Below are positions 1 through 64,000 of a stretch of DNA of 64,000 nt, in pieces. The stretch lies in the IMG/VR virus record IMGVR_UViG_3300021426_000079, positions 1-64,000 of that record; one strand, given 5' to 3'. Origin of the DNA: a virus (lineage: Duplodnaviria > Caudoviricetes). The translations under genes and the position numbers were made by a program. The notes under the pieces were generated by a model. It saw nothing but the letters and a program-made list of their open reading frames with translations. It was not told the origin of the DNA and searched no databases. How positions within the stretch are numbered: position 1 is the first letter of the stretch; each line of letters begins with the position of its first letter.

Positions 1-165
1 GGCGCGCCATAAGTTCTGATCCGTGCCGATAGCTACAGTCTCAAATACGACACCACTCTCAGACACATCCACCATTGTCGCGTCCAACATGGTATAGGTA
101 GTCACAGCCGCCGCAGATTTTGCGATGTTCTTAAACTCTTTAAAACTAATGTTAAATGCTGTCAT
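1..165 (-). CDS. hypothetical early protein (runs off the window edge)
   Basis: ATG at 165 after GGAGG and the promoter at 212-240; MTAFNISFKEF... stays open to base 1. Confidence 0.7.
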   Translation of the reverse strand, partial: MTAFNISFKEFKNIAKSAAAVTTYTMLDATMVDVSESGVVFETVAIGTDQNLWRA

Positions 166-257
166 GTTCTTTTCCTCCATATGTTTGTGTTTTGTTTTGC
201 TTTGTAACTACATAATACCATATGTCATTTGCAAAGTCAATAGCCTTTTGAATTTTT

Positions 258-593
258 TTAATCCGTCGTTCTATAGAAGTAACTCAATTCATCGCCTGTC
301 AAATGCGTACAAGCGTATTCATCAGCCTTCTGCCACAGATTATTATACAGCTTCGCGCGCGTATCATTCGTTCCGTACCACTGCCAGATTTTCCAGTTCA
401 GAATCAGCACCAGTTCTGTCAGATAAATATAGTCCTCTCGCCAGAATTTAAACGCACGCTTGAATGTATCTTCAATCGCCGCATCACCATAATAATCCGC
501 AATATCAAAGTCATTTCCAAAAGTCGTTTTAATCTCATAACCACAATGCTCTTTTGCGTATGCTTCCCAATCATACATCTTAATGTTATACAT
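258..593 (-). CDS. hypothetical phage protein
   Basis: 111-aa ORF with RBS and its own promoter. Confidence 0.8.
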   Translation of the reverse strand: MYNIKMYDWEAYAKEHCGYEIKTTFGNDFDIADYYGDAAIEDTFKRAFKFWREDYIYLTELVLILNWKIWQWYGTNDTRAKLYNNLWQKADEYACTHLTGDELSYFYRTTD

Positions 594-682
594 ATCTCAC
601 GCCTCCTGTGCGCTGTGTTGTTTGTTACCTTGTACATATACCATAGCATATGCTACAGTATATGTCAAGGCTTTTTATAAAT

Positions 683-1084
683 TTATTTTGCTTTTATAAA
701 ATATCCATATAACGATTTGTGTCCAGAATCCCACGTATCATAATATTGACCATTTACGATGGCAACTACATGGTGTGACACATTCGCCAGATATCGCCCT
801 GTTGGATGCTCTTTTGCAAACTCACTTACTGTTGAGCGTTTTGATCCATCCCTCACGCTAATACCATAATAATCAAAACCTAACTGTTTCAAAATTTCTC
901 TGCGCGTTTTAATCGGAGTATCAAACACATTCGTGCACTGATATTTCCTGCACAAAGGAATTGTCTTATCAAACGCTTCAAGCCATGTACAGTCAAGCAC
1001 CTTGCTTAATGCCCGAATGGTACAATCTCCGTACTGGTCTTTAACATCCTTTTTGTTTGGTTGATAGTATACATACGTTTTCAT
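683..1084 (-). CDS. putative papain-like (Cys-His-Asp) peptidase-fold protein
   Basis: GDCTIRALSK...HVVAIVNGQYYDTWDSG; start moved to MKTYV because the longer ORF begins inside the promoter. Confidence 0.55.
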   Translation of the reverse strand: MKTYVYYQPNKKDVKDQYGDCTIRALSKVLDCTWLEAFDKTIPLCRKYQCTNVFDTPIKTRREILKQLGFDYYGISVRDGSKRSTVSEFAKEHPTGRYLANVSHHVVAIVNGQYYDTWDSGHKSLYGYFIKAK

Positions 1085-1161
1085 GTTTGTGTTTATCCCT
1101 TCTGGAAAATGTGTTGTTTTGTTTGTTTCTAAGTACATTATAGCATATGCTATCAGCTATG

Positions 1162-1413
1162 TCAAGCGTAAATTTTAAAAAAATTATTGCTTATTTCATC
1201 AACGCGAAAACCTAAATCCTGCATCGCGCTTGCCGCGTTTCTCCCTGTCCATACCATAGAATTCTGGGCAAACAGCACTTGACTAATTGCATCCAGTTCA
1301 ACTTTTGTATCCAGACTGTACATATGATAGTCAACTGCTCTGTGGAGTTTTTCCATTCTAGTATAACGATCCGTTGCCAGTTTCCGCTGTCTGAAAATTT
1401 TCGTTGCCTTCAT
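1162..1413 (-). CDS. hypothetical protein
   Basis: MKATKIF start after GGAGG; stop codon lies within the next -35 box. Confidence 0.7.
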   Translation of the reverse strand: MKATKIFRQRKLATDRYTRMEKLHRAVDYHMYSLDTKVELDAISQVLFAQNSMVWTGRNAASAMQDLGFRVDEISNNFFKIYA

Positions 1414-1417
1414 TGTA

Positions 1418-1576
1418 TTACCTCCTATACCATGCAACATACAGATGTTCTTTTCCATCTTTTGAATCCCACGGAGTAACCGCGCCTCTCCTCCATCTTT
1501 TCTGCGTCTTCTCAAATGCTATTGCCTTTTCCTCAGTATCAAAAAATTCAAAAGTTGACTGCAATCTCCGCGCCAT
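1418..1576 (-). CDS. small hypothetical protein (52 aa, absent from ORF track)
   Basis: MARRLQSTFEFFDTEEKAIAF...; fills the gap between neighbours and has an RBS. Confidence 0.6.
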   Translation of the reverse strand: MARRLQSTFEFFDTEEKAIAFEKTQKRWRRGAVTPWDSKDGKEHLYVAWYRR

Positions 1577-1588
1577 ATCTATTCCCCC

Positions 1589-1798
1589 CTATGCCATAAT
1601 CCAGTTTCCGTGCTGAATTCCACTCTTCAATGTAGTAAACAATACGCCCTGTTCCAATCCCCATCCCTGTCCAATGTACCTATAAGGATATGCCGCCACA
1701 AGACTACCATTGTTGTCGCGTTTCATGCCGCGCCGCACTCTTCCGCTCTCAACCCAAACGTTATACTCTTTAATCTTATGCCATCCGTCCTGCACCAT
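1589..1798 (-). CDS. hypothetical protein
   Basis: RBS plus promoter cassette. Confidence 0.75.
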   Translation of the reverse strand: MVQDGWHKIKEYNVWVESGRVRRGMKRDNNGSLVAAYPYRYIGQGWGLEQGVLFTTLKSGIQHGNWIMA

Positions 1799-1868
1799 GC
1801 CTATTTCCTCCTATGTGCTGTGTTTGTTTTGCTTTGTAACTACATAATACCATATGCTATTCCGCTTG

Positions 1869-2171
1869 TCAAGCGGCTTTTTTATTTTCTTTTGAAAAAC
1901 ATTCGCCAACATAACGCCACACGCCATTGCGATAGTCTCCACTAATCCTAGTAAATGTACCCCATGTTTCCGCGTACCTGCCTGTTTTTGGATTCAGCTT
2001 GTAATCATATGGCTCTCCAATCTGAACCAAATTACTCCATGTAAGATGCGGCGGCAGTGCATTGATAAAGTGCATCACCACTGCGCTGTCCACCAGTTTC
2101 CCTTCTACTTCATCAAGATTATTAAAGCTATCGCTCATTTCATAAACATTCTCACCATTGTAAAGATACAT
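1869..2171 (-). CDS. hypothetical phage protein
   Basis: MYLYNGE start after GGAGG; stop overlaps the next -35. Confidence 0.75.
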   Translation of the reverse strand: MYLYNGENVYEMSDSFNNLDEVEGKLVDSAVVMHFINALPPHLTWSNLVQIGEPYDYKLNPKTGRYAETWGTFTRISGDYRNGVWRYVGECFSKENKKAA

Positions 2172-2377
2172 TTCCGCACCTCCTATATGCTGTGTTTTCT
2201 GTTTGTACTTGTATTCTACCATATGTCATTCTAACTTGTCAATACCCAAATTCATTTTACCAAAATAAATTTTACTCAAATACGATTGAATAAAACAAGA
2301 TTGAATAAAATTCCTCGTTGTTAAAAACGATTGTTCCGTGCGAAAAATCCAAAATGAAATTATCGAAACGTGAAAAT

Positions 2378-2405
2378 AAAAAGGGAGGCTTTTACACCTC
2401 CCTTT
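2378..2405 (-). terminator. intrinsic terminator
   Basis: AAAGGGAGG/CCTCCCTTT hairpin followed by a T-rich tract on the minus strand, just after the DUF262 gene. Confidence 0.7.
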
Positions 2406-2410
2406 CCCTG

Positions 2411-3526
2411 TCAAGATGCCATGCACGCTGTGTCCTCGTTCTCCGCGCTCTCTGCTTCCTCTGTATTCTCTACAGTCTCCGCATCCTCTGCGCCGCTGTA
2501 CGTGTCCAGAAACGCCGCCAGTGCGCTGTTTCGCTTATTAATACTGTCATTACTTGCCACTGCATTGCCTGCCGCTTCCAGATACTCAGCAGGTACATCA
2601 GCAAAGAAGTCAATCACAAATTCCTCAAACTTCTCTACGCGCTCGTCATGATCTTCGTACTTGCTCATGTACTTTTCCGCAAACGGCAGAAGTGATACAA
2701 AGTGCGTTTCCGTATAGAGTTTACGTGCAACACCTTTTTCGTTGTCGTCCGTCAACATAGTATGTACATCATGCATAAACTGGAATACATCAGCAATGTG
2801 TGCATACTCTTCATCTGCGATTTCCGCGCTCTCCACAATGGGAGTAAATGTCTTTGACTTGAACGACAGTTCGCTAATCTCGCCATACAGCATACACCAC
2901 GACTTCATTACCAGTGCAACATATGCTTTGTTTTCGCGCGCCTTATCGGATTCCATCTCGTTAATCAGTTCGTTATCCTTCGCAAAGTCAACAATTCTTT
3001 CCAGTTCGTTGCACTCTGCAAGCATCTTGTTTTTGCTAGACAGCGGCTTGCCATTATTCAGCCGTTTAAACAGTTCCTTTTCCTCGCCGAAAGTCAGTTC
3101 ATCAAAATACATTACTGACACTGTATAGTCTTTGATAACATCCTGCAAACTTTCGGGCAGTTCGCTGAATTTCTTACCATTCGGATCGTACTGGAATGGT
3201 TCATCGCTCATATCGTCAATGGTAACTTCGCCAATGCCAGTCAGTTCGTACTCGTCATTCAGATACTCAATGATAGCAGTGAGTCTCTGTTTTCCATCCA
3301 TAATAACATAGGTGTTATCTCCGCGCGCCTCGCTGTTGATATGCTTCCGCGCGTAGATGTTGGGAATAGGATAGCCAATCATCATACTTTCGATTAACTT
3401 TGATTTGCGCGTCTTTTCCCAAACTTCTCCACGCTGTACAATGTGACCAAAATCCAATCTGCCGCGCTTGCTCATTCCTGCAATCTGCTTTGCCGTCCAT
3501 ACGATGTTTGCTCTGTTAAGTGACAT
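2411..3526 (-). CDS. DUF262 (ParB/Srx-fold, GmrS-like) domain protein
   Basis: QRGEVW, IESMMIGYPIP, DGKQRLT and FKRLNNG motifs. Confidence 0.8.
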   Translation of the reverse strand: MSLNRANIVWTAKQIAGMSKRGRLDFGHIVQRGEVWEKTRKSKLIESMMIGYPIPNIYARKHINSEARGDNTYVIMDGKQRLTAIIEYLNDEYELTGIGEVTIDDMSDEPFQYDPNGKKFSELPESLQDVIKDYTVSVMYFDELTFGEEKELFKRLNNGKPLSSKNKMLAECNELERIVDFAKDNELINEMESDKARENKAYVALVMKSWCMLYGEISELSFKSKTFTPIVESAEIADEEYAHIADVFQFMHDVHTMLTDDNEKGVARKLYTETHFVSLLPFAEKYMSKYEDHDERVEKFEEFVIDFFADVPAEYLEAAGNAVASNDSINKRNSALAAFLDTYSGAEDAETVENTEEAESAENEDTACMAS

Positions 3527-3617
3527 AATTTTTTCCTCCTAAATGTGTGTGTTTGTTTTGTTTCTATGCTTACATACTAGCATATGTGATGCAGTATGTC
3601 AAGTACCTTTTTAAAAT

Positions 3618-3767
3618 TTATTTTTGTAACTTCTTGTAAATTTCCTGCAAGTCTTTACTTAATACTAAACCATCAATAACAAGATGCCCTTCCTTATCAT
3701 AGGTATATCTGAACGTTTTACCATTCGCCACGATTGTGTGACATTGCTCACGTTTTCGCTGTTTCAT
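3618..3767 (-). CDS. small hypothetical protein
   Basis: MKQRKRE start after GGAGG and promoter. Confidence 0.65.
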   Translation of the reverse strand: MKQRKREQCHTIVANGKTFRYTYDKEGHLVIDGLVLSKDLQEIYKKLQK

Positions 3768-3954
3768 TTTCCGTACCTCCATTGATGTGTGTTCTTGTTT
3801 GTTTCTAAGTATGTTATACCATATGTTAGAAGCATTGTCAACACTTTTTTTAAAATATTTTTGAATTCTCGCCGCAAACCACATCGCTGAAAAGTTTCGT
3901 TGTTAAAAGCGAAAATGTTTCGTTGTCACAAACGATATGATCTGCCGCCAAAAT

Positions 3955-4182
3955 TCAATAGCCAAAATTGAAATACCTAACTGCGCCATCACGCAACACT
4001 TTTGTTTCTCCGTTGTTGAATGTCACGCTATAAACATAAGTATGATATGGATGAATTCCGCGCGCTTCTAATACTTCATAAACCGCCTTCCACCACGCAT
4101 CATCCTTATTGCGCGCCTCGATTTCAATATTCTCTTCTGGTGAATATGATTCCTTTTGGTAACATACTTTGTACTTACGCAT
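3955..4182 (-). CDS. hypothetical protein
   Basis: RBS plus promoter cassette. Confidence 0.75.
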   Translation of the reverse strand: MRKYKVCYQKESYSPEENIEIEARNKDDAWWKAVYEVLEARGIHPYHTYVYSVTFNNGETKVLRDGAVRYFNFGY

Positions 4183-4330
4183 CGCGCGCGCACCTCCCTC
4201 TTGATATATATGATTATACCATATGCTATCGAATATGTCAATACCTAAATTTAATTATTTTGTCGCAAGATAAATGAATATCCACACGACAAAACCGATT
4301 ATCAGCTTGTCCAATGGTCGCGCCTCCCTG

Positions 4331-4654
4331 TCAAAAATCCACATCGTTAGTGAAACGATCATCACTCTTGACTATATCGCGCACCACATCCAACGGAATG
4401 TTAAAATCTTCACAATGTCCGATTTCTCCATTTCGTTTCACGCTCTTACATTTTGGCATCCCATTTGCCGCGCCGCTTGCAGTGAATACGATTCTCCCTG
4501 TTTCAGCTTCCACGATAACTACATCTTTAGTTTTTGGCGTATTGCTCAAAGCCCACAATTCCGATTGCGCATAGCCTATAGAAGTCATTGTCGTATCAAC
4601 TTTGCCTGTCTTCTTGCTAAATCTGAATGTTACATAGTGATTAAGTTTATCCAT
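4331..4654 (-). CDS. hypothetical protein
   Basis: RBS plus promoter cassette. Confidence 0.75.
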   Translation of the reverse strand: MDKLNHYVTFRFSKKTGKVDTTMTSIGYAQSELWALSNTPKTKDVVIVEAETGRIVFTASGAANGMPKCKSVKRNGEIGHCEDFNIPLDVVRDIVKSDDRFTNDVDF

Positions 4655-4734
4655 CGTTCGCGCCTCCTATGTGCCGTGTTTTGTTTTCTGTGCTCTTATT
4701 ATAGCATATGCTATCGTGTCTGTCAAGTGTATAT

Positions 4735-4935
4735 TTATACATTTTTCTGCATAAATACTCTATCGTCGTCGTCTTCATCTACCACAACGATTTCATATAC
4801 TCTATCAAAATCAATGTGGATAGACTGCGATCTCAAAATCCGCATCTGATTATTATATGCCAGTGTAGGATTGCCAGTGTTCCAAACTTTAGAATACATC
4901 ACATTGCCGCAAACATCACAAACTTCTGTTCTCAT
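4735..4935 (-). CDS. hypothetical protein
   Basis: RBS plus promoter cassette. Confidence 0.7.
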   Translation of the reverse strand: MRTEVCDVCGNVMYSKVWNTGNPTLAYNNQMRILRSQSIHIDFDRVYEIVVVDEDDDDRVFMQKNV

Positions 4936-5008
4936 ATCACACCTCCATTGTGCTGTCTTGCTTGTTTGTACCTACATTGTACTACTAACATATGCTATAT
5001 GTCAAGCA

Positions 5009-5200
5009 TTATTTTTCAATTTTTACTCTACGTTTTCTGATACGATGTGGATATAGTGCCTCATTCTCATTGTAGCATCTCAACATTTCATGTGCTTTAC
5101 AATATGTGTCTTCAGATGTAACCTCTTCCCATCCGCACTCTGATCCGTAATATCCTTCAATCACATATTCATCTCTTGTCTTCCGAACATATTTACTCAT
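5009..5200 (-). CDS. hypothetical phage protein
   Basis: RBS plus promoter cassette. Confidence 0.75.
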   Translation of the reverse strand: MSKYVRKTRDEYVIEGYYGSECGWEEVTSEDTYCKAHEMLRCYNENEALYPHRIRKRRVKIEK

Positions 5201-5290
5201 TGATTTTTCCTCCTATGTGTTGTGCTTGTTTTGTTTTCTATGCTTGCATTATACCATATGCTATGCAAGCTGTCAAGTGTTTTTTGAAAA

Positions 5291-5464
5291 TTATTTATTA
5301 AATTTCCATTCGTGACACTTCGCCAGTGCTTCACGCTGATTCCGCGCCTCTGCGATTTTCTCATATCCTACCGCGCGCAATTCCTGCTCTGAATATTTTC
5401 CGATTGCGAACACTGCATACGCTGTAATGTTTTCCTTAACTGATTCATAAATATCATATCTCAT
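5291..5464 (-). CDS. hypothetical protein
   Basis: MRYDIYE start after GGAGG and promoter. Confidence 0.7.
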   Translation of the reverse strand: MRYDIYESVKENITAYAVFAIGKYSEQELRAVGYEKIAEARNQREALAKCHEWKFNK

Positions 5465-5616
5465 ATCGTTGACCTCCGATCTGTATTCCTTGCTTCTGAT
5501 ATAAATATAGCATATGTTATCTCCGCTGTCAAGTGTTTTTCGGAAATATTTTTCAAGATAATTACTCATAGAATGGCATATACATTGCCGCATATGCCAG
5601 ACTATCAATCATTATC

Positions 5617-6063
5617 TTATAAACTATTGACTGTTGGATATCCTGCTCGCTCCAATGCTGTATTGATATATCGTAACGCATCCTCGCCGCCGTGATCCCT
5701 TGTAAACTTCTGAATTTCCGAAAATGACCTGCGCGGCTTCAACTCTCCAATTACATCAGTGAATAAATCAGTCTGACGATAGCAGTTATATTCCGTGTTT
5801 TCATCATAGCTTGCGCCGCCTTCTAGCTTTGTAGCTTTCAGACCTAAACGATATCCGATTAATTTCCTGCAATATCCTTTGCCTTCATACTGTGGAATCT
5901 GACTGCATACAATCTCAATTGCTTTTCCAGTGTGAATATCGCTGATAAATACGATATGTGCCTGTTTCTCATTCCATATAACATACTTCTGAATATCAAA
6001 TTTCCACGGATTACCCATCTTGCTTTCCATCTTGTTAAGCTGATCTCTTGTAAGTTTTGCCAT
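5617..6063 (-). CDS. hypothetical protein
   Basis: RBS plus promoter cassette. Confidence 0.8.
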   Translation of the reverse strand: MAKLTRDQLNKMESKMGNPWKFDIQKYVIWNEKQAHIVFISDIHTGKAIEIVCSQIPQYEGKGYCRKLIGYRLGLKATKLEGGASYDENTEYNCYRQTDLFTDVIGELKPRRSFSEIQKFTRDHGGEDALRYINTALERAGYPTVNSL

Positions 6064-6139
6064 TGTAATTTCCTCCTATGTTTTGTGTGTTTGTTTTCCT
6101 TACCTTGTAACTACACTCTAGCATATGCTATGCCAGAAG

Positions 6140-6331
6140 TCAACACCTAATGAAATTTCTATCCAGTCTGTCGATATATTCCGCTGTCATTTTCCACGCC
6201 ATAATTGATCCGTCATTATATCCAACTTGATACGCACTTAATGATTCACGATTCGGATTTTCCTGCACTATTCTAATCATTTCCTCCAAATACTCACGAA
6301 TATATTCTAGTTTGGTTTCCGCTGTCAGCAT
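6140..6331 (-). CDS. hypothetical protein
   Basis: RBS plus promoter; stop overlaps the next -35. Confidence 0.75.
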   Translation of the reverse strand: MLTAETKLEYIREYLEEMIRIVQENPNRESLSAYQVGYNDGSIMAWKMTAEYIDRLDRNFIRC

Positions 6332-6385
6332 CTCTTTTCCTCCTCCTGTTTATGCCTCGATTATACCATATGTTATTCCACATTG

Positions 6386-6526
6386 TCAACACTTTTTTGA
6401 AATTAATTTCCATGTATCCACGACAGCTTGCCGCGCATCTGCTGAAAATTTTTTCCACGCTATTTCCGCGCGATCCTCCGAATACCCATAGAAATATTCA
6501 ATAGCCGCGACAAACTGTGATTCCAT
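6386..6526 (-). CDS. small hypothetical protein (46 aa, absent from track)
   Basis: MESQFVAAIEYFYG...; RBS and promoter; TGA lies inside the next TTGACA. Confidence 0.65.
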   Translation of the reverse strand: MESQFVAAIEYFYGYSEDRAEIAWKKFSADARQAVVDTWKLISKKC

Positions 6527-6604
6527 TTCCGTTTCCCTCCTGTTTGGTATGCTTGCATTATAGCATATGTTAGTCTACAACGCAAGCACTATTTCCAAAA
6601 ATTT

Positions 6605-6742
6605 TTATGCTCTGATTTCCTTGTAGTATTCCGACCATGAACATACATTCGTATCATCATCGCCGTCATACCATGCGCGAAACTGTATCATCATTTCCGA
6701 GTATGTAAGAATTTCACCTGCTTCCCTGTTCATGTAACACAT
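6605..6742 (-). CDS. small hypothetical protein (45 aa, absent from track)
   Basis: MCYMNREAGEILTYSEM...; RBS and promoter. Confidence 0.65.
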   Translation of the reverse strand: MCYMNREAGEILTYSEMMIQFRAWYDGDDDTNVCSWSEYYKEIRA

Positions 6743-6833
6743 TTTCTTTTCCTCCTATGCTGTGTGTTTTCCTTGTTTCTGTATGTATTCTACCATATGC
6801 TATTTACGCTATCAAGTGTTTTTTCAAAAATTT

Positions 6834-7031
6834 TTATTCGTACATATGTTCGACAATTTCCAGTTCCGCCAAATTGTCAGAAAATTCTAACTCAATTCCT
6901 GCCGTCTGACCTGCCGCGCGCCATTTCCGCGCATCTGCCGCCATCTGACAGGTAAACAGTGTTCCGCATATGATTCCAGTGATTACCAGTGAAATGATCA
7001 TAGCCGTGATCTGTTTCCATGTTCTTTTCAT
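6834..7031 (-). CDS. small membrane protein
   Basis: MKRTWKQ followed by a hydrophobic helix. Confidence 0.6.
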   Translation of the reverse strand: MKRTWKQITAMIISLVITGIICGTLFTCQMAADARKWRAAGQTAGIELEFSDNLAELEIVEHMYE

Positions 7032-7059
7032 CTTTCCACCTCCGCGATTTTCCGCGCTC

Positions 7060-7263
7060 TCACTGCAATTCCTCGACCTGCTCCACAAGTGCTTTAATTA
7101 CGTTTCCAAGATACTCAATATCGGGATTTTCGTTTCCCTTTGCCAGAATTCCGCACATGATTTCCACTTCATCGCATCTATACTCTTCATCGTCATATCC
7201 ATCGCTGATGCAGTCTAAAACTCTGTTCGCTAATTCCGCTTTTTCAATTTCCGCGTATGTCAT
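7060..7263 (-). CDS. hypothetical protein
   Basis: RBS plus promoter cassette. Confidence 0.75.
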   Translation of the reverse strand: MTYAEIEKAELANRVLDCISDGYDDEEYRCDEVEIMCGILAKGNENPDIEYLGNVIKALVEQVEELQ

Positions 7264-7585
7264 GATCTGTTTCCCTCCGATTGTGTTTTGTTTCCCTTGC
7301 TTTAACTACATTATACCATATGGTATCAGGAAGTCAAGAGATTTTTTAATTTTTTTGATTTCCTGCCGCCGATTTCCGATTACTTAATTATTTTCATCGT
7401 ATTCGATGCAAGCCTCGTCTATGATTTCCATAGCTTGTTTGTATTCCGCGATAATATCATCGCACTTCTGAATGATTTTTTCATCGTATCCAGTGCATCC
7501 ATCGTTTCATCCTCCTGTTGTGTGTTTTGATTTTTGGTTCATTCATGCCCACGATTTTTATATCATGAGCATGGTCAGCTAAAAA

Positions 7586-7768
7586 TCAGAAGTTTTCATC
7601 AATCCATGCGTCTGTCGTCGCGATCTGTTCAGCAGTCATCATAAACTCTGCATAAACTTTATCATAGCATCCGCTGACATCGCTTGCTTTAATGCCGTAT
7701 GTATTGAATACGTGATTTCTCAATGCCGCCATTTCATCCCTGTTCAGAACGATATTAACTTTTTTCAT
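7586..7768 (-). CDS. hypothetical protein
   Basis: RBS plus promoter cassette. Confidence 0.75.
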   Translation of the reverse strand: MKKVNIVLNRDEMAALRNHVFNTYGIKASDVSGCYDKVYAEFMMTAEQIATTDAWIDENF

Positions 7769-7849
7769 TTCGTTGCCTCCTGTTGTGTTTTGTTTGCCTT
7801 GCTATGATTGTATACTACCATATGGTAGCCTATCTGTCAATACCCTTTT

Positions 7850-7981
7850 TTAAAAATTTTCATCGCTGTCGTCGTCGATTAAATCATCATACCATTTGTG
7901 GTGCTTTGCACCTGTCAGCATACCCATGAAAAAGAATATGCCGAATGCGATCCAGATTTCGATATATGGGATAGTGAGCAT
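7850..7981 (-). CDS. small membrane protein (43 aa, absent from track)
   Basis: MLTIPYIEIWIAFGIFFFMGML...; translationally coupled to the J-domain gene. Confidence 0.6.
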   Translation of the reverse strand: MLTIPYIEIWIAFGIFFFMGMLTGAKHHKWYDDLIDDDSDENF

Positions 7982-8517
7982 TACTGCTCACCTCCCTTCT
8001 TTTCATCGAGTGCCAGATTTCTCTGCCGCTTGCCTACGAACACCTCACTGCCGAATGTTGCGCGGATTGTCGCATCGTTCGTGTGCTGATGTTTACGATA
8101 CTTGCCAGTCTTGCCGATATACCATCTCTTGTGAGGCTTGCTCCATTTCGCGCCCATGCTATGAAGTTTGGCTACCTGTTCAGCGGAAAGTTTGACTTTG
8201 CTAGAATCAATCCAGAGCCATGATCCGCATACTTCTACATCACAGCCCATGTTCAGAATTGCGTCGATAATGTCCATGTACTCGGATGCACTCTTGTGTT
8301 CAGCGTTTGCGCTGTCTGCATCTGTTTCGTATTTTTCGCCGCTCTTGTTTTCGTGAACGTTTTTATAACGCGCCCACATATCAGCGAATTCGCTCTGCAT
8401 CGCCTTAAATTGCTCTGCATCGCCGCCATTATCGGGATGTAACTGCTTTGCCCATGCGACATACTCTTTACGGATCTGCTCTGCTGTTGTGCCCTTGAAA
8501 TACTTGTGAAATGCCAT
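7981..8517 (-). CDS. DnaJ/J-domain protein
   Basis: IRKEYVAWAKQLHPDNGGDAEQFKAM contains the HPD motif. Confidence 0.8.
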   Translation of the reverse strand: MAFHKYFKGTTAEQIRKEYVAWAKQLHPDNGGDAEQFKAMQSEFADMWARYKNVHENKSGEKYETDADSANAEHKSASEYMDIIDAILNMGCDVEVCGSWLWIDSSKVKLSAEQVAKLHSMGAKWSKPHKRWYIGKTGKYRKHQHTNDATIRATFGSEVFVGKRQRNLALDEKKGGEQ

Positions 8518-8883
8518 AATGTTTGCCTCCTGTTGTGTGTATGGTGTATGTTTGATTGATTATCTGTATTCTACCATAGGTTATTTGGGAATGTCAATAC
8601 CCATTTTTAATTTTTTTAATCCTGTGCAAGTACTTTGCAAGCTGTCAATTCATCGGCTGTCAGTCTCACGTCGCACTGACTGATAACATAGGTAGCACCT
8701 CCATGATTGAATGATGTATGATTGATTGTTTATGCTTCGCATTGTATCAGAGCAATTAGCATATGTCAATAGGTTTTTTGAAAAAATCTCAAAATATATT
8801 TATGTATTTACTTTGCAATACTTTTGTAACATTTGAAAAAAACCATCTTTTTTTTGCGATAATATGGAAGAAACTTTTCAGCC

Positions 8884-9030
8884 TCGCGCGTGCGCATAAT
8901 GCGCGCCTGTGCGCGTGCGTGCGTGTATGCGTGTGCGCGTTTCGCGCGTGTGTGTGTACCTATGCGCGTGCGGCTGTGCGTGCCTGTGCATCCTGTGCGC
9001 GCAGTGTGCATAATCCATACCAGAGCGCGC
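8884..9030. repeat. alternating purine-pyrimidine (CG/TG) tract
   Basis: gcgcgtgcgtgcgtgtatgcgtgtgcgcg...gcgcgtgtgtgtgtac. Confidence 0.8.
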
Positions 9031-9241
9031 AGCATACCCTACCTATGCAGTAGGATTAATACGGTGAAGTGCTAAATACTAGTATTCATACCAAAATAGA
9101 AGGAATTACGGGACAGATTTGAAAATGTGTACCCAAAAATGTGTCAAGTATTTTTACTTGACAAAACCGAAACGATTCGGTTTTTGAGCACTCTCTGCCT
9201 CGATCTGTTGATAATTTGCACTTTCTGACAAAATGCAAAAC

Positions 9242-9255
9242 CGAACACTTGTTCG
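9242..9255. promoter_or_regulatory. LexA/SOS (Cheo) box
   Basis: CGAACACTTGTTCG fits the Firmicutes CGAAC-N4-GTTCG pattern. Confidence 0.6.
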
Positions 9256-9807
9256 ACCCAGTACGGGGCAGTTTGACAAGACTAACCTCCGGAAAAAGCG
9301 AAAATCTGACGGTAGGGGTTTTTCACATTTCTCAAAAATTTTCTTCGTGTGACCACTTTTGTGACCATTCTAAATTATTCACGTTTCACATGAAACATTT
9401 TCAATATAAGTCCTGCTCTCTTCCACTTCGCTCCCATTCGGCGCAAAACCTACGAACTGGCGAACCTACTGGAATACATACACAACTTCGCGCGCAAGCT
9501 AATTAAAATCACTATATATAGTTTTGCAAGTTCTCTTGCATTTTTATGAACAAGTTATGCATATTATGCACAAAATCTTGCACTGCCATCGCGCCCAAAC
9601 TACGCCCAGAAAATGAAGAAAAGTATTGAGCGAAGTTTCATTCATCTGGCTCAAAACCTGCAATCCAAACTGAGCGAAATACTTTTCTTACCCCTAAACA
9701 AGCTTTATTTTAACTCGCGCGCCCAAATGGTTACGCGGCGAAAAATGCTCGATTAGCGCGCTCGTTCGGAACTACTAGAATAATAAAAAATATTTATAAT
9801 TTATATC

Positions 9808-9836
9808 TTGACAAACAATATAATCTATGTTATAAT
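9808..9836 (+). promoter_or_regulatory. consensus sigmaA promoter
   Basis: TTGACA-17 nt-TATAAT with an extended TG. Confidence 0.75.
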
Positions 9837-9845
9837 ATTATATAT

Positions 9846-10169
9846 ATAAGCTACTATAATATAATATATAGCTTAGTATAGTAATAGCTTATTTAAAAAT
9901 ATATCTATACAGAGCCTAGTATAGTAATATATAGCAGAGTATAGATATATTTTTTGTATTATATAATATATAAGATACATTTATTATACATAGCTTAGTT
10001 TAGATTATAGTGGTATAGTATAATACAAAGCTATGTATAATAAAAAAAGACTATACAGAGCTTTGTTTAGAAACTAGCGGTATAGTATAAAGCAAAGCTC
10101 TGTATAGCATTATTATACAGAGCAAGTTACTATACTAGCATGATAGTTACTTAACAAAGCTATGTATAA
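9846..10169. repeat. AT-rich array of related inverted repeats (candidate origin or terminus)
   Basis: perfect IRs 9895-9910/9939-9954, 9981-9996/10028-10043 and 10051-10065/10093-10107; near-perfect 10113-10123/10159-10169. Confidence 0.8.
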
Positions 10170-10383
10170 CTTATTGGATTTTGCGGCGCAAGTGCGTAAA
10201 GAGCAAGCTAAGAGGCATATATGTTTCACCTTGTAATCAAAGTCTTTTAAAAGCCAGAACGCAACTTATTATTTTCGCACTAAAGACTATACATGGCAAG
10301 CACAAAACCCCTATCCCCCAAGTTTCGCGCCCCCCTTCCCCCACCTTGTTAAAAATATAACAATAGCAAATGTCAGAATATTC

Positions 10384-10412
10384 TTGACATGCGAACATAA
10401 ATGTGTTATTAT
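10384..10412 (+). promoter_or_regulatory. sigmaA promoter of the rightward operon leading to the RNAP gene
   Basis: TTGACA-17-TATTAT, followed by CCATATG. Confidence 0.65.
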
Positions 10413-10468
10413 CCATATGTAAAGCAAAATAAACGGCGGCAAAAATTTATGCGACAGGAAAGGCGATT

Positions 10469-10957
10469 ATGGAAATCATTAAGGATAACACAACACGGCG
10501 CGGCGCGGCGGCGACCGAGCGCGAGAACAGAACCTATAAACATACCTGCTTTCATTGCGGGTCAGAATTCAGATACGATTACGGCGACACTTATGAGGGC
10601 GCATACGGCGCGCGATATGTACAGTGTCCATGTTGCGGCTCTGAGGAAGTCTGCGATGAGATACCCATGCAGAATCTCACGGCGGTGACGGCGAAGTTCC
10701 CACTGCACTACTCGCACACATTCAGCGGCGGCAAAGGCTGTGTCCATGTGGATGACGAGCGAATTCAGAAATACGTTAAAGAAGCGATTGAGTCCATGCG
10801 CAACGCGCGCGATCCAGACGACAACATCCGCATGACGACGACTGGCGACGCGGCGATTATCGTTTCAAAACTTGACGGCGATGAAGAGTATTTCGTATTT
10901 GTATCGCACGATTTTTACGAAACATTTATACCGTTTGAATACGAGGATTATTTTTGA
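10469..10957 (+). CDS. zinc-ribbon hypothetical protein
   Basis: CFHCG and CPCCG motifs. Confidence 0.75.
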   Translation: MEIIKDNTTRRGAAATERENRTYKHTCFHCGSEFRYDYGDTYEGAYGARYVQCPCCGSEEVCDEIPMQNLTAVTAKFPLHYSHTFSGGKGCVHVDDERIQKYVKEAIESMRNARDPDDNIRMTTTGDAAIIVSKLDGDEEYFVFVSHDFYETFIPFEYEDYF

Positions 10958-10993
10958 AGGAAGGAGAGGCGGCAAGGCTGTTGGTATTGATAC

Positions 10994-11218
10994 ATGAAGA
11001 CTTTTAAGATTTACGCTAAATATGTATACGTTGCCGACTGCGGCGAGATTCAGCTTGGCGACGATGCGACGGAGCAGGATGCCGTGGACGCGGCGGTAAT
11101 GTGCGGATTGGTAACTGATAATATCTGCATGGATGTAACGTGCGCGCGCGAACTGCGCTGTTGCGAAGACCCTGTGGCGATTGAGGATTCGGTCACGGCA
11201 GAAGAAGTGATTAAATAA
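10994..11218 (+). CDS. hypothetical protein
   Basis: ORF within the operon. Confidence 0.6.
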   Translation: MKTFKIYAKYVYVADCGEIQLGDDATEQDAVDAAVMCGLVTDNICMDVTCARELRCCEDPVAIEDSVTAEEVIK

Positions 11219-11311
11219 CCTGGTTTAATTTTGTCAAATTATAAACTTTAAAATATATTTATGTCGCATTTTGTAAACCGTTTTTAATAACACAAATGGA
11301 GTTTAAATACA

Positions 11312-11836
11312 ATGGAATTCAAGAGGTATTCACCAGAAGAAATCGAAGAGATACGCGACGCATGGTGCGTGATATCCTGCGGCGACTGTGTGCATTTCAG
11401 TTTCAAGATTGGCGCGGAGGCGACCTGTCCGATGATTGACCATGAGCATATCAAGTTCTACCATCCCTACTTCAAATCGTATGACAACGGCGAGTTCATG
11501 AATCTGGTATGTCCTAAGTTTGAGCCAAACTCGATTGCGAAGTGGTTGCGCGAACACTGGTGCGGCGTGGACGCTTACTATACCGACAAAGAGAAAACTA
11601 AAGGTAATATTTCATTCTTCGTTGACGGCGACGAGGACACTATCTACCAAGTGCCAGTTGCGCTCTGGTGGCGCGGCGAACACATGGACTCACAAGGTAA
11701 TCTTCGTTGGGTATTAAAGACCTACATGAAGCGCGTGCGCAAGTCAGAGAAAAATTCTCTTGGTTGGGTTCTTCTGGATGAACGCCCCGATGGGACAGTG
11801 TACCGACATGGCACACAGGAGGTATGGAATGGTTGA
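11312..11836 (+). CDS. Cys-rich hypothetical protein
   Basis: CGDC...CP...CPKF pattern; RBS. Confidence 0.7.
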   Translation: MEFKRYSPEEIEEIRDAWCVISCGDCVHFSFKIGAEATCPMIDHEHIKFYHPYFKSYDNGEFMNLVCPKFEPNSIAKWLREHWCGVDAYYTDKEKTKGNISFFVDGDEDTIYQVPVALWWRGEHMDSQGNLRWVLKTYMKRVRKSEKNSLGWVLLDERPDGTVYRHGTQEVWNG

Positions 11837-11919
11837 TGTATTTTCACCACGTAGTAGACTTTCGTGCTGTTTTCTGGCGCGAAATAAGCATGAAAGTAAA
11901 TTTATGTTGAGGTGTTCGC

Positions 11920-14900
11920 ATGGGAAAGTATGGAATTGAAATACGCAATATACCTGCGGCGCAGATATACGAAGTAAATAATGGCGTGCGCGAATACTTC
12001 ACTTCTACCAAAGCGATGCTGAATAACAGTCTGCTTCTGGACTTTTTGCAGACGCACGGACTGCGCACTTACAAGGATAAATCAACGCGCGATATCGTGT
12101 GTATCTCGTTTGACTATGGATCAAAGAGTTACAAGGAAGAGCGCAAGCGTGTGAAGAAACTGCTCGACGGCGCGCAGACAGATGAACGGCGACAAGTCTT
12201 CACTGATGTATTGGTGAAGGTAGACGCTAATCAAGCACGGTACGACAAGAAGACGCGCGAGGAACTGCGCACACTCTTCTACTCGCAAGGTGTGAACATC
12301 ACTTGGGTCGAGAAATATCGTGACGGCACGATTAAGCGCGAGGAATTGATTCATTACCAGATGCTCTTCCGCTCTCCTGCCAAGGCAAAACAGGGCGCGT
12401 GCTTCTTCATCCGCGACAAACTCTATGATGCGACGCATGAGTGGATGACTCTTGGTATTCAATTACCAGAAGAGAACGCGGACATTGTTGGCATATCAGC
12501 GTATCAATCTCTGGCGGCGAGTACAATTGTCGGGCGCGTGCGCATCCCTATGGAGAAGATACTGATTGTAAAAGACGAGGATTCTTTCTACAAGACGATT
12601 GCGGATGTAGTTAAAGCCGAGGATTACGTGCCGAACGCGAAGAAACCGAATGAAGTCAAGAAGCGGTGCGTGGTCGTGCGCGAGGAAACCGAAATCAAGA
12701 ATACGCTTTGGGACGGCATGGGGCTGTGCGAAGATACGCTGTACCCGAATAAGCAGTGTGGCATGATGCTTCTGCGTAACCGTTTCTTTAAGGCGTGTAT
12801 GTTCAAGACTCACATTCAGAAGTTCTTCCGCGACTGGTGCGCGCAACACGGCGAAAATTACGAAACTTATGAAGTGCAGGATATGTTTGGCGTTTATCAC
12901 AGACTGTGCGACATTGAGGTAATTACCACTGAAAATGCAATCAAGTGGAAGAAGTTCGTGAAGTATATGGGCGGCACTCCACAGGCGGCGTATGAATATT
13001 GGTGCGCGAAACTGCGCGAGGACAACTGCACATTCGGAATTGTCAAGACAGACCATCCGAGTAAACTTGGCGAATATCAGCAGATGTCATACCAGATGAT
13101 TAATACGCTCCCTTGCACGAAAGACGAACTGCGCGAGATTATGGCTGATACTGTCAACTATGTATCTGACTTGAAGAGTAATCCAGAAGTCTTCGCGGAT
13201 TTTGCGCGGCGCAACGCAACCGAAGTGAACAACTACTCTATGCTTGCGGATATGTACAAGAATATCAAGAACATCGAGTTCAGCGACTGGTATCGGCGGC
13301 AACGGACTCTGGCAGTACAATCCTATGTGCGCAACCTGCGGCAAGGCAAAGTGGTCGTTAAAGCGGACAATATGACGATTTGCGGCAATCCGTTCGGTTT
13401 ACTACTGAAAGCCGTTGGCGATTTCAATGGTATTGATTCGTGCTTTGAGGATAAGCCAGATGGCGCGATTAACTGCTACTGTCCGAGATTTGCAGACGGA
13501 GAGATGCTTGCAGGATTCAGAAATCCGCACAACTCGCCGAATAATGTAGTGGCATTGAGAAATAAGCATCACCAGATATTTGACAGTTACTTTGCATTGA
13601 GTAACAACATCATAGCGATTGATTGTATTCATACAGATATACAAGCAAGGCTGAATGGAGCAGACTCAAATCGGGGTCGGTTCAGTGGAAACACTGTTCA
13701 AAAACTATTCGGTGAAAACTGGAAGGCTTAACTGCTAATCAGTTACTAAGCCAGACTGTTAAAGGCAGACTGGAAAGTTCAGAGACTAGGCGTTGAGGAA
13801 TACAATAATACGCCCAAGAGTGCCGAATACAATTACCTATAGGGTAATTTGAGCGACTTGCAATCGCAAAACCTAACGTTAAACGAGGGTAAAGAGATAG
13901 TCCGACACTCCGTTGAAAAGCGGAGAAGCGTAGGATAAAGAGCCTACGATATAACACAATGTCGATTCAGACTTTTGCTTTGTAACTAATCAACCAACCA
14001 TTGTCGAGTGCGCGAAACGATGCTATCGAGATTATCCGACAATCGTAAATGCACTGAATGAAAGCGGGGTGACTTACAGTAACACACTTGCCGACTATGC
14101 GCTGATGGATAACAACTTCTCCAAGAGCAAACTTGGTATCGGTTGGTCGTCGAATATTGCGCAACTTGCCATGTCTTATTACTGGACAGAACTTTATAAG
14201 GACGAGTCAGAGCGCGACGGCGAAACGCTGAAACAGTTCTACGATGTGTTCGTTATCATGTCTGTTATTGCGCAGGTAATCATCGACAGTTGCAAGCGGC
14301 TGTATGAAGTATCTGGTATGGATATCATTCGCCAGATTCAGTCCATGCCGTGTATGCAGATTGTCGAGGCTGACGAGCGCGACGAGGATGTAGTTCACCG
14401 CAAAGACTTCCCGAAGTTCATGAAGTATACGCGAACGGTTGACATAATGCGAGGAGGCAAGATGCGTCCACAGGAAGATATCGCGGCAGACAAGTACAAG
14501 ATTCGGCGGCGTATCAATTACTCCTTCTCCTGCCCTATGAACTGGTCAGAAGAGATACTGGACGAAATACCGATAAGCACGAAGGTTGAAGGTATTCCCA
14601 TTGCGGAGTTCATCAAGCCTATGAGTGGCAAGCCGAAGTACAAGCAGATAACCAGAGTAGTCGAAATGGCGAACGACCTGCAAGCGCAAGTCAATAAGTA
14701 TATGGCGCAGTTGAACGCGACGGACGATGACAATGAAAAACAGTTTGTGATGGAAGGTATTGAGAACGCTTATACAGAAATCGAGAACAAGTTGAAGTCA
14801 ATGCGATCTATGAGTCAAGCTACAATGCACACGCTGATTGAATGGTGCTTCAATATTCAAGACGGTAATATTGCCACGAAGGAACTGCGGCGCATGATTA

Positions 14901-14980
14901 GCGCGAACTCAAACACGATATTAAACCTGCTTTACCGGACGAAACCGATGGGATTTTTCGACAACTTCAACACGCGCTGA
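11920..14980 (+). CDS. YonO-like single-subunit (RdRP/QDE-1-related) phage RNA polymerase; spliced join(11920..13666,13962..14980), 921 aa
   Basis: RSPAKAKQG, WDGMG, RNRFFK and RNPHNS motifs; splicing restores GADFDSDF; exon 2 carries IGWSSNIAQ and IIDSCKR; SPbeta-like position upstream of the late genes. Confidence 0.85.
13667..13961 (+). ncRNA. group I self-splicing intron (295 nt, no homing endonuclease ORF)
   Basis: 5' exon ends in U and intron ends in G; P1 GACU/GGUC; P10 AAUCG/CGAUU; P7 strands AGAGACUA (13781) and GAUAGUCC (about 13896); removal restores frame and motif. Confidence 0.88.
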
Positions 14981-15104
14981 GAGGGCGATTTGGGCGATTT
15001 CGCGAAAAAAAATTCGATTTTCGGGAGAAAGTTGTGGTCAAAAATCGGTCTGGTTTCTAGGTTTTAAGCCAAACGAGCAACAAAAAGTATTGCAACGTTA
15101 TGAG

Positions 15105-15118
15105 GGAACAGGTGTTCG
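15105..15118. promoter_or_regulatory. LexA-type box upstream of the late operon
   Basis: GGAACAGGTGTTCG = GAAC-N4-GTTC. Confidence 0.45.
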
Positions 15119-15223
15119 ACTACAAATACCCCTATAAATCGACGACCACTTCCTTTGTATTTCTACTCCTTTTGTGTGTGGAGAGGGCGGTCAGCGTACC
15201 GCTCTCTCATTACTTGACATTGT

Positions 15224-16516
15224 ATGGAGGACGAATTGGAGACAACTTATTTCTATGACACTTGCGCACTACTCAATGTCGGCGGTGAGGCGTTCAAACA
15301 CCCCTTTATCGTTTCACCAGTTACGCTTGAAGAACTTGACCACATCAAGACGAGCGCGAATAAAGACGAGATTACAAAAGAGTTACAGCGTAATGTGTCG
15401 CGGTTACTGAAACAGAATAAAGGTAAATATCAAGTAGTGTCCCCTACACTATACGATGATATTAACAGTATTCGTGAAGAGTTTCACGTACAAGAAACAA
15501 ACGACAACTTAATTATCGCTTCTGTTGTGTATGCCATCCGCACCCATATGGCAGATAACATTGTATTTTGTACAGACGATATCAACGCCAACCTTATAGC
15601 TTCAACTGTATTCGACATCCCCACTGTCGGCTCAGACGCTATCCTTGGCGAACTTGAAGATTACACAGGCTACAAAGATGTTGACTTGACAGATGATGAA
15701 CTGGGCGAACTTCTCTCCCACCCCACAGAGAATACGTTCGGGTGTCTGCCAAACCAGTACCTTGTTATTCACGACCCAAACAATATCGAAGTCGTTGACG
15801 CGCTGAAATGGACAGGTGTGGAGTTTGTTCAACTGCAAAGCAAGCAGTTTGATTCTTACCACATCAACAAAGACGACTTTGATGTAAGGACTCTGGACAT
15901 TTACCAGAAGTGCGCGCTTGACTCTATGTTGACGAATCAAATAACTGTCATGCGCGGCGCGGCGGGTACTGGCAAAACATGGCTTGGGTTTTCATATCTT
16001 GTATGGCTACTTGACACGCACCAGATTGAAAAGATTTATGTGGCGTGTAACACGGTAGCTTCAAAAGATTCTGCACAGCTTGGATTTTACCCCGGAACAA
16101 AGGACGAAAAAGTTCTTGGTACAAACATCGGCGGTATTCTGAGCGATAACCTTGGCGACAGGATTGAACTTGAAAGCATGATTCAGAAGGAGCAGATTGA
16201 ACTGCTTCCTATGTGTGATGCGCGCGGGCGCAGTCTGTCGAAAGGATATTATGCAGTATATATGACGGAAGCTGAAAATATGACAGTTAGTCTTATGCAA
16301 TTACTTATTCAGCGGCTTGGCGAGAATACCAAATGTATTCTGGAAGGTGACAACGATCAGCAGTTAGACCGCTATGCGTACTATGGCTACAACAATGGTA
16401 TGCGGCGCGCGTCCGAAGTTCTGCGTGGGAGCAATCTCTACGGAGAAGTGAAACTGCCGATTATTCACCGTAGCACAATCGCGGAACTTGCGCAGAAGAT
16501 GACTGAGCGAGGGTAA
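15224..16516 (+). CDS. phoH: PIN-PhoH (PhoH2-like) protein
   Basis: N-terminal FYDTCALL and NDNLII (PIN); GAAGTGKT Walker A; LGFYPG, RGRS, EAEN. Confidence 0.85.
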   Translation: MEDELETTYFYDTCALLNVGGEAFKHPFIVSPVTLEELDHIKTSANKDEITKELQRNVSRLLKQNKGKYQVVSPTLYDDINSIREEFHVQETNDNLIIASVVYAIRTHMADNIVFCTDDINANLIASTVFDIPTVGSDAILGELEDYTGYKDVDLTDDELGELLSHPTENTFGCLPNQYLVIHDPNNIEVVDALKWTGVEFVQLQSKQFDSYHINKDDFDVRTLDIYQKCALDSMLTNQITVMRGAAGTGKTWLGFSYLVWLLDTHQIEKIYVACNTVASKDSAQLGFYPGTKDEKVLGTNIGGILSDNLGDRIELESMIQKEQIELLPMCDARGRSLSKGYYAVYMTEAENMTVSLMQLLIQRLGENTKCILEGDNDQQLDRYAYYGYNNGMRRASEVLRGSNLYGEVKLPIIHRSTIAELAQKMTERG

Positions 16517-16520
16517 GTGC

Positions 16521-16784
16521 ATGAAAAAATTTATGATGGGTATTTTAACTGGCGTGGTTGTTATCCCGATTCTTGCGGACTGCGTTGAACTTGTCGATAT
16601 GTGGTTTGAAGCGGCGAAGATTGCGCCGTCGATGAAGGTGACACGCGGCAATGGAGAAATCCAGAAGTTAGCTAGAGAGTATGGTCTTGATGGTGAAGGT
16701 GACGAAGATGTGCAATCCATCGGTTTTGAAGTACCTACCGAAGCAGACTACGAAGAAGAGGAAGATGACGGTTACGCCGAATAA
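16521..16784 (+). CDS. hypothetical protein with N-terminal TM segment and acidic tail
   Basis: ORF coupled to its neighbours. Confidence 0.7.
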   Translation: MKKFMMGILTGVVVIPILADCVELVDMWFEAAKIAPSMKVTRGNGEIQKLAREYGLDGEGDEDVQSIGFEVPTEADYEEEEDDGYAE

Positions 16785-16810
16785 ATAATTGAAAGGCGTG
16801 AATAGTTATC

Positions 16811-18028
16811 ATGGTACTTGACGACGCAGTGAAAAAACTGCCAGATGAAACCGAAGAACAATATATCTGGAAAATTGGTCAGATGGTCGATTCTGGTAAA
16901 TTTACATGGTCTGCCATTAAGGACACCATAAACAGCGAACTTGGAATTGAAGAAGATAAATGGCGCGATGAATCAGCATTTCGCAAACGGTATAAAGCCG
17001 CAAAGCAGTTCTATCTGAATTGTTTCAGCAAGATGCGTGGCGAACAATACAGCGATGATGTAAATGCGCAGATGCGTGATATGCAGATTGAACGCCAGAA
17101 ACTCGCAGACGAACGTAATTCATATACGCGGATTCTGCGACAACAGGCGCGGTCTGATGCGAATTGGGATTACTTTGAAATGCTCATTCGTGAAAGCGGC
17201 GCGCAAAAATACAATAGTAATTCAGCGGCAAATAAGCAGAGGTCAATCAGCGACGACGACTTGGAAATGGCTGTGTGCCTTTCTGACTTGCATTTAGGAT
17301 TGGACTTTGCTAACAGCTTTGGTAATTACAATTCTGATATTTGTAATCTGAGGCTTCATGAATATGCATTGAAGGTAATTCAGATTGCGAAACAGCGCGG
17401 AATTCGTATTTGCCATGTACTGCTTCTTGGCGACTTGATTAGTGGTAATATTCACTTCACCACTCAGCTTGAAAATCGCGAGAACGTTGTGGAGCAGGTA
17501 CAGAAGGTCGCGGAATATATTAGCGACTTTGTATATGATTTGTCGCAACATTTCGATGCTATATATGTGAATGGCGTTTCGGGCAACCACTCGCGCGTTG
17601 GGCTTAAAGAGAATGTCCTGCGTGACGAACGGCTTGACGCTTTGATTATATGGTACTTGAAAGCAAAACTCTCTTCGATAAAGCGGATTGAGTTTACGGA
17701 TACTTACAACTTTGACGGCACTGTTGGCGCTGAAACTATATGTGGTAATCCATATCTGCTTGTGCATGGCGACTACGATCAGATAAGCGAATCGAGTGTT
17801 GGCAAACTGATTACAACGACGAGAATTAATCCAACTGGTATCTTCGTTGGTCATTTGCATACACCTTCATACTCTGATGTATGTGGTATTCATGTCGTGC
17901 GCTCTGGCAGTATGTGCGGATCTGGCGATGATTACACGGTAAGCAAGAGGCTATGCGGAAAGCCTAGTCAGACGGCGGTTATCTGTGATAGTGACGGCAT
18001 CGAAAGTATTTATCCGATTTATTTTTAA
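16811..18028 (+). CDS. calcineurin-like metallophosphoesterase (YonJ-like)
   Basis: SDLH, GDLI, GNHSR, HGD and GHLH motifs. Confidence 0.85.
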   Translation: MVLDDAVKKLPDETEEQYIWKIGQMVDSGKFTWSAIKDTINSELGIEEDKWRDESAFRKRYKAAKQFYLNCFSKMRGEQYSDDVNAQMRDMQIERQKLADERNSYTRILRQQARSDANWDYFEMLIRESGAQKYNSNSAANKQRSISDDDLEMAVCLSDLHLGLDFANSFGNYNSDICNLRLHEYALKVIQIAKQRGIRICHVLLLGDLISGNIHFTTQLENRENVVEQVQKVAEYISDFVYDLSQHFDAIYVNGVSGNHSRVGLKENVLRDERLDALIIWYLKAKLSSIKRIEFTDTYNFDGTVGAETICGNPYLLVHGDYDQISESSVGKLITTTRINPTGIFVGHLHTPSYSDVCGIHVVRSGSMCGSGDDYTVSKRLCGKPSQTAVICDSDGIESIYPIYF

Positions 18029-18085
18029 TGGGCGCATTGTCCCAAAATAATTGACAAGACAAAAATAATTGATAGGAGAAAAACA

Positions 18086-18376
18086 ATGAGTAGTGAAAAT
18101 TATACTAAGAATGACCTCGCTAAAGATATTCAGCGAGACACAGGATATTCAGTGAGCGCAATCAGCGAAGTGCTTGGAAGTGCTATTACTCACATTCAAG
18201 ATGTGCTTGTGAACAGACAGCCTGTCTATATCGGCGGTATCGGCAAATTTGATTTTCTTGACAGACCTGCGCGCGAAGGACGCAACCCGCGTACTGGCGA
18301 GGTAATTATGATTGAGTCTAAAACTGCCGTGCGCTTCAAGCCTTGTTCTGAACTGAAAAGGCTGATGAATCCTTAA
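18086..18376 (+). CDS. hup: HU histone-like DNA-binding protein
   Basis: GIGKF...AREGRNPRTGEVIMI...VRFKP. Confidence 0.9.
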   Translation: MSSENYTKNDLAKDIQRDTGYSVSAISEVLGSAITHIQDVLVNRQPVYIGGIGKFDFLDRPAREGRNPRTGEVIMIESKTAVRFKPCSELKRLMNP

Positions 18377-18386
18377 CGGTTAGGCG

Positions 18387-19358
18387 GTGACACCAATGGC
18401 TAGAACGATATCGAAATCAACGCCAACAATCAAACCGCCGACAAGGTATCATTGCCTCTGCTGTAATAGATTTTATAATACAGCACCGAGTTATTTTCAA
18501 TCTTCTCACGGCGAGGAGTTTAAATACAACAACGGTTTTATTACGGTATGCAATAGTTGTTTGGACAAGATATATGCAAAGATACTGCGTGCTTGCGATG
18601 ATGATGAACTGCAAGCGATACGGTATATGTGTATTCGGTTCAACTGGTATTTTGACTTTGATTATGTAAACTCGTTACAGCCATTGGACGGTCAATCGCT
18701 ATTTAAATGTTTTCTGGACAACAGAAACAAACAACGAGGCGTAGACGATGCAACTTACATCGACACGCTAAAACGCGATTCTGCGCTTGGTGTCAACGTT
18801 AATATCAATAATCTTGCGCATGATTTGCAAGCTGACGAGGATATTGCCGACGACGGCAACTTTGAAGTCACGCCAGAGATTACTGAGCGTTGGGGAAGTC
18901 ATTATACTACGGCGCAGTACGCTGAACTTGAAAAGCATTACCATATGTTGCACAGATACAATCCAGACTGCACAGGTAATCAAGAAGTATTCATTAAGAA
19001 TCTCTGTTCGCTGAATCTATTGCAGAATGAAGAGTTGCAACAGGAAACACCCGATGTTGACGCTGTGACAAAACTTATGTCGCAGTACCAAAAAATATTT
19101 TCGACTTCTGGACTTCGCTTGGAAGAACAGAAAGATGACTCTGCTACTGCTCCACTTGGCGTGACACTTTCGCTTATCAGTCAGTATACGCCAGAGGAGT
19201 ATTACAAAAACAAAAAAGTGTTTAAGGATTACACAGGTATTGAAGAGTATGTTGAGCGCAACATTACTAGACCTGTTATGAATATCGTGCAAGGTTCAAA
19301 CGTTCGCGACCCCGAATATCATGTGCAAGGGGACGGCGAAGGTGAGATGACATCATGA
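18387..19358 (+). CDS. putative terminase small subunit (YonG-like, Zn finger)
   Basis: CLCC...CNSC; immediately upstream of the large terminase. Confidence 0.6.
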   Translation: MTPMARTISKSTPTIKPPTRYHCLCCNRFYNTAPSYFQSSHGEEFKYNNGFITVCNSCLDKIYAKILRACDDDELQAIRYMCIRFNWYFDFDYVNSLQPLDGQSLFKCFLDNRNKQRGVDDATYIDTLKRDSALGVNVNINNLAHDLQADEDIADDGNFEVTPEITERWGSHYTTAQYAELEKHYHMLHRYNPDCTGNQEVFIKNLCSLNLLQNEELQQETPDVDAVTKLMSQYQKIFSTSGLRLEEQKDDSATAPLGVTLSLISQYTPEEYYKNKKVFKDYTGIEEYVERNITRPVMNIVQGSNVRDPEYHVQGDGEGEMTS

Positions 19359-21232
19359 AGGTATACACATGCTCGCCAGACGCAGACGAGGTTCAGCGCG
19401 AAGTATATAAGAACTTCCCAAAGGGACATTGGTTAAGCGACCCAAAAAATGTTGACCACTTGCTTCAATGGAACACGTTCTTTCGGCGTAACCTTGAACG
19501 TGTGGCGATTGATTATTTTCAGATTAATCTCTATCCGTACCAAGAAATGATTTTGCACGAAATGGGTGTGTCTAGTGAGAACACGATTCTCGCAAGTCGA
19601 AATACTGCGAAGACTTTTATGACTGCGTTGTTTAGTTGTTGCTATTGTGTGACGCATCCTTATGGAGAAGTGCTGATTTCAGCCTCAACCAAAGGACAGG
19701 CGAATATCATGATTAATACCAAAATCAACAACGAGTTGCGGCACTTATCTCCCGCGCTCGACAAAGAGATTTTGGAAATCAAGAACAACAACGATACGTG
19801 TCAATGTAAATTCAGAAACAATGCGATAATCACTGTAGTAGTTGCAAGCGAAAATTCGCGCGGTAATCGTTCGACGGTATTGATTCGTGAGGAGTATCGA
19901 CAGCTTAAAGCGTCTGTTGATGATAGTGTCCTCGCGCCGTTTCAGCACCCTAGACAAGCACCATATATTCATAAACATCCTTACGACACAATGATTGAGG
20001 AAGAGTTGAAGGAATCAATCAAGCACTCTTCCGATGATAAGACGGTTACCAAATCTGGACTTCTTGAACAGCCGACAGATATCTACATCTCATCTTCTTG
20101 GATTGACACCAAATCGAAAGACGAATTTATCTGGCGCATCGCGGATAACACGATTGCGAATATGGCTAAAGGGCGCGACTCTACGTTCTTGGCGTTTGAT
20201 GAATCTATCGTATTAAAGCATGGTCTTAAAACGATTGAGTTCATGGAAAACGCGAAGCGTAAGACTGACCCGATGGTTTGGCAGACTGAGTATTTAAATT
20301 TGCGTGTGCGCGAAAACACTGCGGCGTTCTTCACCTATAACACGCTTAATAAGAACCGTACTCTTGCACAGGTATGGTATCCGCGTCTTGACTTAGACGT
20401 AATAAATCACAGAAAGAATCCGTATCAAATTGCCAAACAGCAGGAAGAGATACGGATTATATCGTGCGACCTTGCGTTTGTTGAGGGCGCGAAAAACGAT
20501 AATTCTATTTATCTCTGTATGCGTTGTCTTCCAGATGTAATGGAGGTAAACGACGCAGAAAATGGAGATGCGATTAGGCATGGTTTTCATAAGCTAGTCC
20601 CCTATCTTGAACATCACAATGGTATGTCAGCACTGAATCAAGCTGTGCGCATTCGCCAACTGTTTGAGGATTTTCAAGCCGATTATCTAATCTGCGATGC
20701 GCGCTCTGCGGGTGTGGCAATCATCCAGAACTTGTCGAATAGACTGTACGACAAACTGCGCGGACAAGAATATGACGGACTTGGAATTATGAATGACGAG
20801 AAATTAGACAGGTATTCAACTCCCAGTTCGCGTAAAGTAATTTACGCAATGACGGCAAGCAAGAAGTCAAACTCTGACATGGCGTATGATTTGCGGCGTG
20901 CGCTTAATGAAGGAGAAATTGAACTTCCTATTCCTTTCGCTGACGCAGAAACAGCGATACTTGCCAAGAACAAAGATTATATCGGCGCAATCGAAGGTGA
21001 AACACAGGCGTTCTATGAGCGTCCATTCCTAGAGGCGCAACAGCTTGTATCTGAAATGACACAGCTTGTATATACAATGGATATGGCGCAGAATGTCATG
21101 ATTCACGAAACTGGAACGAATCGCAAGGATAGGTTTTCTGCTCTACTGTATGCCAATTTCTTTGCGGATATTATATTGCCGACGCTTATCGGCGGCGGAT
21201 CGTCGCATGAATACCAATGCCTTGCTAATTAA
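19355..21232 (+). CDS. terL: terminase large subunit
   Basis: LYPYQ, ASRNTAKT, RGNR...LIREE, YISSS, SCDLA...ND and KDRFSA motifs. Confidence 0.9.
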   Translation: MKVYTCSPDADEVQREVYKNFPKGHWLSDPKNVDHLLQWNTFFRRNLERVAIDYFQINLYPYQEMILHEMGVSSENTILASRNTAKTFMTALFSCCYCVTHPYGEVLISASTKGQANIMINTKINNELRHLSPALDKEILEIKNNNDTCQCKFRNNAIITVVVASENSRGNRSTVLIREEYRQLKASVDDSVLAPFQHPRQAPYIHKHPYDTMIEEELKESIKHSSDDKTVTKSGLLEQPTDIYISSSWIDTKSKDEFIWRIADNTIANMAKGRDSTFLAFDESIVLKHGLKTIEFMENAKRKTDPMVWQTEYLNLRVRENTAAFFTYNTLNKNRTLAQVWYPRLDLDVINHRKNPYQIAKQQEEIRIISCDLAFVEGAKNDNSIYLCMRCLPDVMEVNDAENGDAIRHGFHKLVPYLEHHNGMSALNQAVRIRQLFEDFQADYLICDARSAGVAIIQNLSNRLYDKLRGQEYDGLGIMNDEKLDRYSTPSSRKVIYAMTASKKSNSDMAYDLRRALNEGEIELPIPFADAETAILAKNKDYIGAIEGETQAFYERPFLEAQQLVSEMTQLVYTMDMAQNVMIHETGTNRKDRFSALLYANFFADIILPTLIGGGSSHEYQCLAN

Positions 21233-21330
21233 TCTTGTCTATAGGACATTATAGCAAACATGATTTAACGGTACATAATTTGTATTTATGCAAAAAGTTG
21301 TATCTTTAAACAATCGAAAGGAGGGTCTAC

Positions 21331-22986
21331 ATGCCCGAAACTGAGAAGGTGCAGAGTAAGCAACCTCCGAAGAAAAATAATTACAGACGGCGCAAACCGA
21401 ATCGTAATTACAAAAATAATACTCAGAGTGCTGTTGAATCCAATGCGTTCAGCAGTATGTATGCAATACAAGTAAGAGATGCTTTGCTGTCTAGCGGAGT
21501 GTTTGAGAAGTACGGCGAAGATGATGTGCTTACCGTGCTTGAAGACCCAATGAACAATTACGAAGAGATGATTAACATTGCCAACTATGTATATAACAAG
21601 TCTGGTATTGTCGGAGGCGCGATTGACTATATGACTGCGCTCCCATGTCTCAATCGTATTGTGGTTCAAACTTCTGACACGCCAACAGGCAACGCAAAGA
21701 AAAATAAAAGTCTTATGACTGCGACAATGCAGACGATAAACGATAAGCAGTTTATCCGTGACGCACTGAATACAGTTATGAGAAACGGTATCTTCTTTTA
21801 CTACTTTGAAACCAAAAAGAAGCAAGGACTTACCGAAAAATATCTTGACGATTTTGATGTACACAATATCTACGAAATCAACGAGGCGGGAATCAATGCC
21901 AATATTATTACTCTTCCGTGGAAATACACGCGAATTGTAGGTAAACGCAATGGGCGTTATGTGCTTGCATTTGATTTAAGGTATTTTGATTATTTCGCCA
22001 CACAGGAAGATCGAGACAGAAAACTTAAAGCCTATCCGCAGGAGATTCAAAAGGCGTATGTCGCTTGGAATCACGGCGCGAACGGTATGAAACAATGGGT
22101 TGTTCTTGACAACAACAAAACGATGTGTGGCAAAATCAAGTGCTACGATTCTGAGCCTTGGGGCAGACCACTGGCAATTACTGCGCTGAATGACCTTATG
22201 TATCAAGGTAGATTTATTGATACGAAGCGTCATGTGCTGAATGAAATCAACCATCAAGTTGTAGTGCATGAACTGCCAGAAGGTGAGCGCAAAGGTACTT
22301 GCGCGCTGACAGAGGCGGGACAGAAACATCAGCATGAAACTGTCAAGAATGCAATTCTGCATAAAAATACATTGGAAGGTACATCCGTCATTAGTGTGGC
22401 GGCAGGTACAAAACTCAGTAATCTCAAACTGGAAACGAATGATATTTTCGACCAGAAGAATGAGGCTGACTTAAATAATACCATTGCGCTTGATATGGGT
22501 ATCTGCGCTTCTCTGCTTGGCTCTATGGCTACAAGTGGCAACTATGCGGCGCAGGTCAACAACCTTCAAATGGTTACGGCACAAGTTTACACGTTTGTCG
22601 AGATGATTGCGCGTGAACTTAACTATGTAATTGATAAGAATATCATTCATAGCAACGCAAAGAGTCATGTCGAGATTTATTACTTCAACAGCAGTTTTGT
22701 CAATCAAAAGGAATCGTTTGAAACCATGAAGTCTCTGTTCACAGAGGCAGGTGGCAGTCTGCGTTTCTTGATTGCTTCTGCGGGAATAGACCCCGATATG
22801 TACTTGAATGTATTGAAATCTGAGTATGATGAGAAACTTTATGATTGGGTGAAACCACATCAGACAAGTTACACATTAAGTAAAAATGATTCAAGCACTG
22901 GCAGACCAGAATCCGACAACCCGACTGATAACACTATGATGTCAAGGGCGAACGGCGCAGATGATTTGCCAAGTCCATCTGACTAA
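21331..22986 (+). CDS. portal protein
   Basis: 551 aa directly after TerL; WGRP motif; C-terminal GRP. Confidence 0.8.
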   Translation: MPETEKVQSKQPPKKNNYRRRKPNRNYKNNTQSAVESNAFSSMYAIQVRDALLSSGVFEKYGEDDVLTVLEDPMNNYEEMINIANYVYNKSGIVGGAIDYMTALPCLNRIVVQTSDTPTGNAKKNKSLMTATMQTINDKQFIRDALNTVMRNGIFFYYFETKKKQGLTEKYLDDFDVHNIYEINEAGINANIITLPWKYTRIVGKRNGRYVLAFDLRYFDYFATQEDRDRKLKAYPQEIQKAYVAWNHGANGMKQWVVLDNNKTMCGKIKCYDSEPWGRPLAITALNDLMYQGRFIDTKRHVLNEINHQVVVHELPEGERKGTCALTEAGQKHQHETVKNAILHKNTLEGTSVISVAAGTKLSNLKLETNDIFDQKNEADLNNTIALDMGICASLLGSMATSGNYAAQVNNLQMVTAQVYTFVEMIARELNYVIDKNIIHSNAKSHVEIYYFNSSFVNQKESFETMKSLFTEAGGSLRFLIASAGIDPDMYLNVLKSEYDEKLYDWVKPHQTSYTLSKNDSSTGRPESDNPTDNTMMSRANGADDLPSPSD

Positions 22987-23005
22987 GACGATATAGGAGG
23001 AAGTC

Positions 23006-24184
23006 ATGTCAAACATTAATGGTCGAATCCTAGAAATTTCGTCTGATGATAACAGTAAACTGGCAGGACGTAGCAGAATCAAACTGATACTCCATACGAT
23101 TTACCCCGATGATTCGCACGAAACAAACTCCAATGGTATTCATTGGGTGCGCAAATATACTGAGGCGAATCTGGTATCCGTGCAAGGTATGCCGATTGCG
23201 GTAAGTTTTGCGGATGACGAAAAGTCCATACCTCTCGGTCATGGTAATATCGAATTTCGCAAAGAGAACGGCAAGGTAACTCCTGTTTTTGAAGGGAGCG
23301 AAACTGTCGGTCATATCGAATCTGCTTCTATCCAGACCTTATCAATAGATGGAGTAGAACAGACAGTTCTTGTCGGCGACGGCGTTCTTTATAATCAACG
23401 TTACCCGAATTTTGTTGACTACTGCAAAGAAGCAATCTTGCTTGGATCTCTGAAAGCAAGTATTGAGATTTGCGGAACTGACGAAAATGACGGCAATATT
23501 ATTTACGACGGAGAGCGCACTGACGCATTTCGTATTCCTATGGTCTATGACTACAGCGGAATTGCGATTCTTGGCGTTAAAGAAGCTGACGAAAACTGCT
23601 ATGTCATTGAAGTAAATGAAAAGATATCAGACGAAGACAAGAAGGAGGTTAATCCTATAATGAATGAGGATGTAATTAAAGCACTCATTAGTGACACCAT
23701 CCGTGAGGCTCTTTGCAGAAACGAAGAGTACGAATCGAAGATGTCCGAACTGAACGCACAGCTTGACACTATGAAGAGCGAGTGCGCCGCTAAAGATGCG
23801 CAGATTGCAGAACTCAACGCACAGATTGAAGCTAGTAAGAAAGACGCTGAGTCTTGCGCGGCTGACCTTGAGAAATGCAATTCTGAACTGAACGAGATTA
23901 AGAAGACCAATGCACTGAACGCACTGAATGATGCTCTGGCTAAATTCAGCGAGGACGAGCAGAAGGTCGCGGAAGTTGAAATCAATGCTTACAAAGAGAA
24001 TCCGCTTGAGGGAAATCTTGATGTAATCAATACCAAGATTCTTGCAGGTATCGGCGAAGCGAAGATGAAAGCTGACGAAGAGGCAAAGATTGCGGCTGAG
24101 ACTAACGCCGCGAAGGATGATTCTCTTGACATTTTCGGCGCAGTTGGAACTGACCCGAATGGCGCAGACGAGTCGATTTTCTAA
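23006..24184 (+). CDS. prohead protease/scaffold
   Basis: NSNG, GMPI, GHG and SIEI motifs plus coiled-coil C-terminus. Confidence 0.75.
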   Translation: MSNINGRILEISSDDNSKLAGRSRIKLILHTIYPDDSHETNSNGIHWVRKYTEANLVSVQGMPIAVSFADDEKSIPLGHGNIEFRKENGKVTPVFEGSETVGHIESASIQTLSIDGVEQTVLVGDGVLYNQRYPNFVDYCKEAILLGSLKASIEICGTDENDGNIIYDGERTDAFRIPMVYDYSGIAILGVKEADENCYVIEVNEKISDEDKKEVNPIMNEDVIKALISDTIREALCRNEEYESKMSELNAQLDTMKSECAAKDAQIAELNAQIEASKKDAESCAADLEKCNSELNEIKKTNALNALNDALAKFSEDEQKVAEVEINAYKENPLEGNLDVINTKILAGIGEAKMKADEEAKIAAETNAAKDDSLDIFGAVGTDPNGADESIF

Positions 24185-24241
24185 AACAAAATACTTTTGT
24201 AATTCTATCTAAAACATAGGAAATTCAAGGAGGATTAAGGT

Positions 24242-24658
24242 ATGTATAAGTTTCACAAACTGAACGGAATTAGTAAGCATATTTACGAGTCCGTTGTTGC
24301 AGGTGCAGATATTCAGAATGGTCGGCTCGGTACTGTTGCTGGTGGCAAGTTCACTGTTTCCGCTGACGGTACTTATGCTGTAATGCAGATTGCAAAGGGA
24401 GATGTTACTTCCGCTGATTTCGATATCGCAAAGGGCGAGGATGTTCGCGTCGTAGAACTGGCAAAGGTTGGCGACGAGGAACTGGATGTATCCGCTACTT
24501 CTCTTGCTGATTCTGTAGATGTATCTAAGCTGACGACTGCATCTAAACTGGCATCCGATTCTGAGGGTAAACTGGTTGTTTCTGAGACTGGTAAACTTCA
24601 GTTCGTTAAGGCTATCGAGTTTGACGGCAAGGGTATTGTCGTTAAGGTTGTAGCGTAA
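24242..24658 (+). CDS. head decoration/cement protein
   Basis: lies between protease and capsid genes; highly biased codon usage. Confidence 0.6.
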   Translation: MYKFHKLNGISKHIYESVVAGADIQNGRLGTVAGGKFTVSADGTYAVMQIAKGDVTSADFDIAKGEDVRVVELAKVGDEELDVSATSLADSVDVSKLTTASKLASDSEGKLVVSETGKLQFVKAIEFDGKGIVVKVVA

Positions 24659-24693
24659 CTCATAACTACAATATCGAAAGGAGAATAAAATAA

Positions 24694-25797
24694 ATGTCTG
24701 TTAATTATAGCATTGAGATGAATAATGCACATAAGGACAGCGCATCTGTGCGCGATAAATTTCATAAGGGTCGCCCTGTTGTAGAGGTATTCTCCTCTAT
24801 GGTTAAGGGTGAGCCGATTGCTACCCATGTTGACGCAAAACTGGCTGACAAGGCTATGGACTACATCAAGGGTCTTGGCGAGAAAGCATCCGCAGGTGAC
24901 ACCTCTGCTATGGCAGAACTGAACGCTCTGCGTGTTATCGAGATTCAGCCGATTCTGCAAGAGGAAATCAAACTGCTCGGAATCTTTGGTTCTTATCAGA
25001 ACATGGGATGGGACGAGACTATCTACATTGAGACTTACAAGCACACCGCACAGTCTGTGAATCAGCAGGCAGAGGGTGTTGATGTAACATTCCCGACCAT
25101 CGTTAAGGATCGTTACCCGATTGCTCCTGTGACTATCTCTGGTGGTTACAGCGTGAACTATCGTCAGCTTGCTGTTGGCGACGCTTCCAAAGAGAATGAG
25201 GGTATGAACGAAGTTCGTAAGATGATTATGAACAAGGCTGTTCTGTATGTTGCCAAGACTATCGTTGACAAGATTCAGAACGCAAAGGGCGTTAAGTATT
25301 TCTATGAGAACGAGGGTCTTGTGAAGGAAGATGTTGACGCACTTCTGACCAAGATTCGTAGATTTGGGCGTCCGTCCGTTCTTGGTGACTATGCTCTTCT
25401 GAGCGAGTTCACTCCGTGGGCGGGATTCAACTCTACTGTTTCTGGTATCAAGGGTATCTCCGATGCTCTTATCAACGAGATTAACGACAATGGATTCCTT
25501 GCACGTTACAACGGCGCAATCCTGTCCGAAATCCCGAACCCGTATGATCTGACTCAGATTGACGGCGATAACTTCAAGCCGCTGTTCCCTGCCGGAGTTG
25601 GCTTTGTCGTGCCGCAGGGTGGACAGACTTCTGCAATTCAGACCTTCACACAGGGTGGTCTTACTTCCTTCTCTGGTAACGATGTTGTTACTGGTGAGAC
25701 TATGACCAGATTTGACCTTGCTGTTGCGGCTGATGTTGCAAAGGGTCGTGAGTACGAAGTCGGCGTTATCGTTGATAGCAAACTTGGCACTCTGTAA
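24694..25797 (+). CDS. major capsid protein
   Basis: 367 aa, synteny, biased codons, terminator follows. Confidence 0.8.
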   Translation: MSVNYSIEMNNAHKDSASVRDKFHKGRPVVEVFSSMVKGEPIATHVDAKLADKAMDYIKGLGEKASAGDTSAMAELNALRVIEIQPILQEEIKLLGIFGSYQNMGWDETIYIETYKHTAQSVNQQAEGVDVTFPTIVKDRYPIAPVTISGGYSVNYRQLAVGDASKENEGMNEVRKMIMNKAVLYVAKTIVDKIQNAKGVKYFYENEGLVKEDVDALLTKIRRFGRPSVLGDYALLSEFTPWAGFNSTVSGIKGISDALINEINDNGFLARYNGAILSEIPNPYDLTQIDGDNFKPLFPAGVGFVVPQGGQTSAIQTFTQGGLTSFSGNDVVTGETMTRFDLAVAADVAKGREYEVGVIVDSKLGTL

Positions 25798-25836
25798 TTA
25801 AAAACATACACTAAATCTTAAATAGATTCATTAACG

Positions 25837-25865
25837 TGGGAGGCTCTTAGTAGTCTCCCATTTTT
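25837..25865 (+). terminator. intrinsic terminator
   Basis: TGGGAGGC...GTCTCCCA hairpin plus T-tract. Confidence 0.7.
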
Positions 25866-25877
25866 AAGGATTACGAC

Positions 25878-26072
25878 ATGGAAGAAAAACATAGTAACAT
25901 CTTTTTCTGCTATTCGTGGAAATTGTGTTCTTTCCTTCGTGCGCTTGGGTTTCAATACAAAGATATTAACGTAAACAAAGTCAGTAATCATAGGTACTGG
26001 ACATTTGAGTATTCGCCGCAGTTCCGCGAGGCTCTGGCTCTGTATACCGAATTGAAGCACAAGTTTAATTAA
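25878..26072 (+). CDS. DUF5659-like small protein
   Basis: FFCYS...L..FL...G...YWTF pattern. Confidence 0.5.
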   Translation: MEEKHSNIFFCYSWKLCSFLRALGFQYKDINVNKVSNHRYWTFEYSPQFREALALYTELKHKFN

Positions 26073-26114
26073 TACAAATACTTGATATGTACGAACTAAT
26101 TGAAAGGATTAAGA

Positions 26115-26645
26115 ATGGAGAATACAAAGTCAACAACTACAAAAACAAAAACTACTTCTCCGCGCGCGAAACAGGCGACTGAAACCAAAGAAGAACTGAA
26201 CATGAATGACAAGGTTGAGGTATTTAATATCGCGCCTTGGCACGTATCGTTCTCTTCAACAAACAATGCGGCTGTGCAGTTTGCACCAAGCGGAAGTCTT
26301 CGACTGCGCCGTGACGAGATTGTAAATCAAGTTGAGCGCGGCAATCGACTTTTCACTGGTATTGATAATGAGGGTGGTCACGCCACTCTATATATCAATG
26401 ACGCTCCGACACGCGAGTATCTGCGCTTTGACGAAGACGGCAGACCACAGAACTTCCTCACCGAAGATAAGGTAAAGGAACTGTGCGCGATTTCAAATAT
26501 CAATACGTTCAAGAGCAAAGTGAAGAATGAAGTAGTAACCAGAGCAGAAAAGGCGTACATGCTGAAATGTATGGAAGACCTGCATATCAACGACTACGAC
26601 AAGCGGATTTTTGTCGAAAGTCATTGCCAGTTTTCACTTTTCTAA
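26115..26645 (+). CDS. head-associated hypothetical protein
   Basis: MENTKS start; synteny. Confidence 0.7.
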   Translation: MENTKSTTTKTKTTSPRAKQATETKEELNMNDKVEVFNIAPWHVSFSSTNNAAVQFAPSGSLRLRRDEIVNQVERGNRLFTGIDNEGGHATLYINDAPTREYLRFDEDGRPQNFLTEDKVKELCAISNINTFKSKVKNEVVTRAEKAYMLKCMEDLHINDYDKRIFVESHCQFSLF

Positions 26646-26663
26646 ATTAAGGGGAAGACAATC

Positions 26664-27110
26664 ATGGGTATTACAACTGCATACGTTAAAGATATGTTTG
26701 AGTCTGCGATAATCAGTAGAACGATTATACCCGATGATCTGGAAGATATATGGCTGAAACGTGCAGTTGCGAGATATGCTTTTGAAATTTATCCAATAAC
26801 ATATGACGAGAGTGAAGGTACGATTACAGTGCCGACTTTTGACGCGCTGACAGACGACGATGTTAAAAACACATTGTACGAAATCACTGCCGATACTCTC
26901 GCATTGTATATGCAACTTTTCTGGAAGGAAAGGGATAAGGCAAGAATTAATAATCGTTCGCAGATTGTCACTAAGGATTTAAGCCTTAATGGTGGCGGCG
27001 CGATTTACTCCGCTGTCAAGAGCGATTACGAACAGATTCAAGCTGATATTGCCGACCATATTCAAAAGCTGAAAACACCTGCGTACTCTTCAACCGAAGA
27101 AGAAGATTAA
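26664..27110 (+). CDS. putative head-tail adaptor
   Basis: synteny and size. Confidence 0.55.
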   Translation: MGITTAYVKDMFESAIISRTIIPDDLEDIWLKRAVARYAFEIYPITYDESEGTITVPTFDALTDDDVKNTLYEITADTLALYMQLFWKERDKARINNRSQIVTKDLSLNGGGAIYSAVKSDYEQIQADIADHIQKLKTPAYSSTEEED

Positions 27111-27122
27111 GGAGGTTAAGCA

Positions 27123-28184
27123 TTGAAAGAATGGTACTTAGCTTCCGAACAGTCAAGAGGTGACACTGGCGTTTCAGACCTTGCAGATATTTTGAGTAGC
27201 GACGGAATGGCGGCACTTGACGAGATTATGGATACTGGTATACGAAATACCGTTAAAATCTACGACTCTGATATGTCGAATGAGAAAACCGTCGATTGCA
27301 TCATATCTAACAAGTCAGTTAATACCTACTTAGGAACGCACACGGTTCAGATGCTTTGCCATCCGAATACGATTAAGGCGGGTAAGTACGTTAAGTATAA
27401 TGGCAGATATTGGCTGACGATGGGACTGGTAGAGAATATTTACGACATTTACGAGAAGATTATTCTTGCATTGTGTCAGATTGAAGTGAAGTGGCAGAAT
27501 GAGACTGGCGCGGTAATTAAACGTTGGGCTAATGCAAATTCAGCGTCGAAATACGATACTGGACTTACGCCAACATATTACTACACGACTGCCAGTAACA
27601 ACTTCACGTTAATCTTTCCGTCCGACGACGAGGTTAATAAACTATATCAGAAACGTGTATTTCTTGGCGACCACGACTTAGAGAACAAAGTTTTCAAGAT
27701 TACGCGAGACGATGACATATTGTATATGTACGGAGACAACGGTGAATGTGATTCGTTCATTGTTGCACGTGACAAATTTCATCCAGAGGCAGACAGGCTA
27801 GACCTTGGTCTGTGTGATTATTTCGAGCCAAAGGACATTTCTGGCAACGAGAAATGGCTAATCGGGGGAGACTCCGTGCTTTATTCGGGATTACAAGGTG
27901 AGTTCTCTATCGAGCATTATACCGATGGCGCGCCGACTGACGCTGACTATTCGGTAGAAGTTGATGCGCACTCTTCTGCTCTGGACGCTGAATGGAGTAA
28001 CAGCGACGGTGCTGTGTCTTGCAAGGTAACTACAAGAAATGGTGAGACTACAATATCTGGCGGCGGCAAGTTACTTTTGACCGCTAACGACACAGATGAT
28101 ATTGGTAACACAATCACTATCAATGTTATTCACGATGGTACAAACGTTGCATCCAAAAACGTTGCGGTAGAAAATTTCGTCTAA
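27123..28184 (+). CDS. putative head closure/neck protein
   Basis: synteny; beta-rich C-terminal domain. Confidence 0.55.
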   Translation: MKEWYLASEQSRGDTGVSDLADILSSDGMAALDEIMDTGIRNTVKIYDSDMSNEKTVDCIISNKSVNTYLGTHTVQMLCHPNTIKAGKYVKYNGRYWLTMGLVENIYDIYEKIILALCQIEVKWQNETGAVIKRWANANSASKYDTGLTPTYYYTTASNNFTLIFPSDDEVNKLYQKRVFLGDHDLENKVFKITRDDDILYMYGDNGECDSFIVARDKFHPEADRLDLGLCDYFEPKDISGNEKWLIGGDSVLYSGLQGEFSIEHYTDGAPTDADYSVEVDAHSSALDAEWSNSDGAVSCKVTTRNGETTISGGGKLLLTANDTDDIGNTITINVIHDGTNVASKNVAVENFV

Positions 28185-28196
28185 TGGAGGTGCTGA

Positions 28197-28682
28197 ATGG
28201 CTGTTAAAGATATTGGTCATTACAAGAATATCATAAACAAAGCACTCTACGCGGACGATAATTTGCGAGTAGCGTTGCTTGGCAAAAACTATAAAACAGA
28301 ACTAACAACCGAAAGTGCTGTCATTAAAAGTCTACATGAACATATCAAATCGCATTTATTTATTGACGAACCGATTCTCAAAACGTTCTCATATGTCATG
28401 TACGATGTGGTAATACCAACTTCGTATGATAAGATTCAGACCATGCAGTTAGTCGTGTATGTATTCTGCGACAAAGACTGTATCGACAATCTGAATGTGA
28501 AAAACTATGAGGGCAATCGCAACGATATCATCTGCGAAATCGTCGATGGTATTCTGACGAGAAATGATTTAAGGAGAACATATGGTATAGGAAAATTGGA
28601 GTTATCCAAACTGGATTTGTTTGAAAGGCAACAGACTGTGGCGGGTAAGATTCTTACTTATGCAGTCCCGAATTTTGCATGA
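28197..28682 (+). CDS. putative tail terminator/completion protein
   Basis: synteny. Confidence 0.5.
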   Translation: MAVKDIGHYKNIINKALYADDNLRVALLGKNYKTELTTESAVIKSLHEHIKSHLFIDEPILKTFSYVMYDVVIPTSYDKIQTMQLVVYVFCDKDCIDNLNVKNYEGNRNDIICEIVDGILTRNDLRRTYGIGKLELSKLDLFERQQTVAGKILTYAVPNFA

Positions 28683-29491
28683 AGCTATCCTACTCTGAAC
28701 TGAATGATAGAAATGACATTTCTATTGATACCGAAGGGCAGCACGTTGGGTATCTCCGCAAATTCCCTATCTCAGAAATAAGCCAGAACTACAGCACATA
28801 TAGTCTATACCTTGACATTATGACTATGACCACGGCGGGTTACTTTGAGCGCAAAAAGAAATTAGAAGAATATGATGCTCTGCCTATTGATGAAAAGAGC
28901 AAACTCAATGTGTTTACTCTTCTCTCGCACGACCAAGAATATCAATGGATGTTTTTGGCGGCACTCAATTTCTTTTTCAGAGAGAGTGTTCAATATGACC
29001 CAACGGCGAATATGTACATAACGTATGAAGTGAAGGATGGAGAACCGAAAGCTATCGGCGCGATTACTTACACGATGTGGGGTGAAATATCGGAAATGAT
29101 TGCGCAGATGAATCATGTGTCTATTGAAATGGACGAACAGGATTTATCAAAAGCCGCCGACGAGCGCACCAAGAAAGTTATGGAGAAATTGCGTAAGGGG
29201 CGCAAGGCTCTCAAAAAGGCGCGCGAAAAGACGAACGGCGCACGGATGGAATTAGGTAATCTGACTTCAATTATCGCCACGTTTGTCAATGGATACAACT
29301 ATATGAACGTTTATGATTTGACTGTATTTCAACTGTATGATACTTACAATCGTTTTCTTATGGGCGATGTGTACGAAATCAATCGTATGGCAGTGTCCGT
29401 ATGGGGCGATAAAGAGAAGAAGTTCGACTTGTATGCGAGACAAGAAAATTTGACTGTAGACAAAAACGAAAATAAAGTTAGCGAAAGCTAA
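28679..29491 (+). CDS. conserved virion-morphogenesis hypothetical protein
   Basis: VYDLTVFQLYD motif; upstream of the major tail gene. Confidence 0.6.
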   Translation: MKLSYSELNDRNDISIDTEGQHVGYLRKFPISEISQNYSTYSLYLDIMTMTTAGYFERKKKLEEYDALPIDEKSKLNVFTLLSHDQEYQWMFLAALNFFFRESVQYDPTANMYITYEVKDGEPKAIGAITYTMWGEISEMIAQMNHVSIEMDEQDLSKAADERTKKVMEKLRKGRKALKKAREKTNGARMELGNLTSIIATFVNGYNYMNVYDLTVFQLYDTYNRFLMGDVYEINRMAVSVWGDKEKKFDLYARQENLTVDKNENKVSES

Positions 29492-29533
29492 CTATAAATA
29501 CAATGAGTAAATCTATTCAAGGAGGATTAATAA

Positions 29534-30259
29534 ATGTCTGGTTATAATATGGCTAACCGCGAGGTTTGCAATCTGATTTGGCTTGACTATACGACCAAGA
29601 AACCTGCGCATTACATGGACTATGCCAATACGACCACAACCAACTTTGAGGGTGAGACTGTTTACGCTTACGGCGGTATGGGACATCCGAAGAGAGTTGC
29701 GTTCGACGGCGACAAGGGTGGTACTGTTGAGATTGAGACTCAGATGCAGAACTACGAACTCTTCCAGATTCTTACTGGTGGAGATGCAACAAAGACTGCA
29801 AAGTATTATGTCCGCGAGAAAGCTACTGCTTCCGCAGAGGGCGCAATCACTCTGAGTGCTACCCCTGTTGAGGGTACTGCTGTCGCGTTCCTTGCTGACG
29901 ACGACTGCGGCACTGTACTGGAAACTACTGGTAGTGGCACGACTCTGACCGCCGCTACTGCAAAGGGTAAGGATGTTGTTGTGTATTACATGAAGCAGGT
30001 TGAGGGCGTTAAGGCTATCAGCGTTAAGTCCACTTCCTTCCCGCACGACTACATCGTTTATGGCGATACCATTGATAAGGGAGAGGACGGCAAGTTCTAC
30101 ACCTTCCGTCAGACATTCTACCATCTGCATCCGCAGACAAACTTCTCTATCGGTTTTGCCAACAACGGCGATCCTGCTTCTATTACTCTAACCTGCGATA
30201 TCCTTGCCGACAAGGATAACAACTTCGTAGACATGGTAATCGAAGACCCGATTGACTAA
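29534..30259 (+). CDS. major tail protein
   Basis: ANREV...VYAYGG...GDPASITLTCD; biased codons. Confidence 0.8.
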   Translation: MSGYNMANREVCNLIWLDYTTKKPAHYMDYANTTTTNFEGETVYAYGGMGHPKRVAFDGDKGGTVEIETQMQNYELFQILTGGDATKTAKYYVREKATASAEGAITLSATPVEGTAVAFLADDDCGTVLETTGSGTTLTAATAKGKDVVVYYMKQVEGVKAISVKSTSFPHDYIVYGDTIDKGEDGKFYTFRQTFYHLHPQTNFSIGFANNGDPASITLTCDILADKDNNFVDMVIEDPID

Positions 30260-30281
30260 CAACTAGCGATGAAGTAAATGG

Positions 30282-30456
30282 GATGGTTCGCAACCATCGG
30301 GAGCGTCCGCTATACACGTTGATGTATAGGAGTATGGAATACGTGCGCAATTTGCATTGGAAACAGAAATCCAGAAGGACGGGGAGCGCGAGTCAGCGTG
30401 TGGAGAGGCTGATATTTAAATAACTATTATGTGCGGCTGACTTCGGTTGGTCGCAC
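30282..30456 (+). ncRNA. candidate structured ncRNA
   Basis: several stems visible; see finding. Confidence 0.45.
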
Positions 30457-30462
30457 TATTGA

Positions 30463-30730
30463 TATGGGAGAAATTATTTTGATAAAAGAATACACAGTCA
30501 AGAAAGTAATGCCGAACGGTACTATCGTGTACACGGACGGCGACAAAGTAACTGGTTGGGTTTATCAAAAGAAAACGCCTGTTTATGGTGACAAAATTTA
30601 CCTTGATGAATCTGGACGCGCGGTCGAGAAACCGAAACCACAACCGAAACCTATCGTTGTGCCGCGCAGGAAGAAAAACACTTCACTGGAAAACGCGGAG
30701 TCTGAGAATGATGAAGCAGACAAAAGTTAA
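30463..30730 (+). CDS. hypothetical protein
   Basis: MGEIILIK start after the hairpin. Confidence 0.6.
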
Positions 30731-30744
30731 TCGTTGTTGCAAAT

Positions 30745-30784
30745 AGGCGTGTAGCTACGATTAATAGCTATGCGCCTTTTTTTT
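30745..30784 (+). terminator. intrinsic terminator
   Basis: AGGCGTGTAGCTA...TAGCTATGCGCCT plus T-tract. Confidence 0.75.
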
Positions 30785-30801
30785 ATTCTAGGTGTAATTA
30801 T

Positions 30802-31044
30802 GTGAAAGGGCAATATATGAAATTTGAAAGTTTGGACGATGCTATTAAGTGTTATGGCAAGAACAACCTAGTCGCTATCTCCTTTCTAAAGCAGATTATC
30901 TTTTACACGAAGCACGGCGTACAACCTTGTTTCATTTGGGAGTCTGAGCGCAATAAGGGAAAACTCACTTGTTGGTATCTAAAATCTGAAACTGAATACA
31001 TTAACAAACTTTGGAAGGATAGTAAGGAAGATGGCGTACAGTAA
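30802..31044 (+). CDS. hypothetical protein
   Basis: Q..FY..HGVQP pattern typical of these phage tail regions. Confidence 0.65.
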   Translation: MKGQYMKFESLDDAIKCYGKNNLVAISFLKQIIFYTKHGVQPCFIWESERNKGKLTCWYLKSETEYINKLWKDSKEDGVQ

Positions 31045-31492
31045 ATATCATGTCGGGCGCAAGGCGAACCGTGAATACAAAGGTATCACTTATGACTCGA
31101 CGCAGGAAATGGAATTTTACAGAGATTATCTTGAACCGAAACTAGAATCTGGCGAAATCACTGATGTTCAGCGGCAGGTAAAGTATGTGCTACAGCCAGA
31201 GTATAAACACGACGGTAAGAAAGTGCGTGAGATTGATTATGTCGCGGACTATGTAGTGACAGACGCAAAAGGGCAAGTAATTGTATACGATGTGAAAGGC
31301 TATGCAGATGCACAGGCGAAACTCAAACGGAAAATGTTCTGGTATGTATATCCAGACCTGCCGTACATTTGGGTGGCGTTTGACAGTGCGTCAAAACGGT
31401 GGACTACTTGGGAAGACGCGCGCAAAAAAGCGAATCGGCGGCGCGCCATGTCTAAAGCTAAAGCTAAGAAAACTACTTCAACGGAGGAATAA
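31031..31492 (+). CDS. DUF1064 PD-(D/E)xK endonuclease
   Basis: GITYDSTQE, QVKYVLQP, YVADY, DVKG and KLKRKMF motifs. Confidence 0.85.
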   Translation: MAYSKYHVGRKANREYKGITYDSTQEMEFYRDYLEPKLESGEITDVQRQVKYVLQPEYKHDGKKVREIDYVADYVVTDAKGQVIVYDVKGYADAQAKLKRKMFWYVYPDLPYIWVAFDSASKRWTTWEDARKKANRRRAMSKAKAKKTTSTEE

Positions 31493-31496
31493 ATAA

Positions 31497-32102
31497 TTGA
31501 AAAAGAATAATCCTAGTATCAAAGATGTTATGACCAATGATGATTGCCATATTTTTACCAAGCTGTTAGCTTCGGCTTACTACAGTTATGACCCCGAAAC
31601 TGATGATATGAAAGCAACACCCGATGTTGTCTATGATGTAATGCGTATGCTCTTCTATCAGTATGCGGTTGACGGCATTGAGTTTGAAACTATACCGAAT
31701 GAAGACGGCGACGACACGCTTGAAGAATATGAGAATCCGCTTGATGTGTGCGACAACGATCCAGAGATTCTTGGTATCTATGAGGACTACGTGAACGGCA
31801 CATACGACGGTAAGTTTATCGCACGGCAGTTGTCGAAGATTATAGTTGACGCGCAGACTATCGCCAACTTTGAGATGCAGAAGTATCTGAATAATCGCCA
31901 CGATGACCTTGGCAGACTGATTGAAGGGCTTGCAAGTCTTGGGCGCGTAATTGAAAACACGGATTGGACTCACGTTAATGCGCAGATGTTCTCTGACTCG
32001 CTTGCGCGCGCGTTCACAAATTCGCCGTCTATGCTGAAACTGTTAAAGGAGATTGAGGCGGCAAATGACAGTGGAACAAATCAAAGCGAAGATAAAGAAT
32101 GA
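31497..32102 (+). CDS. hypothetical protein (possible tail chaperone)
   Basis: acidic ORF upstream of the tape measure gene. Confidence 0.6.
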   Translation: MKKNNPSIKDVMTNDDCHIFTKLLASAYYSYDPETDDMKATPDVVYDVMRMLFYQYAVDGIEFETIPNEDGDDTLEEYENPLDVCDNDPEILGIYEDYVNGTYDGKFIARQLSKIIVDAQTIANFEMQKYLNNRHDDLGRLIEGLASLGRVIENTDWTHVNAQMFSDSLARAFTNSPSMLKLLKEIEAANDSGTNQSEDKE

Positions 32103-32502
32103 ACTAAGCAACGCCATGTACGAAGTTAAAGCAAAGTCGGATTCGATTGTTGACGAATCCTTTGCTCAATTCTATGCGGGTGGAAGTCCATCACTATATG
32201 TGCGTACTGGTGGTTTAAAGACTGCAAAAATCAATTCTCCTGTTATGGTTTTTGGCGATACTGGCAGTGTGCTTGTTGGTTTTGAACCTAGCCAAGTTAT
32301 CACTCATGCAGGCCCGAACGTGCAATATGGCACTGTGCTTAGTAAGTCGCTTTACCATTCTGGTTATGAAGTATTTATGAACTCTGAGGAAGGTCAATAT
32401 GGTGCGATGCATCCTGTCGTTGGTAATAGCGGCTTCGCGACAGAGGGAGTAATCAAAATCATGTTGGCTGTCGATGAAATTTTCGCAAAACATTTCTCAT
32501 AA
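32065..32502 (+). CDS. tail-associated hypothetical protein
   Basis: MTVEQIK start; P..YVRTG motif. Confidence 0.6.
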   Translation: MTVEQIKAKIKNELSNAMYEVKAKSDSIVDESFAQFYAGGSPSLYVRTGGLKTAKINSPVMVFGDTGSVLVGFEPSQVITHAGPNVQYGTVLSKSLYHSGYEVFMNSEEGQYGAMHPVVGNSGFATEGVIKIMLAVDEIFAKHFS

Positions 32503-32512
32503 AGGAAGGTGA

Positions 32513-35500
32513 TTGATTTTGGCAGATTATTCCGTTAATGTGCAAGCGAAGGTTGACTCCAAAGCACTTGACGCATTAGAGAGTAAAATAAAGTCTTTAC
32601 AGAACTCGCAAATAAACATTAACCTAAATGTTTCTGGCGCAGTTAATCAAATAAATGCTATAGCGCAGGCGGCGCAAAACGCGGGTAAAGGAATGTCTAC
32701 TGCTTTCAACATGAAAGATAATGCTTTCACGAATGGAAGCATGGAGGCGGCAATTGCGCGCGTAAACAAAGGTATGTCTTCGATGCAACAGAATACTGCC
32801 GCATATGATAAAGCCAATAAATCCCTTGGTGATATGCGACAAGCATACGAAGACGCAGGTAATGCGATTGCAAAGAATGATGCGGCGGCGGCAAAGTCAG
32901 CAACTTCACAATTTAATCTAGCAAATAAGATTGCGTCTAATCAACAAAAAACTGTCAAGTATAATGGCGATTTACTTGAAAGTGAAAAGAAAGTTTATGA
33001 TATGCAACGCCAGATGTCTGAGTATTGGGATAAAAATACCAATATGCATGACACGGCACAAGGACAGCAATTAAAGTACCAGTATCAACAGCTTGAAGCA
33101 GGTAAAACTACTATTGCGCAGTCGCAACAAATTAGTGCGGAATACGCAAGAATCAAGAAAGAAGTATCTGCTAGTGGTCTTGCGGGTAAGTCTATGTGGA
33201 CTGAACTGGGCGATGCAGGTAAACGCCTCATGGAGTTCACTGGCGCATACACTGCTATTCAAAAGGGCATCGACCTTGTAAGTAATTCGGTCAAGGAATT
33301 AAAGGAAGTTGACAATCAGCTTACTGAGATTTCAAAGGTATCAGATTTAACCGATACTCAGATTACCAAACTTGGACAGGACGCTTTTGATTCTGCTTCT
33401 AAGTGGGGCAAAACTGCGGGTGACTATCTTAGCGGTTATACCGAAATGGCGCGTGCAGGTTTTAGGGGCAATACCGCAAAAGGTATGACCGACCTATCAG
33501 TTATGGCGCAAGCGGCAGGTGACTTGGATGCTGATACAGCAAATAGTTATCTTCTTGCGACAAATGCGGCGTTTCAATATGATGGCTCTGTCGAAAAATT
33601 AACTGCGGCACTCGATGGACAGAATCAAGTGTCAAATTTGAACGCGGTTTCAATGCAGGATATGGCAGAAGCTACTGGTAAGGCCGCATCCGTAGCTTCG
33701 ACTTATGGAGTGAAGGTTGACCAACTTTCTGCTCTTATCGGTACTATGCAAGCAACCACTCAGCAAGGCGGCGACGCGGTTGGTACTGCTCTTCGTAATA
33801 TCTTGATGAATGTCGAGAACACAAAGACAAAGACTATCGTGGATACGTTCGACCAAATTGGCGTAGCACAGACGCAGATGGTTAATGGCGTCAAGAAGTC
33901 GCGTTCAGCTATTGATATTCTGCGCGATTTACATAGTGTATGGCAAGACCTCGCAACTGATGACCCTATGCGAAATACCATCCTTAATACTCTTGGTGGT
34001 AAACGTTCGGCTAACCAACTTGCGGCATTGATGAATAACTGGGATCAGTATGAGAAGATGCTTGCTCAGTATTCGCAAGGCGGCGGTTCGGCTATGCGCG
34101 AGGCTGAGAAGTCGGCGAATAACTGGCAAGGTTCACTTAATCGTCTGAGCAATACATTCACAGGTCTGGTTCAAAACTTTGCCAACTCCAAAGGTATCAC
34201 AAACGCTATCAATATGCTCAATAACGTATTAAGGGTTATTGACCAGATTACAAGCAAGGTTGGTGCACTTGGAAGTCTTGGCGGTTTAATGGGATTCATT
34301 AGCGGCGCAAGAGGGCAAAGTCCATTTGCGAGTGCTATTATGAGTGCGCTTGGAGGCAACGGTTCTGGTAAAGGTATTCTTACTGGATTATTCAGACAGA
34401 TTGCTCCTACTGAATTATTTAAGAAGACTAAGGATAGTATTGATAGCGCAACGCAGTCTACTGGTAAATTTGCCGAAGGAATGAAAAAGGGCGCAACTGC
34501 CGCAAAAGAAACCGCTACCGCTACTGGTGAGATGCAGAAGAACGTTGAAAATTCTTCTAATGCTACTTCTGATATGGGCGAGAAGGTATCGCAAGGTGTT
34601 GGTGCTTCGCTCAAAAGTTTAGCTAGTAGTTTGATTAGTGGCGTAATTTCTGCGGGTGTAAATATGCTCGTTGGAATGGCACTACAAGCGATATTTACTG
34701 CTGTTGATAATAAAATTCATGAGCGTGAATATGCGGCTGAAAAGGCGGCGACTTCATACGCTACAGCACAGGAATCGCAGTCGAATCTTGAAGATACTGA
34801 GTCTCAATTAAAAGATGTTGACGACCAGATTGCGGCGATTAAAAGTAAGGGTACTTTAACTCTTGTTGATAAAGCGCAATTACAAGACCTTGAACAAACT
34901 AGAACTAAACTTGAATCTATTAAAGAGTTGCAAGAAATTCAACGCAACTCAGATGTAAAGCAAGCGGCATCTGACGCACTTGATGCTTGGAACAAGGGCT
35001 ATGGTAAGAGCGCAAAATATTTTGCTAGTGGCAACGCACAACAGGTAGCGCAAGCATATTATAAACAACAGCTTCAAGATTATACCAACACTTATAATAA
35101 ATATGCAGGTTACGCTACTACTACAAGTAGGTGGGCGACAAGCACTGGTATGCCAGTTCCTAAAGATATGAACTTAATTGGCGAAGGAACTGACAAGAAT
35201 AATATTGCTGATTTAATTACGCGCAATATTAATAACGCCAAAAATCTGAATGCTCTGCAAAAACAACTTAGACTAAATGAATTAAGCACAAGCAATAGAA
35301 TGTCAGAAGAACAACTGAAAAGCGTATCTGACGACATTACTAAATACCAAACAGCAATTACAAACAACCAGTCGGCATTAAGTGAGGCGGCAAGCAATAT
35401 TCATGATAGCATGAGCCAAATCACCATTGCGTCTGACCTTGCAAACGTATCTTTAACCACAGATCAGCAAGCCGCATATAAGCAGATGCAACAGATGTAT

Positions 35501-38500
35501 GATGCTATTGGTACTTCGTATAAAGAAACGGATAAGGCAACATATGACAGTTGGCTTCAAGGGCGTATTGCCGACCTTATGACAAACACCAAAGGCATCA
35601 AAACTACCATCAGCGACATTGAATCGTTCCAAGACGAGATGGGCGATGCAGGTATTAGTGTTGATGATTTTAAGTCTAAGTTTAGTGACCTCGCTCCGCA
35701 AATTGAAGCTATAAGTGATACTGCTCTGCAAGACTATGTGGATATGCTTAACAACAGCTATCAAGCCGCGCAGGAAGCAGGTGGTTCGCTTGAACAGCTT
35801 GCGGACGATTTCAACAACTTCAACACTTCCGCGCAAGACGCTTATGACGCGCTCGACAAAGTTAATGCGGCGATGGCAGAAAGCATGGCAAGCGGAGGCG
35901 TTTCAGCCAAGTGGGACAGCGAAACTCAGTCTCTTACTGGCGGCGTTGAGGATATTATCGAAGCGTTCCAAGGACTTGACAGTTATGACCCTTCCAAACT
36001 GTTTGAGAAGACCGCGCGCGGAATTCATCTGAATGGCACGGAGTTGCGCAAACTGCAAGACGAAAATGCCGACAGGTGGCGCAAGACTTTCACTGACCAG
36101 TTGGTTGATTACAACGAACAGCTTGAGGCGGCGAAGCAGAAACTCGCGGAGTACAAAGCGGCGAATAAAGACACGACTGATATTGAGTCTACAATCAGCG
36201 GACTTGAAAACCAGATTTCTAACGTGCAACTTTTGGCGGCACAATGGGACGGCGCGACTTCTGCTTATCAGCGGTATCTTGACGCGCAAAAAGGCGGCGA
36301 AGAGGGTGACCTTTACGATAACATTACCAGTACGGTAATGAAGCGTGGCGACGAACTGTATCAAGCGGGACTTGTTGGAACGAATGAGTTTCGCGCGATT
36401 GCCGACCTTTACAGCTACGAAGACCTTTCTCCAGACGCTTCGGTGCAGGAAGTGACGGCGGCTTACGAAAAAGGTTTGCCGATTGCCCAGAAGTATTTCA
36501 CTGAGAACTCTGACGGAGCGAAAGCATTTATCGACCAGATGGTACAACTTGGCGACGCGACCAAGGACGAGAATGGTAATTATAAGCTGTTAGGAAATAA
36601 CACGCGCGATATTGCAAAGCAGTTCGGTGTAAGCGTTGACCTCGTTGAAGCGGCACTTGGCAAGCTGAATGATTATGGTATTACCATTGATTTCGGTTCT
36701 GTCAATCAAGATGTGCAGACGCTGATTGATAATGTAAATAACCTTGACGCGCAACTTGCAGAGAAACATTTATCTGTAGATATTGATATCAACACAGATA
36801 ATGTCGAGGGCGAGATTGTCACTGCAAAAGACAAGATTGCTCAACTCAAAGAGCAACTTAACAGTGGTGAATTAAGCGAAGACGCGAAGATTAATGTTCA
36901 ACTTGAGATTCAAGACGCAGAAGCTAAGTTGCAGGTATTACTTAGCCGATTGCCGAAGGAAGAGTTAATCGAACTTGGTCTTGACCCCGATACTCAAACT
37001 TATGACGAAATGGTTCAGAAGATTGAGAACGGCGAAGTTGACATGAATATTCTTGCCAACACCGACAAGGCTGAACAACAAATTGATAATCTTAAACGTA
37101 AAGCATCTCAACCTATAAGTATCACCGCAGGAACGCCTACATCAGAAACTAATTTCATCACTGGCACAAATAGATTTAATTCAAATTCTAGTAGTCAAGC
37201 GGGTGGTACTGTTGCTACTTCTGCGCCCAAAACTACCACTACTACATCATCAAGTAATGTAGCGGTTCAAGTTGATACAACACAAGCTAAATCTGCTATT
37301 TCGCAGGTAGAAACTCAGCTTAATAAACTCGCCAACAAGACAATTAATGTTAGCGCAAAGACAACTGGCACTGGTTTAATCGGCGATATGAAACGACGCA
37401 TTGATTCGTTGAAGAGTAAGAGCGTTACCGCTTCGGCAAAGGTTACTGGCACTTCTGCTGTCAACGGATTAAAGGGTGCAATCAATCAGCTTGCTAGTAA
37501 GAACGTTTCTGTATACGCAACGGTATCTGGTACTGCGGCAGTCAACGCTTTGAAGAGCGCGATTGCGGGAGTACACAGTAAGAGCGTCACTGTAACAAGT
37601 GTAACTAATAATTACACAAACAACTATACAAGTAACTATACAAGTAGCGGCAAAAAGCGGAAGGTTAACGGCACTGCTCGCGCTTATGGTAGTGCTTTAG
37701 TTCAAGGTAATTGGGGACTGAGACAAAGTGGCAGAGCCTTGGTAGGTGAGGTCGGCGAGGAGGGGATCGTACACGGAAATAAGTTCTACACCGTGGGTTC
37801 ACGTGGCGCGGAATTTGTCAATCTCTCAAAAGGCGATATAGTATTTAACCATAAACAAACAGAAGCGTTATTAAAGTATGGTTATGTGACTGGTCGCGGT
37901 AGCGTAGTTGGCGGTTCTCTGGCAACTGGTACTGCTCTTTACGAAGGTACTTCGGCGGGTGGCGGCGGCGCGTTCTATACGCCAAAACCAGAACTGTTTA
38001 TTAATCCTAGCAAATCTTCAAAGTCTAGCAAATCTAGTGGCGGCAGTAAGAGGTCTAGCGGTTCTAGCAAATCTAGTGGCGGCAGTAAGAAGTCTAGCGG
38101 TTCCAGCAAATCCAGTAGTTCAAAGAAGAGTTCGACTGACGATGAGTCGCAGGATTTTGACTGGATTGAAGTTGTAATTGACAATATCGAGAAAGCAATC
38201 AAGAAACTTGATAATACTGTTCAAGCGACCTATAAGACGATTCAAGAGCGCAACTCTGCGACGCGCGCCGAGATGTCAAAGACCGCCGACGAAATTGATA
38301 TTCAGCAACAGGCTTACGACAAATACATGGAGAAAGCGAATTCCTACGGTTTGTCGCAGGATTGGATTGATAAAATCGTCAACGGCACGATGGACATTGA
38401 CACCGTAACTGACGAAACGACGCAGACGGCGATTAAGAATTATCAGACATGGTACGATAAGGCCAAGGCGACGCAGGAGAAAATCGACGACTTGCGCGAG

Positions 38501-40678
38501 TCTATGGTGAAGTTGTATTTAACTCAGTACAGCAACACGAAGACGGCGCACGAAGACATCATTGATAATCTCCAAGCGCAGATTGACTTGCGGCAAGCGA
38601 ACATTGACCGCGCGAAGGAAGAGGGTCACATTATCGGCGATGTTTACTATCCCAAGATGATTGAGATGGCGAACTCCAAGATTCAGAAGTTAAGCGACGA
38701 GAGGCAAGATTTGCTGACGGCGATGGCTGACGCTGTCACCAATGGTAAAGTGCAGGTTGGTTCGCACGAATGGTATCAGATGCAAGCCGACATTGACAAC
38801 CTTACGAAGTCGATGGAACAGGCGCAACAGGCGGCGGCTGAGTACGCGAACGCACTGCAACAAATCAAGTGGGATAGATTTGACGAGCAGATGAATATGG
38901 TTGGCGATATTGCGGACGAGTTGGAATTCCTTGGCAAGACGCTCGACAAGTGGGACAACTACACAGACACGGGCGCAATTACTGAGACCGGCTTGACCAA
39001 ACTCGGCATCGCGGCGATGAAGTACAATGTGTATATGCAGAAGTCTGTTGAGTATGGCGAACAGTTTAAAGAAATCAACAAGCAACTGGCGGCAGACCCG
39101 ACCAACACAACACTGGTAGACCGAAAGAAAGAACTTGTCAAGGCACAGCGTGAATCCATTAAAGCGGGATATGAAGAGCGTTCGACGATGAAGAGTCTCG
39201 TTAAAGAGGGCATCGAGAAACAGATTGATGCGATGAAAGACCTCATTAGCGAGTATGAAAAGATGCTCGACGCGAATAAGGACGCTTACAATTATCAGCG
39301 CAAGATGGAGGATAAAGTCAAAGCACTGAATAAGTTGCAGAAGCAGTACGCGGCGGGTGCAGGTGACACTTCTGAGGAAGGGCGCGCGAAACAGCAGAAA
39401 CTCGGCGAACAGATTGACGAGGCGCAACAGGACATTGCGGACACTGAGGAAGATAGACGAATCTCTGAAATTAAAGAGATGTTGTCACAACTTGAAGAGG
39501 ATTACACCAATGTTCTGAACGCGCGGCTTGACAATATGGACGCACTCGTTTCACAGGTAATTGATACCGTCAATGCAACTTCTGGAACGATTGCTGAAAC
39601 TATCACGGCGAAAGCGCAAGACCTTGGTGTGGAACTTAGCACTGGTCTTAGCACTTCGCTCTCTGGCTTGCAGGACGCTGTTGGTATCAAGATTGACGCA
39701 ACTACTGGTGCAGTCAACACAGTAAATGCTACTGGACAAGCGGCGGGTATGACGATTACTTCTGCGCTGAATCTTGGCGCATCGAATGTTGTCAGTGGTT
39801 CTAACGCGGCAGTTAGTAACTTCTCTAACGGCAACTTTAATAACAAGATGGCAAGCATTTTGCAAGGCATCGGATTTATTGAACAGCAATACCAGAAACA
39901 GATAGACGAGGCAAAGGCGAAGGAACAGGCTGAACAGGCGAAGAAACAGGCGGCTCTTGCGGCACAGCAAAAGGCGGCGCAACAGAAAGCTAACGCGAAT
40001 AAGGCGAAAACACCGACACCTGCGAAAACGACCACAAGCAACAAGACGGATAAAGACAACTATGGCGTGGCACTGGCGATTATCAATGGTAACTATGGGT
40101 GGGGCAACGATCCATTCCGTAGCGGCGCGCTGAAAAATCGCGGCTATGATACGGCGAAGGTTCAGAGTATCGTCAATAAGTTGATGCGCGAGGGCAAGGT
40201 TAATAACGGCTCTTGGCAAGGTGCTTACTACGGCTTGAAGCTGAGTGATTTGAGTAAATATCATTATGCAAGCGGCACGACAGGCGTTGGCTCTGACCGT
40301 TTCGCGCGGCTGAACGAGTACGGCGGCGAGGCGGTTCTGCGCAAGAAGGATAACTCTATCCTCACGTATCTCCCGAAAGGAAGTGGCGTTATGACTGCGG
40401 GGCAAGTGAGCAATATGTGGAATTTCGCGCGCGACCCTTCGTCTTATCTTGACGGTATATTCAATGGTAAGCTGAACGGCAATTCTGGCGGCGCAGGTGA
40501 GATGCAGATTAACACTGACGCGAAGGTAGAATTCAATTTGCCTAACGTAAAGGATTATGCAGACTTCATGCGCGAGGCTCAGAAAGACCCGAAGTTCACA
40601 CAACTGATTCAGCAGATTTCAGTCGGCTCATTGCACGGCGCAAATTCGCTGAAAAAGAATCAGATAAGTTTTAAATAA
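32513..40678 (+). CDS. tail tape measure protein (TP901-type core) with C-terminal CW_7-like motif
   Basis: 2721 aa; LTEISKVSD and GDAVGTALR motifs; long helical repeats; ALVGEVGEE. Confidence 0.9.
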   Translation: MILADYSVNVQAKVDSKALDALESKIKSLQNSQININLNVSGAVNQINAIAQAAQNAGKGMSTAFNMKDNAFTNGSMEAAIARVNKGMSSMQQNTAAYDKANKSLGDMRQAYEDAGNAIAKNDAAAAKSATSQFNLANKIASNQQKTVKYNGDLLESEKKVYDMQRQMSEYWDKNTNMHDTAQGQQLKYQYQQLEAGKTTIAQSQQISAEYARIKKEVSASGLAGKSMWTELGDAGKRLMEFTGAYTAIQKGIDLVSNSVKELKEVDNQLTEISKVSDLTDTQITKLGQDAFDSASKWGKTAGDYLSGYTEMARAGFRGNTAKGMTDLSVMAQAAGDLDADTANSYLLATNAAFQYDGSVEKLTAALDGQNQVSNLNAVSMQDMAEATGKAASVASTYGVKVDQLSALIGTMQATTQQGGDAVGTALRNILMNVENTKTKTIVDTFDQIGVAQTQMVNGVKKSRSAIDILRDLHSVWQDLATDDPMRNTILNTLGGKRSANQLAALMNNWDQYEKMLAQYSQGGGSAMREAEKSANNWQGSLNRLSNTFTGLVQNFANSKGITNAINMLNNVLRVIDQITSKVGALGSLGGLMGFISGARGQSPFASAIMSALGGNGSGKGILTGLFRQIAPTELFKKTKDSIDSATQSTGKFAEGMKKGATAAKETATATGEMQKNVENSSNATSDMGEKVSQGVGASLKSLASSLISGVISAGVNMLVGMALQAIFTAVDNKIHEREYAAEKAATSYATAQESQSNLEDTESQLKDVDDQIAAIKSKGTLTLVDKAQLQDLEQTRTKLESIKELQEIQRNSDVKQAASDALDAWNKGYGKSAKYFASGNAQQVAQAYYKQQLQDYTNTYNKYAGYATTTSRWATSTGMPVPKDMNLIGEGTDKNNIADLITRNINNAKNLNALQKQLRLNELSTSNRMSEEQLKSVSDDITKYQTAITNNQSALSEAASNIHDSMSQITIASDLANVSLTTDQQAAYKQMQQMYDAIGTSYKETDKATYDSWLQGRIADLMTNTKGIKTTISDIESFQDEMGDAGISVDDFKSKFSDLAPQIEAISDTALQDYVDMLNNSYQAAQEAGGSLEQLADDFNNFNTSAQDAYDALDKVNAAMAESMASGGVSAKWDSETQSLTGGVEDIIEAFQGLDSYDPSKLFEKTARGIHLNGTELRKLQDENADRWRKTFTDQLVDYNEQLEAAKQKLAEYKAANKDTTDIESTISGLENQISNVQLLAAQWDGATSAYQRYLDAQKGGEEGDLYDNITSTVMKRGDELYQAGLVGTNEFRAIADLYSYEDLSPDASVQEVTAAYEKGLPIAQKYFTENSDGAKAFIDQMVQLGDATKDENGNYKLLGNNTRDIAKQFGVSVDLVEAALGKLNDYGITIDFGSVNQDVQTLIDNVNNLDAQLAEKHLSVDIDINTDNVEGEIVTAKDKIAQLKEQLNSGELSEDAKINVQLEIQDAEAKLQVLLSRLPKEELIELGLDPDTQTYDEMVQKIENGEVDMNILANTDKAEQQIDNLKRKASQPISITAGTPTSETNFITGTNRFNSNSSSQAGGTVATSAPKTTTTTSSSNVAVQVDTTQAKSAISQVETQLNKLANKTINVSAKTTGTGLIGDMKRRIDSLKSKSVTASAKVTGTSAVNGLKGAINQLASKNVSVYATVSGTAAVNALKSAIAGVHSKSVTVTSVTNNYTNNYTSNYTSSGKKRKVNGTARAYGSALVQGNWGLRQSGRALVGEVGEEGIVHGNKFYTVGSRGAEFVNLSKGDIVFNHKQTEALLKYGYVTGRGSVVGGSLATGTALYEGTSAGGGGAFYTPKPELFINPSKSSKSSKSSGGSKRSSGSSKSSGGSKKSSGSSKSSSSKKSSTDDESQDFDWIEVVIDNIEKAIKKLDNTVQATYKTIQERNSATRAEMSKTADEIDIQQQAYDKYMEKANSYGLSQDWIDKIVNGTMDIDTVTDETTQTAIKNYQTWYDKAKATQEKIDDLRESMVKLYLTQYSNTKTAHEDIIDNLQAQIDLRQANIDRAKEEGHIIGDVYYPKMIEMANSKIQKLSDERQDLLTAMADAVTNGKVQVGSHEWYQMQADIDNLTKSMEQAQQAAAEYANALQQIKWDRFDEQMNMVGDIADELEFLGKTLDKWDNYTDTGAITETGLTKLGIAAMKYNVYMQKSVEYGEQFKEINKQLAADPTNTTLVDRKKELVKAQRESIKAGYEERSTMKSLVKEGIEKQIDAMKDLISEYEKMLDANKDAYNYQRKMEDKVKALNKLQKQYAAGAGDTSEEGRAKQQKLGEQIDEAQQDIADTEEDRRISEIKEMLSQLEEDYTNVLNARLDNMDALVSQVIDTVNATSGTIAETITAKAQDLGVELSTGLSTSLSGLQDAVGIKIDATTGAVNTVNATGQAAGMTITSALNLGASNVVSGSNAAVSNFSNGNFNNKMASILQGIGFIEQQYQKQIDEAKAKEQAEQAKKQAALAAQQKAAQQKANANKAKTPTPAKTTTSNKTDKDNYGVALAIINGNYGWGNDPFRSGALKNRGYDTAKVQSIVNKLMREGKVNNGSWQGAYYGLKLSDLSKYHYASGTTGVGSDRFARLNEYGGEAVLRKKDNSILTYLPKGSGVMTAGQVSNMWNFARDPSSYLDGIFNGKLNGNSGGAGEMQINTDAKVEFNLPNVKDYADFMREAQKDPKFTQLIQQISVGSLHGANSLKKNQISFK

Positions 40679-40685
40679 TCGTTGT

Positions 40686-40725
40686 TGCTACCTAGGCGGT
40701 TTCGGCTGTCTAGGTAGTTCTATTT
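40686..40725 (+). terminator. terminator-like hairpin
   Basis: CTACCTAGGCGG-TTTCGG-CTGTCTAGGTAG. Confidence 0.6.
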
Positions 40726-40738
40726 TAAAGGAGTAATT

Positions 40739-40954
40739 ATGTTTAAGTTATTTAAAAAAAAGAAAGAGGAACACTTTTACGACGAGGGTTTCACGCCCGA
40801 ACAGTTGGCGGCGGCAATCAAAGATGCGGAGGACGCGAAGAATCAGTACCTCGCAAAACTCGCCGAACTGGAAGAAAGTCAGAAAGAGGCTAACATTACA
40901 CTTCAACGTATTCGCCAGTTGGCGGCGCAGATGAAACAGGAAGCGAAAGGATAA
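40739..40954 (+). CDS. small coiled-coil protein
   Basis: RBS AAGGAG. Confidence 0.7.
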   Translation: MFKLFKKKKEEHFYDEGFTPEQLAAAIKDAEDAKNQYLAKLAELEESQKEANITLQRIRQLAAQMKQEAKG

Positions 40955-40958
40955 ACAC

Positions 40959-41756
40959 ATGAACGAATTGGATTTTTCTTTTGGCGGCGAAACGCTTAGT
41001 TCGCACGGTTATATGCTGTGCAGTTTCGACAGCGCATCTTCTGCTGACACGAATGATACAGACTCTCAGCGCAAATTTGAGAATGTATCCATGAATGGCG
41101 GCAAGTGGTATCCAATCGTCAGCGCGGAGTATTCTGACCCACTCTCAAAAGAAAAGTCAATTTGTAAACTCCCAACGGCGAAGAATAGATACATCACTGA
41201 GAACGAGACTATCGCAATTAAGCGTTGGCTGAATCGCCCGACTCCACAGGTGTTGCGCATGGGAAGTGCTGAATACGCGCACTATTTCTGGATGGGTTCA
41301 TTCAACGTATCTGAGGTAACATTTGCAGAGCGCATTATCGGCTTTAACTTGTCATTCACTTCTACTGCTCCATTCGGTTTTAAGGAGAAACAGATTGTGC
41401 GCGGCTCTTGCGACGCGAACGGCACGATTGCGATTAAAGATACAAGCGACGAGATTGGGTATATCTATCCCGATATTACTCTCACGCTCAAAGATTCTGG
41501 AACGCTGACGGTGACGAATGAAATGGACGGCAGAAAGTTCGCACTGCTCTCCTGCTCTAGCGGCGAGAAAATCATGATTACTCATGCACTTGAAGTTATC
41601 AGCAGTAATGCGGCGCACGAAATCGGCAATGATTGTAATTATGTATTCCCTCGCATTTGTAATAAATATGAAAATACTTTGAATAAGTTCACGGTGAGTC
41701 TGCCGTGCGACTATGAGATTTCTTACACTCCGATTGCAAAGGCGGTGATGCACTGA
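40959..41756 (+). CDS. distal tail protein (Dit)
   Basis: follows the TMP; DFSFGG, IKRWL and F.S.APFG motifs. Confidence 0.75.
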   Translation: MNELDFSFGGETLSSHGYMLCSFDSASSADTNDTDSQRKFENVSMNGGKWYPIVSAEYSDPLSKEKSICKLPTAKNRYITENETIAIKRWLNRPTPQVLRMGSAEYAHYFWMGSFNVSEVTFAERIIGFNLSFTSTAPFGFKEKQIVRGSCDANGTIAIKDTSDEIGYIYPDITLTLKDSGTLTVTNEMDGRKFALLSCSSGEKIMITHALEVISSNAAHEIGNDCNYVFPRICNKYENTLNKFTVSLPCDYEISYTPIAKAVMH

Positions 41757-44700
41757 TGTTAGATTTTGCTAATGTAATTCAGCTTGGCGCGGACGGTCAA
41801 GCTATCACGCCGTCGATTGTTCTAGCGTATAAGTCGGGGCGAAAACAGGGTGTGATTACTCATGTAAGCAATTATCAAGCGGCATTTCACATGAACTCTG
41901 CGGACGAGATTTCATTTGATGTGACGCGCACGATTAACGACGAAGATTGCAAACTCTGGAAGTCAATCAAGAATTTCAAACTTGTATATATTCCAGAATA
42001 CAAAACGAATACGAATGACCCTTGGTATGAAATTACCGTCACGCTCGACGAGGACAATAAGAAGGTAAAGCATATCAATGGAGTTCACGCGCAGGAAGCG
42101 GAACTGTCGCAACTGCGGCTGTACGATACCGAAATCAATACCGAAGATGATATTGCGCGCGACGACTATCAGATTACAAAGTTCTACGACCCGAATAATC
42201 CAGAGGGTTCGTTACTGAACAGAATACTCAAAGATAAAGCACCACATTACAAGATTCATCATGTAGACAGTTCGTTAATGCCGCAACAGCGCACGTTCTC
42301 GTTTAACGGCACGACAATCTATGACGCGCTCACACAGGATATTGCGAAGGAATTCAACTGCCTCTTCATCTTTGGTATTTCTACTGAGGATGACGGCAAG
42401 ATTCACCGCACGGTTTCGGCGTATGACCTTTACGATTATTGCGAGGATTGCGGCGAACGCGGCGAGTTCGGCAAGACTTGCCCGAAGTGCGGCAGTACAA
42501 ATATTCAGCGTGGTTACGGCGAAGATACGCAAGTATACATTTCGCGCGAAAATCTGTCGAATGATATTACCTATGATGGCAACGCAGACAACGTTAAGAA
42601 CTGCTTTCATCTGACGGCGGGTGACGATCTCATGACTTCGGCTGTGCGGATGTGCAATCCCAACGGCTCGGCTTACATCTGGTATCTGTCGGATGAAACG
42701 CGCGCGGAAATGTCGGAGGCTCTGCGTAACAAACTCGCAGAATACGATAAAGATATTGCGAAGTATAACGCGACCAGTACAGATGACGGCGGCGTGGCAC
42801 TGAATATTTCGGCTGACGATATTGCGGCGTACAATGCGCTCGTCAAGAAGTATCAAGCGTATGATACCTCAATCCCTACTCTTCCATCGCCTATAGTGGG
42901 ATTTTCCACACTGAGCGAGTGCTACTATGATGTGCTCGATATGCGTAATTATCTGCAAAAATCGCTTATGCCAAAAGCGGCGGCGCGACCTGCAACTACA
43001 GCAAAGAAGGAACTCGCGGCTCTGACTGACGCTTTCAAAGGTATGGGCGTTCAGCACTTAGCGTACTTTTCAAAGTCAAGCGCGGATTCGGCAATCCAGA
43101 CTTATGCGCGCGTGTACTATGATTCGGCGGCGTACAAGTTGAAGATTTCTAACTCGACCTATAGTAACGCGACTTGGAACGGCACAATTACGCTGACGAG
43201 TTACACTGACGAAGCTGACACGGCAAGCGGCGCAATTACGGCAACCTTCGTGGAAAACTATGAAGAGTATGTCAAAGACATGCTTGATAAGACGATGGCG
43301 CAACACAAGAGTGACAACTATGGTATTGTCGCGCTTATGAAGCAGAGTCTTGATAAGTTCAAAGAGTCGTTGAAAAACTATTGCGTCGATTCGCTGAAAA
43401 TTATTCTGAGCGTTGACCAGTCTGTGCTTGATGTATTGATTCAGAATGGACTTGGCGACGACGACCAGAACGATACGCTTTACACGCGACTGTATGAGCC
43501 TTACTACAATAAGTTGACGGCGATTCAGCAAGAGATTCAAGTGCGCGACGACGAGATTGCGACACTGCAAAACGAAGATAAGACTGGATTGCTCGACAAG
43601 ATTGTGGCAGAGCATGACCGCGTGAATGATATGCTGAATATCAAAACGTATCTTGGCGATGAACTCTGGACGGAACTGAGCAGTTTTCGGCGCGAGAATG
43701 AATACTCAAACAGCAACTATATCAGCGACGGTTTGGACAATGCAGGTATCGTCAAAAAAGCGAAGGAGTTTGTTAAGGCGGCGCAAACTGAACTTATCAA
43801 GTCGGCGATTTCGCAACAGACTATCTCTGCTTCGTTGAAGAATCTGCTACTGCTTGGCGACGACGGCGCGCAAAACCAAACTGAGTTTGACACGCTGTCT
43901 GCTCTTATGAGTAATTATCAAGATTATGTGCGCAGTTTCAACGCGCCTTTCGCGGCGATTATGCAACACCTCGCGCTCGGCAACTGGATTCATTTCGACG
44001 TAGATGATGAAGTGTATAAACTGCGGATGTCCGACTTCTCGATTGACTATGGTAATATCGACGAGATTAAAGTCACGTTCACGGATGCAGTGCTGAATGT
44101 TGCGAATGGTATTATCAGCGATGTAAAGTCTGTGCTTGACCGTGCGCAGTCTATGGCAACTTCCTATGGCTCGACGCAACGACAGGCGAAACAGGGCGAC
44201 GCAAGCATGACGCTCATTCAGAATATGGTGGCGAACGGACTGGACATGACAAATAAGAGAATCGTGTCTAGCGCGGATAACCAAGATATTGTTATGGATG
44301 AGCATGGTATGCTGATGCGGCGCGAGAACGATTATTCAGATGGGTATTCGGACGAACAGGCGAAACTGATTAACAGCGGTTTGTACTACACTGACGATAA
44401 TTGGGCGCATGTTAAAACGGCGGTTGGACACTTCCAGTATTACGACCCCGAAGACGGCAAGTATAAGGACGGTTACGGCGCATTGGCGCAACAGCTTGTC
44501 GGTAATCTCATTCTTGGTAACAATGTTGGCATCTATAATCTTGGCGGCAGTTTCAAAATCACTGACGATGGAGTGAAGTTTGTAACTAATGCCAGTAAAA
44601 ATGCTGACGGTACTCAGAAAATAACATCGTTTACGATTGCGCGCAAAGACTCTGCTAATAATGAAATCAAGCAGTTATACATTGATAGCGATGGTAATGT

Positions 44701-46600
44701 TAAAATTACGGGTAGTTCTATTTCAATTAGCGACGAAGAACTGCCAGAGTATCTGAATAAAAAAAGTGTTTCATCTGTAGATGTGCAGTACGGCAATTCT
44801 GATAATAGCACGACTGCGCCGACTGAATGGACAACCAATGCAAATTGGAAACAAGGCAAGTATCTGTGGACACGCACAAAGACAGTTTACGGAGATTCTT
44901 CTGTACAGTATTCTGACCCTAGTTTGATTGCAGGAGAAAGTGGTCTTGGTGTTGCATCTGTAGTTGAGCAGTATTTCCTTTCAAGCAGTAATACTACCGC
45001 TCCCTCCACTAATGCTGCTGGATGGACAGATACACAACCAACATGGAGCGAGGGGAATTATTACTGGACGCGCTCAAAGATAACGTGGGCTGACGGCACG
45101 ATAACCTACACTTCGCCGACCCTCGCGGTGGCACTGACTAGCGGAAATCAAAGCACTAACGACCTTGCGAAAGTCACGGCAAAATCGTGTGATGTCGAAT
45201 ATGCGAACAGCGCGAATTCAACGACCAAACCTGCAAGTGGCGACTGGACGACAACCGCAACTTGGGTGAAAGGCAAGACGCTGTGGACGCGCGTGAAAAT
45301 GACTTTGCAGAATGACAGTGTTGTTTATTCTGACCCGCGCGTTGTGTCGGCTGACAGCGGAACGATGGCGAGTGTGACGGAGCAATATTATCTGTCAACA
45401 AGCAACACGACTGCGCCTAGCGACAGTGACACAGGTTGGGCTGACAAACAGCAGACTTGGGTGACAGGCAGATATTACTGGACGCGCTCAAAGATAACGT
45501 GGGCTGACGGCACGATAACCTACACTTCGCCGACCCTCGCGGTGGCACTGACTAGCGGAAATCAAAGCACTGATACGCTTGACTCTAATCTTGGTTGGGA
45601 AGGTGTATTTAATCGGCTGACTAATGGAGGTGCAATTAAGGGGCTACAACGTGACAAAGAAACTGGTTACTGGATGCTCAATGCCGACTATATAAAGACT
45701 GGTGGATTAAAAGCTGATTATATTACAAGCGGAACAATTAAATCCGATACTGTTATTCAAGGTGGAACGCTAATTGGTGCAACAATTAAAAACGCATCAA
45801 CCAACCCAACATTCAGTGTAGATTCTACTGGAAAATTAAAAGCCACTAATGCCGAAATCACTGGAACAATTAGTGCGTCAACAATTACTGGTGGTTCAAT
45901 CGAAATTGGAAATGCAATATCTAAAAAATCATCTTACGTTAAGATTGATAAATCTGGTAATGCTCTGCTCAAATATACGGATTCTATTGGTGATAGTATT
46001 CAAATATCAAATCAAGGAATTTTATATAATGCTTATAAATCTACTCCTTTAAAATATGGAGAAGCGCACAATTTGATACGTTGGTGGTATGACAGTCAAG
46101 GCGGTGGCGGTGTTGGTCAAAGTGCAAAGCAAGAGAATGTATTAACTTTCAAATTAGGAACCGGAATGGGGGCGTTGCACCCTATAATTAATTTTGGTCT
46201 TGACGCCACAAGAAGTGAAATGAATATTCATGCGGGAACAATTAACATTTCTGCTATTCCCGGTATGTATGCATATGCGGGGTCTTTAAACCTCAAAGGT
46301 AATGTTTCTATTAACGATGTTTTGTTAACAGATTGTTTTTACTTAAAGACTTATACATTTACTCCTACAGCAAACACACCAAATTTATGTACTATACAAG
46401 CTGACTCTGGCGTTTCAGATTCTAGTGGTAATTACTACAAGTTTATTTGTTGGATAAATGTATCAACAAGTGGGTGGGTTGGCGCGCCATATATCGCTTC
46501 ACCCGCAGATCAGTCTTCTGAGGTATGGTCTATAAAATACCAAACAAGCTATACATCTTCGCAAAAGGTACTTGCAGTAGCATTATATTTTAAGTCTTAA
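41756..46600 (+). CDS. tail-associated lysin/spike (Tal) with fibre modules
   Basis: follows Dit; 1614 aa; repeated G.Y.WTR.K.T modules; INADYI.TG-like repeats. Confidence 0.8.
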   Translation: MLDFANVIQLGADGQAITPSIVLAYKSGRKQGVITHVSNYQAAFHMNSADEISFDVTRTINDEDCKLWKSIKNFKLVYIPEYKTNTNDPWYEITVTLDEDNKKVKHINGVHAQEAELSQLRLYDTEINTEDDIARDDYQITKFYDPNNPEGSLLNRILKDKAPHYKIHHVDSSLMPQQRTFSFNGTTIYDALTQDIAKEFNCLFIFGISTEDDGKIHRTVSAYDLYDYCEDCGERGEFGKTCPKCGSTNIQRGYGEDTQVYISRENLSNDITYDGNADNVKNCFHLTAGDDLMTSAVRMCNPNGSAYIWYLSDETRAEMSEALRNKLAEYDKDIAKYNATSTDDGGVALNISADDIAAYNALVKKYQAYDTSIPTLPSPIVGFSTLSECYYDVLDMRNYLQKSLMPKAAARPATTAKKELAALTDAFKGMGVQHLAYFSKSSADSAIQTYARVYYDSAAYKLKISNSTYSNATWNGTITLTSYTDEADTASGAITATFVENYEEYVKDMLDKTMAQHKSDNYGIVALMKQSLDKFKESLKNYCVDSLKIILSVDQSVLDVLIQNGLGDDDQNDTLYTRLYEPYYNKLTAIQQEIQVRDDEIATLQNEDKTGLLDKIVAEHDRVNDMLNIKTYLGDELWTELSSFRRENEYSNSNYISDGLDNAGIVKKAKEFVKAAQTELIKSAISQQTISASLKNLLLLGDDGAQNQTEFDTLSALMSNYQDYVRSFNAPFAAIMQHLALGNWIHFDVDDEVYKLRMSDFSIDYGNIDEIKVTFTDAVLNVANGIISDVKSVLDRAQSMATSYGSTQRQAKQGDASMTLIQNMVANGLDMTNKRIVSSADNQDIVMDEHGMLMRRENDYSDGYSDEQAKLINSGLYYTDDNWAHVKTAVGHFQYYDPEDGKYKDGYGALAQQLVGNLILGNNVGIYNLGGSFKITDDGVKFVTNASKNADGTQKITSFTIARKDSANNEIKQLYIDSDGNVKITGSSISISDEELPEYLNKKSVSSVDVQYGNSDNSTTAPTEWTTNANWKQGKYLWTRTKTVYGDSSVQYSDPSLIAGESGLGVASVVEQYFLSSSNTTAPSTNAAGWTDTQPTWSEGNYYWTRSKITWADGTITYTSPTLAVALTSGNQSTNDLAKVTAKSCDVEYANSANSTTKPASGDWTTTATWVKGKTLWTRVKMTLQNDSVVYSDPRVVSADSGTMASVTEQYYLSTSNTTAPSDSDTGWADKQQTWVTGRYYWTRSKITWADGTITYTSPTLAVALTSGNQSTDTLDSNLGWEGVFNRLTNGGAIKGLQRDKETGYWMLNADYIKTGGLKADYITSGTIKSDTVIQGGTLIGATIKNASTNPTFSVDSTGKLKATNAEITGTISASTITGGSIEIGNAISKKSSYVKIDKSGNALLKYTDSIGDSIQISNQGILYNAYKSTPLKYGEAHNLIRWWYDSQGGGGVGQSAKQENVLTFKLGTGMGALHPIINFGLDATRSEMNIHAGTINISAIPGMYAYAGSLNLKGNVSINDVLLTDCFYLKTYTFTPTANTPNLCTIQADSGVSDSSGNYYKFICWINVSTSGWVGAPYIASPADQSSEVWSIKYQTSYTSSQKVLAVALYFKS
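45059..45571 (+). repeat. identical 99-bp direct repeat (45059-45157 and 45473-45571)
   Basis: TATTACTGGACGCGCTCAAAG...AATCAAAGCACT occurs twice, 414 bp apart. Confidence 0.9.
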
Positions 46601-46625
46601 TTATGCAAATAAAAGGATAAGTAAA

Positions 46626-46853
46626 ATGAACAAACCAATTACTTTAATGAAAAATGAATATATAGAAAATCTTGTAAAAGTAACCAACGCTTCTCCTCTT
46701 CCTGCGTTTTTAAAAATCTATATTTTGCGCGACATTATTTCAGAACTCAATACTCTCGCTCAACAGCAGGAGCGATCAGATTGTGCGGCATACGATAAAG
46801 CGTGTGCGGAAGAGGCGGCGAAAACCGAAACAACATCAGAAGATGACAAATAA
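46626..46853 (+). CDS. hypothetical protein
   Basis: RBS; small gene after the spike. Confidence 0.75.
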   Translation: MNKPITLMKNEYIENLVKVTNASPLPAFLKIYILRDIISELNTLAQQQERSDCAAYDKACAEEAAKTETTSEDDK

Positions 46854-46859
46854 ACACAA

Positions 46860-47056
46860 TGGTACAAACAGTGAAGAGTATGAGTTCTTTAGTAGTGCGG
46901 AAATTCCAAACGTAGAGTTTGCCAAGCAGTCCTGTCGGCGTGAGAACGCTCACAGGTCACGCCATTTTAGTCGCGCGAGAGACTATAAACCTCGCGCATC
47001 GAAGAGAAAACTTCTAAACATCTAGCTTGCGTCCTTTGCGGCGCAGGCTATTTTTG
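46860..47056 (+). ncRNA. candidate pseudoknotted ncRNA plus terminator
   Basis: see finding; terminator TAGCTTGCG...CGCAGGCTA TTTTT at 47023-47056. Confidence 0.4.
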
Positions 47057-47335
47057 TGCATGAAATAATAGTTTTATGGAGATAAGACTGTACGGACGAT
47101 AAAGATAAGAATGTAGAGAACGCGCGCGAAGATAGCGTGGAGGTATCAAAAGAGATTATGCGTAATTGGGCTGATGAAATTCACAAGATTTACGCTCAGA
47201 TTGAAGCTGTTGGAAATTTTGGGAACAACAAGATTTATGCGCAGCGTCACTAGGTAGTGAATTGCGCGCAGTCGAAAGCGCAATCAATAGCGAAAGAAAT
47301 CTCTATCATTTCTTTTAACAACAAGGAGGCGTGAA

Positions 47336-47638
47336 ATGACTAGAGGCACAACGCCTACACATGAATTTAATACAAATGTAGACTTGACTGACGCGAAAAT
47401 CGTCTACATTACCTATATGCAGAACGGCGCAACCGCTGTTGAAAAAACCATTGACGACGCTGTAATTGACGGCGACAAAATCACCGTTTCTCTCACGGAG
47501 GAAGATACTCTGAAATTTGATGCGAACAGCCTTGTCGAGATTCAGCTTCGTGTCGGCTTTGAGAACGGCGAACGCATCGCGTCGAATATCATGCGTGTGC
47601 GCGTCCAGAAGATTTTGAAGGATGGTGAATTGGCGTGA
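47336..47638 (+). CDS. BppU-like baseplate domain protein
   Basis: RGTTPT...SLTEEDTLKF...EIQLR. Confidence 0.6.
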   Translation: MTRGTTPTHEFNTNVDLTDAKIVYITYMQNGATAVEKTIDDAVIDGDKITVSLTEEDTLKFDANSLVEIQLRVGFENGERIASNIMRVRVQKILKDGELA

Positions 47639-47904
47639 TTAAATTCAATGTCACAATGTCCGAAAGTAAATCGGAAATGGATGTGCAGTTCGCGCAAGAA
47701 AAGCCGTTCGTGGCGAAACTCAACGACACTATCGGCGTGGTCACGAATGACTATGAATCACTGAAAAACAAGCCTAAAATCAACGGAATTGAACTGGACG
47801 GCAATCGCGCGATTGAGGACTTCGCCGTGGACAAAATCGGCAACGAAGAACTGCGCCAGATTATCGACAGTCAATTTGACCTTGTATTTAAGGAGAACAA
47901 GTAA
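47635..47904 (+). CDS. tail fibre-associated protein
   Basis: DYESLKNKPKINGIELDGN motif. Confidence 0.6.
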   Translation: MIKFNVTMSESKSEMDVQFAQEKPFVAKLNDTIGVVTNDYESLKNKPKINGIELDGNRAIEDFAVDKIGNEELRQIIDSQFDLVFKENK

Positions 47905-48806
47905 TGGCAGACAAACAATACAAATACGCGACCAATGATGATTTGATTTATCTGGTAAACGCGCTGTTGCAGAAATTGAAGAACTCGCCGCTTGCGGACA
48001 ACACGACCTACACGTTGGCGATGAATTACAACAATATGCAACTCGACCTCACAGATGGCGACGGCAACGTAGTCAGTTCTGTAAAAGGCAAGCTGACAAC
48101 GAACGACCTTACCGACACGCTCAAAGCGAAGTATGACAAAGCGGCGACACGGGTGCAGGAACTTACTGACGTAGGTGTGGAGGCAAATAAACTTGAATCG
48201 GTAACTTTCAACGGCACGAAACTCGCCATTGATAAAGATAAGAATGTGTCGATTGAAGCGGTAGTTGCAGACGACTTAAAGCCTTACGCAAAGACGGCGA
48301 CTTATGACGCAGACGGCGACGGAATTGTGGATAACGCGGCGGCGGTCAACGGACATACTCTTGGTATGGATGTACCAGAAGGATCGAAGCTAACCGACAC
48401 GGTTTATGATGACACGGCGGTGCGCAAACTTATTGCAGGTAAAGTCGACTCTTCTGCTGTCCCGACTAGTGTTTCGCAACTGGCGAACGATTCAAAGTAC
48501 CAGACAAAGAATGATGTGGATTCGGCAATTGCGTCGGCGGTGGCGGGAATCGTGCAGTTTCAGTTTCAGAAAGTAACGGCTCTTCCCGAAACTGGCGAGA
48601 AGGGAATTATCTATCTGCTTCCTACGACAACGACTGGCGACAAGAATATTTACGCAGAATATATCTGGACTGGCACGACCTATGAGGAACTTGGCGTACA
48701 GCTTGATTTGAGTGGGTATCTCACTTCGGATGATGTTGTCGAACTTACCAACGCGGAAATGACCAGTATCGTTGACACAGCGTACACACAGGTATTTGGA
48801 GCATAA
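47904..48806 (+). CDS. head/tail fibre protein
   Basis: LTTNDLT, YDADGDGIVD, VSQLANDS and EYIWTG..YEELG..DLSGY motifs. Confidence 0.65.
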   Translation: MADKQYKYATNDDLIYLVNALLQKLKNSPLADNTTYTLAMNYNNMQLDLTDGDGNVVSSVKGKLTTNDLTDTLKAKYDKAATRVQELTDVGVEANKLESVTFNGTKLAIDKDKNVSIEAVVADDLKPYAKTATYDADGDGIVDNAAAVNGHTLGMDVPEGSKLTDTVYDDTAVRKLIAGKVDSSAVPTSVSQLANDSKYQTKNDVDSAIASAVAGIVQFQFQKVTALPETGEKGIIYLLPTTTTGDKNIYAEYIWTGTTYEELGVQLDLSGYLTSDDVVELTNAEMTSIVDTAYTQVFGA

Positions 48807-48808
48807 TT

Positions 48809-49135
48809 ATGGACACGAAAAATCTTGCAGGAAAAACAGGTTTGATAGCCGCGTGGGAAGAAACGTTCAGCAAGATTAAAAGTTTATTCGATAACTTGAC
48901 GCTTCCGTGGTCGAAAATCACAAGCGCGCCGACGACAGTGAGTGGGTACGGAATTACAGATGTATACACAAAGACTGAGGTTGACAGCGCGATTAACGCA
49001 GAGGCGGCGGCTCTTGGCGCGTATCTCTATATAGACGAAGCGACAGGTCGCCTTTATATGCGCACGGCGCGACAGCTTAATGACCAACTTGAATTTAACA
49101 TCACGGACGGACATTTACACGCGGTTTTTAAATAA
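48809..49135 (+). CDS. tail fibre-associated protein
   Basis: PTTVSGYGITDVYTKTEVD fibre repeat. Confidence 0.65.
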   Translation: MDTKNLAGKTGLIAAWEETFSKIKSLFDNLTLPWSKITSAPTTVSGYGITDVYTKTEVDSAINAEAAALGAYLYIDEATGRLYMRTARQLNDQLEFNITDGHLHAVFK

Positions 49136-49153
49136 AGAGAAAGGAGCAACATT

Positions 49154-50326
49154 GTGGCGATTACAATAACACAACAGCCTACAAGTGTATCGGCGTATCT
49201 GAATAGTGCGCTGACATTCACGATTGCGGCTACTGGCGCGACAAGCTATGCGTGGGAATTTTGCCACAAGGACACGACTGAGTTTTCACCGATTGATGGC
49301 GCGACAACCGACACGTTGAAGCTGACAATGCTTGAAGATTATGACGGTGCGCAGGTTCGGTGCAAAGTTTCTGACGGCAAAACGACGGCAACTAGCGATG
49401 CGGCGACTATCACTCTGCTTGCGACGGACGGCGGCTATATCCAGACGATTGATGTCAATGTGGATATTAACCCGAAGTACGGCGCGGAGGCGGTGAGCGT
49501 TAGCCAGAACGACGATACTCTGAGACTGTTGGTATTCAATCTATATAATAATCTCTCGCCTTTTACAATCCCCGATGGCGCGACGGTGCGGTTCAGCGGT
49601 TATAAGTCAGACGGCAATATCTTTGATTACCAGTGCGAAACCAAGGACAACACGGCGTATCTGCTTGTGCAGAAACAGATGACGGCAATCGCGGGAATCG
49701 TTGATTGCAAATTGCAGATTGTTAAGAATGGTGGACAGCTTGCAACGTGCCTTATTCAAATGATTGTTGACGAAGATCCTACGGCTAACGGCGTTGTGTC
49801 GGAATCGGTTCTGTCGCAGGTCGAGCAGATTAATACCAATATGCGCGTTTCGTATGCCTATCGTGAAGCGGCTAAAGAGTACGCAGACAACTCTCAAACT
49901 TCGGCAGAAAACTCTGAGAAGTCAGCGGTCAATTCGGCGAACAGCGCAAGCGCGGCAAAAACAAGCGAAACTAATGCGGCGGGTTCGGCTACGGATTCAA
50001 AAAACAGCGCAAACTCTTCTGCTTCTAGCGCGAAACTCTCTGAGTCGTGGGCGATTGGCGGCACTGGCACGCGCAACAATGAGAATATGGATAACTCTAA
50101 GTATTACTCTCAGCAGTCGGCGAACAGCGCAAGCGCGGCAAATCTTTCAGCGACGGACGCGGCGACACAGGCAGATCGCGCGGAAGCGGCGGTGGCAAAA
50201 ATGGGTTCGCTTTCAACTAGCTTTTATATCAATGCAAGTGGTCACTTGATGTATGGCACTATCCCGAATTTCGCGGGAACGTTCGCTATCACATCTTCTA
50301 CTGGGCACCTGCACGTTACTTATTAA
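49154..50326 (+). CDS. Ig-like plus BppU baseplate upper protein
   Basis: ITQQP Ig-like start; VSQND...KSDG BppU domain; SA.SA repeats; DNSKYY. Confidence 0.7.
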   Translation: MAITITQQPTSVSAYLNSALTFTIAATGATSYAWEFCHKDTTEFSPIDGATTDTLKLTMLEDYDGAQVRCKVSDGKTTATSDAATITLLATDGGYIQTIDVNVDINPKYGAEAVSVSQNDDTLRLLVFNLYNNLSPFTIPDGATVRFSGYKSDGNIFDYQCETKDNTAYLLVQKQMTAIAGIVDCKLQIVKNGGQLATCLIQMIVDEDPTANGVVSESVLSQVEQINTNMRVSYAYREAAKEYADNSQTSAENSEKSAVNSANSASAAKTSETNAAGSATDSKNSANSSASSAKLSESWAIGGTGTRNNENMDNSKYYSQQSANSASAANLSATDAATQADRAEAAVAKMGSLSTSFYINASGHLMYGTIPNFAGTFAITSSTGHLHVTY

Positions 50327-50339
50327 TGGAGGTATTTAA

Positions 50340-51803
50340 ATGGCAACAACAGATATTGACCTTGGGTTAGTCACAGCTTACGGATATGCAGTATCGAAAG
50401 GCTACACTGGCACTGAGGAACAGTTTAAAACAGACCTTGCAAACATCGCAAACAAACAGGATAAGACACCTAGTACCGCTGTATCGGATGTATCGAGTTC
50501 GGCACTGCAAGTAGTCGGCAATCAGAAGATTGATTATAACGCACTGGCAAAAGCTATCGTAGAACAATACTCCGCGTCAGAACTTTGCGGCGCATCGCAG
50601 AGCGTCAAAGCTGCTATCGACGGATTAAATGAGACTTTAATTAATCTTTCTGATGAATCGGAGAAATATTACGGAATGATTATCCACCAAAATATTGCAT
50701 CTCCGAATAGTGGGAAGGTTGAATATATTGGCAAGAATAGGTCATACACTCCATTCACTATGAATCTGACAAATGGTACTTGGGACGCAGGCTCATGGGG
50801 CGAAATGCCCACGCTTACCAAAAATCGTCCGGCTATGATTAAGACAGACGGTACTTTCGATTACTGGCTTGACGAAAATGATTATACAAAAAAGGCTAAC
50901 GGACAGGCATCTGATGTGTCTAATACATCATACGATGGTAATGCCTTCGCGTGGTTTGAACCTATCTGGATGCGCTTAAAGGTAAGTGGAAACGATCTTG
51001 AGGTTCGGTTTGCTTATGAACAGCTTGATGATGATTACGTTGAGGTATGTCCAGAACATTGCGGATTATGGATTCCCATGTTTTATGGATGCCCCATTAA
51101 TGGAAAGATGCGGTCTATTGCCGGGACAACTTCAATCGCAAATATTTCTGGCAATACTACAACAGATGTTCAGCATAACTCTATCGTTGCGAATGGGAGC
51201 GATTATCTTTTCTTTGGCGGCAAGGTCGCTACTGCAATTTCTCTGCTCAAAGTTCTCTGGTCAAAATCAACCAACTCCGAATTTTGGGGCATGGGGAACA
51301 TGAACGGATATGATTCATCAAACTCTACAACGTATGGAACAAAGAGCAATCCTGTTGTTGGAGGTGGTCAATTCTACGGAACATCTGATGGCAAATCTGC
51401 CAACAAATTTATGCACTCTGTAGTTTTGCAGACGCAGGATGTTTGGGTTCGTGACCCCTATCTGATTTGCGATAATAAGAGATTCAAGATTTCGACAGAT
51501 TACCATTACGATGTTACTGGCGCAACATACACCGATACTGGAATAGACCATGGTGGTCAAGGATATATTATCGCATTTACTCCCAAAGATGGATTTCTGC
51601 TTCCAACAACCGTTGGCGGTTCTACATCAACATACTACTGTGACCATACATGGCTTAACGCATCTATCGTGGCTGTTTCCCTACGTTTTGCGAATGGCAG
51701 CTATGGGGCTGATGGGGGTGGTTTTGCTCTGTATTGCGGCAGTGATGCGGGCGCTGCTTGGTGGAGCTATGGCTCGGCGGTCATGTTGAAGCAGTTGGTT
51801 TGA
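50340..51803 (+). CDS. DGR target tail fibre / receptor-binding protein (C-terminal CLec-type variable region)
   Basis: 3' end matches the TR with A-specific mismatches. Confidence 0.85.
   Translation: MATTDIDLGLVTAYGYAVSKGYTGTEEQFKTDLANIANKQDKTPSTAVSDVSSSALQVVGNQKIDYNALAKAIVEQYSASELCGASQSVKAAIDGLNETLINLSDESEKYYGMIIHQNIASPNSGKVEYIGKNRSYTPFTMNLTNGTWDAGSWGEMPTLTKNRPAMIKTDGTFDYWLDENDYTKKANGQASDVSNTSYDGNAFAWFEPIWMRLKVSGNDLEVRFAYEQLDDDYVEVCPEHCGLWIPMFYGCPINGKMRSIAGTTSIANISGNTTTDVQHNSIVANGSDYLFFGGKVATAISLLKVLWSKSTNSEFWGMGNMNGYDSSNSTTYGTKSNPVVGGGQFYGTSDGKSANKFMHSVVLQTQDVWVRDPYLICDNKRFKISTDYHYDVTGATYTDTGIDHGGQGYIIAFTPKDGFLLPTTVGGSTSTYYCDHTWLNASIVAVSLRFANGSYGADGGGFALYCGSDAGAAWWSYGSAVMLKQLV
51667..51781 (+). 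repeat. DGR variable repeat (VR)
   Basis: 115-bp copy of the TR; 16 of 18 mismatches fall at TR adenines. Confidence 0.92.
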
Positions 51804-51810
51804 GAGGGTT

Positions 51811-51832
51811 CTAGGGAGATACCTCTCCCTAG
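51811..51832. promoter_or_regulatory. DGR target-recognition hairpin
   Basis: CTAGGGAGA-TACC-TCTCCCTAG just downstream of the VR. Confidence 0.7.
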
Positions 51833-51872
51833 GTGATGTGTAACTATAGATCAAGGGAATATATGAGCGCGT

Positions 51873-51987
51873 TCGTGGCAGTTTCCCTACGTTTTGCGAA
51901 TTGCAACAATGAGGCTAATGGAGGTGATTTTGCTCTTAATTGCAACAATGATGCAGGCAATGCTTGGTGGAACAATGGCTCGGCGGT
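51873..51987 (+). ncRNA. DGR template repeat (TR)
   Basis: AAC/AAT-rich copy of the VR upstream of the RT. Confidence 0.92.
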
Positions 51988-52160
51988 GGCTTTATCCATT
52001 ATGGAAGATTAACCAAATGCTCATATATTTCTACACTCTTGGAGTTGAAATACTCCTATATCCGCCATTATTGGTTAGGTGAGTGAACATTCTCGCTAAC
52101 ATCCAGAACGCAAAGCGGTCGCACCTACGCTCTGGTAGAGGATAAAATGAAATATTATCT

Positions 52161-53300
52161 ATGAATATAGTTAAGAAACAATATAAGTATCTCTACCGAC
52201 AAGTCACTGACGAAAAAGTTATTCGTGAAGCATATAAGAATATGCGAAAGTTTAAAACAAAACGGAGAGAGATACAAGAGATTGACCAGAATCTAGACGC
52301 TTGGGTTATACACATGAAGACGATGCTTGAAAATACCAAACCAGACGGTATTGCAGAGCATCCAGAATTAGCGTTCAAGCCTCCGAAACATGAGCCAAAA
52401 ATCGTTGAAGAATTTGGAAAACGTAGAGAAATATATGTTCCGAGCATTGAAGAGCAATGGGTTCACCACATTATTATTTTGGTATTAAAGCCTATACTGC
52501 TTGCCAGATTTCACGAACACAGCTTCGGGAGCATACCAGATCGAGGCATACACAAAGGCAAACGGCAGATAGAAAGATGGATTCAAAAGAAACATCCAAA
52601 GTTCTTTTTCAAAGGCGATATCCGTCATTTCTATGCAAGTATACAAGTCGGTCTTCTGATTCAGAAACTAGAGGAATTTATCAAGGATGATTGGTTCATT
52701 TATTTGATAAAAGTATGCTTTACATATTTTAACAAAGGTCTTCCGCTTGGCTATTACATTTCGCAATGGTTTGGAAATTTATTTCTGGAAGATTTGGACA
52801 GACTTATATATTCGGAAGGATTTGAACACATAAGATATGTTGATGATATTGGCATAATATCAAACAATAAACGCAAGCTATACCGTCTGGTAGATAAAAT
52901 AAAAGTCATGCTAGGACATCTGCGGTTGAAATTAAAGAATAATTGGCAGATATTCCGTATCAGAAAACATCCTATTGATTTTCTTGGATTTACATTTTAT
53001 GAAAACCGTACAGTTATCAGAGGAAGAATTGTAAGAAATATATTGCGATGCGTACACAAAATTAAAAGGTGTAAAGAAGAGCATCGGCATATCTGGATAA
53101 AACTTGCCAGAACACTATTATCATACATGGGATGGATAACACATTCTGATACATACGAATTTTATTTACGGAACATTAAAACTTATGTACGTATTAGTAC
53201 ATTAAAGCGCATAGTCTCAAAGAGAGACAGAGAGGAGCATAAACGTGACAGCATGGAGAAAAACAGAGTCTTTGGACAAACCGCAATCGCTTGCGCTTGA
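52161..53300 (+). CDS. DGR reverse transcriptase
   Basis: KGDIRHFYASI, GLPLGYYISQWFGN (SQ motif), RYVDD, DFLGF. Confidence 0.93.
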   Translation: MNIVKKQYKYLYRQVTDEKVIREAYKNMRKFKTKRREIQEIDQNLDAWVIHMKTMLENTKPDGIAEHPELAFKPPKHEPKIVEEFGKRREIYVPSIEEQWVHHIIILVLKPILLARFHEHSFGSIPDRGIHKGKRQIERWIQKKHPKFFFKGDIRHFYASIQVGLLIQKLEEFIKDDWFIYLIKVCFTYFNKGLPLGYYISQWFGNLFLEDLDRLIYSEGFEHIRYVDDIGIISNNKRKLYRLVDKIKVMLGHLRLKLKNNWQIFRIRKHPIDFLGFTFYENRTVIRGRIVRNILRCVHKIKRCKEEHRHIWIKLARTLLSYMGWITHSDTYEFYLRNIKTYVRISTLKRIVSKRDREEHKRDSMEKNRVFGQTAIACA

Positions 53301-53472
53301 CGGAGAAAACTATATGCAGACACGGAATGTTAAAGTAATTCCAGAATCAAAAAATGATGCCGGAGAAACTATTGCTGAACATTATGAGTATGATATTCGG
53401 TGGATGACTATTTCGGAATATGAGATGCTATCCGCAATGCAGAATATCTATTCTGGAAATACGGAAGTATGA
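53245..53472 (+). CDS. small phage tail-region protein
   Basis: W..TES..KP...YEYD...T..EY pattern. Confidence 0.6.
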   Translation: MTAWRKTESLDKPQSLALDGENYMQTRNVKVIPESKNDAGETIAEHYEYDIRWMTISEYEMLSAMQNIYSGNTEV

Positions 53473-53591
53473 GCGAAGCAGAACGCAATTGGATTTACAA
53501 CCGCATCCTATATCTGATATCAGAAATTATCAAAAATTCATCAGACGGAAGGGCTGTTGAAATCAGAGAATTGTTGAGAACGATTAATTAA
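53469..53591 (+). CDS. small hypothetical protein (40 aa)
   Basis: ATGA overlap with the previous stop. Confidence 0.45.
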   Translation: MSEAERNWIYNRILYLISEIIKNSSDGRAVEIRELLRTIN

Positions 53592-53731
53592 GAGCGATTT
53601 ACTAAAACGTTATTAGTTTACATAATTCATTAAAACTCCTTCGGAACATATAAATTTATGTTTGCTTTTATTCCTGTTTTGTGATAATATAAAAGCACAG
53701 ATAAATGTATGTTTGTACTCGGAGGAGTTTT

Positions 53732-54739
53732 GTGAATTCAGATAACATTGTTGATAACGTTGTACTAAAGTGTTCGGCGCGGCTCTCTCAGCCAGACTTG
53801 CAGTTCGTCAAGAACATGCTTGTCGGAGAACTGAGTAAATATAAAATTACCATTGAAGAGACTTCTATAATTCCGTATGACGGAAAGTATCAGCGCATGG
53901 TTGACTTGTATGTTGCGTCGCGGTACATGGAAGGGCTTGCAAAGAAAACGTGCAATCTTTATCGGTTGCGGCTCACAGACTTCGTGAATCACTTAACCAA
54001 GCCGCTTGAAGATTATAAGCCGATGGACATATCAGAGTATTTGGCTAACTTTTCGACGACGCATCCTGTGAGCAAAAGTACGCTGAATGGTGTGCGTGGA
54101 ATTATCTGCACATTCTTCCACTGGTTAAGTGCGAAGGATTACATTGATAAAGACCCCGCGCGTGCCATCACTCCAATCAAATATAAACGCGCTCGGCGCA
54201 AGCCGCTGACTGACGACGAATTAGTTCAGCTTAAAACTGGCTGTCGAGATACGCGCGACAATTTGATTATATCTATGCTGTATGAGACCGGATGTCGAGT
54301 TGGAGAAATCTGCGGCGTAAAAATCAGCGATATTGATTTGGAGCGCAAAACAATGGTGGTCACTGGCAAAGGCGACAAGACGCGGCGAGTGTACTTTCAA
54401 GCTGAAACTGGCTACTGGATTAAGAAGTATTTGCAAGAGCGCGGCGACGACTGTAGTGAGTATTTGTTAATAAAGCAAGGTAAGAACAAAATTAAGAACG
54501 CGCCGCTTACCACGGTTACCATTAACCAAGTTGTAAAGGATATTAAGACTAACGCGAATTTGAAAGCAAAATGTACGCCTCATGTATTGCGGCACACTTA
54601 CGCGACAGACCTATTGAAACATGGCGCGGATGTTACGAATATCCAGAAGTTACTTGGTCATGCTAATATCGTAACTACAATGATATATGCTGATGTCGAT
54701 ATGAGCAATGTTGAAGCTGACTATCGCAAGCATATTTGA
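53732..54739 (+). CDS. XerD-like tyrosine recombinase
   Basis: ETGCRVGE, GKGDKTR, HVLRHTYAT, LLGHANIVTTMIY; GTG start after GGAGGAG. Confidence 0.9.
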   Translation: MNSDNIVDNVVLKCSARLSQPDLQFVKNMLVGELSKYKITIEETSIIPYDGKYQRMVDLYVASRYMEGLAKKTCNLYRLRLTDFVNHLTKPLEDYKPMDISEYLANFSTTHPVSKSTLNGVRGIICTFFHWLSAKDYIDKDPARAITPIKYKRARRKPLTDDELVQLKTGCRDTRDNLIISMLYETGCRVGEICGVKISDIDLERKTMVVTGKGDKTRRVYFQAETGYWIKKYLQERGDDCSEYLLIKQGKNKIKNAPLTTVTINQVVKDIKTNANLKAKCTPHVLRHTYATDLLKHGADVTNIQKLLGHANIVTTMIYADVDMSNVEADYRKHI

Positions 54740-54869
54740 AACAATATAAACCTATCTTTTGAGGGCGCGCAACAGCGTCCTCTTTTTAATTGATAAGGAG
54801 AACGCTATGAAAATAATTGAAAAGATTCGGTGTGTCATTTGACGCACTTGCGACACCTCCTTGTGAAAG

Positions 54870-55358
54870 GTGGATAAAATGGATGCACATTTATTGACAC
54901 TAATCGGCGTTGTATTTGCGTCAACTGGGTTTTGGGCGTTTATCACTTCACGGTTGGCGCGGCACGATCAAACTCATGACACAATGAAGGAAGTTAAAGA
55001 AACGCTCGACAAGGTACAGACCGAAATTAAAGATGTAAAGCAAGATGTAAAACAACTTAGCGCAGATGTTGACAAGAAGATTCAAGACCTGCGCGACGAA
55101 ACAAAAGCAGACCGCGAAGAACATGACGCGAAAACGGCGCGCACACGCATATTAGGATTCTTTGACGAGGTGCGCGTTGACCCTACGTGCCATTGTTTCG
55201 ACCATTACAGAAATATTATTGAAGGCGATATCAAAGTATATAACGACTACTGCAAACTGCATCCATCATTTGAAAATGGGTACACACTGACAGCAAGCCA
55301 ATTCATCATTGATAAATTTAACGAACTTGTATCAACAGGAGGTTTTGACAATGAGTGA
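54870..55358 (+). CDS. holin-like membrane protein
   Basis: N-terminal TM (VFASTGFWAFI), coiled coil, R.RIL.F.DE. Confidence 0.6.
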   Translation: MDKMDAHLLTLIGVVFASTGFWAFITSRLARHDQTHDTMKEVKETLDKVQTEIKDVKQDVKQLSADVDKKIQDLRDETKADREEHDAKTARTRILGFFDEVRVDPTCHCFDHYRNIIEGDIKVYNDYCKLHPSFENGYTLTASQFIIDKFNELVSTGGFDNE

Positions 55359-55656
55359 TTTTCAACGTAAATTATCTAGCCGCAAATTCTGGCTTTGTGT
55401 TGCGGCGTTTCTCGGCTCTGTAAGCACTTCTATCGCAGGTTATCAGACTGGCAACGAAACTCTGGCGGCAGTCGGCATGGTATGCGCCACAATCTCGGCG
55501 GCAATTTATGCGGCGGTTGAGGCGTATGTTGACGGCAAGTATGCAGAGCGCAATGTCGAGGATGACAAACCTACACCTGTGGCAACTACTGCTGAACATC
55601 TTGGCGTAAATACATTCGGCGACAAAGTAGAAATCGGCGAGGAAATCAAACAGTAA
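55351..55656 (+). CDS. holin
   Basis: RKLSSRKFW plus two TM helices and EAYVD. Confidence 0.75.
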   Translation: MSDFQRKLSSRKFWLCVAAFLGSVSTSIAGYQTGNETLAAVGMVCATISAAIYAAVEAYVDGKYAERNVEDDKPTPVATTAEHLGVNTFGDKVEIGEEIKQ

Positions 55657-55734
55657 CAATAGGTTGTTATATTTATCACGGAGAGCGGCGCGCAACTGCT
55701 CTCCTATTTTTATGTATAGGGAGTAACTAATTCA

Positions 55735-55971
55735 ATGGAATACACAGAAGAGAATATCAAGAAATGGCTTGCGGCAGTCAGCGACTATCAGCATGACGCG
55801 AATATCATTATCGAGGAACTGAAACTTGCACAGCACATCATTGAGGAATCATTGCGTATCTGCGCGGAGGCGAAAGAGAATCCCACGCGCGAAGTCATAG
55901 AGAAATCAAACAAGGTTCTTGAAGGGCTGAACGACGATCTATGCAATTTGAAACACATTGACATTGATTGA
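55735..55971 (+). CDS. hypothetical protein
   Basis: RBS; ORF. Confidence 0.65.
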   Translation: MEYTEENIKKWLAAVSDYQHDANIIIEELKLAQHIIEESLRICAEAKENPTREVIEKSNKVLEGLNDDLCNLKHIDID

Positions 55972-55985
55972 GTAATTAAGAAAGG

Positions 55986-57359
55986 ATGGTACAAATGAAG
56001 AAACTGATTAAACGTATCGCAGTGGCGTTGCTTGCATTTACAATGCTAGTGCCGACTACTGTGTACGCGGACGCTTTCGGAATTGATGTATCTGCTTGGC
56101 AGTCTAACATTCAGATTGAGAATATGTCTGCTGATACTCGTTTCGTAATCGTCAAGGCGACGGAAGGTACGAACTACGTTTCTGGCTCGTTTACCAAACA
56201 GTCGAACGCGACTTTGGCAAGTGGGCGTAAACTGGGTATCTACCATTTCGCAAACGGCGTATCAAGTGCAGAAGCAGAGGCACAGCATTTCGTGCAGACA
56301 ATTCAGCCGTATGTTGGTAAAGCGATGCTCGTCCTCGATTGGGAAGACCGTCGGGCATTTGCGCGCGGAACATCTTACGCGAAAACTTGGTGCGATACAG
56401 TCTATCGTCTGACTGGCGTAAAGCCTGTGATTTATACAACGGCAAGCGTGACGCGAAGCTATGACTGGTCGGCAGTCGCCAACGCGGGTTACAAGCTGTG
56501 GGAAGCAGGATATCCGTATGTATCTACTTGGTATGGATATAAGAATCTTGGTCAGCCGCCTTACACTGTGTATTACTTCGGCGCGCCTTTGATGTGGCAG
56601 TATTCGTCCACTACAATCATCAGCGGCTATGGCAGTCGGCTTGATGTCAACCTGTGGTATGGAGATATTGCGAATTGGGACAATTACACGAAGTCCACGA
56701 ACAGCGCGGCTTCAACGGAGCAACCTGCTAATCCTGCTAAGATTCCGATTCAGGACGCGAACATCGACAAGTCTTCTGTGCTGACTCTTGTAGTTGGTGT
56801 GGCGAAGGGGACATATGGTTCGGGGCAAGTGCGTAAGGCTCTGCTCGGCGACAGGTACAATGAGGTCACTGCGTTTGTAAATCACATTTACTATGCTGAT
56901 ACCAACACGCTTGTCAATGAAACTCTGGCAGGTAAGTATGGTTCTGGTGAAACGCGCAAGACTGTCCTCGGAATGGCGAATAGATATAACGCTGTGCAGT
57001 CTGCGATTAATGCGCGCTTGAACACGACTACAACTGCGGCGAAGAAATCTGTGCATGAAGTCGCACTTGAAATCGTGCGCGGTACTGGCGGTTGGGGCAA
57101 CGGCTCGACCAGAGTAGCAAAGCTGAAAGCGGCGGGATATGACGCGACTGCTGTTCAGAATGAAGTTAATGCAATTCTGTCTGGTAAATCTAATACGACT
57201 GCAAAGACTACTGCACTCACCTACTATCGCATACAAGCAGGTGACTCTTTAAGCAAGATTGCGGCGCGTTATGGCACGACAGTTTCTCGCCTTGCGAGTG
57301 TGAATGGAATTACAAATGTAAATCTTATTCGCGCAGGACAGACAATTCGTATTGCGTAA
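55986..57359 (+). CDS. endolysin: signal peptide + GH25 lysozyme + CW_7 repeats + LysM
   Basis: GIDVSAWQ, KATEG, GIYHF, LDWE, WQYSS; G.YGSG..RK repeats; GDSLSKIA...NLIRAGQ. Confidence 0.9.
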   Translation: MVQMKKLIKRIAVALLAFTMLVPTTVYADAFGIDVSAWQSNIQIENMSADTRFVIVKATEGTNYVSGSFTKQSNATLASGRKLGIYHFANGVSSAEAEAQHFVQTIQPYVGKAMLVLDWEDRRAFARGTSYAKTWCDTVYRLTGVKPVIYTTASVTRSYDWSAVANAGYKLWEAGYPYVSTWYGYKNLGQPPYTVYYFGAPLMWQYSSTTIISGYGSRLDVNLWYGDIANWDNYTKSTNSAASTEQPANPAKIPIQDANIDKSSVLTLVVGVAKGTYGSGQVRKALLGDRYNEVTAFVNHIYYADTNTLVNETLAGKYGSGETRKTVLGMANRYNAVQSAINARLNTTTTAAKKSVHEVALEIVRGTGGWGNGSTRVAKLKAAGYDATAVQNEVNAILSGKSNTTAKTTALTYYRIQAGDSLSKIAARYGTTVSRLASVNGITNVNLIRAGQTIRIA

Positions 57360-57365
57360 ATTTTT

Positions 57366-57395
57366 AGGGGTTAGCTTCGGCTGACTCCTTTTTTT
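57366..57395 (+). terminator. intrinsic terminator
   Basis: GGGGTTAGC-TTCG-GCTGACTCC plus T-tract. Confidence 0.8.
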
Positions 57396-57446
57396 GATCT
57401 TGAAGAAACGTTGATTTTGGCTGAGTAAAACATTAAAGAAATGTAG

Positions 57447-57577
57447 AAGCGGACATTCGACGCACTTTTTGGCACGAAAAAGCGGACATTCATTACACTT
57501 TTTAGGACGAAAAATCTGCAAGTTTTACACTTTTTATGTGGTAAAAATCTGCAACTTTACAGCTTTTTAATGTGTAG
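57447..57577. repeat. four imperfect tandem units of about 32 bp
   Basis: AAGCGGACATTC x2, AAAAATCTGCAA x2, CACTTTTT x3. Confidence 0.65.
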
Positions 57578-57765
57578 AAATTTTGCGTGTAATCCGCATT
57601 TTCTTTGTGGAACTTGCACAAATTAGGCGAGATGGGATTTTGCGCGTCGCCTAAAATGGAATGTGCGCAAGCCCTCCTTTGTTAAAGTTTTGTCATGATT
57701 GACAGCTTGATTACTTTTGGTATTTTGGCACTCCAAGAATCCTTATATTTCAAGCCATTTCTCGA

Positions 57766-57786
57766 AGCGCGAGACGGGATTCGAAC
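57766..57786 (-). other. attP core: 3' half of tRNA-Gly
   Basis: GTTCGAATCCCGTCTCGCGCT (T-arm plus acceptor strand) just downstream of the integrase; no 5' half of a tRNA present. Confidence 0.75.
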
Positions 57787-57854
57787 GTAAGCAGACATAT
57801 CACTTTTTGGCTTATTTACGCCATTTGTGGCACTTTCCGTTTGATTGATTTGGT

Positions 57855-59039
57855 TTATTTTGTGATTGCCAAGTCGTCAATTTCGTTCAGAATCTCCTGC
57901 TTTGCGTCGATGTTTCTGCGGTTTCTGTGGTAGTGTCGTTCGGTTGTGCCGATGCTTGCGTGACCCATCTGGTCGAGAATCAAGCGGTTGTCGATACCAT
58001 TATCAAGAAGTATCGTGCCGTAGGTCTTGCGAATTTTGTGCGGCGATTTAGGGTAGATGTGCAGTTTGTCACATATCTTGTAGAGCCTTTTGCGAATTGC
58101 TTCGGTATGCATACGCTTGCCGTTTGATATGATAAGGTATTCACCAAAAGGGTTGTTTTCTACAAGTTTTCGGAGAATCCAACAATCCTCTGATGGCACT
58201 ACAACTGTGCGCACACCCGCCTGTGTTTTCGGAAAGTCCTTGACTTCATAGTGGAACTTGCCATCTTCGCCTTTATATCGCGTCTCGGTGCGCCGAATGT
58301 TGACCGCGCGATAATCCTCAATGTCTTGCCGTTTCAGCGCGACTAACTCTCCTACTCTGATGCCTGTCGCAAACAACAATAGTATTGCCAGATTGCGAAT
58401 GTCTTGATTACTTATGAGGTATTTGGTAATCAACTGCTGTTCGCGTTCGCTGAATACTTCCTCCTCGTCCTCTTTGATTGAGTGCTTGAATTCGCGCTCG
58501 GAAACATCAAGGTCATGGAACACATCTTCGGCGGTGTACTTCGTGTACTTGTGGCGTTTCGATGTAAGCAGGATTCCTTTAACTAGCGATTTCAGCGCGC
58601 TAAACCCTTTGGCTGTCAGATTGTATTTTGGTATCTGCCCTTCCAGAAAGTTCAGAAAATCCTCTGGTGACAGGTCGTCAATTCGGTTCTTGCCGAACTT
58701 CTTGAAATGCCGATTGTACGTGCTGATATTCTTGGTATGCGTTGACTTTGAAATACGCTTGAGTTCAAGCCGCCTGTCGTTCCACTCGTTGAACAATTCG
58801 TCTATAGTAGGATTATTGATGTGCGACTTTTCAAACTCGACAACTACATCCTCAATCTCTTCCTTGGTATTGCGCCGTACCTGCTTGCGCCCTCCATCAT
58901 CGCGCGGAAGATATGTGTACCACTTCCCATTTGCTCCTTGCCAAATCTTAAATTTGTGTTGCGCAAGTAACTCTTCTCTTTGTTTCATGTGTATTATATC
59001 TTGCACACATTCCGATTGTATTATATCATATGTGTTCAT
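57855..59039 (-). CDS. int: phage integrase (tyrosine recombinase)
   Basis: TGIRVGE, PKTQAGVR, HKIRKTYGT, QMGH...HY; adjacent to att. Confidence 0.9.
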   Translation of the reverse strand: MNTYDIIQSECVQDIIHMKQREELLAQHKFKIWQGANGKWYTYLPRDDGGRKQVRRNTKEEIEDVVVEFEKSHINNPTIDELFNEWNDRRLELKRISKSTHTKNISTYNRHFKKFGKNRIDDLSPEDFLNFLEGQIPKYNLTAKGFSALKSLVKGILLTSKRHKYTKYTAEDVFHDLDVSEREFKHSIKEDEEEVFSEREQQLITKYLISNQDIRNLAILLLFATGIRVGELVALKRQDIEDYRAVNIRRTETRYKGEDGKFHYEVKDFPKTQAGVRTVVVPSEDCWILRKLVENNPFGEYLIISNGKRMHTEAIRKRLYKICDKLHIYPKSPHKIRKTYGTILLDNGIDNRLILDQMGHASIGTTERHYHRNRRNIDAKQEILNEIDDLAITK

Positions 59040-59159
59040 CCACTTCAATTCACCTCCAATAAAAAGGAGGTACAAGACCTCCTAAATTTTCAATATGTTA
59101 TATGTCAAAATCTATCTGACCTGCGCACTCAATATATTTGTTAGCCGTTGGAATCCGCG

Positions 59160-59387
59160 CTAGAATAACGGTGTATTGTTATGCTCCGTGTAATGTTCGC
59201 GCCACTTGCCACACGCTTCATACTTCTTGCGCCAGTCTGTAGCTTCTGACGCTGAATCGCCGTACATTGCACACTTGAATACCTTCTGGCTATTTACCAT
59301 GCGTTCGCGGAAATAGCCGCAGGTCGCGCACGTTTTTTCTGGTGTGAATCCAAACTGCAAGTGCATATACTCTATCTTGCGTATCAT
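59160..59387 (-). CDS. Cys-rich hypothetical protein
   Basis: CATC...KC..YG.SAS.ATDW. Confidence 0.65.
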   Translation of the reverse strand: MIRKIEYMHLQFGFTPEKTCATCGYFRERMVNSQKVFKCAMYGDSASEATDWRKKYEACGKWREHYTEHNNTPLF

Positions 59388-59388
59388 C

Positions 59389-59829
59389 TTATCTTCCTGT
59401 TGAGCCAAAGCCGTTCGCGCCGCGCTCCGTATCTTCAAGTTTCTCAACCTGTCTGAAATTCGGCTTATAAATAGGAAGTAGTACAATCTGAATCAGCTTA
59501 TCTCCGCGCCAGAATTCATGCGGTTCGTCGCCATTGTTGTACAGCTTGACGACGATACTGCCATTGTACGATGCGTCGATCAGTCCTGTGCCTGTTATAT
59601 TATTTCTCACGTTCAATCCAGACTTCGACTTGAGAAAACCTGCGAATCCATGAGGGATTGCCATATGTACGCCAGTGTCAACAACGATACTGTCATGAGG
59701 TTTAAGAGTATAATTATCTGGTGTGCGAATGTCATAACCTGCGTCAGCTTCGTGCGCACATTCGGGCATATACGCGCCCTTGTCAAGCTGAATGTCAATG
59801 GTGTTTGGTGCGTCAATTTCAAAGTGCAT
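59389..59829 (-). CDS. dut: trimeric dUTPase
   Basis: AGYDI, KSGL, GLIDASY.G, Q, RGANGFGSTG. Confidence 0.93.
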   Translation of the reverse strand: MHFEIDAPNTIDIQLDKGAYMPECAHEADAGYDIRTPDNYTLKPHDSIVVDTGVHMAIPHGFAGFLKSKSGLNVRNNITGTGLIDASYNGSIVVKLYNNGDEPHEFWRGDKLIQIVLLPIYKPNFRQVEKLEDTERGANGFGSTGR

Positions 59830-59992
59830 TTCTCGCCTCCACAATTTTCAACGTATCAATCAGTTCCCAATGAATCGACATAATTTTATTCTTGTGATTA
59901 ACACAAACTCCGTTGGAATTGATACTACACGACTCCGCAGGAATCTTAATATTGCGTCCGCTTCTTAATGTAATCTGCATTAAATCTTTCAT
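59819..59992 (-). CDS. small hypothetical protein (57 aa)
   Basis: MKDLMQITLRSG...; fills the gap. Confidence 0.55.
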   Translation of the reverse strand: MKDLMQITLRSGRNIKIPAESCSINSNGVCVNHKNKIMSIHWELIDTLKIVEARNAL

Positions 59993-60016
59993 ATCAATCC
60001 CAACTCCTATCCTAAG

Positions 60017-60505
60017 TTAAATCCCAAGTTCGTCTGGTGTGTAGCTTACATTCAGTTCCATTCCCGCGTACATAGAGCCTTTCTTAAATGCAGGAAGTGC
60101 CATGGAATCGCCGCCAGTCTCGTCATCGTAATAAATCACAATGCTTTCATACTGCTGATTGTGCGATACGTTGAAGCAAGAATTCCCTTTGCAAATCTTC
60201 ATCACGCACTCGCGCCACGGACGGATGATTTCTTTAAGGTATCTCTTCTCAGCCTCGTCGAGCGGGTCAACCTTAATGTCGGCAAGCGCAGTCGGCTCTT
60301 TGTCGTCGAACTTGATACCTTCAAATACATCGGCAAGCGGAAGTTCGCACTCCCTTGAATTACCACTTGTGTACCACGATCCATTCAAGTTGTAAGGTTT
60401 TTCGCTGAACAGTTGCAGTGTACCGTTGAACTCGCGCGCAATATATTTGTACTTGCTGTCGATGTTCTGCGCAATTTTTACATCTCTTTTCGTGAACTTA
60501 CCCAT
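60017..60505 (-). CDS. hypothetical phage protein
   Basis: YIAR...L....P and MY.GMEL...YT.DELG patterns. Confidence 0.75.
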   Translation of the reverse strand: MGKFTKRDVKIAQNIDSKYKYIAREFNGTLQLFSEKPYNLNGSWYTSGNSRECELPLADVFEGIKFDDKEPTALADIKVDPLDEAEKRYLKEIIRPWRECVMKICKGNSCFNVSHNQQYESIVIYYDDETGGDSMALPAFKKGSMYAGMELNVSYTPDELGI

Positions 60506-60518
60506 TGTTTATTCCTCC

Positions 60519-60716
60519 CTAATCTGTCATGTGTGCGCCGCAATAAGGGCAATAGTTATAATCCATTTCGTTGTCACGTACCATATTCGGAAGCGATACT
60601 TGTGCGCCGCAAGCTGAACACATAAATGTATCTGTCCACCTTCGCGCTTCATCGCTAAATGCGTACTCGCCATATACTGGATACCAACGACCTGCTTTAT
60701 TACTATTAGTCTCCAT
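60519..60716 (-). CDS. zinc-ribbon protein
   Basis: CSACG...YCPYCGA.M. Confidence 0.75.
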   Translation of the reverse strand: METNSNKAGRWYPVYGEYAFSDEARRWTDTFMCSACGAQVSLPNMVRDNEMDYNYCPYCGAHMTD

Positions 60717-60806
60717 TGCTTTGCTCCTTAAATAAATTATGTTTGGCTTATACATAACATTATACACTATGTCATACATAAGTCAAGCATAAATTTATAA
60801 ATATAT

Positions 60807-61601
60807 TTATTTTCTTTCTTTGAGAATCTGCACGCTGCGCATGATGCTCGGAATCGCCGCGTCCATGTCGTCTTTCCAATCGCCTACATATTCATAGGTA
60901 ATGTCATCTTCATCCTCTGCCGCCTCGATGCGCGCGCAATACCCATCAAGAAGATTGTAGTCTTTGGCGTAGCAGTGGAATGAATTCGCGCGATGAACGT
61001 AACTTCCGACCTCAACGCCCAACTCGTCTGCAATTTTCTTCTGTAACATAATCAGCGCAAAAGCGTTCATGAATGTTGCCTTGCAAGCGTCGTTAGAGCG
61101 GAACAGCACTTTGCAACACAGTTTGCCGCCGCGCACGAAATAATGTACGTGCTGAAGACAAGCTACATCATCGTTGTACATTTCTGTATTCTTATCTCTT
61201 ATGACCATGACCGCGCGCCGACTCGACGGATTGCGCTTTAACTCGTCGATTACAAAAGGAATCTGGTCTGCGTATCTCTGGTGATAAGTGTACGCCCACT
61301 TGCCGCGCTCAACCTCAAAGTCAAGAATACCGTCAGTCATTTCAAGAACGTATTGTTCCAGTTCTTCCGCGCCGCCAATAAAGCAACGCGAAATCATCGG
61401 CTCTTGCAGAGGATTCGCCACACACATCGTCATGGAAATCTCTTTCTGTTTGGTATTCCAGTCTACGCAATCAGTCTCAACGCCGCAACGTTGCAATTTC
61501 ATCAATGCCATGTGATACGCCGCAGGTAATGTAGTGGCACTTACGGTTGCTTCTGGAATGTCAAATACTAATGGATTCGCCCATTGGAAGTTCATATTCA
61601 T
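60807..61601 (-). CDS. thyA: thymidylate synthase (short, archaeal-like ThyA type)
   Basis: SRRA, ACLQ, FRSND, N, SFHCY motifs. Confidence 0.85.
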   Translation of the reverse strand: MNMNFQWANPLVFDIPEATVSATTLPAAYHMALMKLQRCGVETDCVDWNTKQKEISMTMCVANPLQEPMISRCFIGGAEELEQYVLEMTDGILDFEVERGKWAYTYHQRYADQIPFVIDELKRNPSSRRAVMVIRDKNTEMYNDDVACLQHVHYFVRGGKLCCKVLFRSNDACKATFMNAFALIMLQKKIADELGVEVGSYVHRANSFHCYAKDYNLLDGYCARIEAAEDEDDITYEYVGDWKDDMDAAIPSIMRSVQILKERK

Positions 61602-62051
61602 TACAGTTCCTCTCCGCTAAACCGTGTCCAACTTTCGGGGTTCTTTACATCGCAAAAGATGCTGTGAGCTAAATAGCAACAGTTTGCAGGTGTCGTGATG
61701 CGCCGCACAATAATCGTGAATCATATCAACAGCATTGTCGATGTCCTCTTTGCTGTATTTATCTTCGGGAGTTATGTAATCCTCGTCCTTCACCATTTTC
61801 GCTCCACAATCGGGGCAATAATCCCAATCAATACTTTTTGCGTGTTTCGCGCCGCCGCACTGACTGCATACCAGAGTATCAAATTCTGTCTCTTCCCAAT
61901 GTGCTTCATTCTTCGGAGTTTTAAGCGCATCTATAGCTTTCCCGACAATGTTGGTTATCTTATCACCGATGAATTTATCCTTCCCCCAGTCATAATCCCT
62001 TGCGTATTCCCTACACCATTCCAATGTCTGAATTGCTTCTTCGTTAGTCAT
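61601..62051 (-). pseudogene. zinc-ribbon protein with an apparent late frameshift
   Basis: alternative frame near 61685 gives NCCYLAHSIFCDVKNPESW...EEL-TAA, overlapping the thyA ATG. Confidence 0.5.
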
Positions 62052-62343
62052 ATACTACCTTTACCCTTTCTTCGTCTTTGCAGTAATACTTACCCATTGT
62101 TTTCTCAGTCTCCCAATGATGGTCTGGATGTTCGCACATATTGACGAGCGCACCGTCTTTGTGCAACTCTAACTTGTAATACCTACATGATTCGCAGTAT
62201 ACTATCTCTTTAAGCGGACACCAATCGGCGCACCCTTCAAGTGGAATTACTTCTAAACTATGGTTCGATGGTGAAGCATAGCACCATCTGTCTTCCTCGC
62301 GCAAACCGTGGTCAAAGTCATCTGAATTAATCGCAATTAGCAT
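62044..62343 (-). CDS. Cys-rich hypothetical protein
   Basis: WCPL, CESC and YC.D motifs. Confidence 0.7.
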   Translation of the reverse strand: MLIAINSDDFDHGLREEDRWCYASPSNHSLEVIPLEGCADWCPLKEIVYCESCRYYKLELHKDGALVNMCEHPDHHWETEKTMGKYYCKDEERVKVVYD

Positions 62344-62352
62344 ATTCTCACC

Positions 62353-62614
62353 TCACGTTTCGTCACAGCCGTCCGTGCAAAACCAGTACGGATCAGTCTC
62401 ATATCTCTTGTAACAATCGCTGTCTGGCTTGCGCGCCCTGTCGCACTCACAGCAATACACAATACGCTTCATGTGCGGGTCGTTCTTGATACTGCGCAAC
62501 TCACGCAAGAATCCCGCCAATTCCCACCGCGCACGTCGCTCTTCTGTAAATGTATCGTAGTCCTCGCAATCTTCCAGAGCTTCAATGCAATAATCTAAAT
62601 TTGTTTTTTTTCAT
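62353..62614 (-). pseudogene. Cys-rich protein frameshifted in an A8 run after the ATG
   Basis: with A7 the frame reads MKKTNLDYCIEALEDC...YWFCTDGCDET. Confidence 0.55.
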
Positions 62615-62616
62615 GT

Positions 62617-62832
62617 TTATTTTACCTTATTAAGATACGCCAGAATACCGTCTGCAATATCGGTCAACTGCGCGACTTCGCGGCACAGACATTTAATATA
62701 ACTAATAGTCTCCTCATGGTCGCGGTAATCCTGCGCAAGCCCCTGGTTCGCCATATGGTCGCAATACTGATTGATTCTGTTGTACTAGCTCTGAAACTCG
62801 TCAACGTATTTATGCTTTGCACTTGTAATCAT
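62617..62832 (-). pseudogene. hypothetical gene with an in-frame TAG
   Basis: GAGGAG RBS, MITSAKHKYVDEFQS*YNRINQ...LNKVK. Confidence 0.55.
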
Positions 62833-63244
62833 TGACTAACTCCTCGTCTACCAATCGTTCGTAATACTCGTCACGCGCCTGCTGCATGATCCTGTTCAGA
62901 TCTTCCGCCATGTCCTTCACGATGTCGCCCAGCTGGTCGAACGCTTCGCCCAGGCGCCGCGCCAGATCCTGCATCATTTCGTTCGCGGCCTTCTCCGCTT
63001 CGACTTCAACGTATGCGTCCCGCAGATGAAGCGCGGCCTTCACTTCGTTCGCGGCTTCCATCGGCGTCTTCCCCTTCATCTTCGCGTTTTCTTCGATGCG
63101 GCTTTTGATCAGATCCGGATCTGCGCCTGTCATGTCTGCGATCTGCCGGATTCGCTCTTCATATTCCTGCTTTTCGAAGATCATCTTCCGGATGTCCTGC
63201 GCGCCTTGTCCGACCGCTGCCCCGCATGATTTGCATTTAGCCAT
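62810..63244 (-). CDS. hypothetical coiled-coil protein
   Basis: 144-aa ORF; RBS. Confidence 0.65.
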   Translation of the reverse strand: MAKCKSCGAAVGQGAQDIRKMIFEKQEYEERIRQIADMTGADPDLIKSRIEENAKMKGKTPMEAANEVKAALHLRDAYVEVEAEKAANEMMQDLARRLGEAFDQLGDIVKDMAEDLNRIMQQARDEYYERLVDEELVNDYKCKA

Positions 63245-63634
63245 TGTCCTTTTTCTCTCCTTTTATACCAAATGTCCCGGACCGTTCGTCGGTTAGCAAA
63301 TCTTCCATCCCGGTGATATGGAGCACGTAATACTCCTCGCCTTCAGTTGCTCCCCACTCAGGACGCCCAGTTGATATTGTGATGTACCCGCTTATCATCG
63401 TGGCCGGAGCTGACAGGCTGTATCCGGCACGAAGAATTATGTCTTTAAACGGTACGCTGCCTGCTGCCCGGAGTGCACTTTCAACCTGAGCCTGTGAAGC
63501 ATAAATAAGCTCCAAGCCAAGGAATCTTTTGAACCGGGTCGCATAATATAATATGGAGAGAGTGCTCTGTACTCCTCTTTCTTTTCCCCGCTCCGGATCA
63601 TCTCCGGCCATTTACGTTTTATTGTCAAAATCAT
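63237..63634 (-). pseudogene. ASCH-domain protein disrupted by a 5-bp duplication
   Basis: MILTIKRKWPEMIRSGEKKEEYR in one frame continues as YYATRF...GRPEWGA...YYVL in another. Confidence 0.7.
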
Positions 63635-63848
63635 TGTCGTCCTCCCATAAACTCGAACCCTGTTCGTATGCTTTCTCCCAAGGATAAATATTGATCCGTC
63701 CGCAGTTATCGCAGAGCACTTTCTTTTTCGGGTATTCTGCTCCGTGTAGGTGTTCTGATCCACCACATGCCCCACACACAAAGAATGGTGTCCCGCCGGG
63801 TGACGCATATCCGATTTTTACCTGTTTCCATTTTCCGATCCTTGCCAT
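63612..63848 (-). CDS. zinc-ribbon protein
   Basis: CGACG...CDNCG. Confidence 0.7.
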   Translation of the reverse strand: MARIGKWKQVKIGYASPGGTPFFVCGACGGSEHLHGAEYPKKKVLCDNCGRINIYPWEKAYEQGSSLWEDDNDFDNKT

Positions 63849-64000
63849 TTTTTCTCTCCTTATTCCTTCACCGGTACATATCTGTCTATAACATTAAGCG
63901 GGTACCCCGTTTGTATAGTTTCGTTCTTCCGTCCCTCTGCCGCTGCCGTCAGGCGGCTTTGATCTTCTTCCATATCTGCGGCGCGGCCTTCTTACCATCG

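Follow-up and report, generated by a model that had tools for sequence, protein, structure and literature searches.

Organization of the promoter array

The 97-kb genome of an uncultured gut phage carries about 30 small early genes under 22 near-identical strong promoters. The window, the 64,000-nucleotide stretch of this genome that was analysed, contains 20 leftward near-consensus sigmaA-type promoters between 165 and 8770, as originally predicted; their -35 starts are given in Table 1. At least 10 of 12 hexamer matches together with TG were found at 17 sites on this strand, against 0.26 in shuffled sequences (maximum 3 of 300). The two strands of the 45-kb structural arm gave 0 and 1 such sites. 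The contig ends overlap by 127 bp and the array crosses the contig start, giving 22 units in about 11.5 kb; the array end had been placed too early at 165, since units continue past it. Three isolated units raise the count to 25 copies genome-wide. GGAGG was present in 20 of the 22 units, following a leader (A 59%, C 24%, G 8%, T 10%) predicted to be without structure. The genes with ORF ends at 1162, 1869, 6140 and 6386 were confirmed to stop at the TGA inside TTGAC. Only two hairpins were found in the whole array and most units possess no terminator, so nested transcripts are expected.

The payload was described in the original prediction as almost all unknown, and Pfam and PHROG scans agreed, with nearly all genes being ORFans. 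Each of the 15 ORFans at 3618..7768 is preceded by a GGAGG-type RBS, and among those of scannable size none had a credible match in Pfam or PHROG. The label of host-takeover or anti-defence module is conjectural. The recognisable products comprise a J-domain-like protein, a protein with DUF262 only, a pair of peptidase-like paralogs and the sliding clamp. The one clear anti-defence gene is Tad2-like and is situated outside the array.

Table 1. Features of the array and its surroundings. The higher coordinate of each promoter row is the -35 start; positions marked genome lie outside the window or are given in genome numbering.
Feature	Position	Strand	Details
Unit 1 promoter	8741..8769	-	TTGACA-17-TACAAT; palindrome element TGACATATGCTA shifted onto -35
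Unit 1 target	8666-8689		only a 7-codon ORF driven
Unit 2 promoter	8568..8597	-	variant operator-like ATAACCTATGGTAG, 8571-8584, core CCTATG
J-domain-like protein	7981..8517	-	178 aa, HPD motif, phrog_15863
Hydrophobic ORF	7850-7981	-	43 aa; comes after J-domain-like gene
Unit 3 promoter	7812..7840	-	candidate operator CTACCATATGGTAG, 7815-7828
ORFan run	3618..7768	-	15 small genes, 19-148 aa
ORFans (a)	7586-7768, 7419-7502, 7060-7263, 6834-7031, 6605-6742	-	
ORFans (b)	6386-6526, 6140-6331, 5617-6063, 5291-5464, 5009-5200	-	
ORFans (c)	4735-4935, 4331-4654, 4255-4314, 3955-4182, 3618-3767	-	
Unit 4 promoter	7310..7337	-	ATACCATATGGTAT, perfect 14-bp palindrome, 7313-7326
Unit 5 promoter	6787..6815	-	candidate operator 6790-6803
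Unit 6 promoter	6557..6585	-	weak -35, TTGCGT; candidate operator 6560-6573
Unit 7 promoter	6360..6389	-	candidate operator 6363-6376; stop of upstream gene is TGA in -35
Unit 8 promoter	6115..6143	-	candidate operator 6118-6131; stop of upstream gene is TGA in -35
Strong hairpin	5550-5619		ahead of unit 9; -29.7 kcal/mol
Unit 9 promoter	5504..5532	-	candidate operator 5507-5520
Unit 10 promoter	5248..5276	-	consensus candidate operator ATAGCATATGGTAT, 5251-5264
Unit 11 promoter	4976..5005	-	full ATAGCATATGTTA 6 bp further upstream (about 4985-4998), off -16 register
Unit 12 promoter	4698..4726	-	candidate operator 4701-4714
Unit 13 promoter	4213..4241	-	candidate operator 4216-4229; left junction of L122 swap
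Unit 14 promoter	3813..3841	-	candidate operator 3816-3829
Unit 15 promoter	3574..3602	-	candidate operator 3577-3590
DUF262 (GmrSD_N-only) protein	2411..3526	-	371 aa, without nuclease domain
Intrinsic terminator	2366-2407		after DUF262 gene
Unit 16 promoter	2213..2242	-	candidate operator 2216-2229
Further payload	258..2171	-	six genes
Payload gene	1869-2171	-	phrog_33611
Payload gene	1589-1798	-	phrog_33937
Payload genes	1418-1576; 1162-1413; 258-593	-	
Peptidase-like gene	683-1084	-	phrog_3754; paralog at genome 94631-95038
Unit 17 promoter	1844..1872	-	candidate operator 1847-1860; stop of upstream gene is TGA in -35
Unit 18 promoter	1137..1165	-	candidate operator 1140-1153; stop of upstream gene is TGA in -35
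Unit 19 promoter	640..668	-	candidate operator 643-656
Unit 20 promoter	212..240	-	candidate operator 215-228; right junction of L122 swap; drives sliding-clamp gene
Sliding-clamp gene, 5' end	1..165	-	373 aa, phrog_947; crosses contig start to genome 96413
Array units past contig start	genome 96383 and 94620		outside window
Isolated units (3)	genome 78811, 66419, 59048		same arm
Integrase gene	genome 93548-94543		outside window; Phage_integrase family; driven by last array unit
MrpR-like 1	genome 92457-93476		outside window; 339 aa, MrpR/SroF family
MrpR-like 2	genome 91294-92337		outside window; 347-aa paralog after MrpR-like 1
Perfect LexA (Cheo) box	9242..9255	.	CGAACACTTGTTCG; divergent control region upstream of array
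LexA box near-twin	genome 91277-91290		4 nt past MrpR-like 2 stop

The palindromic element

The conserved block of the units is a 12-14-bp palindrome, ATAgCATATGsTAT, lying over the -10 region. Its core is placed 1 nt upstream of the -10 in 18 units (CATATG in 17, CCTATG at 8597), while units 5005 and 8769 carry the palindrome nearer the -35; both the fixed register and the two exceptions had been noted correctly. The genome contains 17 copies of TAnCATATGnTA against 0.11 expected, every one within these promoters, and a weight-matrix scan placed all array units among its top 21 matches. Across the 20 in-register units the two halves, T-A-r-C-A-T and A-T-G-s-T-A, show little or no variation. 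Their conservation exceeds that of the 3' part of the -10, and the neighbouring spacer is at background level.

The original prediction took the palindrome for an operator, and its two halves differ in how they bear on that view. The right half consists of known promoter elements, the TATG of a TRTG -16 motif and the first TA of the -10, so half of the palindrome is explicable by promoter function alone. Only the left half argues for an operator. Among 122 near-consensus promoters with TATG from 117 unrelated phage loci, only 2 showed CA ahead of it, and in these loci TAn ahead of CATATG occurred at chance level. In units 5005 and 8769 the element is moved off the -16 register and yet complete. 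As promoters in general lack the left half and the element survives displacement, the palindrome is predicted from its sequence to be an independent protein-binding site.

Genes after the array and related phages

What is new at this locus is that a tyrosine recombinase and two proteins of the MrpR/SroF family, the family of the SPbeta master repressor, are encoded directly after the array. MrpR-like 1 matched Pfam MrpR_N_CB above the curated cut-off (E 1.8e-10). Its profile against the PDB recovered YopR/MrpR at about 1e-40 and phi3T SroF at 7e-43, and hhalign with SPbeta YopR gave a probability of 99.6%. The AlphaFold model (pLDDT 90) had MrpR, YopR and SroF as best Foldseek matches. Its promoter, TTGAAT-18-TATAAT, has no palindrome, as is the case for the good promoters at 9808 and 10384. 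A Pfam scan of about 85 phage ORFs detected no helix-turn-helix or other regulator family. The recombinase, in which the motifs R, K, HxxR, H and Y were seen by eye, is most simply the phage's own integrase, and the description of the array as an integron without an integrase was thus wrong. Perfect LexA boxes occur twice in 97 kb (about 0.09 expected), one at each end of the module.

Comparison with relatives gave a mixed answer on the proposed use of the promoter unit as a crossover point. In its favour is a related 1.2-kb metagenome contig, L122, the one contig on which recombination at palindrome junctions is based. Homology of L122 to the present genome ends with the right edge of the palindrome in unit 13 and returns with the left edge of that in unit 20, with a novel gene between. 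Against it, most swaps between the related phages L268 and L269 are at ordinary gene boundaries, with junctions in a leader and at RBS and stop positions and not at dyads. Similarity of the upstream and downstream unit halves was uncorrelated (Mantel r 0.10, p 0.19). An MrpR-like protein is likewise encoded in group B, a related lineage whose units resemble these. The complete genomes of group A have no MrpR-like gene and possess their own lineage-specific conserved promoter units, so such units need no MrpR. A search of 185,579 species genomes recovered no prophage copy.

Proposed regulatory model and known systems

The palindrome most likely works as a common off-switch for a repressor of the SPbeta type (MrpR-like) that the phage itself encodes. 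With moderate confidence, we read the region as an SPbeta-like one-repressor early regulon whose repeated units double as recombination points; the phage is probably SPbeta-like and temperate, with a gut Firmicute as host. The region would be immediate-early and built on a regulatory cassette about 95 bp long, present 22 times in the array and 25 times in the whole genome. This would run from an A/T-rich UP element through the -35 TTGACA and a 17-bp spacer, the palindrome making up the promoter-proximal spacer half and the first bases of the -10, and then through an A/C-rich unstructured leader and GGAGG to one to four small genes. Since the -35 and -10 hexamers are close to consensus and are accompanied by the TRTG -16 motif and UP elements, host sigmaA RNA polymerase would be expected to transcribe all units simultaneously. 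A phage-encoded sequence-specific protein on the palindrome, most plausibly one or both MrpR/SroF-family proteins, would occlude the polymerase because the site overlaps the -16/-10 region, and the whole set would go off together. As its promoter is free of the palindrome, MrpR-like 1 would stay on while the rest is silenced, serving lysogeny maintenance or early shut-off. The LexA boxes at both flanks, judged on their sequence, suggest SOS-linked release, and the repeated units may provide short homologies for gene cassette exchange.

A binder other than an MrpR-like protein is conceivable but rather unlikely. The palindrome would then be the operator of a small dimeric early protein or of the unit-15 ParB-fold DUF262 protein, and negative feedback would end early transcription in a purely lytic programme. 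Small symmetric dimers typically occupy perfect palindromes of 12-14 bp, and the compact 14-bp form seen here suggests such a dimer and argues against an MrpR-like monomer. In the characterised family members, SroF of phi3T and MrpR of SPbeta, a monomer recognises a long asymmetric box of 24-26 bp (bioRxiv 10.1101/2025.11.27.690993). The one-repressor claim of the original prediction has gained a concrete candidate in the two MrpR/SroF-family proteins, though the binding mode known for the family differs from what the site suggests. About 20 array ORFs have no detectable family, but none of the scanned ORFs belongs to a helix-turn-helix family. DUF262 has a ParB-like fold, and KorB of the ParB family is a global repressor acting on palindromes. 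However, more than 1170 homologs (about 47% identity) lie in many unrelated large phage contigs beside differing promoter units, hence without co-variation with the operator, and in structure the protein best matches the N-terminal parts of BrxU and SspE rather than DNA-binding ParB proteins.

It is unlikely that no repressor is involved and that the block is an extended -16/-10 promoter-strength element for host or phage-modified RNA polymerase, kept uniform by selection for maximal early expression. Such a role would suit the right half, as TATG fits the Firmicute TRTG -16 motif, which occurs in 45% of near-consensus promoters of unrelated phage loci, and CATATGGTATAAT is found beside TTGAC in more than 117 IMG/VR contigs. 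Conservation in T4 early promoters reaches past the hexamers too. It does not suit the left half, which covers -22 to -18, a stretch in which no base contacts of sigmaA are known, and mirrors the right half base for base (chance 1 in 256 for four fixed bases). The rarity of CA ahead of TATG, the good promoters without the element and the two displaced copies, which are unable to serve as a -16 motif, also speak against it. Very improbable is a phage 'integron' with the palindromes serving the last-unit tyrosine recombinase as core sites. The enzyme would then cut out and insert gene cassettes bounded by palindromes, and every cassette would bring promoter halves of its own. The presence of a Phage_integrase-family protein inside the array, the exact bounding of the L122 swap by two palindromes and the uncorrelated unit halves would agree with it. 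Yet an integrase beside repressor genes is an ordinary lysogeny module, seven-bp arms without a central spacer do not resemble the core sites known for tyrosine recombinases, the single swap is explained equally well by short-homology recombination, the L268/L269 junctions avoid the dyads, and the half-unit result could also arise from low-complexity composition.

The preferred reading, the SPbeta-like regulon, was compared with known systems. The PeSL repeats of T4-type phages likewise combine strong host-type early promoters, a hyperplastic region and small ORFan genes, and mark insertion or replacement junctions between close relatives (PMC2839356, PMC4122927). The predicted likeness to them holds for junctions in the one case seen here. 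It fails for the stem-loop terminator of PeSLs, which is missing from the units, and the present units differ further in carrying an operator-like palindrome with conserved leader and RBS in a phage of a Gram-positive host. Bacillus phage SPO1 also has dense small early genes, all or almost all with a strong sigmaA promoter and a strong Shine-Dalgarno of their own, in a host-takeover module read first by host polymerase (PMC6873191). It differs in being virulent, in switching through phage sigma factors and in holding the module in a 13-kb terminal redundancy, whereas the 127-bp end repeat here is an assembly overlap only. To our knowledge, no common palindromic operator has been described in SPO1.

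The closest parallel is SPbeta, where about 10 early promoters carry the MrpR site (SPBRE) in their spacer and -10 (PMC10516654), a position that was re-derived here. SPbeta and phi3T share with this phage one repressor family of integrase-like fold, one element that recurs at the spacer and -10 across many sigmaA-type early promoters, and an integrase-like gene as neighbour; the nearby LexA boxes recall the SOS-controlled antirepressor of phi3T. Differences are the 22-25 sites, one per 0.5 kb, against about 10 in SPbeta, the 12-14-bp perfect palindrome in place of a 15-26-bp asymmetric box read by a monomer, two repressor paralogs whose identity to MrpR and SroF is only about 16-19%, no recognised arbitrium genes, and the gut Firmicute host. 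The array would thus represent a compact variation on the known SPbeta-type design.

Promoters and payload of the array

The record, of which the window is the first 64 kb, comprises 97,496 bp with 127 bp repeated at its two ends, which leaves 97,369 bp of unique genome and an effectively circular map. Rightward genes occupy ~10.4-57.4 kb, among them those for an RNA polymerase, structural proteins and lysis as well as a DGR. The leftward arm runs from 8,770 across the contig start down to ~57.9 kb, and the array is situated at its head. Reading of the minus strand together with a scan for TTGACA-16/18-TATAAT recovered exactly the 20 leftward promoters predicted between 165 and 8770. Minus-strand sites matching the hexamers at 10 or more of 12 positions and having an upstream TG numbered 17, against 0.26 in shuffled sequences (maximum 3, n=300), and the same criterion gave 0 and 1 sites on the two strands of the 45-kb structural arm. 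The feature is real and statistically overwhelming. As predicted, the palindrome core is positioned one base before the -10 in 18 units, being CATATG in 17 and CCTATG at 8597, and the hexamer lies nearer the -35 in units 5005 and 8769 (units are named by -35 start). The TGA of TTGAC was also found to be the stop of four genes (ORF ends 1162, 1869, 6140 and 6386). The proposed leader and RBS were evident as well; the leaders consist of 59% A, 24% C, 8% G and 10% T, and GGAGG is present in 20 of 22 units. Leader folding is -0.025 kcal/mol per nt compared to -0.11 upstream of structural genes.

The array is larger than first stated. The sliding-clamp gene (phrog_947), which is started by unit 20, runs across the contig start, and past it come units at genome 96383 and 94620. 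Three further copies are found at 78811, 66419 and 59048, among the replication and nucleotide-metabolism genes of the leftward arm, giving 22 array units and 3 others, in which the palindrome overlaps the spacer and the -10. In unit 1, a complete promoter, a leader and GGAGG are followed by only a 7-codon ORF before unit 2. Its 91-nt transcript showed no significant fold (z 0.02), and it may represent a leader peptide, a decayed cassette or a small RNA. A/C-rich leader-like stretches without an intact promoter look like relics of decayed or recombined units. Two unusually long array spacers have TTTTAACAACGA-type motifs in common, outside the promoter unit.

The recognisable products are a J-domain-like protein, a DUF262-only protein, two peptidase-like paralogs (phrog_3754), the clamp and two 19-aa hydrophobic peptides. 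All other products are ORFans by Pfam and PHROG, in agreement with the earlier description of the payload as almost all unknown. A host-takeover or anti-defence role for the array is plausible. The 19-aa paralogs show the consensus xDKLIIxFxVWxFIYLATK; each gene is tucked behind a larger gene, and the end of a third copy is present in L122, a related 1.2-kb metagenome contig. Outside the array, the leftward arm also encodes a Tad2-like protein (Thoeris anti-defence 2; Pfam E 8e-19). Genes for a thymidylate-synthase-like protein, a nucleoside 2-deoxyribosyltransferase-like protein and a C5-methylase fragment suggest modified phage DNA; GCGCGC-type motifs are conspicuous in the sequence. It is a speculation that the early DUF262-only protein might counter GmrSD/BrxU-type restriction.

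Positions of the features in the window, or in L003 and L004 (further stretches of the same genome), with genome coordinates
Feature	Window, L003 or L004	Genome	Detail
Integrase-family protein	L003:16052-17047	93548-94543	331 aa; Phage_integrase E 9e-9
MrpR-like 1		92457-93476	339 aa
MrpR-like 2		91294-92337	347 aa, paralog
LexA box 1	9242-9255		divergent control region
LexA box 2	L003:13781-13794	91277-91290	4 nt after MrpR-like 2 stop
tRNA-Gln(UUG)	L003:13038-13398	90534-90894	interval of tRNA and 74-aa protein gene; tRNA by ARAGORN and Rfam, 63.9 bits
GGAGG, ORF and hairpin at LexA box 1	9142-9291		minus strand
Hairpin	9142-9163		T-run
GC-rich tract	8880-9010		between divergent arms
GTGACCA direct repeat	9335-9370		control region
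Unit 1	8600-8769		
Unit 20		240	-35 start
Leader-like stretch	7503-7586		RBS at 7503
Leader-like stretch		~92400-92440	
Long spacers	2250-2345, 3850-3950		
DUF262 protein	2411..3526		371 aa
19-aa peptide	4255-4314		
19-aa peptide	L003:18047-18106	95543-95602	
Tad2-like protein	L004:6756-7094	64252-64590	
Thymidylate-synthase-like protein	60807-61601		
Deoxyribosyltransferase-like protein	L004:16446-16934		
C5-methylase fragment	L004:12174-12368		

A palindrome overlaid on the promoter

To describe the element, 20 in-register units were aligned with the -10 as anchor. The block T-A-r-C-A-T-A-T-G-s-T-A showed counts of 20, 17, (G/A), 20, 19, 20, 20, 20, 20, (G/C), 20 and 20 out of 20, a conservation higher than that of positions 3-5 of the -10 hexamer in the same units. 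Along with a flanking A and T (14/20 each), it makes up a palindrome of 14 bp, ATAgCATATGsTAT. Immediately upstream, five to seven spacer bases are at background level, and a UP-like A/T-rich tract lies ahead of the -35. The sequence TAnCATATGnTA has 17 copies in the genome against 0.11 expected, every one within array-type promoters, and a weight-matrix scan of the genome placed all the array units among the top 21 matches.

The right half of the palindrome is ordinary promoter, with TATG corresponding to the TRTG -16 motif of Firmicutes and TA forming the start of the -10. TATG occurs in all 20 in-register units, which have the composition of extended -10 sigmaA promoters (TRTG one base upstream of TATAAT, -35 TTGACA at 17 +/- 1 bp); a promoter tool likewise marks the TG before the second hexamer. 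The background set consisted of 471 other near-consensus promoters from 117 unrelated phage loci fetched by pattern. TRTG is present in 45% of these, CA precedes TATG in only 2 of 122 TATG promoters, and TAn ahead of CATATG is at chance level. The left half is not a generic promoter feature. Since it is also an exact mirror of the right half, is kept when displaced (in unit 5005 the complete ATAGCATATGTTA is shifted out of register by 6 bp, and in unit 8769 TGACATATGCTA is joined to the -35) and is absent from good promoters of the same phage (9808, 10384 and the one ahead of the MrpR-like gene), we conclude that the palindrome is a separate, putative protein-recognition site overlaid on the -16/-10. 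Overlap with the -16/-10 is the classical position of a repressor.

Candidate repressors and the control region

The last array unit (94620) drives, in order, the integrase-family protein, MrpR-like 1 and its paralog MrpR-like 2. MrpR-like 1 matched the whole Pfam MrpR_N_CB model (PF22822; E 1.8e-10, above cut-off). A profile built from 37 homologs, obtained from a 1.8-billion-protein search, hit SPbeta YopR/MrpR at ~1e-40 and phi3T SroF at 7e-43 in PDB (8bj6/8a0a/9rd5), and hhalign against SPbeta YopR gave 99.6% over 264 columns. Its AlphaFold model (pLDDT 90) found MrpR, YopR and SroF as first matches in Foldseek, with true recombinases well behind. The phage encodes a MrpR/YopR/SroF-family protein with the integrase-like CB + CAT fold. 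As to the recombinase catalytic residues, the hhalign columns show Leu in place of the first Arg and Thr in place of the first His; Arg may persist at the second Arg position, and the Tyr region is unaligned. The promoter of MrpR-like 1 (TTGAAT-18-TATAAT) is free of the palindrome, as expected for a repressor which needs to stay on. The Pfam scan of ~85 ORFs of the phage, most of them uninformative in PHROGs too, revealed no other regulator family. P0014, a 247-aa database protein, follows MrpR-like 1 up to a shared YWGL motif and MrpR-like 2 thereafter; either the paralogs have recombined in a relative or the assembly is chimeric. In the 331-aa tyrosine recombinase, catalytic motifs are visible by eye, a short beta-rich N-terminus stands in place of the usual core-binding domain, and ~85 aa form an additional domain at the C-terminus. 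No similarity to SPbeta YopP was detectable, and no direct sequence match was found in PDB.

MrpR is the master repressor of SPbeta and binds the repeated SPBRE in ~ten promoter regions (PMC10516654). When located in SPbeta, SPBRE was found to fill the spacer and abut the -10 of TAGACA-17-TATAAT promoters, and the palindrome takes the same place in the spacer/-10 of many early promoters. The form of the site differs. An SPBRE-type operator is an asymmetric box of 15-26 bp read by a monomer, and monomeric SroF reads 24/26 bp of such a box (bioRxiv 10.1101/2025.11.27.690993), whereas the conserved block here is a perfect palindrome of 12-14 bp, which at 14 bp resembles a site for a small symmetric dimer. 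Possibly these distant paralogs, with 16-19% identity to known family members, bind differently, perhaps as a pair; it is also possible that the real box spans from -35 to -10 with visible constraint only at its centre, or that the binder is another, unrecognised protein. Two named candidates were considered as well. LexA shares the CATATG centre but was rejected on the flanks, which are TAG/CTA and not GAAC/GTTC. The DUF262 protein (GmrSD_N-only, ParB-like fold) is itself an array product; its homologs (>1170 at ~47% identity) are spread over many large phage contigs whose promoter units vary by lineage, and its model is similar to the N-terminal regions of BrxU and SspE, so it was judged unlikely as a lineage-specific repressor. 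The array is best read as a putative SPbeta-type one-repressor early regulon in an extreme, promoter-fused palindromic form, in which the repeats would double as exchange points.

Two perfect Firmicute LexA boxes (CGAAC-N4-GTTCG), and no others, are present in the 97-kb genome where ~0.09 are expected. They are identical at 13/14 bases and placed at either end of the array-plus-repressor block, which recalls the LexA-controlled antirepressor of phi3T (bioRxiv 10.1101/2025.11.27.690993). Box 2 directly precedes a UP element and a TTGCAT-17-TAATAT promoter. This promoter leads into tRNA-Gln(UUG), followed by a protein of 74 aa whose C-terminal half is very acidic; a role as counterpart of Sar, the DNA-mimicking antirepressor of phi3T, is speculative. 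Around box 1, a GGAGG and a TTG start at 9279 open a 41-codon ORF containing the box, and a perfect hairpin with a 9-bp stem (TGTCAAGTA/TACTTGACA) has a T-run; this could be a small SOS-linked gene or RNA. The GC-rich tract is ~130 bp of low complexity (GCGC, TGCG, GTGT) with no credible gene, and may represent an origin, a packaging site or another element. The direct repeat GTGACCA...GTGACCA, with a 13-bp pitch, looks like a site for another regulator. Regarding lifestyle, the integrase-family gene and the LexA boxes point to a temperate phage, while zero prophage copies in GTDB species genomes point to the contrary.

Proposed cassette exchange, relatives and comparison with known systems

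Self-comparison revealed that repeats (50-107 bp, 71-93% identity) are confined to promoter-leader units and never extend into coding sequence. Only one close relative could be compared, L122, whose clamp shows 95% identity. Its nt 2-65 correspond to our 4280-4217 (97%) and end at the right edge of the unit-13 palindrome. Its own remainder of the -10, a leader and a 66-aa gene absent from our genome follow, and from nt 363 to 1195 the match resumes at our 230 onward, 2-3 bp before the unit-20 palindrome, and continues into the clamp. Thus, ~4 kb with seven units here is represented there by one foreign cassette, bounded by the palindrome on both sides. The similarities of upstream and downstream unit halves are uncorrelated (Mantel r 0.10, p 0.19), which fits exchange near the palindrome, but low-complexity composition could explain it too. 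In L268 and L269, two IMG/VR loci of the related group B, a 1.48-kb insertion starts 14 nt past a -10, in the leader, and the remaining replacements lie at an RBS or a stop; junctions therefore occur in promoter units but also elsewhere. The proposal that breakpoints fall in the promoter unit is supported by both junctions in one relative, L122.

The original comparison with an integron lacking an integrase had to be abandoned, as every cassette has its own promoter, attC-like imperfect hairpins are absent and an integrase-family gene is present. Integrons have promoterless cassettes, attC hairpins, attI, IntI and one common promoter, and the recombinase here belongs to the general Phage_integrase family only. 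It appears very improbable that, beyond its putative role as shared operator, the palindrome also serves as crossover core of a cassette-exchange system run by the tyrosine recombinase of the array and/or the two recombinase-derived MrpR-like proteins. Under such a dual role, segments bounded by palindromes, each a gene with promoter halves, would move in and out in the manner of integron cassettes, which would explain the exact palindrome-to-palindrome swap in L122.

Analysis of 15 IMG/VR loci with a DUF262 homolog revealed that these gut phages commonly have repeated early promoter units of a lineage-specific form. In group B (L267-L269; contigs of 15-130 kb), TTGACA is followed by ACTACATGA-N10-TCATGTAGT, a dyad around the -10 with 9-bp inverted arms, and ATATGGTATyATGTAGTTA is common to these units and five of ours. 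A 339-aa MrpR-like ORF is located nearby, whose promoter retains only the left arm. Group A (complete genomes) has different units and no MrpR-like gene. None of the 15 loci comes near the density here of one unit per ~0.5 kb. A second array with this operator was not found in other IMG/VR or GTDB contigs, where leader/operator patterns gave isolated unrelated matches and no second dense array. Searches of GenBank phages with the array (megablast, blastn) and with the MrpR-like protein found no close relative. Clamp protein and clamp alignment searches of IMG/VR, JGI metagenomes and GTDB genomes returned only L122; MrpR-like alignments were too divergent to find relatives in the locus search, and query P0015 likewise gave nothing. 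Logan contigs encode clamp variants (89-95% identity) and a 98%-identical DUF262. In relatives found via the phage RNA polymerase (51-54% identity), the 10 kb upstream contains no comparable promoter array.

If the one-repressor reading is true, the 'integrase-turned-repressor' logic of SPbeta would extend outside Bacillus to uncultured human-gut phages, in an extreme form, where one 14-bp switch fused to the -10 region would govern ~25 strong promoters. Such a palindrome, in conflict with the monomer/long-box mode of SroF, may indicate either a new binding mode in the family or an unrecognised repressor. For work in Firmicutes, the units offer a naturally occurring collection of strong promoter-leader-RBS parts that are graded and would be co-regulated. 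With ~30 presumably first-expressed ORFan genes in a compact library, the array provides good candidates for host-takeover/counter-defence screens, and the palindrome-bounded swap is a concrete, testable case of early-region turnover.

The feature varies on known kinds, namely SPBRE/MrpR, the T4 PeSL (promoter-early stem-loop) cassettes and the SPO1 early module. Like PeSL, it has a repeated strong sigma70-type early promoter among small non-conserved genes, with an ORFan payload here, and replacement junctions in the repeats, seen in L122 only. Unlike PeSL (PMC2839356), no stem-loop terminator accompanies each unit; only two hairpins are found in the array, after the genes ending at 2411 and 5617, and genes end in or at the next -35.

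Follow-up and report, generated by a model that had tools for sequence, protein, structure and literature searches.

The window, a 64,000-nt stretch of phage DNA, contains a gene for a predicted RNA polymerase that is interrupted by a group I intron (Table 1). Exon 1 terminates in ...GGA GCA GAC T at position 13666, and exon 2 opens with TC GAT TCA GAC at 13962. Excision of 13667-13961 joins 1747 and 1019 nt into 922 codons, which specify a protein of 921 aa, and the predicted spliced junction reads ...GGAGCAGACT|TCGATTCAGAC.... In the unspliced sequence, the 603-aa ORF at 11920-13731 runs to ...ARLNGAD and thereafter turns to nonsense read from the intron (SNRGRFSGNTVQKLFGENWKA*), as an earlier note on this DNA had observed, while a downstream open frame at 13955-14980 includes DSDFCFVTNQ.... 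Gene callers report products of 603 aa and 291/303 aa for the interrupted gene. The insertion point falls between the first and second bases of codon 583, the neighbour of the codon for the first catalytic aspartate (D582), and thus splits the catalytic DxDxD motif, which in the spliced product would read D582-F-D584-S-D586. The 603-aa product of an unspliced mRNA holds one of the three catalytic aspartates, and the full-length enzyme needs the spliced mRNA. The exon 2 junction has neither a start codon nor a ribosome-binding site, and the first in-frame start omits the last two aspartates. The exon-1 frame crosses P1-P4, a distance of 21 intron codons, before its stop; in most relatives the stop comes after 2 codons. 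Translation into the intron over this distance could disturb folding of the ribozyme.

Table 1 Features of the interrupted polymerase gene and its intron (positions in the window)
Feature	Position	Strand	Description
Predicted promoter 1	9808-9836	+	sigma-70-type, 12/12 consensus, with TG; consensus match only
Predicted promoter 2	10384-10412	+	sigma-70-type, 11/12 consensus, with TG; consensus match only
Exon 1	11920-13666	+	residues 1-582 and first base of codon 583; last letters ...GAC U
5' splice-site U	13666	+	U13666, last base of exon 1
Group I intron	13667-13961	+	295 nt, no ORF; RF00028, covariation in 6 related introns
P1	13663-13678	+	GACUC 13663-13667 with GGGUC 13674-13678; Rfam alignment, MFE fold, pair check
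P10 segment of internal guide sequence	13669-13674	+	AAUCGG with 3' exon UCGAUU 13962-13967; from sequence
P2 hairpin	13684-13695	+	GAAA tetraloop; Rfam alignment, MFE fold, pair check; covariation 4/4 pairs
P3 5' strand	13706-13714	+	partner 13821-13829; 96% of cells paired, 4 compensatory pairs
P4-P5	13717-13744	+	Rfam alignment, MFE fold, pair check
UAA closing exon-1 frame	13729-13731	+	21 codons inside intron
P6/P6a	13745-13778	+	Rfam alignment, MFE fold, pair check; P6 pairs covary
P7 5' strand	13782-13788	+	G, bulged A13783, GACUA; partner 13898-13903
P7.1 hairpin	13789-13814	+	between P7 and P3'; candidate subgroup-IA-type extra element
P3 3' strand	13821-13829	+	partner 13706-13714; Rfam alignment, covariation, pair check
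P8	13832-13848	+	Rfam alignment, MFE fold, pair check
Peripheral hairpins	13853-13889	+	Rfam alignment, MFE fold, pair check; periphery common to L135
P7 3' strand	13898-13903	+	UAGUCC; pair check, covariation set
P9	13908-13925	+	compensatory 6/7 pairs
P9.2	13929-13948	+	loop AUAAAGAG; compensatory 4/6 pairs
Terminal (omega) G	13961	+	intron's last base; junction fixed by intronless alleles
Exon 2	13962-14980	+	second and third bases of codon F583, followed by DSDF... up to stop; residues 583-921

A group I intron had been proposed here from visual inspection, and the Rfam model RF00028 matched 13657-13925 on the plus strand over its complete length (model positions 1-253; score 59.9 bits, gathering score 50, E 1.1e-12). 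RF00028 was the sole Rfam family above threshold in the 64-kb window; the excess over the threshold is only about 10 bits. The splice-site U and the terminal G are present, and the P1, P7 and P10 pairings that the earlier note had seen are intact. A U13666-G13675 wobble in P1 marks the 5' splice site, where the exon pairs with the internal guide sequence, and P1 may be extended by pairing of 13658-13661 with 13680-13683. The pair check found exclusively standard pairs in P1, P2, P3, P4, P6, P7, P7.1, P8, P9 and P9.2. P3 and P7 cross to form the group I pseudoknot. P7.1 adds 30 nt that the Rfam consensus lacks; three of its five pairs show compensatory changes, and it is the only covarying hairpin found between P7 and P3', where a second one (P7.2) was not found. 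The intron had an MFE z-score of -3.2. In an alignment of six related introns, 83% of cells were paired, compared with 30-48% in slid controls; compensatory changes occurred in 30 of 66 pairs, none of 500 shuffles was as good, and P7 was 100% paired and nearly invariant. The structure tested in this way was derived from one of the six sequences, and the set is small because a regular expression for the 5' half recovered 7 of 115 loci.

No endonuclease ORF lies inside 13667-13961, in agreement with the earlier reading; the sole internal ORF is an antisense 72-aa frame without a Pfam hit. When the intron was compared with deposited phages by blastn, only a J8/7-P7-P9 core of 35-67 nt was matched, in Felix-O1-like and crAss-like phages. 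Sequence and conserved pairing mark 13667-13961 as a genuine group I intron, probably of the phage IA-like type, that has no homing-endonuclease gene.

The host protein of the intron is, by profile comparison and predicted fold, a YonO-type single-chain two-barrel RNA polymerase, as had been suggested. Pfam gave no match above threshold for either exon; PHROGs gave nothing for exon 2 and, for exon 1, phrog_8308 alone (function unknown, E 3e-73); and megablast matched the gene to none of the deposited phages. A PDB sequence search, whether exon 1 or the family profile served as query, returned no meaningful match; fold search and hhalign are the sole sources of the identity. In hhalign, the family aligned with YonO of SPbeta at 95.2% probability (E 2.8e-8, 384 columns, identity about 24%), with the aspartate triads coinciding (NGADFDSD here opposite LQFDNDGD in YonO), and comparison with the PMBT24 'RdRP' gave 98.9%. 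The AF2 model of the polymerase (pLDDT 85) matched QDE-1 in Foldseek at E 1.6e-11. VIA returned Z scores of about 18 to QDE-1/RDR2 (for QDE-1, rmsd 4.0 A over about 610 residues) and of 15.8 to gp64 of phage P32 and gp62 of phage P74, and it fitted residues 480-595 to double-psi beta-barrel (DPBB) domains. D582, D584 and D586 are invariant among 24 diverse relatives, as are R151, K155 and K157, candidate basic residues of the second (beta-like) barrel, and D-x-D-x-D is kept in all 87 full-length relatives. The motif had been remarked on for reading DFDSD rather than DFDGD; it does so, but DFDSD is the consensus of the whole family and no oddity of this copy.

Comparison with intronless homologues yielded uninterrupted 921-aa alleles. 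The intronless alleles P0002, P0273, P0276 and P0281 read NGADFDSDF, which at the protein level, where the comparison was made, is exactly the junction predicted by the boundaries and the 921-aa product originally proposed. They come from several independent assemblies and are 98 to >99% identical in amino acid sequence: P0273 differs from exon 1 at 4 of 582 residues, and P0002 is 98% identical to exon 1 over its residues 1-582 and to exon 2 over its residues 582-921. Remoter intronless homologues are single ORFs of 966 and 956 aa. One 90%-identity cluster holds both the 921-aa intron-minus and the 603-aa intron-plus alleles, among them five intron-bearing variants. The allele described here was found on 7 contigs and four variants on 12 further contigs, and intron-minus alleles of >99% identity are roughly as frequent as intron-plus ones. 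Because near-identical intronless alleles occur in the same cluster, the intron is dispensable.

Introns related to this one interrupt the motif in other members of the gene family as well, at the identical insertion site in L135 and 6 nt upstream in L165, L101, L175 and L001. A longer match of 3039 nt (L079) was examined and contained no intron. The guide sequence of the related introns shifts with the exon (GCUC with exon GGGU in site-A relatives), and several of them carry ORFs: HNH_3 in L001, NUMOD4 and HNH_3 in L101, and NUMOD1/3 in L175. Among 270 sampled clusters, 36 are N-terminal fragments that end at residue 580, 582 or 584. Across the family, introns enter the gene at three points that lie within about 12 nt of the DxDxD codons, and at two sites further along. 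The 97.5-kb genome that carries the present copy gave no HNH, HNH_3 or GIY-YIG match. Because HNH- and NUMOD-bearing relatives occupy the same motif, a selfish homing element is indicated, and the intron is best read as an optional mobile element that lacks an endonuclease and sits at a conserved catalytic site.

The polymerase gene opens a rightward gene block, at the start of which both predicted promoters stand. The order of genes (polymerase, PhoH, exonuclease, terminase, portal, tail) parallels that of SPbeta, and an integrase gene indicates a temperate phage. From this order and by analogy with YonO, the polymerase would transcribe late phage genes. The host polymerase would transcribe the interrupted gene, probably from the upstream consensus promoters; the intron RNA would then fold and excise itself by two guanosine- and Mg-dependent transesterifications, and the ligated mRNA would encode the 921-aa enzyme with the triad D582/D584/D586 whole. 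Relatives of the intron would have spread via homing endonucleases aimed at the conserved DxDxD-coding DNA, and the present copy would have lost its endonuclease, or never had one, and would persist because splicing works. We consider it very probable that the locus as a whole is explained by an optional, selfish, endonuclease-less group I intron that splices itself out of a YonO-type polymerase gene.

The earlier note had raised the possibility that the late programme depends on self-splicing of this mRNA as a metabolic checkpoint for lytic commitment. In such a device, splicing would be rate-limiting and would sense GTP, Mg or the translation state, gating polymerase synthesis and with it late transcription. 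The full-length polymerase is obtainable solely via spliced mRNA, its gene, like yonO in SPbeta, stands at the head of a block that includes terminase, portal and tail genes, and the phage is temperate and carries an integrase. The 21-codon read-through into the intron could link splicing to translation, and in T4-infected cells intron splicing depends on translation and on the growth state. However, the checkpoint is not supported: intronless alleles of 98 to >99% identity occur in the same 90% cluster, and those of >99% are about as common there as intron-bearing ones. The insertion point moves among three nearby positions, endonuclease genes are found in relatives, the genome has a second probable intron in its DNA polymerase III alpha gene, and no feature specific to regulation was found. 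Because of the polymorphism, the shifting sites, the endonucleases of relatives and the second probable intron, the findings point to selfish insertion into conserved sites, and we regard a regulatory device as improbable. We judge just as improbable a variant in which an endonuclease-less intron was co-opted as a gate, the read-through making splicing depend on translation and GTP status; if it held, host physiology would tune the level of active polymerase, and with it the switch to structural genes after induction, in intron-plus strains.

A decaying prophage copy whose intron no longer splices would account for the missing endonuclease, the moderate Rfam score, the entry of the frame into the ribozyme core for 21 codons and a CheckV completeness of 62%. 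Yet the exons are intact, 98-99% identical to uninterrupted alleles and free of frameshifts and stops, and P1 (U-G wobble included), P7 and P10 are preserved along with the omega G. The intron-bearing allele recurs on 7 contigs and its four variants on 12 others, and the record has direct terminal repeats; a dead gene is very unlikely. It is scarcely conceivable that the two reported products are separate subunits with a spacer between their genes, an arrangement usual for the split beta/beta' genes of multisubunit polymerases in jumbo phages (PMC2919709, PMC7824862) and suggested by the 603-aa and 291/303-aa calls. The spacer is a group I ribozyme, the break lies within a codon between catalytic aspartates, exon 2 lacks its own translation start at the junction, and uninterrupted alleles exist. 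Both the pseudogene and the two-subunit split were rejected, on the grounds of the intact exons, the ribozyme spacer and the uninterrupted alleles.

Judged from sequence, the favoured selfish intron looks like an ordinary element that is common in this polymerase gene family, and the finding leaves the understanding of how group I introns or these polymerases work unchanged. The affected family is very large, comprising 1190 cluster representatives and 260 IMG/VR loci in gut phages of Lachnospiraceae type. Annotation misses both the polymerase and its introns because gene callers split the gene into "hypothetical proteins" and Pfam has no model. The DxDxD-coding DNA of YonO-type polymerases is a recurrent landing pad for introns, and the family lends itself well, as a natural system, to studies of how homing sites evolve, how endonucleases are lost and how introns mediate competition between phages.

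Classical group I introns of phages lie in td, nrdB and nrdD (sunY) of T4, in the DNA polymerase genes of SPO1, SP82 and Bastille, and in bnrdE/F of SPbeta (cited in PMC11620839 and PMC5746245). They are small IA-type ribozymes, as the present one would be, and like it they have a U before the 5' splice site and a terminal G, lie in highly conserved codons of essential enzymes and are optional among close relatives; some copies hold an HNH or GIY-YIG endonuclease ORF in a looped-out segment, and others have none. The present intron differs in the class of its host gene and has no close sequence relative among deposited phages. The earlier note is fair in placing the best-known phage introns in genes other than those for RNA polymerase, but phage RNA polymerase genes with introns have been published too (PMC11620839, PMC2919709); our literature search found no paper that describes one in a YonO-type gene. 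In the Pseudomonas jumbo phage PhiPA3, a group I intron with the HNH endonuclease gp210 interrupts an RNA polymerase beta-subunit gene (Birkholz et al. 2024, PMC11620839). Both introns lie in a two-barrel-type phage polymerase gene and adjoin conserved aspartates of the catalytic region, and HNH endonucleases also occur in relatives of the present intron. In contrast, the PhiPA3 polymerase is multisubunit and its active intron endonuclease serves competition between phages, whereas the single-chain YonO-type gene here is split in the beta'-like aspartate triad by an intron without endonuclease. In 201phi2-1, as cited in PMC2919709, a mobile intron parts gp273/gp274 (beta-like subunit), and the protein forms one band, i.e. 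the gene is spliced; that enzyme too is a multisubunit one from a Pseudomonas jumbo phage, interrupted at another site.

YonO of the Bacillus prophage SPbeta is likewise a single polypeptide in the range of about 840-920 aa, homologous by profile and encoded immediately upstream of structural genes in the same orientation (Forrest et al. 2017, PMC5467207). Unlike the present gene, yonO has no interruption, and its product carries DNDGD at the triad instead of DFDSD. Delta/Zeta crAss-like phages are also gut phages with group I introns in core genes (Yutin et al. 2021, PMC7886860), and the legend to Fig. 3 of that paper places a LAGLIDADG intron endonuclease in their transcription gene block. 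These podophages of Bacteroidota have giant virion polymerases and are rich in introns and inteins, whereas the present phage, a temperate siphophage, has Lachnospiraceae-type hosts, and at most two introns were detected in it.

The ORF at 11920-13731 (603 aa) reads ...DIQARLNGAD and then 21 unrelated residues up to a UAA, and a downstream open frame at 13955-14980 includes ...DSDFCFVTNQPT.... Exon 1 ends in GGA GCA GAC T, with its last base at 13666, the last base of the intron (13961) is a G, and exon 2 opens with TC GAT TCA GAC at 13962. Excision of 13667-13961 (295 nt) joins these into GAC TTC GAT TCA GAC, that is D-F-D-S-D, in a spliced ORF of 2766 nt and 921 aa, just as the earlier note had read the junction in proposing a group I intron. 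The Rfam group I intron model RF00028 matched 13657-13925 (+) over its full model length with 59.9 bits (E 1.1e-12; gathering score 50), and was the sole Rfam family above threshold across the 64-kb window. The region also folds more stably than its own shuffles (z = -3.2).

The junction was confirmed independently by intronless homologues. Exon 1 was searched against 5.8 billion proteins. Among the hits was P0002, one continuous protein of 921 aa that has 98% identity both to exon 1 (residues 1-582) and to exon 2 (residues 582-921), and its junction reads ...ARLNGADFDSDFCFVTNQ.... Since gene callers do not splice, P0002 represents an uninterrupted gene from another assembly. Its 90%-identity cluster holds four distinct 921-aa alleles (P0002, P0273, P0276 and P0281; 12 contig sightings), five distinct alleles of 603 aa (19 sightings), all with the same read-through tail, and the corresponding exon-2 products of 291/303 aa. 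As both forms occur in one cluster and the intronless P0273 differs from exon 1 of the window at only 4 of 582 positions, nearly identical phages are polymorphic for the presence of the intron. Uninterrupted genes are also found in more distant homologues from GenBank metagenomic phages (a 966-aa ORF in MT835887.1 and a 956-aa ORF in MT835469.1). These results confirm that the element at 13667-13961 is a group I intron.

Rfam alignment, MFE fold and direct reading together gave the helices, and each pair was checked by script. By direct reading, the initial UCGAUU of exon 2 pairs with AAUCGG at 13669-13674 to form P10. P3 and P7 cross each other, a trait of all group I introns. An additional hairpin between P7 and P3' resembles the extra elements by which subgroup IA, the usual phage type, is recognised. 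The exon-1 frame reads on for 21 codons (13667-13731) across P1 and P2 as well as the 5' strands of P3 and P4, before reaching its UAA, whereas in most relatives interrupted at the same site the stop comes two codons in (tails DSI*, DSK*). Translation into the intron might hamper ribozyme folding.

Coordinates of intron elements and genome features (window), and of insertion sites in the polymerase family (P0002 numbering)
Feature	Position	Strand	Remark
P1	13663-13667 with 13674-13678	+	includes U13666-G13675 wobble
P2	13684-13695	+	GAAA loop
P3	13706-13714 with 13821-13829	+	
P4	13717-13722 with 13739-13744	+	
P6/P6a	13745-13778	+	
P7	13782-13788 with 13898-13903	+	bulged A13783
P7.1	13789-13814	+	
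P8	13832-13848	+	peripheral hairpins besides
P9	13908-13925	+	
P9.2	13929-13948	+	
Terminal (omega) G	13961	+	
Extended -10 sigma-70-type promoter	9808-9836	+	consensus match 12/12
Extended -10 sigma-70-type promoter	10384-10412	+	consensus match 11/12
RVT_1 reverse transcriptase ORF	52161-53300	+	
Tyrosine integrase	53705-54739	+	
Endolysin	55986-57359	+	GH25 + CW_7 + LysM
Site A	last matched residue 580		...NG; 6 clusters
Site B (window's)	residue 582		...NGxD, then S..; 18 clusters
Site C	residue 584		...DxD, then L/F..; 12 clusters
Second hot spot	residue 686		...ILSVLA; 7 clusters
Third hot spot	residues 768-771		2 clusters

Six ORF-less introns (the window's, the second intron of L001, and those of the IMG/VR loci L135, L165, L137 and L147) were aligned for covariation. 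RNAalifold recovered P2, P3, P6, P7.1, P9 and P9.2, with compensatory changes in 34 of the 48 predicted pairs. When the full structure of the window's intron was projected on the alignment, 83% of cells were paired, against 30-48% with slid partners, and 30 of 66 pairs carried double changes, a number that fell to 6-14 in the slid versions; none of 500 shuffles attained these values. Because six sequences were aligned and the structure was taken from one of them, covariation supports the predicted structure but is not decisive. The matches listed for the 3' intron signature (ATAGTCYGA, 20-35 nt, GGATAAAGAGCC) amount to more than 110 IMG/VR contigs, so the subtype is widespread far beyond the YonO-type polymerase family; among the same matches, six contigs belong to this family and bear the signature at Asp-triad codons. 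The signature-bearing contigs (L088-L197) are viral and come from many environments.

Pfam has no model for the interrupted gene and PHROGs only an unnamed family. A profile of 24 diverse full-length relatives aligned with YonO of SPbeta (from AF020713; hhalign probability 95.2%, E 2.8e-8, 384 columns), NGADFDSD facing the DNDGD triad of YonO, which is catalytic by mutation (PMC5467207). The same profile matched the annotated "RNA-dependent RNA polymerase" of Enterocloster phage PMBT24 (98.9%) opposite its NGCDFDGD. An AlphaFold2 model (pLDDT 85, pTM 0.79) matched QDE-1 and RDR2 (Foldseek E ~1e-11; by VIA, Z 18-19, rmsd ~4 A over ~610 residues), the single-chain phage polymerases P32 gp64 and P74 gp62 (Z 15.8) and P23-45 gp96 (Z 11), and crAss-like phi14:2 gp66; residues 480-595, with the triad at their end, matched double-psi beta-barrels and the largest subunits of cellular polymerases. 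Profile comparison and the predicted fold thus identify the gene as a YonO-like RNA polymerase. The earlier note had remarked on DFDSD in place of DFDGD. The motif is present as read, but D582, D584 and D586 are invariant across the family and its consensus is DFDSD or DEDSD, so the serine is no oddity of this copy.

Among 270 cluster representatives of the family, N-terminal fragments stop sharply at a few positions. At the DNA level, real introns were confirmed in relatives: L135 has one at site B; L165, L101, L175 and L001 (with its first intron) have one at site A, where P1 is changed to suit the differing exon sequence. In GenBank the closest homologue is L001 (MT837385.1; 41% identity), whose polymerase gene contains two introns (4271-5001 and 5276-5550), the first 6 nt upstream of the window's site and the second, ORF-less and Rfam-positive (77 bits), 103 codons downstream. 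Three site-A introns contain endonuclease ORFs, namely HNH_3 (L001, first intron), NUMOD4+HNH_3 (L101) and NUMOD1/NUMOD3 (L175). No endonuclease ORF was found in the window's intron, as had been noted earlier, and HNH, HNH_3 and GIY-YIG had zero matches in the phage genome. The group I model has a second match outside the window, at G000:C1:81657-81893 (-) of the whole record (L005:1501-1737 (-)), which falls below threshold (39 bits, E 7e-10 for the genome) and is placed between two co-linear frames. Since the downstream frame fits, from profile position 104 on, the NTPase and finger domains of DNA polymerase III alpha, the replicative polymerase gene of this genome is probably intron-split as well.

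Phage RNA polymerase genes with group I introns are already known: in PhiPA3 the intron with gp210 adjoins conserved aspartates of a beta subunit (PMC11620839), and two further reports place one in the RNA polymerase gene of 201phi2-1 (gp273/274; PMC2919709) and intron endonucleases in the transcription gene block of crAss-like phages (PMC7886860). In the literature searched, no report of one in a YonO-type gene was found. All our evidence fits the life history that is standard for group I introns of phages. In it, homing endonucleases aim at highly conserved, functionally constrained DNA, so that introns come to lie in the catalytic motifs of essential genes; the insertion is kept phenotypically silent by the ribozyme, and the endonuclease gene is often lost afterwards, leaving an intron that stays optional among close relatives. 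The earlier note, right about the nature of the element, had proposed splicing as a possible metabolic checkpoint for lytic commitment. The enzyme does depend on splicing, and the exon-1 frame enters the ribozyme unusually far; however, intron-plus and intron-minus alleles coexist freely and insertion sites shift among relatives, which speaks against the need for a checkpoint role, and we regard this explanation as unsupported and very improbable.

The source record (97,496 bp) has direct terminal repeats (IMG/VR). The polymerase gene leads a rightward block that continues with a PhoH-like protein and an exonuclease and, further along, the terminase large subunit, portal, a 2721-aa tape measure protein and tail proteins, followed by a reverse-transcriptase element, a tyrosine integrase and an endolysin. 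The phage is a siphophage; its integrase and endolysin indicate a temperate phage of a Gram-positive host, which fits the homologous polymerase genes in Lachnospiraceae genomes (among them Eisenbergiella tayi, E. porci and Lachnospiraceae bacterium CE91-St56). Two promoter matches lie upstream of the polymerase gene at the leftward-to-rightward gene switch, and the host polymerase likely transcribes the gene. In SPbeta, yonO precedes the structural genes in the same orientation, and the polymerase gene is placed alike here; supposing that this placement is a guide to function, the enzyme would transcribe the late genes. An RT-4 RNA (RF03025; 73.3 bits, 0.2 under the gathering score) lies directly upstream of the RVT_1 ORF (52032-53300, +), and in the leftward, early-looking block an ORF at 2411-3526 (-) has a GmrSD_N domain (E 2e-18), the N-terminal domain of a restriction endonuclease. 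In larger relatives (contigs of 94-206 kb), GOLLD RNAs flanked by tRNA arrays lie ~2 kb downstream of the homologous polymerase gene (L079:7953-8426, 153 bits; L080:7567-8041, 188 bits).
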